Below are positions 1-27,881 of a stretch of 27,881 bases of DNA, one piece after another; position 1 is the first letter of the stretch, and each line of letters begins with the position of its first letter. The position numbers were made by a program, and so were the translations under genes. The notes beneath the pieces are model-generated. The model made no database searches. It saw nothing but the letters and a program-made list of their open reading frames with translations, and was not told where the DNA came from. Source of the DNA: a virus (Duplodnaviria > Caudoviricetes); the IMG/VR virus record IMGVR_UViG_3300020044_001685, positions 1-27,881 of that record; one strand, 5' to 3'.

Positions 1-1
1 T

Positions 2-370
2 GCTGCGATATTTACAGCAAGCATTTCGACTACTAGCTTGACTGTGACGGCTACAACTCAAGGCACAATTGCTATTGGTCAGACGCTGTACACAACAGGT
101 TCTGGATTTACTGCAGGCACTACGATTACTGCAGGTAGCTCAAGCCCATACACGGTTAGTGCATCGCAGACAGTTTCTTCGTCCACGTTCTACTCTGTAT
201 CACCGGGTGCTTACATGGCTTATCAGATCAGCGTCCCACCTAATGCGACATTGATCGTAATTGATAAGACAACCTCACTGTATATCACTGAGAACCAAGG
301 CATCATGGTGGCTTCCGGTACAGCGAGTGCGTTGACCTTTGCAGCTACGTTTGAACAGATCACCTCGTAA
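2..370 (+). CDS. Virion structural / tail-fibre-associated protein, 5' truncated
   Basis: The frame is open from position 2 (AAIFTASISTTSLTV...), so the TTG start at 38 is probably not real. A Thr/Ser/Gly-rich beta-strand segment is followed by the C-terminal YQISVPPNATLIVIDKTTSLYITENQ...FEQI segment, typical of small phage structural proteins that precede fibre genes. Confidence 0.7.
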   Translation, partial: AAIFTASISTTSLTVTATTQGTIAIGQTLYTTGSGFTAGTTITAGSSSPYTVSASQTVSSSTFYSVSPGAYMAYQISVPPNATLIVIDKTTSLYITENQGIMVASGTASALTFAATFEQITS

Positions 371-378
371 GGGCTGAC

Positions 379-1227
379 ATGGGACTTCGTTATCCCGGTG
401 GTTATGTCACGGCGACATTTAATCCGCTTGCCTACACTACGGCTGCTGCTAATCTGCTAGTTGTTGCTGGCGGGGGCGGGGGTGCGGCTGGTGGCGGCGG
501 CGCGGGTGGTTTTAGACTTGTATCTTTTGGAATTGTAATAGGCACAACCTACAGTATTACTGTTGGCACTGGCGGTACGGGAGGTACTGGAGGCGCTTCT
601 AGCACTCCAGCTTCGACTGCGGGTGTTGATTCAATTTTTACTGGCGTTACGGCTACTGGAGGCGGTAGGGGCGCTAGTATAAATGCGTTTTTTGCGGCTA
701 GTTCGGGCGGGTCGGGTGGTGGTGCTGGCGGGACATCGAATGGAGATAACATTGGTGCGGTTGGTACAACAGGTCAAGGAAATAATGGCGGCGCAATAGG
801 TGGTCAAGCAGCATCTCCTTATCCTGCGGCTGGCGGTGGCGGTGCTGGTTCAGCAGGTCAAAACCCACCTAGCGCGTCTGTAGCAGGCTACGGAGGTTCA
901 GGCGCTCCAACCGTAATCACTGGCCCCCAAACGTATTTTGCAGGCGGTGGAGGCGGCGGGACTTATGCCGCAGGCACGGGGGGTGTCGGCGGTCAAGGCG
1001 GCGGTGGGGCTGGTAGCGGATCTGCTTCTGGCACAGCGGGTGTTGTAAACACAGGATCGGGCGGCGGGGGTTCTGCCAACGGTGGTACGGGCGGTGCGGG
1101 TGGCAGCGGCATAGTCATCGTAAGAAACGGTAGAGCTGCGGCTTCATTCACAGGTTCACCTACAATTACTAACGTCGGCAGTGACTTTGTATATACATTC
1201 ACTGGCAACGGATCAATAACATTCTGA
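379..1227 (+). CDS. Glycine-rich domain tail fibre / receptor-binding-type protein (282 aa)
   Basis: Contains LVVAGGGGG...GGGGAGG, many GGxGGxG runs, and ends GGSGIVIVR...YTFTGNGSITF. N-terminal YPGG motif. AAGGG lies upstream of the ATG. Confidence 0.8.
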   Translation: MGLRYPGGYVTATFNPLAYTTAAANLLVVAGGGGGAAGGGGAGGFRLVSFGIVIGTTYSITVGTGGTGGTGGASSTPASTAGVDSIFTGVTATGGGRGASINAFFAASSGGSGGGAGGTSNGDNIGAVGTTGQGNNGGAIGGQAASPYPAAGGGGAGSAGQNPPSASVAGYGGSGAPTVITGPQTYFAGGGGGGTYAAGTGGVGGQGGGGAGSGSASGTAGVVNTGSGGGGSANGGTGGAGGSGIVIVRNGRAAASFTGSPTITNVGSDFVYTFTGNGSITF

Positions 1228-1234
1228 GGTTGAT

Positions 1235-1657
1235 ATGGCGCACTTCGCAAAGCTTGATGATAATAACGTGGTGCTGGAAGTCAACGCACTCAACAACCAT
1301 GAGCTAGTCACTAGCAAGGACACAGTAGACGAGAATGGCAACGTGGTCGTATCTCTGGTTGAGTCTGAAGAGAAGGGTATTGCATTCTTAACTGCGTGGT
1401 CAGGCGGTCATACTAACTGGAAGCAGACAAGCTACAACGCTACATTCCGTGGCAAGTTGGCAGGTATTGGCGACACGTATGACCCAGTAACAAATATGTT
1501 CATATCGCCTGTAGTAGAAGCGCCAGCAGGTCTACCTACAATGAGTTTGAACTTACTAGAGACTCAGCAAGCACCAGCAATAACTTCACAGGAACCTGTA
1601 GGGCTGACATCAACTGCTATCCCTGCGTTAACTTCAGCACAGATAACGGGGCTATAA
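1235..1657 (+). CDS. Small fibre-associated protein (possible assembly chaperone), 140 aa
   Basis: MAHFAKLDDNNVV...WKQTSYNATFRGKLAGIGDTYDP is a pattern I recall following Gly-rich fibre genes in aquatic phages. GAGG RBS upstream. The function is inferred from position. Confidence 0.65.
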   Translation: MAHFAKLDDNNVVLEVNALNNHELVTSKDTVDENGNVVVSLVESEEKGIAFLTAWSGGHTNWKQTSYNATFRGKLAGIGDTYDPVTNMFISPVVEAPAGLPTMSLNLLETQQAPAITSQEPVGLTSTAIPALTSAQITGL

Positions 1658-1658
1658 C

Positions 1659-3677
1659 ATGCCACAGTACCAAGGTGTATGGACGCTAGAGCAACAAGCT
1701 CAGGCGCTGACTAACCAACAATGGGTAACTGACCCTAATTTCAAGAACACTACTCTGCTGTTACAGGCAGACGGTACAGGCAGCGGTTCGCAGAATCAGA
1801 CCTTCCTAGACGGTAGTACCAACAACTTTTTCATCACGAGAAACGGTAACACTACCCAAGGATCGTTTTCGCCATTTAGTCAGGCTCCGGGGTATTGGGG
1901 GAATTACACAAGCTCAGGAAACTATTTATCCGTAGCTAGTAATGCGGCTTTTGCTTACGGTACTGGCGCAATAACTATTGAATTTTGGGAATGGTCAACA
2001 ACAACACCTACTTCTGCGGTTGAAGTTTGGGTATCAAACGGTTCCAATAACTTAAACATTCAACGTAGCAGTGGTGGTTTTTACAATGTATATGATGGAA
2101 CAGATAGAGTTTCTACAACTACTGTTTTATCAAACCAATGGAACCATGTTGCTTTTGTTCGTCAAAGTGGTGGGCAAACAAACCTGTATGTAAATGGCGT
2201 GAGTGTTCTAAGTTGGACTTCATCGGTTAACTACGGAAACGATACGTTTGTAATTGCTGGTTCTGGGTCTTTCCCGTTTCCGGGGTATATATCCAACATA
2301 CGTGTTCTTAAAGGAACGTCTTTATACACGGCAGCATTTACGCCACCAACGTCACCATTAACCGCTATTACTAATACATCACTGCTTACCTGCCAATCAA
2401 ACAGGTTTGTAGATAACTCTGCTTCGCCATTAACACTAACTATTACAGGTTCCCCATCCGTCCAAGCCTTCGGCCCTTTTGCTCCTGCGCTGCAATGGAC
2501 ACCAGACGTAGTAGGCGGGTCTGGGTATTACGACGGAAGTGGTGATTACTTAACGTATGCACCCGGAGCTGGAGTTGCATTTGGCACTGGTGATTTTACT
2601 GTTGAGTTTTGGATATACCCGCTTACATCAATTAGCCAAGTATATTTAATGGATGCTAGGAATTCAGGGCAAACATCTAGTTGGGCAATAGGTTTTAACT
2701 TGAATAATACTGGTGCTGGTCAATTTACATTTTTTAATGGTGTTGCTGGCGCTGCGTATAACGAATCATCGCAATCATGTGTTTTAAACCAATGGAATCA
2801 TTGCGTTGTTGTAAGGTCTGGCACAACATTTTCAATGTTCACAAACGGCACAAGAGTTTTTACCACAACCAACTCAACCAATTTTAGTTCTTCGCAAACA
2901 CTGTCCTATATAGCTAGGGGTCAAGGAACTGGTTCAGAATTTTATTACACAGGCTATATGGTTAGTAATCGTATAGTTAAAGGTACGGCAGTTTATTCGC
3001 CGTCTGCTACAACATTAACAGTACCTACTATCCCATTAACTGCAATTACGAATACTCAGCTTCTTCTTGGTTGTACCAACGCCGGTATATATGACGGCAA
3101 GATGGCGAACAATCTGGAGACAGTAGGCAACGCACAAGTAGCTACAAGCCCTGTGAAGTACGGTAGTGGGAGTATGTACTTTAATGGAAGTAGTGCGATT
3201 ACAGCCAGACTTTCAGATTTTTTTAGTTTTGGCACTGGCGATTTTACTATTGAAGCTTGGATATACATAACAACTACTGGTACTGGAACAATAATTGATG
3301 CAAGGTCTGCTGATGTAATAAATGCTTATATATTTAATGCAACATCTGCAAATAAATTACAGTTTATATATGGATCAAGTTTAAGTATTGTATCTACAAC
3401 TGTGCTGTCTAATAATATATGGACGCATGTTGCTGTTTGTCGCGCAAATGGTGTAATTAGAATTTTTGTAAATGGCGTCGTTGACGCAACTACTGCAACT
3501 TATACTTCAGCTATTAATGCGGCAAGCTTTGCTGCTATTGGTGGTGGTAGGTCTAGTGGTTCTGATGCTGTTACAGGCTATTATTTTAACGGCTATATAG
3601 ATGATTTCCGTATATCCAAAGTAGCACGTTACATAGCAAACTTCACGCCTCCACAACAGGCACTGCCGAGACAATAA
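1659..3677 (+). CDS. LamG / concanavalin A-like lectin domain virion protein, 3 domains (672 aa)
   Basis: Three repeats of (F/I)T(I/V)E(F/A)W...W(N/T)H(V/C)(A/V)xxR...(Y/F)xNG...GY(I/M)xxxR(V/I)xK...Y, separated by TLLL/TxLL linkers. Confidence 0.88.
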   Translation: MPQYQGVWTLEQQAQALTNQQWVTDPNFKNTTLLLQADGTGSGSQNQTFLDGSTNNFFITRNGNTTQGSFSPFSQAPGYWGNYTSSGNYLSVASNAAFAYGTGAITIEFWEWSTTTPTSAVEVWVSNGSNNLNIQRSSGGFYNVYDGTDRVSTTTVLSNQWNHVAFVRQSGGQTNLYVNGVSVLSWTSSVNYGNDTFVIAGSGSFPFPGYISNIRVLKGTSLYTAAFTPPTSPLTAITNTSLLTCQSNRFVDNSASPLTLTITGSPSVQAFGPFAPALQWTPDVVGGSGYYDGSGDYLTYAPGAGVAFGTGDFTVEFWIYPLTSISQVYLMDARNSGQTSSWAIGFNLNNTGAGQFTFFNGVAGAAYNESSQSCVLNQWNHCVVVRSGTTFSMFTNGTRVFTTTNSTNFSSSQTLSYIARGQGTGSEFYYTGYMVSNRIVKGTAVYSPSATTLTVPTIPLTAITNTQLLLGCTNAGIYDGKMANNLETVGNAQVATSPVKYGSGSMYFNGSSAITARLSDFFSFGTGDFTIEAWIYITTTGTGTIIDARSADVINAYIFNATSANKLQFIYGSSLSIVSTTVLSNNIWTHVAVCRANGVIRIFVNGVVDATTATYTSAINAASFAAIGGGRSSGSDAVTGYYFNGYIDDFRISKVARYIANFTPPQQALPRQ

Positions 3678-3687
3678 GGAATAGAAG

Positions 3688-6600
3688 ATGAGCGACAAAT
3701 ATCCCGGTGGGTTTGTAACGACAGGTGCGCCAGCAGGGTACTCTGTTGTGTTTGATGGTACGGGCGATTATTTAACTGCGGCATCTAGTTCAAATCTTAC
3801 GATTGGTACAGGTGACTTTACTATCGAGGCTTGGATATACCCAATAAGTTGGGCTGGCAATTCAACTATAGTTGCTGGAAATGGATCAATTAATTCCCCC
3901 CTGTTTGCTCAAGTTACTTCAACTGCTTTAGGTTTTGCAGTTGAAGGTGTTGGTTGGCTTATTACTGACGGAGCCTTACCTACTCTAAACACATGGTCAC
4001 ATGTAGCCGTAACTCGTTCTGGCACTACCGTAAAAATTTTTATTAATGGTGTGCAGTCTGGATCAACAGTTACCAGTAGCGCAAATTTCTCAAACCCTAT
4101 TAGAACTATTGGAACAAAAAACGGATCAATTGATTTTTTTGTAGGGTATATATCAAATGTTCGTGTTCTTAAAGGTACGGCGTTGTATACGACCACGTTC
4201 ACGCCTCCTACGCAAATGTTTCCAGTTACAAACACGCAATTGTTAACATGCCAAAGCCCTACTATTATCGACAACAGCACTAATGCACTTGCAATCACTG
4301 TTGCAGGCGACGCTAAGGTCAGCAATTTCACACCGTTTGCTGGATACACAGGATTTAACCCTGCGCTTGGTGCTGCGGCTGGTGGTGTATGGACGTTAGA
4401 CGAAGCTGCATATTACCAAGGTACACGTAAGTGGCCTATCTACGACCCGTACTTCAATCAGACCACGCTGATGCTGCATGGTAACTATAGAGGAACAGTA
4501 GATAGCACAGGCACTCCTGTGTACCAAAACAATACGTTCTTAGATAGCTCGGTTAACAACTTCACCATCACCAGAAATGGCAATACGACCCAAGGCACGT
4601 TCACGCCTTTCTCGCAGACGGGGTGGAGTATGTACCTCCCCGGTGCTAACTCTAGCTATGTTCAAACACCTTCTAGCACTACCACAGCGTTGTTAGGTGG
4701 GTCGTTAACTTCTTTAGGTTCATTGTCATTTACTATTGAATGCTTTATTAATACACCCGGAAATATATTCCTTGTCGGTGCTTGCGACCCCGGTGGCGGC
4801 ACTGCGGACATGATATTAAGTATTGGCTCGGACGGTACTTTATCGTTTGGCGCTACTTTTAGTGGGTATACCACTCGAACTAGTACAGGTGCAGCTCCGC
4901 TTAATACGTGGTGTCATGTAGCGTGGGTAGTTACTGGTAGTTATGTGTATTTCTATGTTAATGGCGCACCAGCGGGTTCTGCTACGGTAGGAAACACTGC
5001 CGCATCGTATGGGCAATTAATTTTTGGCGGCTACAATAACAGTTTTACATCTAAACAATATATATCTAATTTCCGTATAACTAAGTCAGCTATTTATACA
5101 GGCGCATTTACGCCGCCAACAACTAACTTAACAGCGACAACAAATACAACTTTATTGGCATTCCAAGGTAATAATTTTGCAGACAACAGCGCAAATAACT
5201 ACACGCTTATTAGAAATGGTACGCCATCCATCCAAGCCTTCAGCCCGTTCGTTCCTGCGTACATCACGCCGACGACGTATAGCAATTGGTTTGATGGCAC
5301 TGGGGATTATTTAAGTTCTTCTTCGGCTAACTACACGGCTACAGGAGACTTTACTGTTGAAGCTTGGTTCTACACCTATAGCAACCCTAGCTTTGGCGGG
5401 ATTATTAGCACCCGAAATTCTACTGGAACTAACGGGTTTAATATAAATCTTGATAGCTCACAAAAGATACGATTCTTCATTAACAATAATGATTTTCCTG
5501 CCGGTTATGTTTCGTATAATTTAAATCAGTGGTATCACGTTGCTTTGGTTCGTTCTGGTTCTGGATCAAACAATGTAACTGCTTATGTAAACGGTATATC
5601 CGTAGGTTCCGTAACAAATACGGCAAGTACAGTAACAAGCGATTTAGTTCTTGGTAGGTTTTATACAGAATTAGATAACTACTATTTAAATGGTGTAATA
5701 AGTAATGCGCGGTTTGTAAATGGCACAGCTCTTTATACAGCTAACTTTACACCGCCGAATGCTCCATTCCCAACTGGAACAACCAACCAACAACTACTGA
5801 CATGCCAAGCCAGTACGATGATTGACTCCAATACGTACACTACGGCTAAAACAATCACGGCTAACGGCAACGTCAGACCTGTAGCATCCCCTACCCCATT
5901 CCCAGCAAAGGTAGATACGACTACATTGAACTCCGCCTACAGCACATCATTGATAGGTGGTAGTGCGTACTTTGATGGTAGTGGGGATAGCTTGTCGTTA
6001 AGCAGCACATCGTTAAATCTTGGTTCAAGCGACTTCACAATTGAAACGTGGGTTTACGCTACGACTACTGAACGCGATTGCATAATTGGGTCAATTTCTG
6101 ATTCAGCGGGTCTTAGTGCATGGATGTTAATGATTAACGAATCAGGAAGCCCGTATAGATTTTATTGCCGATACAACGGTGGAACAGTTTTAAATTACCT
6201 TGTAGGTTCTGGTAACTTCCCTGTAAATCAATGGACGCATTTTGCTGTAACACGCAATGGTGCAAACCTTCGCATTTTTAGCAACGGAGTCCAAGTAGGA
6301 ACAACTAATACGTCGTTAAGTACGTTTGCGATTGATAACGCAAGCACAAATTATTATTTTGGCAGAACAACCGATGACACAGCTAACTTTACTGGTTACT
6401 TGTCAGGTACTAGAATTTTAGTTGGGACGGCTCTTTATACGCAAAACTTTGCGCCGCCGTTAACGCCACCTACAGCAATAACTAATACAAGACTTTTAAC
6501 TAACTTTACCAACGCTGGCATCTTCGACAACACGGCTAAGAACGTATTGGAGACTGTAAGTACAGCGCAGATCAGCACTGCACAGAGTAAGTATGGTGGT

Positions 6601-7101
6601 AGCTCTATGTTTTTTAATGGAAGCGGAAACGCATTAAAAGCTCCGTATATTCCTAGTATGGATTTTGGAACTGGAGATTTCACTATTGAGTGCTGGGTGT
6701 ACACAACAAACACAAGCCCCGGATATAGCCAAACAGTATTAGCTAGACATGGGTCAACTGGTGGAACTATTTGGATAATTCAGATTTTAAATGGCGGTAC
6801 TTCTAGAATTGTTTTGAGTGGTAGCGTTGTTTGTGCAGGAACTACAGTAGCGGCAAATACATGGACTCATATTGCATTTACGCGTTCAGGGACATCATTA
6901 AGGGCATTTAATAATGGTGTATTGTTCCAAACAGTTACTGATTCAACTAGTTTGTCTGGAACACAGATTTTATCTGTTGGAGCGCAATCTGATGTTGCTG
7001 AGTCGTTTATTGGCTATATAGATGATGTTCGTATTACTAAAGGCGTAGCGCGTTACACCACAAACTTCACACCACCAACATCACAACTACAGGATCAGTA
7101 A
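3688..7101 (+). CDS. LamG / concanavalin A-like lectin domain virion protein, 5 domains (1137 aa)
   Basis: Five LamG-like repeats (TIEAW, TIECF, TVEAW, TIETW, TIECW), each with WxH(V/F/I)A and NG motifs. Paralogous to 1659..3677. AAGGA RBS. Confidence 0.88.
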   Translation: MSDKYPGGFVTTGAPAGYSVVFDGTGDYLTAASSSNLTIGTGDFTIEAWIYPISWAGNSTIVAGNGSINSPLFAQVTSTALGFAVEGVGWLITDGALPTLNTWSHVAVTRSGTTVKIFINGVQSGSTVTSSANFSNPIRTIGTKNGSIDFFVGYISNVRVLKGTALYTTTFTPPTQMFPVTNTQLLTCQSPTIIDNSTNALAITVAGDAKVSNFTPFAGYTGFNPALGAAAGGVWTLDEAAYYQGTRKWPIYDPYFNQTTLMLHGNYRGTVDSTGTPVYQNNTFLDSSVNNFTITRNGNTTQGTFTPFSQTGWSMYLPGANSSYVQTPSSTTTALLGGSLTSLGSLSFTIECFINTPGNIFLVGACDPGGGTADMILSIGSDGTLSFGATFSGYTTRTSTGAAPLNTWCHVAWVVTGSYVYFYVNGAPAGSATVGNTAASYGQLIFGGYNNSFTSKQYISNFRITKSAIYTGAFTPPTTNLTATTNTTLLAFQGNNFADNSANNYTLIRNGTPSIQAFSPFVPAYITPTTYSNWFDGTGDYLSSSSANYTATGDFTVEAWFYTYSNPSFGGIISTRNSTGTNGFNINLDSSQKIRFFINNNDFPAGYVSYNLNQWYHVALVRSGSGSNNVTAYVNGISVGSVTNTASTVTSDLVLGRFYTELDNYYLNGVISNARFVNGTALYTANFTPPNAPFPTGTTNQQLLTCQASTMIDSNTYTTAKTITANGNVRPVASPTPFPAKVDTTTLNSAYSTSLIGGSAYFDGSGDSLSLSSTSLNLGSSDFTIETWVYATTTERDCIIGSISDSAGLSAWMLMINESGSPYRFYCRYNGGTVLNYLVGSGNFPVNQWTHFAVTRNGANLRIFSNGVQVGTTNTSLSTFAIDNASTNYYFGRTTDDTANFTGYLSGTRILVGTALYTQNFAPPLTPPTAITNTRLLTNFTNAGIFDNTAKNVLETVSTAQISTAQSKYGGSSMFFNGSGNALKAPYIPSMDFGTGDFTIECWVYTTNTSPGYSQTVLARHGSTGGTIWIIQILNGGTSRIVLSGSVVCAGTTVAANTWTHIAFTRSGTSLRAFNNGVLFQTVTDSTSLSGTQILSVGAQSDVAESFIGYIDDVRITKGVARYTTNFTPPTSQLQDQ

Positions 7102-7268
7102 TGAACATAACTTTAAACTTCACTATTGATGAAGTAAACGCTCTGTTAACAGCTTTAGGGCAGCTTCCTTACGTTCAGGCTGCGCCGTTGATTCAGGCTA
7201 TCCATAATCAAGCTATACCGCAGGTTCCTGCTGCTAATACTGAAGAGCCAGAGGTCGCAAATGGCTGA
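7101..7268 (+). CDS. Small hypothetical protein, 55 aa (MNITLNFTIDEVNALLTALGQLPYVQAAPLIQAIHNQAIPQVPAANTEEPEVANG); missing from the ORF track
   Basis: Translated by hand. The ATG overlaps the upstream stop (TAATG at 7099-7103) and the stop overlaps the next start, filling the gap exactly. Confidence 0.85.
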   Translation: MNITLNFTIDEVNALLTALGQLPYVQAAPLIQAIHNQAIPQVPAANTEEPEVANG

Positions 7269-7458
7269 GGATACAGAAATAAAGTTAGCTGTTCATGAGG
7301 CTGTTTGCGCTGAGCGTTATCAGGGCATTCAAACCAGATTTGATGAAGGCTCTAGTCGTATGCATAGGATTGAATATCTTTTGTATGGCGTAATAATTCT
7401 TGTTTTACTAGGCCCCGGTGTAGCCGCTGAGTTTTTTAAAAAACTTATAGGATTATAA
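7261..7458 (+). CDS. Small coiled-coil plus C-terminal TM protein (XhlA-like topology; possible lysis accessory)
   Basis: HEAVCAERY...RMHRIE amphipathic helix followed by hydrophobic YLLYGVIILVLLGPGVAA. GAGG RBS. Lies upstream of the holin and endolysin. Confidence 0.7.
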   Translation: MAEDTEIKLAVHEAVCAERYQGIQTRFDEGSSRMHRIEYLLYGVIILVLLGPGVAAEFFKKLIGL

Positions 7459-7459
7459 A

Positions 7460-8071
7460 ATTGACCCACTCACTATTCTTGCAGTTGCAAAAACGGCTGC
7501 TGCCGCTGTTCGGCAGGGTTGTGCTATGTATCAGGAATATAAAGCTCAAGGTATGGAGCTGGTGGACGCATACGATCAAGCCAAAGATGTGGTTACTGAC
7601 ATTAGCAGCCATTTGGGAAACTTTTTTAAAGCGCATGAGCAGCTTGAAAAGCATGTTCACGAAGAAGAGTTAAAAGCAAAGAAGGTTCGTGATCCTGAGC
7701 TGTCTGTAAATCAGGAAGCATTTAATAGGGTAATGGCAGTAAAAGAGATGCAGAGGTTGGAAACTGAGTTGCGTGAAACCCTCGTGTATTCGGCACCTAA
7801 AGAGCTTGGCGCAATTTGGTCAGAGTTTGAAGCAATGCGGGACAGGATTAAAGCAGAAAGAGCAGAGGTTCAGCGTCAAGAACTACATAAGCAACAGGTG
7901 GCTCAATGGCGACGGGCAAATATAAAAAGAAAAATCGCGGAGCAAATGACGTTAATTCTAGCGGTCGCGTTCATAATATTGTGGTTCCTATGGGTAATGA
8001 TACTGATAAGGACGAGCCACACATATCATGGACAGTTTTCTTTGCCGTCCTTGTGGTGTGTGTTGTGCTAG
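7460..8071 (+). CDS. Coiled-coil protein with C-terminal TM segment; probable ATT start (203 aa), alternative ATG start at 7526
   Basis: The frame is open from the TAG at 7448-7450. ATT at 7460 lies 7 nt after AGGA and gives (M)DPLTILAVAKTAAAAVRQGC... A long charged helix precedes the TM segment LILAVAFIILWFLWVMILI. Confidence 0.75.
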   Translation: MDPLTILAVAKTAAAAVRQGCAMYQEYKAQGMELVDAYDQAKDVVTDISSHLGNFFKAHEQLEKHVHEEELKAKKVRDPELSVNQEAFNRVMAVKEMQRLETELRETLVYSAPKELGAIWSEFEAMRDRIKAERAEVQRQELHKQQVAQWRRANIKRKIAEQMTLILAVAFIILWFLWVMILIRTSHTYHGQFSLPSLWCVLC

Positions 8072-8202
8072 TGATTGTCCTCCCAGCACTTGGGTTTATG
8101 TATATGGACATGAACAACGCAACTATTAGGGCGATGGAAGAAACAAAGAAAATGCGTGAATTACGCGCCAAGATAATGATGGAAATACAGGGGGAACAAT
8201 GA
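7906..8202 (+). CDS. Single-pass membrane protein overlapping the upstream gene by 166 nt (98 aa)
   Basis: ATG with upstream AGGTGG. TM segment ISWTVFFAVLVVCVVLVIVLPALGFMYM is followed by a charged helix. The stop overlaps the next start (ATGA). Confidence 0.7.
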   Translation: MATGKYKKKNRGANDVNSSGRVHNIVVPMGNDTDKDEPHISWTVFFAVLVVCVVLVIVLPALGFMYMDMNNATIRAMEETKKMRELRAKIMMEIQGEQ

Positions 8203-8459
8203 GCATGCAAGATATTTTAAAAGCCGTGTTGCCTATCCTTGTTGCTGCTATTGGATGGTTACTATCTGAAGTTGGCTCGTTTAATACACGGCTAACTAAG
8301 ATTGAAGGCGCTATGCCAGCTTTGATTACTGAGCAAGGCGTACCAACAGACAGCCCTATTTCAGCCGAACGTCGCCATGTAATGAAAGAAGAGCTATACA
8401 AAGAAATCCATGACTTGCAAGTACGGGTCAAACTGATGGAAGAAAGAGGTAAACACTAA
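8199..8459 (+). CDS. Small N-terminal TM plus coiled-coil protein (86 aa)
   Basis: Hydrophobic ILKAVLPILVAAIGWLL followed by heptad-like helices. Coupled by ATGA and TAATG overlaps on both sides. GGGGG RBS-like site. Confidence 0.75.
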   Translation: MSMQDILKAVLPILVAAIGWLLSEVGSFNTRLTKIEGAMPALITEQGVPTDSPISAERRHVMKEELYKEIHDLQVRVKLMEERGKH

Positions 8460-8974
8460 TGCTGACATTACTTTCAACACTCGTTAGTTTTTTGATGGGC
8501 GGCTTGCCTAAAATACTCGATCTGTTTCAAGATCGTGCTGACAAATCTCACGAACTAAAGCTGGCTCAATTGCAGACAGAACGCGAAATGCAGTTATTAG
8601 CGGCTGGTTACGCAGCACAACAACATATAGAAGAAATCAAGCTGGACGAGATAAAGACGCAGACAGCTTCTGCGGAGAAAGTCTCGCTAATCGACGCACA
8701 ACAAGCCGAGATGAGTGCCATCTATGCCCACGACACTAGCCTTAATGAAGGCACATCCACATGGATGAAAGACTTCCGTGCATCAGTCAGACCAGTAATT
8801 ACTTACGGGTTCTTTTTCCTACTGGTTGGTATTGATTCTGTGCTGGCGTACAAAGGTTTGACTAGCGGGGTTGAGTTTAATGCGTTGGCTGACCAGCTTT
8901 GGGATAACGAGACTCAAGCGTTATTTGCTTCAATCATAGCGTTCCATTTCGGTGGACGGGCGTTTGGCAAATGA
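8459..8974 (+). CDS. Putative holin (3TM, gene-transfer-agent-release type)
   Basis: N-terminal hydrophobic helix, a coiled coil, the W..DFRASVRPVITY motif, two further TM segments and a terminal FHFGGRAFGK. Directly upstream of the lysozyme. Confidence 0.7.
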   Translation: MLTLLSTLVSFLMGGLPKILDLFQDRADKSHELKLAQLQTEREMQLLAAGYAAQQHIEEIKLDEIKTQTASAEKVSLIDAQQAEMSAIYAHDTSLNEGTSTWMKDFRASVRPVITYGFFFLLVGIDSVLAYKGLTSGVEFNALADQLWDNETQALFASIIAFHFGGRAFGK

Positions 8975-9447
8975 TTAGCGAGAAGGCTTTAAAGATGATC
9001 GCCCACCACGAAGGTGTGCGATTAAAGCCGTATCAGTGCCCAGCTAAGCTGTGGACAATAGGCGTGGGTCATGTGATTGACCCTAACCACGGCAAGCTAA
9101 AGATTGAAGACAGGGTTGGCTTACCTTGCCCAGAAGGTTGGAACAGAGCATTTACGATGGGAGAGGTCGATGCCATTCTTGCAAAAGACCTTGAGCGGTT
9201 TGAGCGTGGAGTTCTTAAATACTGTCCTAGTGCTGGCTCTAGGCAAGGCTGGATGGACGCTCTGGTCAGTTTTAGCTTCAATGTAGGCTTGGGTACTCTT
9301 CAGCGGTCTACGCTGCGCCAGAGGCACAACAGAGGCGATTACGAAGGTGCTGCAGAGGAGTTCTTGAAATATACAAAGGCTGGTGGCAAAGAGCTCAAAG
9401 GTTTAGTGAACAGACGTAAAGATGAGCGTGCTCTTTATCTACTTTGA
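8971..9447 (+). CDS. Endolysin, phage lysozyme (glycoside hydrolase family 24)
   Basis: HEG...PYQC...WTIGVGH catalytic region (E14-x8-C23-x5-T29), DALVSFSFNVGLG, and C-terminal GLVNRRKDERALYL. Confidence 0.95.
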   Translation: MISEKALKMIAHHEGVRLKPYQCPAKLWTIGVGHVIDPNHGKLKIEDRVGLPCPEGWNRAFTMGEVDAILAKDLERFERGVLKYCPSAGSRQGWMDALVSFSFNVGLGTLQRSTLRQRHNRGDYEGAAEEFLKYTKAGGKELKGLVNRRKDERALYLL

Positions 9448-9476
9448 TATTCACAAAAATGTAATAGGAGCATAAA

Positions 9477-9644
9477 ATGAAGGCTGTTTGGAATAAACCC
9501 CGCCCAAAGGATTTAGGCAAACCTGAGAAGCTTAGTCCGAACCAAAAGAAAGCTGCAAAAAGCTTTGCCAAACGGACAGGAACCGCATACCCATCGTTAG
9601 TAGCCAATATGCATGGCGCTAAGGCAAAGAAAGGTAACTGGTAA
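9477..9644 (+). CDS. Small basic protein, 55 aa (MKAVWNKPRPKDLGKPEKLSPNQKKAAKSFAKRTGTAYPSLVANMHGAKAKKGNW); missing from the ORF track
   Basis: Translated by hand. Strong AGGAG RBS at 9466-9470. The stop overlaps the next ATG (TAATG). Confidence 0.85.
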   Translation: MKAVWNKPRPKDLGKPEKLSPNQKKAAKSFAKRTGTAYPSLVANMHGAKAKKGNW

Positions 9645-10273
9645 TGGCAGCTGTAATGACATACACCTCACTGGCAGCGGATATTGCCAGCTACTTGGAG
9701 CGCTCAGACGCCCAAACTATCGCCAAGATTCCTACCTTCATTATGCTGGCTGAGCAGGTCATCGCCAGTGAGATTAAATTTCTAGGAAACTTGACTGTAA
9801 ACAACAGTACGATGGTTCTAGGAACGGCTGTCATTGAAAAACCTGCCCGTTGGCACAAGACAGTCTCAATGAACGTGGTGGTTGCAGGCGAAAGACAGCC
9901 TGTTTTCTTACGTAAATACGAATACCTGCGGGAATATTGGCCTGATGCTACAGCTACAGGTGTTCCAGCTTACTACGCAGACTACGACTATACGCATTGG
10001 CTAGTAGCTCCTACGCCTGCGGCTGCTTATACCTTTGAAATCCTGTACTACCAGCGCCTGCAGCCGTTAGATGACTCTAATCAGACTAACTGGTTTACTG
10101 AGTACGCCCCACAGGCTTTGTTATATGGCTCGTTATTACAGGCTATGCCTTACGTAAAGAACGACGACCGCATCCCTATGTGGCAGGCTCAGTACCAGCA
10201 GATTATCCAGACACTTAAATCTGAAGATCTCCAGCGTATGGGTGATCGTCAAGCTGTTGCAATGGATAGCTAA
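9644..10273 (+). CDS. Putative head-tail adaptor / tail tubular protein A-like (209 aa)
   Basis: MTYTSL...I..YLER N-terminal helix, central G.P.YY...VAPTP...Y..EILYY, and C-terminal ALLYGSL..A helix. Size and position fit podovirus adaptors. Confidence 0.7.
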   Translation: MAAVMTYTSLAADIASYLERSDAQTIAKIPTFIMLAEQVIASEIKFLGNLTVNNSTMVLGTAVIEKPARWHKTVSMNVVVAGERQPVFLRKYEYLREYWPDATATGVPAYYADYDYTHWLVAPTPAAAYTFEILYYQRLQPLDDSNQTNWFTEYAPQALLYGSLLQAMPYVKNDDRIPMWQAQYQQIIQTLKSEDLQRMGDRQAVAMDS

Positions 10274-10275
10274 CC

Positions 10276-11517
10276 ATGACTACTTACGTCTCCCCGTTTA
10301 CTGGCGACGTTGTACAGCCTACAGACGTCAGTTATAGGTCTTTTAACCTATCTGCTAACACGACTCTGTTTTGGCCTGTAAATGGCAACGCTACGGGCAA
10401 CTATGCTGCTCGTATCATGGAGGTAACGCCTACAGCGGGTAGCTTGTCGTTGACCATGCCTGCAGCCAATGAAGTATCTGTAGGTACAGACTCCCTTGTT
10501 AGAAACCTGACTGGTACGGCTTTCACGGTCAAAGACAACGCAGGAGGCACAATTGTCACGGTTGCAGCCAATAAAGCGCAGTACATTTATGTCACGTCAA
10601 ACAGTACCGCAGCTGGTACTTGGGGTGTTATTGACTTTGGTGCTGGCACCAGTTCTGCTGACTCTGCTACTCTTGCTGGGTACGGCTTACTGGCTATTAC
10701 AACGACGCTAAACCAAAGCCATCCTTCTTCTGTTTTTACTAACGGCTACACGTTTGTGGCTGCTGACAGAGCTCAGACTAAGGTCTGGGCAAGTGGTACA
10801 GGTACGGTTTACCTGCCTGCGGTTGCTTCTGTTGGAAACAATTGGTTCTTCTTACTTAAGAATAACGGCACAGGATCGCTGACTGTTGAAGGTGCTGGCG
10901 CAGAGCTTATTGACTTAGGTTTAACCAAGACATTTGCCCCAGATGAATCTGCGTTCCTTATTTGTACTGGCACAGAATGGGTAACTGTAGGCTACGGTAA
11001 AAGCTCTAACTTTGTTTTTACTGCGCTTACTAAGCCTGTTACTGGCGGCAGCTACACCATTACCCCTAGTGAAGCGGCAAATACCATTCAAGAGTATGTA
11101 GGCATATTGGTTAGTAATGTCACTGCCTACTACCCGCCTGCAGTTAACTTTTACGTCATTAGTAACCAAACAACAGACAATGGTTATACCTTGACGGTAT
11201 CCACAGGGGTTGTTGGTGGGTTTAACGCTACGGTTCCCCCCGGTGCTCAGGTAACTTTGATCTGCGATGGTACAAATTTCCTAAATGCCAATACGGTTCA
11301 AGTTGGTGCGTCTAACTTGAGTATCGTTAGTGGTACAGCTAATTTGCCCGGCATGAACTTTGCCGCAGAAACTAGTACAGGTGTTTATCGCCCCGGCACT
11401 GGTCAGTTTGGCGTTTCAATTCAGGGCACTCTACGATCTAACTTAGATGCTACTGGTTTGACTATTACTGGTTCTGGAACATTTACCACTGGTATTGCTG
11501 GGGGCGTATTTACATGA
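10276..11517 (+). CDS. Tail structural / proximal fibre-like protein (413 aa)
   Basis: Thr/Gly/Val-rich beta protein with three loosely repeated units (T-x-x-x-P-A...x-N-x-T/G), and a C-terminal GTANLPGMNFAAETSTGVYRPG motif typical of phage fibres. Lies between the adaptor and the nozzle. Confidence 0.65.
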   Translation: MTTYVSPFTGDVVQPTDVSYRSFNLSANTTLFWPVNGNATGNYAARIMEVTPTAGSLSLTMPAANEVSVGTDSLVRNLTGTAFTVKDNAGGTIVTVAANKAQYIYVTSNSTAAGTWGVIDFGAGTSSADSATLAGYGLLAITTTLNQSHPSSVFTNGYTFVAADRAQTKVWASGTGTVYLPAVASVGNNWFFLLKNNGTGSLTVEGAGAELIDLGLTKTFAPDESAFLICTGTEWVTVGYGKSSNFVFTALTKPVTGGSYTITPSEAANTIQEYVGILVSNVTAYYPPAVNFYVISNQTTDNGYTLTVSTGVVGGFNATVPPGAQVTLICDGTNFLNANTVQVGASNLSIVSGTANLPGMNFAAETSTGVYRPGTGQFGVSIQGTLRSNLDATGLTITGSGTFTTGIAGGVFT

Positions 11518-13328
11518 CTAAAAAAGTATTTGCCCTTGATACTCAAGCTGGAATCCAACGAGACGGCACTATTTTTGACATGAACTTTTACACCGACGGA
11601 CGTTGGGTAAGGTTTCAGCGTGGCCGTCCTCGTAAAGTATTGGGCTACCGTCAAATTACAGCCAAGCTGGCAGGCCCTTCGCGTGGTTTGTACGTCAACC
11701 CACAGCCTAACTTCAATTACGTCTACAACGGCTATTCTGACGGCTTGCAGGTCATTCCTATTACGAATAACGGGACTGGTTCTGGCGTGTCTGATTTTAC
11801 TTTAACTAACTTTACGGCCAACGCTACTAACCTTTGGCAGTTTGATACGTTTTTTGATACGACTGGCGGCGGTACAGAAAGTTTGGTTGCTCATCCGGGT
11901 AGAAATCTGTCAGACATTGCAAACACTGTAGATACCCCTGTATTGATTGGCAATAGCACTGGCACCACAATGGCAGCAATGTCTAGTAGTGGCACACCAA
12001 TTGCAGTGTCTGGCGGTGTGGTCGTTCTTCATCCTTATGTGTTTGTTTACGGTAATAACGGTTTGATCAAGAACTGTGCTGCGGGTGATCCTACAAATTG
12101 GACAACACTTCAGGCTAACGAGACAAACGTAGCTGGATCAAAGATTGTCCAAGGCTTGCCAGTACGTGGCGGTTCTAACTCTCCAGCTGGGTTGTTTTGG
12201 TCATTGGATTCACTAATCCGTGTGTCTTATGCCCCGCAAACTATTACTGTTGGAGCTGTAGCAACGACTTTATACTGGCGCTACGATATTATTTCCAGCC
12301 AGTCTTCAATATTGTCTGCTCAGTCAGTTATTGAATATGACGGTATTTATTACTGGTGTGGCGTTGACCGTTTCCTAATGTACAACGGTGTGGTCAAAGA
12401 AATCCCAAACAACATGAACCAGAACTACTTCTTTGACAACCTGAACTATGCTCAGCGTCAAAAAGTATATGTGACTAAGGTTCCACGTTATGGCGAGATT
12501 TGGTGGTTCTACCCTCGTGGTGACTCTACAGAGTGCAATGACGCGATTATCTACAATGTCCGTGAACAGACGTGGTACGACGCTGGGACAGCTCTAGGAG
12601 CCCGTAGATCAGCTGGTTACTTCTCTCAAGTGTTCCAATACCCTATCAACGTGGGCTGGGAATACCAGTCTATTGGGGGTGTAAATGCCACATCTATTAC
12701 TAACGGTGGAACTTCTTATACTAACGGATCGTACACCAACGTCGCCCTTACTGGTGGTAATGGTACAGGGGCTATTGCAAATATTACGGTGGCTGGGGGT
12801 ATTGTTACCGTTGTTACTATCGTTGATCACGGCGTCAATTATTCTGTTAGTGACGTTCTAACTGCAACCATTCCCGCTGGCTCTGGGTTCCAATTAACTG
12901 TAACTACGTTAATGAACTTTGTGTCTTTGTGGCAGCATGAAATAGGGACAGACTCAATTCAAGGTACGAACATAAACGCTATTGAGAGCTACTTCCAGAC
13001 CAATGATCTTGGCTGGGTAGGTGGTGGCCCATCACAGCCTCAGCCAGTTGGTGAGAACCGTTGGATTCATTTAGAGCGTGCTGAGCCTGACTTTATTCAA
13101 ACTGGCGACATGGAAATGTATGTTGTAGGACGCCCATTTGCTCAAGAGACTGACGTTACTACTGGCCCTTATGTGTTCTCCCCAACGACTGGCAAGATTG
13201 ACTTGCGTGAGCAACGCAGAGAACTGCGGTTGACGTTTAGATCAAATGTGGCAGGCGGTGACTACCAGCTTGGTAAGTTGTTGTTAAACGCAGATATTGG
13301 CGACGTCAGGGGCTATTCAAATGGCTAA
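11514..13328 (+). CDS. Putative tail nozzle / tail tubular protein B / head-stabilisation protein (604 aa)
   Basis: N-terminal GIQRDGT...WVRFQRGRPRK, beta-propeller-like aromatic repeats (YYWCGVDRFLMYNG, EIWWFYP, IIYNVREQTWY) and position after the adaptor. Confidence 0.65.
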   Translation: MTKKVFALDTQAGIQRDGTIFDMNFYTDGRWVRFQRGRPRKVLGYRQITAKLAGPSRGLYVNPQPNFNYVYNGYSDGLQVIPITNNGTGSGVSDFTLTNFTANATNLWQFDTFFDTTGGGTESLVAHPGRNLSDIANTVDTPVLIGNSTGTTMAAMSSSGTPIAVSGGVVVLHPYVFVYGNNGLIKNCAAGDPTNWTTLQANETNVAGSKIVQGLPVRGGSNSPAGLFWSLDSLIRVSYAPQTITVGAVATTLYWRYDIISSQSSILSAQSVIEYDGIYYWCGVDRFLMYNGVVKEIPNNMNQNYFFDNLNYAQRQKVYVTKVPRYGEIWWFYPRGDSTECNDAIIYNVREQTWYDAGTALGARRSAGYFSQVFQYPINVGWEYQSIGGVNATSITNGGTSYTNGSYTNVALTGGNGTGAIANITVAGGIVTVVTIVDHGVNYSVSDVLTATIPAGSGFQLTVTTLMNFVSLWQHEIGTDSIQGTNINAIESYFQTNDLGWVGGGPSQPQPVGENRWIHLERAEPDFIQTGDMEMYVVGRPFAQETDVTTGPYVFSPTTGKIDLREQRRELRLTFRSNVAGGDYQLGKLLLNADIGDVRGYSNG

Positions 13329-13572
13329 TAACGTATCCCTTATTTACGACCCAAGAAACCATACGTTTGATAGCTGGGCTTCGCTTATGTGTGAGTTGTA
13401 TGCAGCTCAACAGTTAGAGATACCTGCCAAAGATACTGATTGGCGTACATGGGGGGAAGGTCTTAAAGCTATTGATGTGTTCACTAACGAAGCTGTGCCG
13501 GGGACTATTCCATTCGATAACTGGATGGATTGGGCTCAGGCTGTCGTTGGTGCTGTTCAGCCAAGGGAATAA
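13321..13572 (+). CDS. Small Trp-rich hypothetical virion-module protein (83 aa)
   Basis: The ATG at 13321 overlaps the upstream stop (ATGGCTAA) with AGGGG upstream, so it is preferred over the TTG at 13297. Confidence 0.75.
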
Positions 13573-13574
13573 TC

Positions 13575-16500
13575 GTGTCAGTTTCAGGATTACCAAAACT
13601 TGCCGACTTTCAGAAAGCTATTGCAGCCGTTAAAGCTGCCAATACTAAGTATAAGAACGCTCAAGATAGTTTGCAGCCTTCTCAGGCGGCTATTGATAAA
13701 GCCAAAGGGCTTTTAGACACAGCTAAAGGCAAGCTTGATTCTTTACAAAATGACCATAACAATAAAGCGTATTTAAATAACCCAACATATCAATCTTCTT
13801 ACAGCGCATATCAAGATGCTGCAAACAAGGCTAACTCTCTTGAAAGCTATTGGCGTTCAAGGGATTGGTTAAACAGTAATGCTGCCTATCAGAATGCTGC
13901 TAACGTATACAACACAGCTAAAGACTTCATAGATTCTGGCAAGTATCTACAGAATAATTCTGCTTATCAGACAGCGGTTAATAATTTAACAGCAGCTCAA
14001 CAAAAACTTGAAACAGCTAAAAACTACCTAAACTCTGAAGACTATCTAAACAAGAACTCAACGTATCAGAACTTGTTGTCTGCTCGTCAAACAGCTGAAA
14101 ACACGTTAAATCAAGCACGAGACTTTTACGACTCTGGCAGGTATTACAAAGATAATTCAACGTATAACAATTATGTTAATGCGTTTAACACGGCTGATCA
14201 AAAGCTTAACCAGTTACGTGACTGGAAAGACTCTGGTCGTTATCTTGAAGAGAACTCAACGTATAAGAATGCTGTAAACGCAATACCTTCAAAAGAAGAT
14301 GCATTACGTGCAGCAGAAAGCAAGCTAGATAATTGGTCTGGTGCTCGTTCTGGTACTGCTTGGAATAATGCTGTATCTGCAAAAGTGGCTGCTGACAATG
14401 CTTTTGTTGCGGCTCAAACAGCTAGAGATAAAGCTGCTGAGGCGGCATCCAATGCTGCTGACACGCTTATTAGAAACCAAGACACTACACGTAGCACGGC
14501 AGAGACAAACGTCAATAAGACTAGAGACTCTTTAGAAGTTGCGGCTAACAAAGCTAGAGAGACTGCTGAGAATACTTTTAACATTGTCAGAGACAATATT
14601 GATAGAACTAAAGATTCTTTGCGCCAAACTGCAGAAACAGCTGTAAATACTGCTCAATCTGCTTATGAGAACGCTCAGCCTGCCGTAGATAAAGCTAAAG
14701 AAACAGCCACTAATGCCGCTAACACTGCAAAAAATACAGCAGAAACAAATAAAAACATTGCTGAGAATAAAGCAGATGATATTGCATGGAATACTTGGCA
14801 AACAGCATCTAAAGCAGCTGACTCATTAAACACTAAAGCTAATGATATTGCTAAAGGGCTTGAGTCAGTATCGAACAAAACTGTTGACGCACAAAAATCT
14901 GCTGTTGATGCACAAAACGGAATTTGGGAAACAGCGCAAAACAAATACAACGACGTTTATAACGAACTAAAGCCAGACCTTGAAGATTACAACGCCAAAG
15001 TAGCTGACGTTTCTAATTACGCTCAAAATTTTAAAGACAGCATATCAGGTATGTCTGCTGCTGATATTCCTGCGGCTAAAGCAGTGCTTAGCCAATTTAC
15101 TGATGAAATTAAAAAAAGCGGCATACAAGAGTTTCAAGACAAAGTTGCCCCATTATTTTCTAGTTCTAATTATGACTTTTCGCCTTTGTCCAGTGGGTCA
15201 ATAAGTTTAAATACTGCCGCTCAAAGACAAGTTTTAGTAGATTATCAAAACAAGTTATTCGATGATGCAAAACAAGAACGAATTAACGAATGGGTAGATA
15301 AAAACCCCGGAAAGACTGCTGCTCAAGCCCCAACTCAATTAAAGACTGCACAGCCAACTTCAAGCGATTGGACATTTAATTCTGCGCCAATAATGGGCGC
15401 TGCAGGAAGTAGATACACCCCTAGTGTTGGTTCTGCCAGTGAAAAATACAATGATTTTGTGAAAAAAATGGGGAGTGAAACTGGCTCCCCAGAACAAATA
15501 GCAATGAAAACTGGTGTTTGGGATCAGGCTATGTCCTCCCTGCCAAGAGAAGACTTAGCTGCTATAGCTGCAAAGTATGAAAGTTATGGCTCTGGTGCCT
15601 ATGACATCTATGGTGCTGGAGAAGATGTAAAGTTAAACAAAGCTTTTGATAATGTTAATGCAGGTTATTTTGCTCAAGTTGATAAATACACTGGAATGCC
15701 AATTCTTAATCAAGCAAAGCTTGATGCTGTAGTAAATAAGTATGGAGATAGCATTAAAGGTAATAGCAATGCTAGAGCTGCTTTTGCTAGTTTTGGTTGG
15801 GACATGATGTCAGATGGTGCCCAGATTTTGCACGGCCCAGCTATCGTTGGTTTGTATCAAGGAACATACACTACTGGGATGGGTCAACCCACTAAAGGCA
15901 TATTAAATGCAAAAGGCCAGTTAGCTACAGATGCTGATTATTTAAATTCCGCAAAGCAATTAAAACTTAATACTGATGAGTATTACAGACCAATGAAGTT
16001 TGTTGCAGCTACTGCATCTGGATATAGCCCCGGAGAAAAAGCAACATCAGACAATTCTGCCGAATATACAGACCCAAGAACTGGCGAAACTTATCTTGCT
16101 CGAATAAACCAAACAGATAATCCGGGTGCTTTTGCTTTTGAATTAGATAAAGGAAGGTTATTCGCAGACATTTCTAAGGGGACTAAAGATTATTATTTAG
16201 TCGCTAATGCTGTTGAAAATGTCGGAGCTAATAATCCTACTAGACATGCTGCTGTTTTATTTAAAGCAGACGGAAGCGGAAATCTTGCGCCTGTACTCGA
16301 CGAAAAAAACCAGCCACAAGTTAGTTATTACCAAGCAGAACGTGTTCACCACAGTGATTTTATGGAAGACTGGGGTGGATTCTTAATGATCGCCTCAATG
16401 ATTGCAGCTCCTTACATGAGCGAATACATAGCTGGAAGTATGGCTGCAATGGAAGTAAGCGCTGCAGTAGCTCCTACGGCGTTTACGATGGGTTTACCAG

Positions 16501-18677
16501 CAGTTACTTTAGGTCAAACTATTGGAATGACTGCAGTTAATGTACTTGCTAGTGGCGTTACAAATTCTATTATGTCTGGCCTTACTAATGGTGGTGATTT
16601 TAGTAATGCTGGTGCAGCTTTTGTAAGTGGCGCAAGTGGTTCGGTAGTTAATACAAGCTCTAATAAAATTCTTGAAACTGTTGGTATTAACCAATCTACT
16701 GTTGAAAAAATTGCTGAGGTATCTAAATTACAGCCAGCGCAAGTGTCTAACATGCTGGCTAATACTATTACTGTGGGTGCTGTAGGAACTGCGCTTGGTG
16801 ACCCAAATGCTTTAAATAACGCAATTATTGGCTTAGCTGGTCAATTTGTTGGATCTGAGGCTAAGAATTTAGTTACTGACGCCATGAATGGTGCTGATAC
16901 TAAACTGATAGCATCAGTATCTACTGCTGCGGGTAACGTAGGAAACATCGCCACTCAAACAACTCTAAATGGCGGTGATGTAGGTACAGCAATTACAAAC
17001 GCCATGCCAGCGATTATTAATGGGGCAGTTAAAGCAGGCGAGGCTGCAGCGAATGCACCTAAAACTACTACTAACACTAATCAAGTTACCTCACCAAGTG
17101 ACTTTGCTGTAACTCCGGGAAACACAGCATCACAGCAATTCCCTCTGCAGGATAGATTAAACACAGACCCAAACACTATGAGCAATGAAGCTCGTATTTG
17201 GTATGAGAGTGCTGTAGAGCAAGGGATGGATAAAAATAATGCATTAATTTATGCAAATATAATTGAAGACGGTATAAAAAACCCAAGCCCTTATCTTGGT
17301 ACTGACCTTGGTACAGTTCAATATGGCCCTGCACTAGCAAAAGATGTTCTTACGCTTGGGTCAACTCCATCTCAATTAAAAGAACTTGATGATATAGCTA
17401 ATAAAAGAAAAATATCGCAAATTACTGGAACTGATATTTCTGCAGACGATATTAAATTTATGTCGGATGCGTTTAATTCTGTGTATGGCGTCCCAAAAAC
17501 TTCTACAGGAACTAGCACATCTAGTTCTACAACTGGTTCTGGCGCAAGTACAAAAGCACAGGTAGACGCCGCTAATGCACAGCAAGCTCCTGCAGGCTCT
17601 AATACCACAACAACAGGCGGTACAGGTACGGATGTAAATGATTATAGAAACATCAAAGAAGTAAATGACCCATATCTAAAAACAGCATCTGATGTTGCTA
17701 ATGTTTTGTTTTCTTTTGGCACTACGCCCACTAGTGAAACTTCTGGGTCTGCTGTGTTTGGCCCCGGATCGTCTGTGTTCGACGCCGCTACTGGAAAAGA
17801 AATTCAAAATTTTGCCAAAGCAAACCCAAATGAATTTTATTTGTTTGCTAAAGACTCATACATAAAAAACAATATACCTCCAGATGTATCTGTAACTCTT
17901 TTAGATGCTGCAACACAAGAAAAAATTAAAAAAGACATAGTTGATAAAGTCGTTGCTTCTGAAAAAATAACGGCTGAAAAAACGCAAACTATTCCAGCAA
18001 CTACACCTGTTACTACGCCAACTAACACAACAAATACAACAGCGCCTATTGTTGAAAGTGTACCGGGTGGTGGTAGTGGTGGTGGCGAAAGACAACCAGC
18101 AAATAGTAATAATTTGCCTAGCGGTGGAATTGACACAACTAAAACGCCATCAAACATTACTCTTCCTGATGGTAGTGCAGGCAGTATTTTGCCGGGGACG
18201 GGAACACTTCCATTACCCGGAGAAAAAGATGGCACTTCAATAGGAACTGGCACAGGCTTAGGAAATACTAATACCCTTGGCTTGATTGGTACTGGCACTC
18301 AAGGCACTGGAACTGGAACAGGCACAGGCACAGGAACGGGTACTGGTACAGGTGTAGGAACTGGTACAGGCTCTGGAACTGGATCAGGTACTGGTAGCGG
18401 CACAGGTTCGGGCACTGGTACTGGAACAAATATATCAGGCGTGTTAGCAGCATTGGCGGCTGCTATTGGAGGTGGTAAAGTGCCAACAGGTACAAGTGGG
18501 GCAGGTGGTTTGACGCAAGTCCCAGCAGGCTACACAGCAGTAACTACGCCATTGGCAAAGCGTCCAATCGGTGATTTATACCCAGTTTCGTTTACGATGA
18601 TGACTCCAGAAGAAATAGCTGCTCGTTCGACCACAAAAATGGTTAGACGTGGCGGTTTAGTTTCTATGAGGAAATAA
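13575..18677 (+). CDS. Giant putative internal virion / ejection protein (about 1700 aa) with helical repeats, a hydrophobic central region and a Gly-Thr tract
   Basis: A 5.1-kb ORF. GTG at 13575 follows AAGGGA and the upstream stop, so it is preferred over 13530. Position downstream of the nozzle gene matches podovirus ejection proteins. Confidence 0.7.
13932..14290 (+). repeat. 99-bp / 33-aa degenerate tandem coding repeat (DSGxYxxxNSxY...)
   Basis: Units start at 13932, 14031, 14130 and 14229: [52 protein letters not shown]. Confidence 0.85.
18288..18428 (+). repeat. Gly-Thr/Ser dipeptide coding repeat (about 47 aa)
   Basis: GGN-ACN hexamer repeats with synonymous variation, encoding [12 protein letters not shown]...[12 protein letters not shown]. 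Confidence 0.9.
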
Positions 18678-18686
18678 GGAAAAATT

Positions 18687-19880
18687 ATGCCAACAACAAC
18701 ACCAGCTGTAGCAGCTGTAGCAGACCCAACAATAGATGATGTCCTTGGTGCGCTCAGCGGAATAATGGGCACCAACACTGCTAAAGGGGCTGCTCTTGGT
18801 GCTCTGATGAGCAAAATTTTAGGGGGTGTTGAAGCGCCCGGTGGTGTTAACCAAGGTTTGGACATGTCCAAGGTTGGCAACATTGCGTCGAGGGCATATA
18901 CAACAACTGCGCCTAGGTTTGTTCCTTATTCAGACTACGGTACTCGAACTGTTGAGCCTACTATTACGCCTGAATTGGCTAGAGCTTTAGGCATCCCAAT
19001 GGGCGCTAATAATGCACCGCTTATAGGTGGTCTAAAGTCAGTGTCTGACTATTCCACTACGCCTAATATGTTTAGGAATTTTGCGCCACAGACAATTACA
19101 GCGCAAGGAACTGGGGTTAATAAAAACATAAACCCTACATTATCAGCTCGTGGCAGTAACACTATTGACCCATTAACTGGTGTACTTCTGGGTGGAGCTC
19201 TTGGTTATTTGATGCCTGAGAGCCAAGCATATAAAGACTCAAGTGCTAGTGGCACTGGCGGTAATGCAATTAATACATTGATGAATTATGGTTCATCTGC
19301 TGGGTCTGGTTTTTTAAACACTTTAAAGAACATTCCCGGCGTATCACAGTTTGCTAATTACTTTAAAAATACAGGAACACCAACAACGGACAGCGGCAGC
19401 TCGCAAAATACAGGTACGTATGACGGTTCAGTTATGAGTATTAAAGACGGCGGCATGGTTACGTTGATGGCTGACGGCGGTGAAGTACCTAGCTATTACA
19501 CGTATGGTCAAGTAGTTAACCCTGCAGACATTCTTAATCAGATGGCACAAGGCGGTCAGCCTAGGCAGGGTGGCTTGCACGTTCCTACTGTAGATGGCCG
19601 TCATGACTACCGTAATGGATCTCGCGTTACAGGTGAAGGCGATGGCCAGTCTGACGACATCCCTGCAATGCTTGCAGATGGCGAGTACGTCTTTGATGCT
19701 GATACCGTAGCTCAATTAGGTAACGGATCAACCAAGGCTGGATCAGACCTACTAGACAAGTTTCGTGAAGAAATCCGTTCGCATAAGCGTTCGGCACCAG
19801 TTAACAAAATACCTCCACCAGCTAAGTCACCTTTGGCTTATATGAAGGCAGCTCAATCAAGGAGTAATAAAAATGGCTGA
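18687..19880 (+). CDS. Putative internal virion protein with a C-terminal tape-measure-like GxGxGxSDxIPAMLxxGEYV domain (397 aa)
   Basis: AAGGA RBS, GxxLGxL hydrophobic helices, repeated xxGG motifs and VTGEGDGQSDDIPAMLADGEYVFDADTV. Confidence 0.7.
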   Translation: MPTTTPAVAAVADPTIDDVLGALSGIMGTNTAKGAALGALMSKILGGVEAPGGVNQGLDMSKVGNIASRAYTTTAPRFVPYSDYGTRTVEPTITPELARALGIPMGANNAPLIGGLKSVSDYSTTPNMFRNFAPQTITAQGTGVNKNINPTLSARGSNTIDPLTGVLLGGALGYLMPESQAYKDSSASGTGGNAINTLMNYGSSAGSGFLNTLKNIPGVSQFANYFKNTGTPTTDSGSSQNTGTYDGSVMSIKDGGMVTLMADGGEVPSYYTYGQVVNPADILNQMAQGGQPRQGGLHVPTVDGRHDYRNGSRVTGEGDGQSDDIPAMLADGEYVFDADTVAQLGNGSTKAGSDLLDKFREEIRSHKRSAPVNKIPPPAKSPLAYMKAAQSRSNKNG

Positions 19881-20868
19881 TATTTTACAAGGCGACCTAT
19901 TACCGTCAGCTATTACTACAACTCAAGCTCAAACTACTGCGCCTGAGTTTTACACTAACTACCTGCAAGACATCGCTAACTTAGGTCAAGCAGGCGTTCA
20001 GGGTGGTGGTATAGCTGGTATGTCGCCACTGCAGCAGCAAGCCCTCTCAATGGCTCCACAGGCGTCTTTTGCTGGCATGGGGACTATGGGGGCAGGCGCT
20101 GATTTAGCGACAAATGCTGGCACCACAGGATCTAATCAAATTGTCGGCAACTACATGAACCCATACACCCAGAATGTGGTGGATGAGATGGGTCGTTTGC
20201 AGGGTCGTCAGATTAACGAGAATCTTCTGCCTGCAATGCAAGGGGCAGCTGGTGCTATGGGATCGTTTGGCTCATCTAGACAATTCAATGCTACTGGCAA
20301 CATGTTGAGAGACATGCAGTCTAATCTAATGGGTCAGCAGTACGGTGCTTTGAATACTGGCTACAACAATGCTATGACTGCGGCTCAAGCTGACTTACAA
20401 CGTCAAATGCAAGCGGGACAAGCTTTAGGTGTTTTAGGTGGTCAACAACAACAAGGTGCTACTTCTGGGCTAAAGAGTTTGTATGAATTAGGCAGCCAAG
20501 AACAGGCTTTAGGGCAAAGGCAATTAGACTACCCAATGTCGGCAGCTCAGAACTATTCTAAGTTAATGCAAGGCTATCAGATACCTACAGGTGAGACTAA
20601 ACAGACTGTCGGTTCTACTGGCTACACAAATAGCCCACTGTCGCAGATTACTGGCTTGTTGGCTTCTTTAGGTTCTTTTGTAAGCCCCGGATCTACGACT
20701 ACGTTAAGCCCAGCTCAAGTACAACAACCAGCAGGAGTTCCAAAAGGAGCTGACGGTGGCTTAATAAGGTCTGAAGCTCCCTCAGCTTCGTCAAATATTC
20801 CTGCAAATGCCGCCTACCATGATGGTCAAGGCAACTTTTATGATACAGACGGCAACTTGGTGAGGTAA
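19873..20868 (+). CDS. Putative DNA-ejection / pilot protein (331 aa)
   Basis: AGGAG RBS. Gln/Gly/Ala/Met-rich helical protein with SPLQQQA, YMNPYTQNVVD and GSFGSSR motifs typical of podoviral ejection proteins. Confidence 0.7.
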   Translation: MADILQGDLLPSAITTTQAQTTAPEFYTNYLQDIANLGQAGVQGGGIAGMSPLQQQALSMAPQASFAGMGTMGAGADLATNAGTTGSNQIVGNYMNPYTQNVVDEMGRLQGRQINENLLPAMQGAAGAMGSFGSSRQFNATGNMLRDMQSNLMGQQYGALNTGYNNAMTAAQADLQRQMQAGQALGVLGGQQQQGATSGLKSLYELGSQEQALGQRQLDYPMSAAQNYSKLMQGYQIPTGETKQTVGSTGYTNSPLSQITGLLASLGSFVSPGSTTTLSPAQVQQPAGVPKGADGGLIRSEAPSASSNIPANAAYHDGQGNFYDTDGNLVR

Positions 20869-20870
20869 TC

Positions 20871-22631
20871 ATGGACATTAAAGCAGGCCCCGTAATAGGG
20901 GGTCTTAATCAAGCAGCAGCTGCAGGCGCAGATGTCCCGCAAGAAACGGCACAGCCAACTACTAATATTGAGGCAATTTTAAAAACGTCTCAAGAAAGAT
21001 CTCTTGCTGGTCAAAAAGCTCTTGATGCTCGTAGGGATCAGCTGTTGAATTTATCTCAGCAAAGAATGTTTAACCCTACGTTGATGAAGTTTGCTGGTGG
21101 AATGCTTGCGCCTACAAAGACTGGGTCATTTGGCGAATCTTTAGGTTATGCAGCTAACGCAGCTGCTGATGAGCAGGAAAAAGAATTTGCCCGTCAACAA
21201 GGGTTTGCTAAGTTGCAGTATGAAATGGAGCTTGAGTCTGCCAAACAAAAAGAAGACATGGATGTGAATCAAATGCTGTTTCAAATGCAGCGTAAGCCAC
21301 CCCAACCTGCTGCAGCTCCTGCTGGAACGTCGGGTGCTCCTGTTGTTGCTTCTTCCAGCACTGCATCGGCTCCAAGAACTATGTTGGCAGATACCTCTGA
21401 GGCTCAGCTTCAAATAATGTTAGGTAGCTCAAACAAAAGGCTGCAAGACATTGCTAAGTCTGAATTAGAACTAAGAAAAGCACGTCGAGAAAGCATGTCT
21501 GAAATGACTGTTGGCGACCGCAAATTTAGGGTCTACCCAGAAGAAATAGAAGACATGAAGAGGTTGGCGTCATCTGGTGATATTGCAGGTTTAAAAGGTT
21601 GGTATAGAACTTTTGGTGTTGAACCGATTTTTGTTAAAGACCCAAATGTAAAAGGTGGAGAGCGCTTAGCAAATGCGGTTGAGATTGAAGGAATGAAGAA
21701 AGCGCAAGAAGCTGAGCTTGGTGAGCAAAAAGAGCGCAGTGTGCCATACAGAGGGAAGATAGAAAAAGTTCAAATGGATCCTGCCCAATATAGCGCATGG
21801 AAAAAAGCTAGTGAGCAAGGTAAGGGTGATGAATATATTTCTAAACTATTGTCTGGCTCAACAGTTCCTCCTTCAAAACAACAAGAAGAAATTCAAAGCA
21901 AAGGTGAAGCAACAACTGCCGAAGAAAGAGCAAAAGTTTCTGTTGCCAAAGAAGCGCAAATTATTCAATCAGGAGATACAGCAACAGAACGTATTTTATT
22001 GGCCGAACAACTTAATAAGTTTGCTACAGACAAAAGTAAAGCAAGAGTCATGGCTATTCTTGAAAAAGCTACGCCTGAGTCAGCTCTTGGTAAGCTTTTG
22101 TCAGAGGGTATTTCAGCTGGTTCGTTTAAAATTGGTATATCAGAGTTGCGACAAATACTTACTCAAGCTGGCGGCAAAGAGGAAGACGTGCAAAATTTAC
22201 AGCAACTCGGAAACATTTATACGCGCTTAATGTTTATGAATGGCAACCTGTTTAAAGGTGAGGGCGCTGTATCTAACTACGAGCGTTCTATGCAAGAACG
22301 TATGGGTGGTACTGTTCAAGATACCCCATTGGTTGCTCAAGCTAGAGCAAACTACATTATTACTCGTTCTAAGTTTGATAAAGCTTTGTCTAATTCATAC
22401 CAAAATTGGTTAGACAGCAATAAGGGTGGCACGTTTGATAAATATAAACGATCTAGCGAATATGAAAAGTTAGAAAATTCGTACATGAATCGTATTCGTG
22501 CACTAGGCGATAAGTTCTTCCCTGACATGTCTACTGGTGCAAGTAACACGTCTCAATCTTCTGGCAAACGGTCAACTGGTTCTGATGGTAAAGCTGGATC
22601 TGGTGCAGATAATTGGTATTTACAAAAATAG
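20871..22631 (+). CDS. Putative internal virion / ejection protein (586 aa)
   Basis: GAGG RBS. N-terminal AGGMLAPTKTGSFGESLG plus a coiled coil, charged helical remainder with a GAVSNYE motif. Assignment is largely positional. Confidence 0.65.
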   Translation: MDIKAGPVIGGLNQAAAAGADVPQETAQPTTNIEAILKTSQERSLAGQKALDARRDQLLNLSQQRMFNPTLMKFAGGMLAPTKTGSFGESLGYAANAAADEQEKEFARQQGFAKLQYEMELESAKQKEDMDVNQMLFQMQRKPPQPAAAPAGTSGAPVVASSSTASAPRTMLADTSEAQLQIMLGSSNKRLQDIAKSELELRKARRESMSEMTVGDRKFRVYPEEIEDMKRLASSGDIAGLKGWYRTFGVEPIFVKDPNVKGGERLANAVEIEGMKKAQEAELGEQKERSVPYRGKIEKVQMDPAQYSAWKKASEQGKGDEYISKLLSGSTVPPSKQQEEIQSKGEATTAEERAKVSVAKEAQIIQSGDTATERILLAEQLNKFATDKSKARVMAILEKATPESALGKLLSEGISAGSFKIGISELRQILTQAGGKEEDVQNLQQLGNIYTRLMFMNGNLFKGEGAVSNYERSMQERMGGTVQDTPLVAQARANYIITRSKFDKALSNSYQNWLDSNKGGTFDKYKRSSEYEKLENSYMNRIRALGDKFFPDMSTGASNTSQSSGKRSTGSDGKAGSGADNWYLQK

Positions 22632-22638
22632 GTAAATT

Positions 22639-23661
22639 ATGGCTGATCATTCCAGTAAAACCCCATCTGAAATAATGGGTAGCGAAGAATGGAAAGGTGC
22701 AGACCTTCCAATGCGAAGGATTATCTTTGTCCGTGAAGTTGCTCGTTACCCAGCATTTGCTAATGCTGACGCTGAGACACAGGCAGCAATTAGACAAAGG
22801 TTTAATGTTGATGATCCTTCTCCAGAGACAAAGCCTGCGGCACCTACAGATGCTTTAGATGCAGCTGTTAACCAGCCTGCTTCTGACCCTAATTTAGAAA
22901 ATCAATTATTTGGTGAATTGAATATCCCACCATTGCCATCTTCAAATCAAACAACGCCACCACAACCAAATATTATAAGCAGGGCTATTACAGACTTCCC
23001 TTATTCAATTGCTGGTGGTGCTGTAGGCGCTGAGGCGGGTCGTAGGGAGTTAAAATCTGCTAAAGCTGCTATGGCTGCTCCCCCTGCCCCACCAAATGCT
23101 GCGTCAACTGGTAAATACTCAGGCTCTCAAAACTACGCAAAAGCAATGGCTACCCAACAGCTGCCAGAAGCTTTGATTGAGCGCGTAGAAACCATGAAGA
23201 AAACTGGCGAAGGTGGAGCTCATAGGCTTATTGAAGAAGACTTGGCTCGGATGAAAAAAATCCGTGACATAGGGTCTGGAGATTATCGACTGACTGGTCA
23301 AGGGCGGGGTCAATTAATGTTGTCTCCTGAAGAAGCCGCAAGAATTGAACAAGAACTTGCAAAAAAACAAAGAATGTCTTCAATTAAAGGTGCTATTAAA
23401 GAAGGAGCAGGAACAACTAGTAGGTTGTTGGGTAAGATACCTCTAGGCAGCACTTTAATGGGTGTTGGGGCTGGTTTAGAGGGCAAGCAAGCCTACGATG
23501 CATACAATCAAGGGGATTACCCCTTGGCGGCTATTTATGGCCTTGGAGCGCTTGGTTCTGCGGCTTCTTTGATCCCTCATCCTGCAACTAGGTTGGGTGG
23601 TGGTGCGTTGTCTTTATTGTCTGTCCCAGCTGCTGAGATGTACAAACGCATGAAGAAATAA
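22639..23661 (+). CDS. Putative internal virion protein with C-terminal Gly-rich hydrophobic helices (340 aa)
   Basis: AGGT RBS, Pro-rich linker, and C-terminal LMGVGAGLEG...IYGLGALGSAASLIP...LGGGALSLL. Last gene of the + strand operon. Confidence 0.65.
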   Translation: MADHSSKTPSEIMGSEEWKGADLPMRRIIFVREVARYPAFANADAETQAAIRQRFNVDDPSPETKPAAPTDALDAAVNQPASDPNLENQLFGELNIPPLPSSNQTTPPQPNIISRAITDFPYSIAGGAVGAEAGRRELKSAKAAMAAPPAPPNAASTGKYSGSQNYAKAMATQQLPEALIERVETMKKTGEGGAHRLIEEDLARMKKIRDIGSGDYRLTGQGRGQLMLSPEEAARIEQELAKKQRMSSIKGAIKEGAGTTSRLLGKIPLGSTLMGVGAGLEGKQAYDAYNQGDYPLAAIYGLGALGSAASLIPHPATRLGGGALSLLSVPAAEMYKRMKK

Positions 23662-23707
23662 CGGTGCCGCTGGACTCCCCGAGCGTGCTTGACGCTCCCA
23701 GTGGATT

Positions 23708-23737
23708 CCCCCTAGTTGATGCTAGGGGGTTTTTTTT
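23708..23737 (+). terminator. Rho-independent terminator of the late operon
   Basis: Stem CCCCCTAG (23708-23715) / CTAGGGGG (23722-23729), 6-nt loop, followed by 8 T, at the convergence point of the two gene blocks. Confidence 0.92.
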
Positions 23738-23987
23738 AGCCTCTGCGTTCACGTATTACACGAGCAATCTCAGGGTTTAGGGCGTCTACAATCTTCAGAA
23801 TCTCATCTCGCTCAGCCTTAGCTATTGCTTGGCCTGCAGTAAGAATCAACTTCTCAGAATATTCAATCAACTCTATGTCGTCAGGGTATATGCCATCTTT
23901 GATCTGGTTATTACACTGAAAGTAGACTTGCTTGATTAGCTCTTCGTTAACGTACTTTTGTGCGTCTTGTCGTAGTTCATTGCTCAT
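23736..23987 (-). CDS. Hypothetical protein (83 aa)
   Basis: ATG with upstream AAGGGAAAAG. Overlaps the upstream small ORF and ends at the terminator T tract. Confidence 0.75.
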   Translation of the reverse strand: MSNELRQDAQKYVNEELIKQVYFQCNNQIKDGIYPDDIELIEYSEKLILTAGQAIAKAERDEILKIVDALNPEIARVIRERRG

Positions 23988-24144
23988 TCTTTTCCCTTTC
24001 TTTGATCATTGCGTCTGCGTATTCGTAAGCCGCACGGGCAGCACTTATTGGCGGTTCAGTTTCGCAAAATGAGCTAAGTGCAACCGCAGCAAAATAATCA
24101 CGCAAGTCCATGCCTTCGCTTCTGTGGTTTGGGTATGCTTTCAT
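23977..24144 (-). CDS. Small phage protein, 55 aa (MKAYPNHRSEGMDLRDYFAAVALSSFCETEPPISAARAAYEYADAMIKEREKNEQ); missing from the ORF track
   Basis: Translated by hand. GGAG RBS. Carries the GMxLRDYFAA...AYxxADAM motif common among small phage early proteins, and fills the gap exactly. Confidence 0.88.
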   Translation of the reverse strand: MKAYPNHRSEGMDLRDYFAAVALSSFCETEPPISAARAAYEYADAMIKEREKNEQ

Positions 24145-24516
24145 TTATGTCTCCAGTCTCATAATTTCAAATGCTTGTTTTTCGAGATCTTGCCTACCAG
24201 TATGACCGCCCTTACCAAATGCAAAATGAGCATAAGACGCCGATGCAGTAGATACTTCATTTAATTCAAAATTTCCCTTTGGTACGTAAGTAATTTCTCC
24301 AACTTTAAGCGGTTGAATATATTGCCTTACGTATTCGCGCAATGTCCCTCTTCCGTATTTGTCAGCATACGACCTGCCCCTCCTGTTCTTTTGTTTTTTT
24401 GTAAGAATTTCTAGTGTGCCGTGTTTTTCTTCCCCAGCAAGAATGGCGTACTCAACCCCAATAGAGTTAAGCAACTTGATTGCTTTAGTTAAAGTCATTC
24501 GTTGAATTTCTAACAT
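24145..24516 (-). CDS. Hypothetical basic protein (123 aa), possibly DNA-binding
   Basis: GAGGA RBS and a basic patch KKQKNRRGR. No family recognised. Confidence 0.7.
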   Translation of the reverse strand: MLEIQRMTLTKAIKLLNSIGVEYAILAGEEKHGTLEILTKKQKNRRGRSYADKYGRGTLREYVRQYIQPLKVGEITYVPKGNFELNEVSTASASYAHFAFGKGGHTGRQDLEKQAFEIMRLET

Positions 24517-24523
24517 GTTGTCC

Positions 24524-25288
24524 TCACTCGTGGTTGTTTTTGAGCTGCCAATAATTTAATAAATTCTGGAACATCTTCCAGCCCTTTTGTATGTCATCTT
24601 CAGCCCATTCATGGACATGCGCCAAGTCTGGGTTATTCCGAGATACAAAGACGTTTGCACACTTAGCACTAGGTAGCCCTAGACCTGCTCGGTAGGCTGC
24701 GAGCTGTAGCATGTGCTCGTCGTATGCCAAAGGCTTAGACAGGTCTTTAAAGTCCTTAGTCTTGATGTCTATGACTATCCCATCGCCGTCAGCGTTAAAC
24801 ATGTCGCATTTCCCGCCAAACCCTAGCTCATGGGAGAAAGACTTCTCACAGACCCAGCTACGAGCCCCGTAGAAGGCTTCTATGGCGTTTTTACAAGCCT
24901 CGACATGGTGTGGGTACTTGGAAGCTGTACGACCCTCGTAGAAGCCCTGTATGGCTGCGTGGATCTCTGTCCCTAGATCAGCTGCATCTTTGCCCTGCTG
25001 CTTAGAATCTGACAGGACGCGCTTTAGCCAGACTGACTCCAGCTCATCTTCACCCCTTGGTAGAGTCAAAGCTGCCAGAATTGCCTGCTCTTGCAACCAC
25101 ACTGTAAGAGCTGGCTTGGCTGCTACGCCAATGATGCCGCTGACTGAGGGGACTAGGTTGAGCTCTCTGGCATCCCGCAAGGTAGTGTTACGCATCTTGC
25201 CTGTGCTCTTGCCCATAATTGTGTACATCGGATCCCCTTCACGGGTGTACCAATGACCTGCTTCTGATGTATGTTCTTTCGCTATCAT
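24524..25288 (-). CDS. PD-(D/E)XK (RecB-like) phage exonuclease (254 aa)
   Basis: PSVSGII, GTEIH, E...GGKCD...IDIKT and QLAAY motifs of RecB-family nucleases. GAGGA RBS. Confidence 0.85.
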   Translation of the reverse strand: MIAKEHTSEAGHWYTREGDPMYTIMGKSTGKMRNTTLRDARELNLVPSVSGIIGVAAKPALTVWLQEQAILAALTLPRGEDELESVWLKRVLSDSKQQGKDAADLGTEIHAAIQGFYEGRTASKYPHHVEACKNAIEAFYGARSWVCEKSFSHELGFGGKCDMFNADGDGIVIDIKTKDFKDLSKPLAYDEHMLQLAAYRAGLGLPSAKCANVFVSRNNPDLAHVHEWAEDDIQKGWKMFQNLLNYWQLKNNHE

Positions 25289-25710
25289 AAAATCCTCTTA
25301 AATTTATCTACTGGGATAAAAACCATTGGCTCTTGATCTTGTGAATCTTCTCTGTCGTACCTGCCGCCAAACCCATAAGTAACTTCTGAGCTGCCTGCCT
25401 TATAGAAAAACACTCCGTCATCCCATTTAATAATCAAGACAAACGGAATATTCATCTCTACAGCCATCTCTTTGCCCTTTATCCACTTCTGTAATGACAG
25501 CATAAGAGTAGGGTATTGACTGCTAGGGTTGAGCCTTCGTTTAATTTCAGCCACATACTTTGGCTTACCCTTTTCCATAATTAGCCAGTCAACGTGATAG
25601 GCAATCTTTAGTTTATGGAATACGTAGCCATTTTTAGCTGACAGAAGACCCGCCACTTCTTTTTCGTTGGCTAGATCTTTACTGCTTTCATACATAGGAC
25701 GAGACGTCAT
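25285..25710 (-). CDS. Small PD-(D/E)XK restriction-endonuclease-fold protein (141 aa)
   Basis: N-terminal helix with E, then YHVDW...AEIKRR (D...ExK). ATGA overlaps at both ends. Confidence 0.65.
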   Translation of the reverse strand: MTSRPMYESSKDLANEKEVAGLLSAKNGYVFHKLKIAYHVDWLIMEKGKPKYVAEIKRRLNPSSQYPTLMLSLQKWIKGKEMAVEMNIPFVLIIKWDDGVFFYKAGSSEVTYGFGGRYDREDSQDQEPMVFIPVDKFKRIL

Positions 25711-26285
25711 TTTTTACTACGCTCTTGAATCTTGCGTTCAATCTCGTCATACGCTTCTTCAGCCCTAACCTTAGAGTTAGCAACATCGTCTTGACGTATT
25801 TGATCAACCACTAGCTTATTCATGTCACCCAGTGGGTACTTCAGAAGAACGTAGGCAACGTACTTATCGCCTTCTTGGAATATCTGTGTCTTCTCTTCTT
25901 GAACCCCACTCATACGCATTTTGAGGGCTTCTTGGACAGTAGCTATAGATACGTTGTTAGATACCTGAGCCCCACTAGTAGGGCCGTTCTCTTCCATAAA
26001 CAACTTCATGATGGAATTGACTTCACCTTGGATGGTGATAGCTAACTGGGATCTAGCAAGCATGGTGGCTTTAGTAACAGCCATTTGGACATCACGGGAC
26101 TTGGCTGCAGCCTTCTCATACAGGGCATCAGCATCTTTGGGGGGCTTTAGATACCAATCAGGTATCTGGTCTATCTGTCTGGCGACTTCTTTTTTTATGT
26201 CTTCTTTAGCACTTTGAGCTTCAGTTTTAAATATACTGCAGCCAACTAAAGTGATTAAACAAATTAACGCTAATAATTTTTTCAT
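25707..26285 (-). CDS. Lipoprotein, LPP20-like (192 aa)
   Basis: Signal peptide MKKLLALICLITLVG-C with an LVGC lipobox, and the PDWY...A..KA...AR.QLA pattern of LPP20-type lipoproteins. Confidence 0.75.
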   Translation of the reverse strand: MKKLLALICLITLVGCSIFKTEAQSAKEDIKKEVARQIDQIPDWYLKPPKDADALYEKAAAKSRDVQMAVTKATMLARSQLAITIQGEVNSIMKLFMEENGPTSGAQVSNNVSIATVQEALKMRMSGVQEEKTQIFQEGDKYVAYVLLKYPLGDMNKLVVDQIRQDDVANSKVRAEEAYDEIERKIQERSKK

Positions 26286-26296
26286 GGTAATTCTCT

Positions 26297-27088
26297 CTAT
26301 TGAAGTTTATGGCTCTTGTCTTTAGCCCACACAAGGTAAGGCATTCTGACGACTCTTCTTTCGCTTTTCGGGATCTCTTGAATTCTCTGGTTAAACTCTG
26401 CTAAAGAGAATGTCTTCCTAAATGAGATTGGCCGCTTTGTTGCAACTGCAATCATTACTTCGCCTGCTATGTTCCCGTTAACCTTAACCTTTGGGAAAGT
26501 AGCCCAAAGAACTAGTGGGTTTTCAGGAAGCTCTACCTTGCTAGTAATTACTTCTTCAAACTGATACAGGAACTGCACTTGCTCATGACGCTCTAAGTAC
26601 GGTGAAAAGTAAAACAGGTTTAAAAACATTGGTTGGGTTGGATTGACTATTACTTTGAATAGCTCACCTTCCCGTAATTGAGTTTTAGATACCCGTATTT
26701 CTGGGTCAAACCCAATGTCAGACTTCCCACTGTCTTTAGTAAGAGCTACCTCTACAGCGACTTTACAAGACCGTATGCTTGATCCTGATACCTCTGTACT
26801 CAACTTTCGCAGGCCAGTCACCATGCCCTCTGTGTATGACGTAGACGAGATAAGCATTTGACATACTTCCTCGCTTGCTTCGTTACACAGCTGGTATTGA
26901 GACGTTGATACAGCTTCGCCTGCTACTTGTCTTACTACGCTAAAGATCGCTTTATTTTCTGCAGCCATACACGCAGCACGTTCCGACACGTCAGGGCCAA
27001 ACTGTTCTATTGCTTCCCCTCGATGCCACTCTGGTTGCGATGATGATGTAATCAGGCTAAACAGAAGTGACAGTATTTGTTTTTCCAT
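26297..27088 (-). CDS. Putative exported protein with a C-terminal DUF4384-like domain (263 aa)
   Basis: N-terminal hydrophobic stretch ILSLLFSLI, four Cys in the N-terminal domain, and C-terminal LREGELFKVIVNPTQPMFLNLF...GEVMIAVATKRPI resembling DUF4384. Confidence 0.6.
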   Translation of the reverse strand: MEKQILSLLFSLITSSSQPEWHRGEAIEQFGPDVSERAACMAAENKAIFSVVRQVAGEAVSTSQYQLCNEASEEVCQMLISSTSYTEGMVTGLRKLSTEVSGSSIRSCKVAVEVALTKDSGKSDIGFDPEIRVSKTQLREGELFKVIVNPTQPMFLNLFYFSPYLERHEQVQFLYQFEEVITSKVELPENPLVLWATFPKVKVNGNIAGEVMIAVATKRPISFRKTFSLAEFNQRIQEIPKSERRVVRMPYLVWAKDKSHKLQ

Positions 27089-27296
27089 TTTCGCTAATAA
27101 ATTCTTTAATATCCGCTATGGTCATTCCAGTCTTCTCATGAATCAGAATCATGATGTCACCACTAATACCAATAACACCATGCCTGATCTTACTAAGCAC
27201 TGGAGGCTTGAGCCCCAGAGCCTCACACAACCGCCTATCAGATGGAATGTTGTACTCCGTCTTTAAGAAATCAAACAGCGTGTGTGCTGGGGCCAT
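27057..27296 (-). CDS. XRE/Cro-like helix-turn-helix protein (79 aa)
   Basis: SDRRLCEALGLKPPVLSKIRHG helix-turn-helix pattern. GGAG RBS. Confidence 0.75.
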   Translation of the reverse strand: MAPAHTLFDFLKTEYNIPSDRRLCEALGLKPPVLSKIRHGVIGISGDIMILIHEKTGMTIADIKEFISENGKTNTVTSV

Positions 27297-27881
27297 TACT
27301 GTCTCCTAAAAATCTATGTCGTCTAACGCATCGTCAAACGAATCAGTAGTTTTATTTTTGCCCTGTTTACTTTGACTGCGTTGCCATTCAGGGCTGTTAC
27401 CAATCTTCTCTTTAAGCTTGTTACCAAAGGTTTCAAACATTGGCATGTCTGGGTCTTCAAGACTAAAGAGCTTTGCTTCGTTGTGGGGATCAGGTAAGCC
27501 TGCTTTCTTAATGTTGGCAGGCACTGGGTTGATGTTGTTGATGTTGGTGTATTCCTTACCATCATGACCTGTAGACTTAGCCACAGAGATCATTGCCCAA
27601 ACGCCTAAGAGCTTCTTCAACTCAAAGCCTTTGCGCTCGTCTGCAGTAAAGGCCATGCCCCTCCATGACTCTAGGTCAACAGATAAGTTTGCCTTCTCAT
27701 TAAGAGACAAGGTGTAGTTCTTAGATATAGACAGTGGCTCACCCTTGTCAGTTAACAGGGGGTTCCCATCGTCATCAATTGAATGAACTTCAAATTGAAC
27801 CATGATCTTTCGCAAGTGCTTCTCTTGACCCATGTACGTAGATTTTTGGGAGACAGTAATGGCCCCAGCACACACGCTGTT
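27274..27881. repeat. 33-bp perfect inverted repeat: 27274-27306 versus 27849-27881
   Basis: AACAGCGTGTGTGCTGGGGCCATTACTGTCTCC at 27274 is the exact reverse complement of the last 33 bases. After one mismatch the match continues inward with AAAAATCTA. Confidence 0.95.
27306..27848 (-). CDS. SSB-like / replication-recombination protein (NGO0469-like), N-terminus missing
   Basis: ISKNYTLSLNEKANL..DLESWRG..FT motif, OB-fold-like beta strands and an SSB-type acidic tail DDALDDIDF. The apparent N-terminus (27849-27875) derives from an inverted duplication. Confidence 0.7.
   Translation of the reverse strand, partial: QKSTYMGQEKHLRKIMVQFEVHSIDDDGNPLLTDKGEPLSISKNYTLSLNEKANLSVDLESWRGMAFTADERKGFELKKLLGVWAMISVAKSTGHDGKEYTNINNINPVPANIKKAGLPDPHNEAKLFSLEDPDMPMFETFGNKLKEKIGNSPEWQRSQSKQGKNKTTDSFDDALDDIDF

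Follow-up and report, generated by a model that had tools for sequence, protein, structure and literature searches.

A two-part protein tag, whole, interrupted or split between two genes, probably docks interchangeable heads on a phage fibre hub

Aquatic tailed phages carry a protein tag of about 45 residues that occurs whole, interrupted by an entire domain or split between two proteins. From its distribution across gene cassettes, this tag probably docks interchangeable adhesin-type heads on a small predicted jelly-roll hub that would cap the fibre. For the split form, we lean towards a natural split-tag, in which two separate heads would complete one docking element in trans on the hub. The arrival of a head, a stop and a new start in the linker of the tag would then double the heads per socket, and fibre tag, hub and two-part head tag would make up a plug grammar common to thousands of aquatic phages of podo-, sipho- and myophage type.

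The window, the whole stretch of DNA analysed here, is a complete 27.9-kb contig (27,881 nt) of a tailed phage. It encodes an SU10-type adaptor at 9644–10273, with relatives in Caulobacter phage RW, CRP-901/902, HTVC023P/027P and DSL-LC04, and a lysozyme at 8971–9447; we infer a short-tailed morphology. The head genes under study occupy the left end of the window. They carry two kinds of half-tag, a Y half with the motif YPGG-I and a G half that reads G-V-W-T-L and continues through a helix to an invariant Trp, and they form two modules, A and B:

2–370, + strand: hub (adaptor) gene, 3′ part, truncated at the start of the contig (hub HMM, 58.7 bits)
About 209–370, within 2–370, + strand: C-terminal strands of the hub family, with an extra beta-rich insert ahead of them
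379–429, + strand: Y half only, module A, residues 1–17 (fused to a G half in loci L322, L375 and L366)
430–1227, + strand: glycine-rich head domain of the Y-only protein (PF21722, E = 8.5e-18)
1235–1657, + strand: small MAHFA-type protein, a likely folding partner of glycine-rich heads (from co-presence in cassettes)
1659–1724, + strand: G half only, module A, residues 1–22 (profile match; alignment to the fused L322 protein)
1725–3677, + strand: head of the G-only, 672-aa protein, with three LamG repeats (PF13385 three times)
3688–3738, + strand: Y half and short linker, module B (motif, alignment)
3739–4350, + strand, approximate ends: LamG repeat that interrupts module B (PF13385, residues 23–162)
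4351–4437, + strand: linker (with FNP) and G half, module B, with GVWTL at 4384 (motif, alignment)
4438–7101, + strand: the other four LamG repeats in the 1137-aa head (PF13385 five times overall)

YPGG stands at residue 5 of both the 379–1227 and the 3688–7101 proteins, and GVWTL at residue 6 of the 1659–3677 protein and residue 233 of the 3688–7101 protein; neither word was found in the other ORFs of the window. The preliminary description had placed the motifs correctly, as well as the shared DNA words at 391/3700 and 1674/4384. It had also put one LamG domain between the halves in the 1137-aa protein, which is correct; the protein holds five LamG stretches overall, and the 672-aa protein holds three. 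The 379–1227 protein consists of a 17-residue Trp-free leader followed by its glycine-rich domain. FNP, which had been proposed as core to the module, was rejected as such on alignment with an uninserted relative: in the 1137-aa protein, FNP lines up with a linker proline further on in the uninserted second gene of L366 and not with the YNPL/FNPL of the Y-only type, and most whole tags have no FNP.

To follow the motifs beyond the window, loci were collected through the tail adaptor (80), a hub start pattern (120), a G-only pattern (120) and a Y-only pattern (120), and the fetched loci yielded 4,933 ORFs. The G half was called by an HMM at a cut-off of 13.5 bits (best reversed decoy, 13.2); the HMMs for the Y half were first trained solely on proteins with both halves and were joined by a pattern for an NGGIIG variant. 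The motif recurs across hundreds of genes, and by sequence profiles YPGG and GVWTL are real counterparts, the two halves of one tag of about 45 residues. Profile–profile comparison matched the G-only N-termini to whole tags with E = 9e-15 and 98% probability, and the Y-only N-termini with E = 9e-6 and 83% probability. Over all loci, in redundant counts, the tag is whole in 130 genes, inserted in 28, Y-only in 202 and G-only in 201. The glycine of the G half lies at residues 20–32 in whole tags and at 232–306 in inserted ones, with none in between.

What separates the halves in inserted genes is a LamG domain in the clade of the window and in S-SKS1, and a glycine-rich domain of about 260 aa in another clade. 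This bears out the proposal that a single module tolerates insertion of a whole domain. In 12 of the 28 inserted genes, the G half lies at the extreme C-terminus and the protein stops 17–18 residues past the G glycine, so that the halves bracket the glycine-rich domain with nothing behind. The passengers, scanned in 60 of the 233 head clusters, were Gly_rich_2, LamG, fn3, DUF7483, RCC1, Lcl_C, SPRY, SBBP/propeller or unassigned. Because these are unrelated to one another, the halves are not part of a neighbouring folded domain.

Gene order ties the tag to a hub: a fibre with a C-terminal hydrophobic tag comes first, then the hub, then the tagged heads, and the first tagged gene lies almost always directly behind the hub. 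By a strict pattern, the fibre tag directly precedes 127 of 178 hubs, and most of the other 51 show visible variants of it; conversely, 147 of 158 ORFs ending in the tag have a hub within two genes. One fibre–hub fusion (P0001, a single sequence) has no fibre tag. In the window, the upstream fibre gene falls outside the contig, beyond its start. The 2–370 ORF is the 3′ part of a member of this family of roughly 125-aa hubs, for which clustering at 90% identity gives at least 7,997 clusters, and two hub start patterns match about 2,200 and 1,600 stretches in IMG/VR. In a genome collection, hubs accounted for 9 of 120 pattern matches. Their head types were the same as elsewhere, and all nine lay on contigs of less than 9 kb or on 620-base stretches; these are probably phage contigs in bins.

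Searches of the hub against Pfam, PHROG and PDB sequences gave no match. A full-length relative is predicted as a jelly roll (pLDDT 91.9), and the matches listed by the fold search were all jelly rolls of a generic kind (Z 9.5 to 8.5, rmsd 2.5–4.7 over 92–112 residues), the best of them, at Z 9.5, being Ena1B and nucleoplasmin-type folds. Chains of GP4, A1002, A-1(L) and T4 gp10 were absent among the fold matches listed. Some close predicted-structure neighbours are annotated as virion structural proteins, for example in S-TIM5. Three hub paralogues stand in tandem at 7 loci, which suggests that the hub oligomer is a trimer.

Folded alone, a whole tag reached pLDDT 58.6 with a helix at 31–39 as its sole element, a low-confidence model that fits a docking peptide and yields no interface; a PDB sequence search with the tag gave no significant match. 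A complex was also predicted from three L332 hubs, the entire 379 protein and residues 1–31 of the 1659 protein, at a guessed stoichiometry with the fibre tail omitted and controls not folded; its scores of 0.01, 0.44 and 0.00 speak neither for nor against docking.

The pairing of the two halves was examined in complete cassettes. We counted as complete those cassettes with 2.5 kb of sequence beyond the last tagged gene and deduplicated them at 92% hub identity, which reduced 113 cassettes to 39 in the unselected sets and 283 to 84 overall. Among the 39 unselected cassettes, anchored on hub or adaptor, 10 have both Y-only and G-only genes, 6 Y-only alone, none G-only alone and 23 neither (Fisher p = 1e-5). 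On inspection, five of the six Y-alone cassettes prove to have tags of the whole or inserted kind whose G half has diverged, leaving L138, where no G partner was found for a Y-only gene, as a genuine exception. Sets fetched by the G-only or Y-only pattern were chosen through a single half; this raises the share of split cassettes but leaves the presence of the partner gene free. With all sets included, the nearest classified upstream gene is Y-only for 122 of 129 G-only genes, and the nearest classified neighbour downstream is G-only for 104 of 109 Y-only genes; YPGG-only and GVWTL-only genes do co-occur across phage loci. The exceptions are divergent halves, extra G-only copies in L377 (three G-only genes behind one Y-only gene) and broken upstream genes in L118 and L070.

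Numbers of Y and G halves are equal in 75 of 84 cassettes automatically and in 83 after 8 hand corrections. Of the 83 balanced cassettes, 6 have no module, 22 have one and 55 have two, and none exceeds two. That a cassette has one or two modules does not obviously match a trimeric hub and counts against the arrangement proposed below.

Comparison with close relatives places the split pair in the history of the cassette. L366 carries modules A and B both whole, including a 3688-type tag without the LamG insert; in L322 and L375, module A is whole and module B is interrupted by LamG; in the window, L336, L356 and L367, module A is split and module B interrupted. In these last four, a glycine-rich head and a MAHFA-type gene lie between the halves of module A. 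The N-termini encoded at 379 and 1659 are thus found fused within single proteins of the window's relatives, and the 672-aa protein, from residue 3, aligns with the fused L322 protein from residue 29 to its end (40% identity, E = 1e-108). The L322 fusion and the arrangements in the clade identify the split pair as module A, which is paralogous to the 3688 module and is not, as first supposed, that module cut in two. The simplest event, we infer, is the insertion of a head, a stop, a partner gene and a new start into the linker of module A. The partner in question, the 1235–1657 protein, had no significant match in a PDB sequence search and no Pfam match; MAHFA-type genes occur in 24 of the 29 cassettes that have a glycine-rich head and in 3 of the 49 that have none, and by analogy with Pam3 gp25 the protein may be a chaperone for these heads.

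We propose the following mechanism. The hydrophobic tail of the fibre would plug into an oligomer of hubs that is probably trimeric. Attachment to the hub would depend mainly on the G half, with its strand, helix and invariant Trp; the Y half would add a strand to it and fold upon binding, whether in cis or in trans. In LamG and glycine-rich domains such as those inserted, the two termini lie next to each other. Since the halves would need only to meet in space, the linker could accept a domain of this kind, or it could take up a head gene followed by a stop and another start, which would split the tag, so that the Y-only head rides on the G-only head. A socket could in this way carry a single head, a head with an additional domain looped out, or a pair of heads. 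In the window, a split module A and an interrupted module B would let one hub type display three different head proteins.

Insertion and splitting would be explained equally well if the Y and G halves bound hub sites of their own and made no contact, both sites being needed for a stable or functional tip. In favour of this, the halves resemble each other, their profiles sharing a G-hydrophobic-hydrophobic-T core, and compact G-type heads exist that have no Y partner. Yet Y-only genes almost never occur without a G-only gene (one real exception in 109), whereas G-type heads can stand by themselves. Y and G subtypes also travel as matched pairs, even where one hub has two split modules in the order YGYG, and mutual information between the halves is 76.5 against 50.7 in shuffles, although kinship confounds this value. 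We regard separate sockets as unlikely and contact between the halves as the better account.

The compact G-type heads come from a second hub lineage. Among 39 complete cassettes with MAAPNIV-type hubs, an out-of-sample set, the frozen HMMs found one split tag, on the same contig as L216, and the halves showed no significant pairing (p = 0.35). In 27 of the 39 the frozen HMMs called no tag, and many of these show divergent whole tags by eye. At 9 loci of this lineage there are also 10 compact heads of the G type, which carry a G half, retain no more than an FP/YP remnant and lack a Y-only partner. The strict pairing rule holds for one large hub lineage. That G can stand alone and Y almost never does points to the G half as anchor and the Y half as rider. 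The suggestion of completion in trans consequently survives in part: split pairs and natural fusions exist, but the arrangement is not universal. Cultured phages show the unsplit states, with two inserted-type heads each in HTVC033P and S-SKS1 and two whole-tag heads in DSL-LC04; the head of Bellamy has no G motif, and S-CBWM1 has a hub without tagged neighbours.

Some MAAPNIV-type hubs carry heads with other end motifs. That the same hub family serves such heads would suit a tag acting as an oligomerization or folding neck that joins heads to heads, the hub binding elsewhere or indirectly, and the module counts, one or two with no instance of three, would suit a head dimer. We consider this improbable: the tag is the sole feature common to otherwise unrelated heads, the hub nearly always directly precedes the first tagged gene, and the inserted forms that stop exactly at the G half leave nothing to oligomerize.

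Shared descent accounts for part of the co-occurrence, because split forms are concentrated in one clade. In a quick hub tree (79 rows), split cassettes fall mostly within one large hub clade, and the split label needs 11 changes, at least 6 of them forced on well-supported (starred) branches. Clustering of this kind is what one would expect if the motifs were DNA junctions for head shuffling and a single old split had been inherited, with no function in trans. The window does hold identities of 11–12 bp between its motif-coding stretches, read in the preliminary description as conservation of the DNA; the words lie where stated, but they are mostly codons of the motifs and so provide no separate evidence, and positions 1–7200 hold 70 repeated 11-mers and 27 repeated 12-mers. 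At third codon positions, paralogous G halves within one genome are identical at 60 of 175 sites versus 0.28 for GC-matched other genomes, a small excess equalled in 24 of 1,000 resamplings; the Y half shows none (53 of 122 versus 0.44). On the repeat counts and third-position identities, a DNA repeat serving as recombination site was rejected as the main explanation. Conservation lies at the protein level, with synonymous sites free and the Gly and Trp invariant; there are at least three sequence subtypes of the split pair; and the passengers behind each half have been swapped while the pair was kept. A recombination scar therefore seems to us very improbable.

If the proposed docking is correct, it would explain how abundant freshwater and marine phages, SAR11 phages included, mount and exchange several lectin-like heads, and would make their receptor-binding genes recognizable by a sequence rule. 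Fission of a gene, the tag being completed in trans, would be a route from one head to two, and the cultured carriers HTVC033P, S-SKS1 and DSL-LC04 make the proposal directly testable. The hub family concerned, with its thousands of clusters, is very large and has neither a Pfam entry nor a solved relative by sequence.

No description of the tag or hub was found in the main text of freely readable papers; the available text of PMC13243795 and PMC12143355 contains nothing bearing on the tag. Three known designs invite comparison, and a fourth, the HFTV1 turret, which had come up as a match, was set aside as different, a capsid hexamer holding a trimeric head through a barrel stalk in the portion of that account at hand (bioRxiv 10.1101/2024.12.09.627619).

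Chain-like fibres are a looser parallel than the branched systems docked by conserved peptides. In the available parts of the accounts, the A-1(L) neck fibre gp82–gp81–gp80 is a bead-chain (PMC10966104), and A1002, GP4 and VP1 have chain-like fibres, the split nozzle of A1002 being completed by strand complementation between two proteins (PMC13730344). Small globular subunits, links through terminal segments or beta-augmentation and a distal binding head would be common to those fibres and the system described here. Those fibres, however, are described as bead polymers or as dimers on a rope (PMC10966104, PMC13730344), whereas the split here lies in a head tag of about 45 residues and not in a nozzle.

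Glycine-rich heads recall phage S16, in which the gp38 adhesin sits on the tip of the gp37 long fibre (PDB 6F45; PMC6851490), and Pam3, in which gp25 is a dedicated chaperone for the glycine-rich fibre gp24 (PMC9608196), both as given in the accessible portions of those papers. Like gp38, the present system would have a glycine-rich fibre-tip head and conserved attachment tryptophans, three of them in gp38 (PMC6851490); as in Pam3, a candidate chaperone lies beside the glycine-rich head (PMC9608196). The 379–1227 protein may have a polyglycine II head of the gp38 type: it matches PF21722, but a PDB sequence search with the alignment of glycine-rich heads found no match at E 0.01. In what could be consulted of its description, gp38 attaches straight to the trimeric fibre by a three-helix domain of its own, with one gp38 at each tip (PMC6851490), whereas here a hub gene intervenes between fibre and head in relatives of the window. 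The N-terminal domain of three helices and three Trp is absent from the 379–1227 protein. Several head types share one tag here and, unlike gp38 (PMC6851490, as available), the glycine-rich head of the window bears the Trp-free half. The system of the window is not a gp38 system.

The closest relatives in kind are peptide-docked branched systems: the K1-5 gp37 adapter with its K5 lyase and K1 endosialidase, G7C gp66–gp63.1 and KP32 group A, whose conserved N-terminal peptides span 7 to 29 residues in the consulted part of the source (PMC6872550). A short conserved N-terminal peptide on variable receptor-binding proteins is present here too, as is the exchange of heads between phages, and an adapter bearing two heads would be a further common trait (PMC6872550). 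The parts differ. In that account the adapter is T4gp10-like (PMC6872550), whereas here it is a stand-alone jelly roll of about 125 aa, as predicted, behind a fibre-tail tag; no Pfam or PHROG match to a T4gp10-like D2/D3 domain was found in the hub, though an unlisted family is possible. The heads there are depolymerase spikes (PMC6872550), whereas here they are lectin-like or glycine-rich, and no depolymerase family is listed among the 60 of 233 head clusters scanned. A peptide that is bipartite, interrupted by a domain or split between two proteins occurs here and is absent from the available part of the account of K1-5, G7C and KP32 (PMC6872550). What is new here is a bipartite, insertable and splittable head tag; what is of a known kind is the receptor-binding system docked by a peptide.

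Ahead of the final strands of the hub, the small jelly-roll protein proposed as the socket for the heads, lies an additional beta-rich segment (window 2–208). Hubs P0002, P0005 and P0003 of the same family also carry inserts, either similar-looking or propeller, and the match between the window insert and P0002 is weak (E 1.3). Because inserts occur in the window hub and in these three, the hub too tolerates domain insertion.

At seven of the collected phage loci (L343, L345, L357, L329, L240, L348 and L333), three diverged hub paralogues stand in tandem (131, 110 and 123 aa), after the fibre tag, the hydrophobic C-terminal end of the upstream fibre gene, and before the Y-only, G-only and whole head genes, named for the YPGG and GVWTL halves of the two-part tag. 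These paralogues are candidates for a heterotrimeric hub.

LTSxQI-like repeats occur in the C-terminus of the MAHFA-type protein, the small neighbour of the glycine-rich heads (window 1560–1657); against the PF20080 ALTTAQ repeat this protein gave only a sub-threshold Atlas lead (15% of members, score 0.79). Two further stretches of the window were considered:

13530–18677, a 1,715-aa open reading frame amid likely ejection-protein genes
25707–27088, minus strand, a lipoprotein-like open reading frame (192 aa) and its 263-aa neighbour, amid replication-side genes

The first contains a long helical repeat region, has lower GC and a GT-repeat tail, and found only a weak, apolipoprotein-like match in Pfam. 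For the 263-aa frame a Pfam search returned no match; the 192-aa product begins with a hydrophobic stretch followed by Cys.

By eye, genes of ~190–220 aa, which we take to be endonuclease-like, repeatedly interrupt cassettes between their genes (L089, L118, L138, L240, L345 and L382). In low-GC relatives (L085, L107, L124, L131 and L433), runs of genes labelled 2OG-Fe(II) oxygenase-like, from annotation in HTVC033P, follow the tagged-head cassettes and may be linked to their glycine/proline-rich heads.

In L559, L567, L582, L597 and L629 the same hub family precedes three or four large heads sharing N- and C-terminal motifs unlike the two-part tag, and these heads appear to follow a second head grammar. 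L377 (228–5407) encodes one Y-only protein, three G-only proteins and another Y-only protein, in that order; its G-only products are possibly competing G partners.
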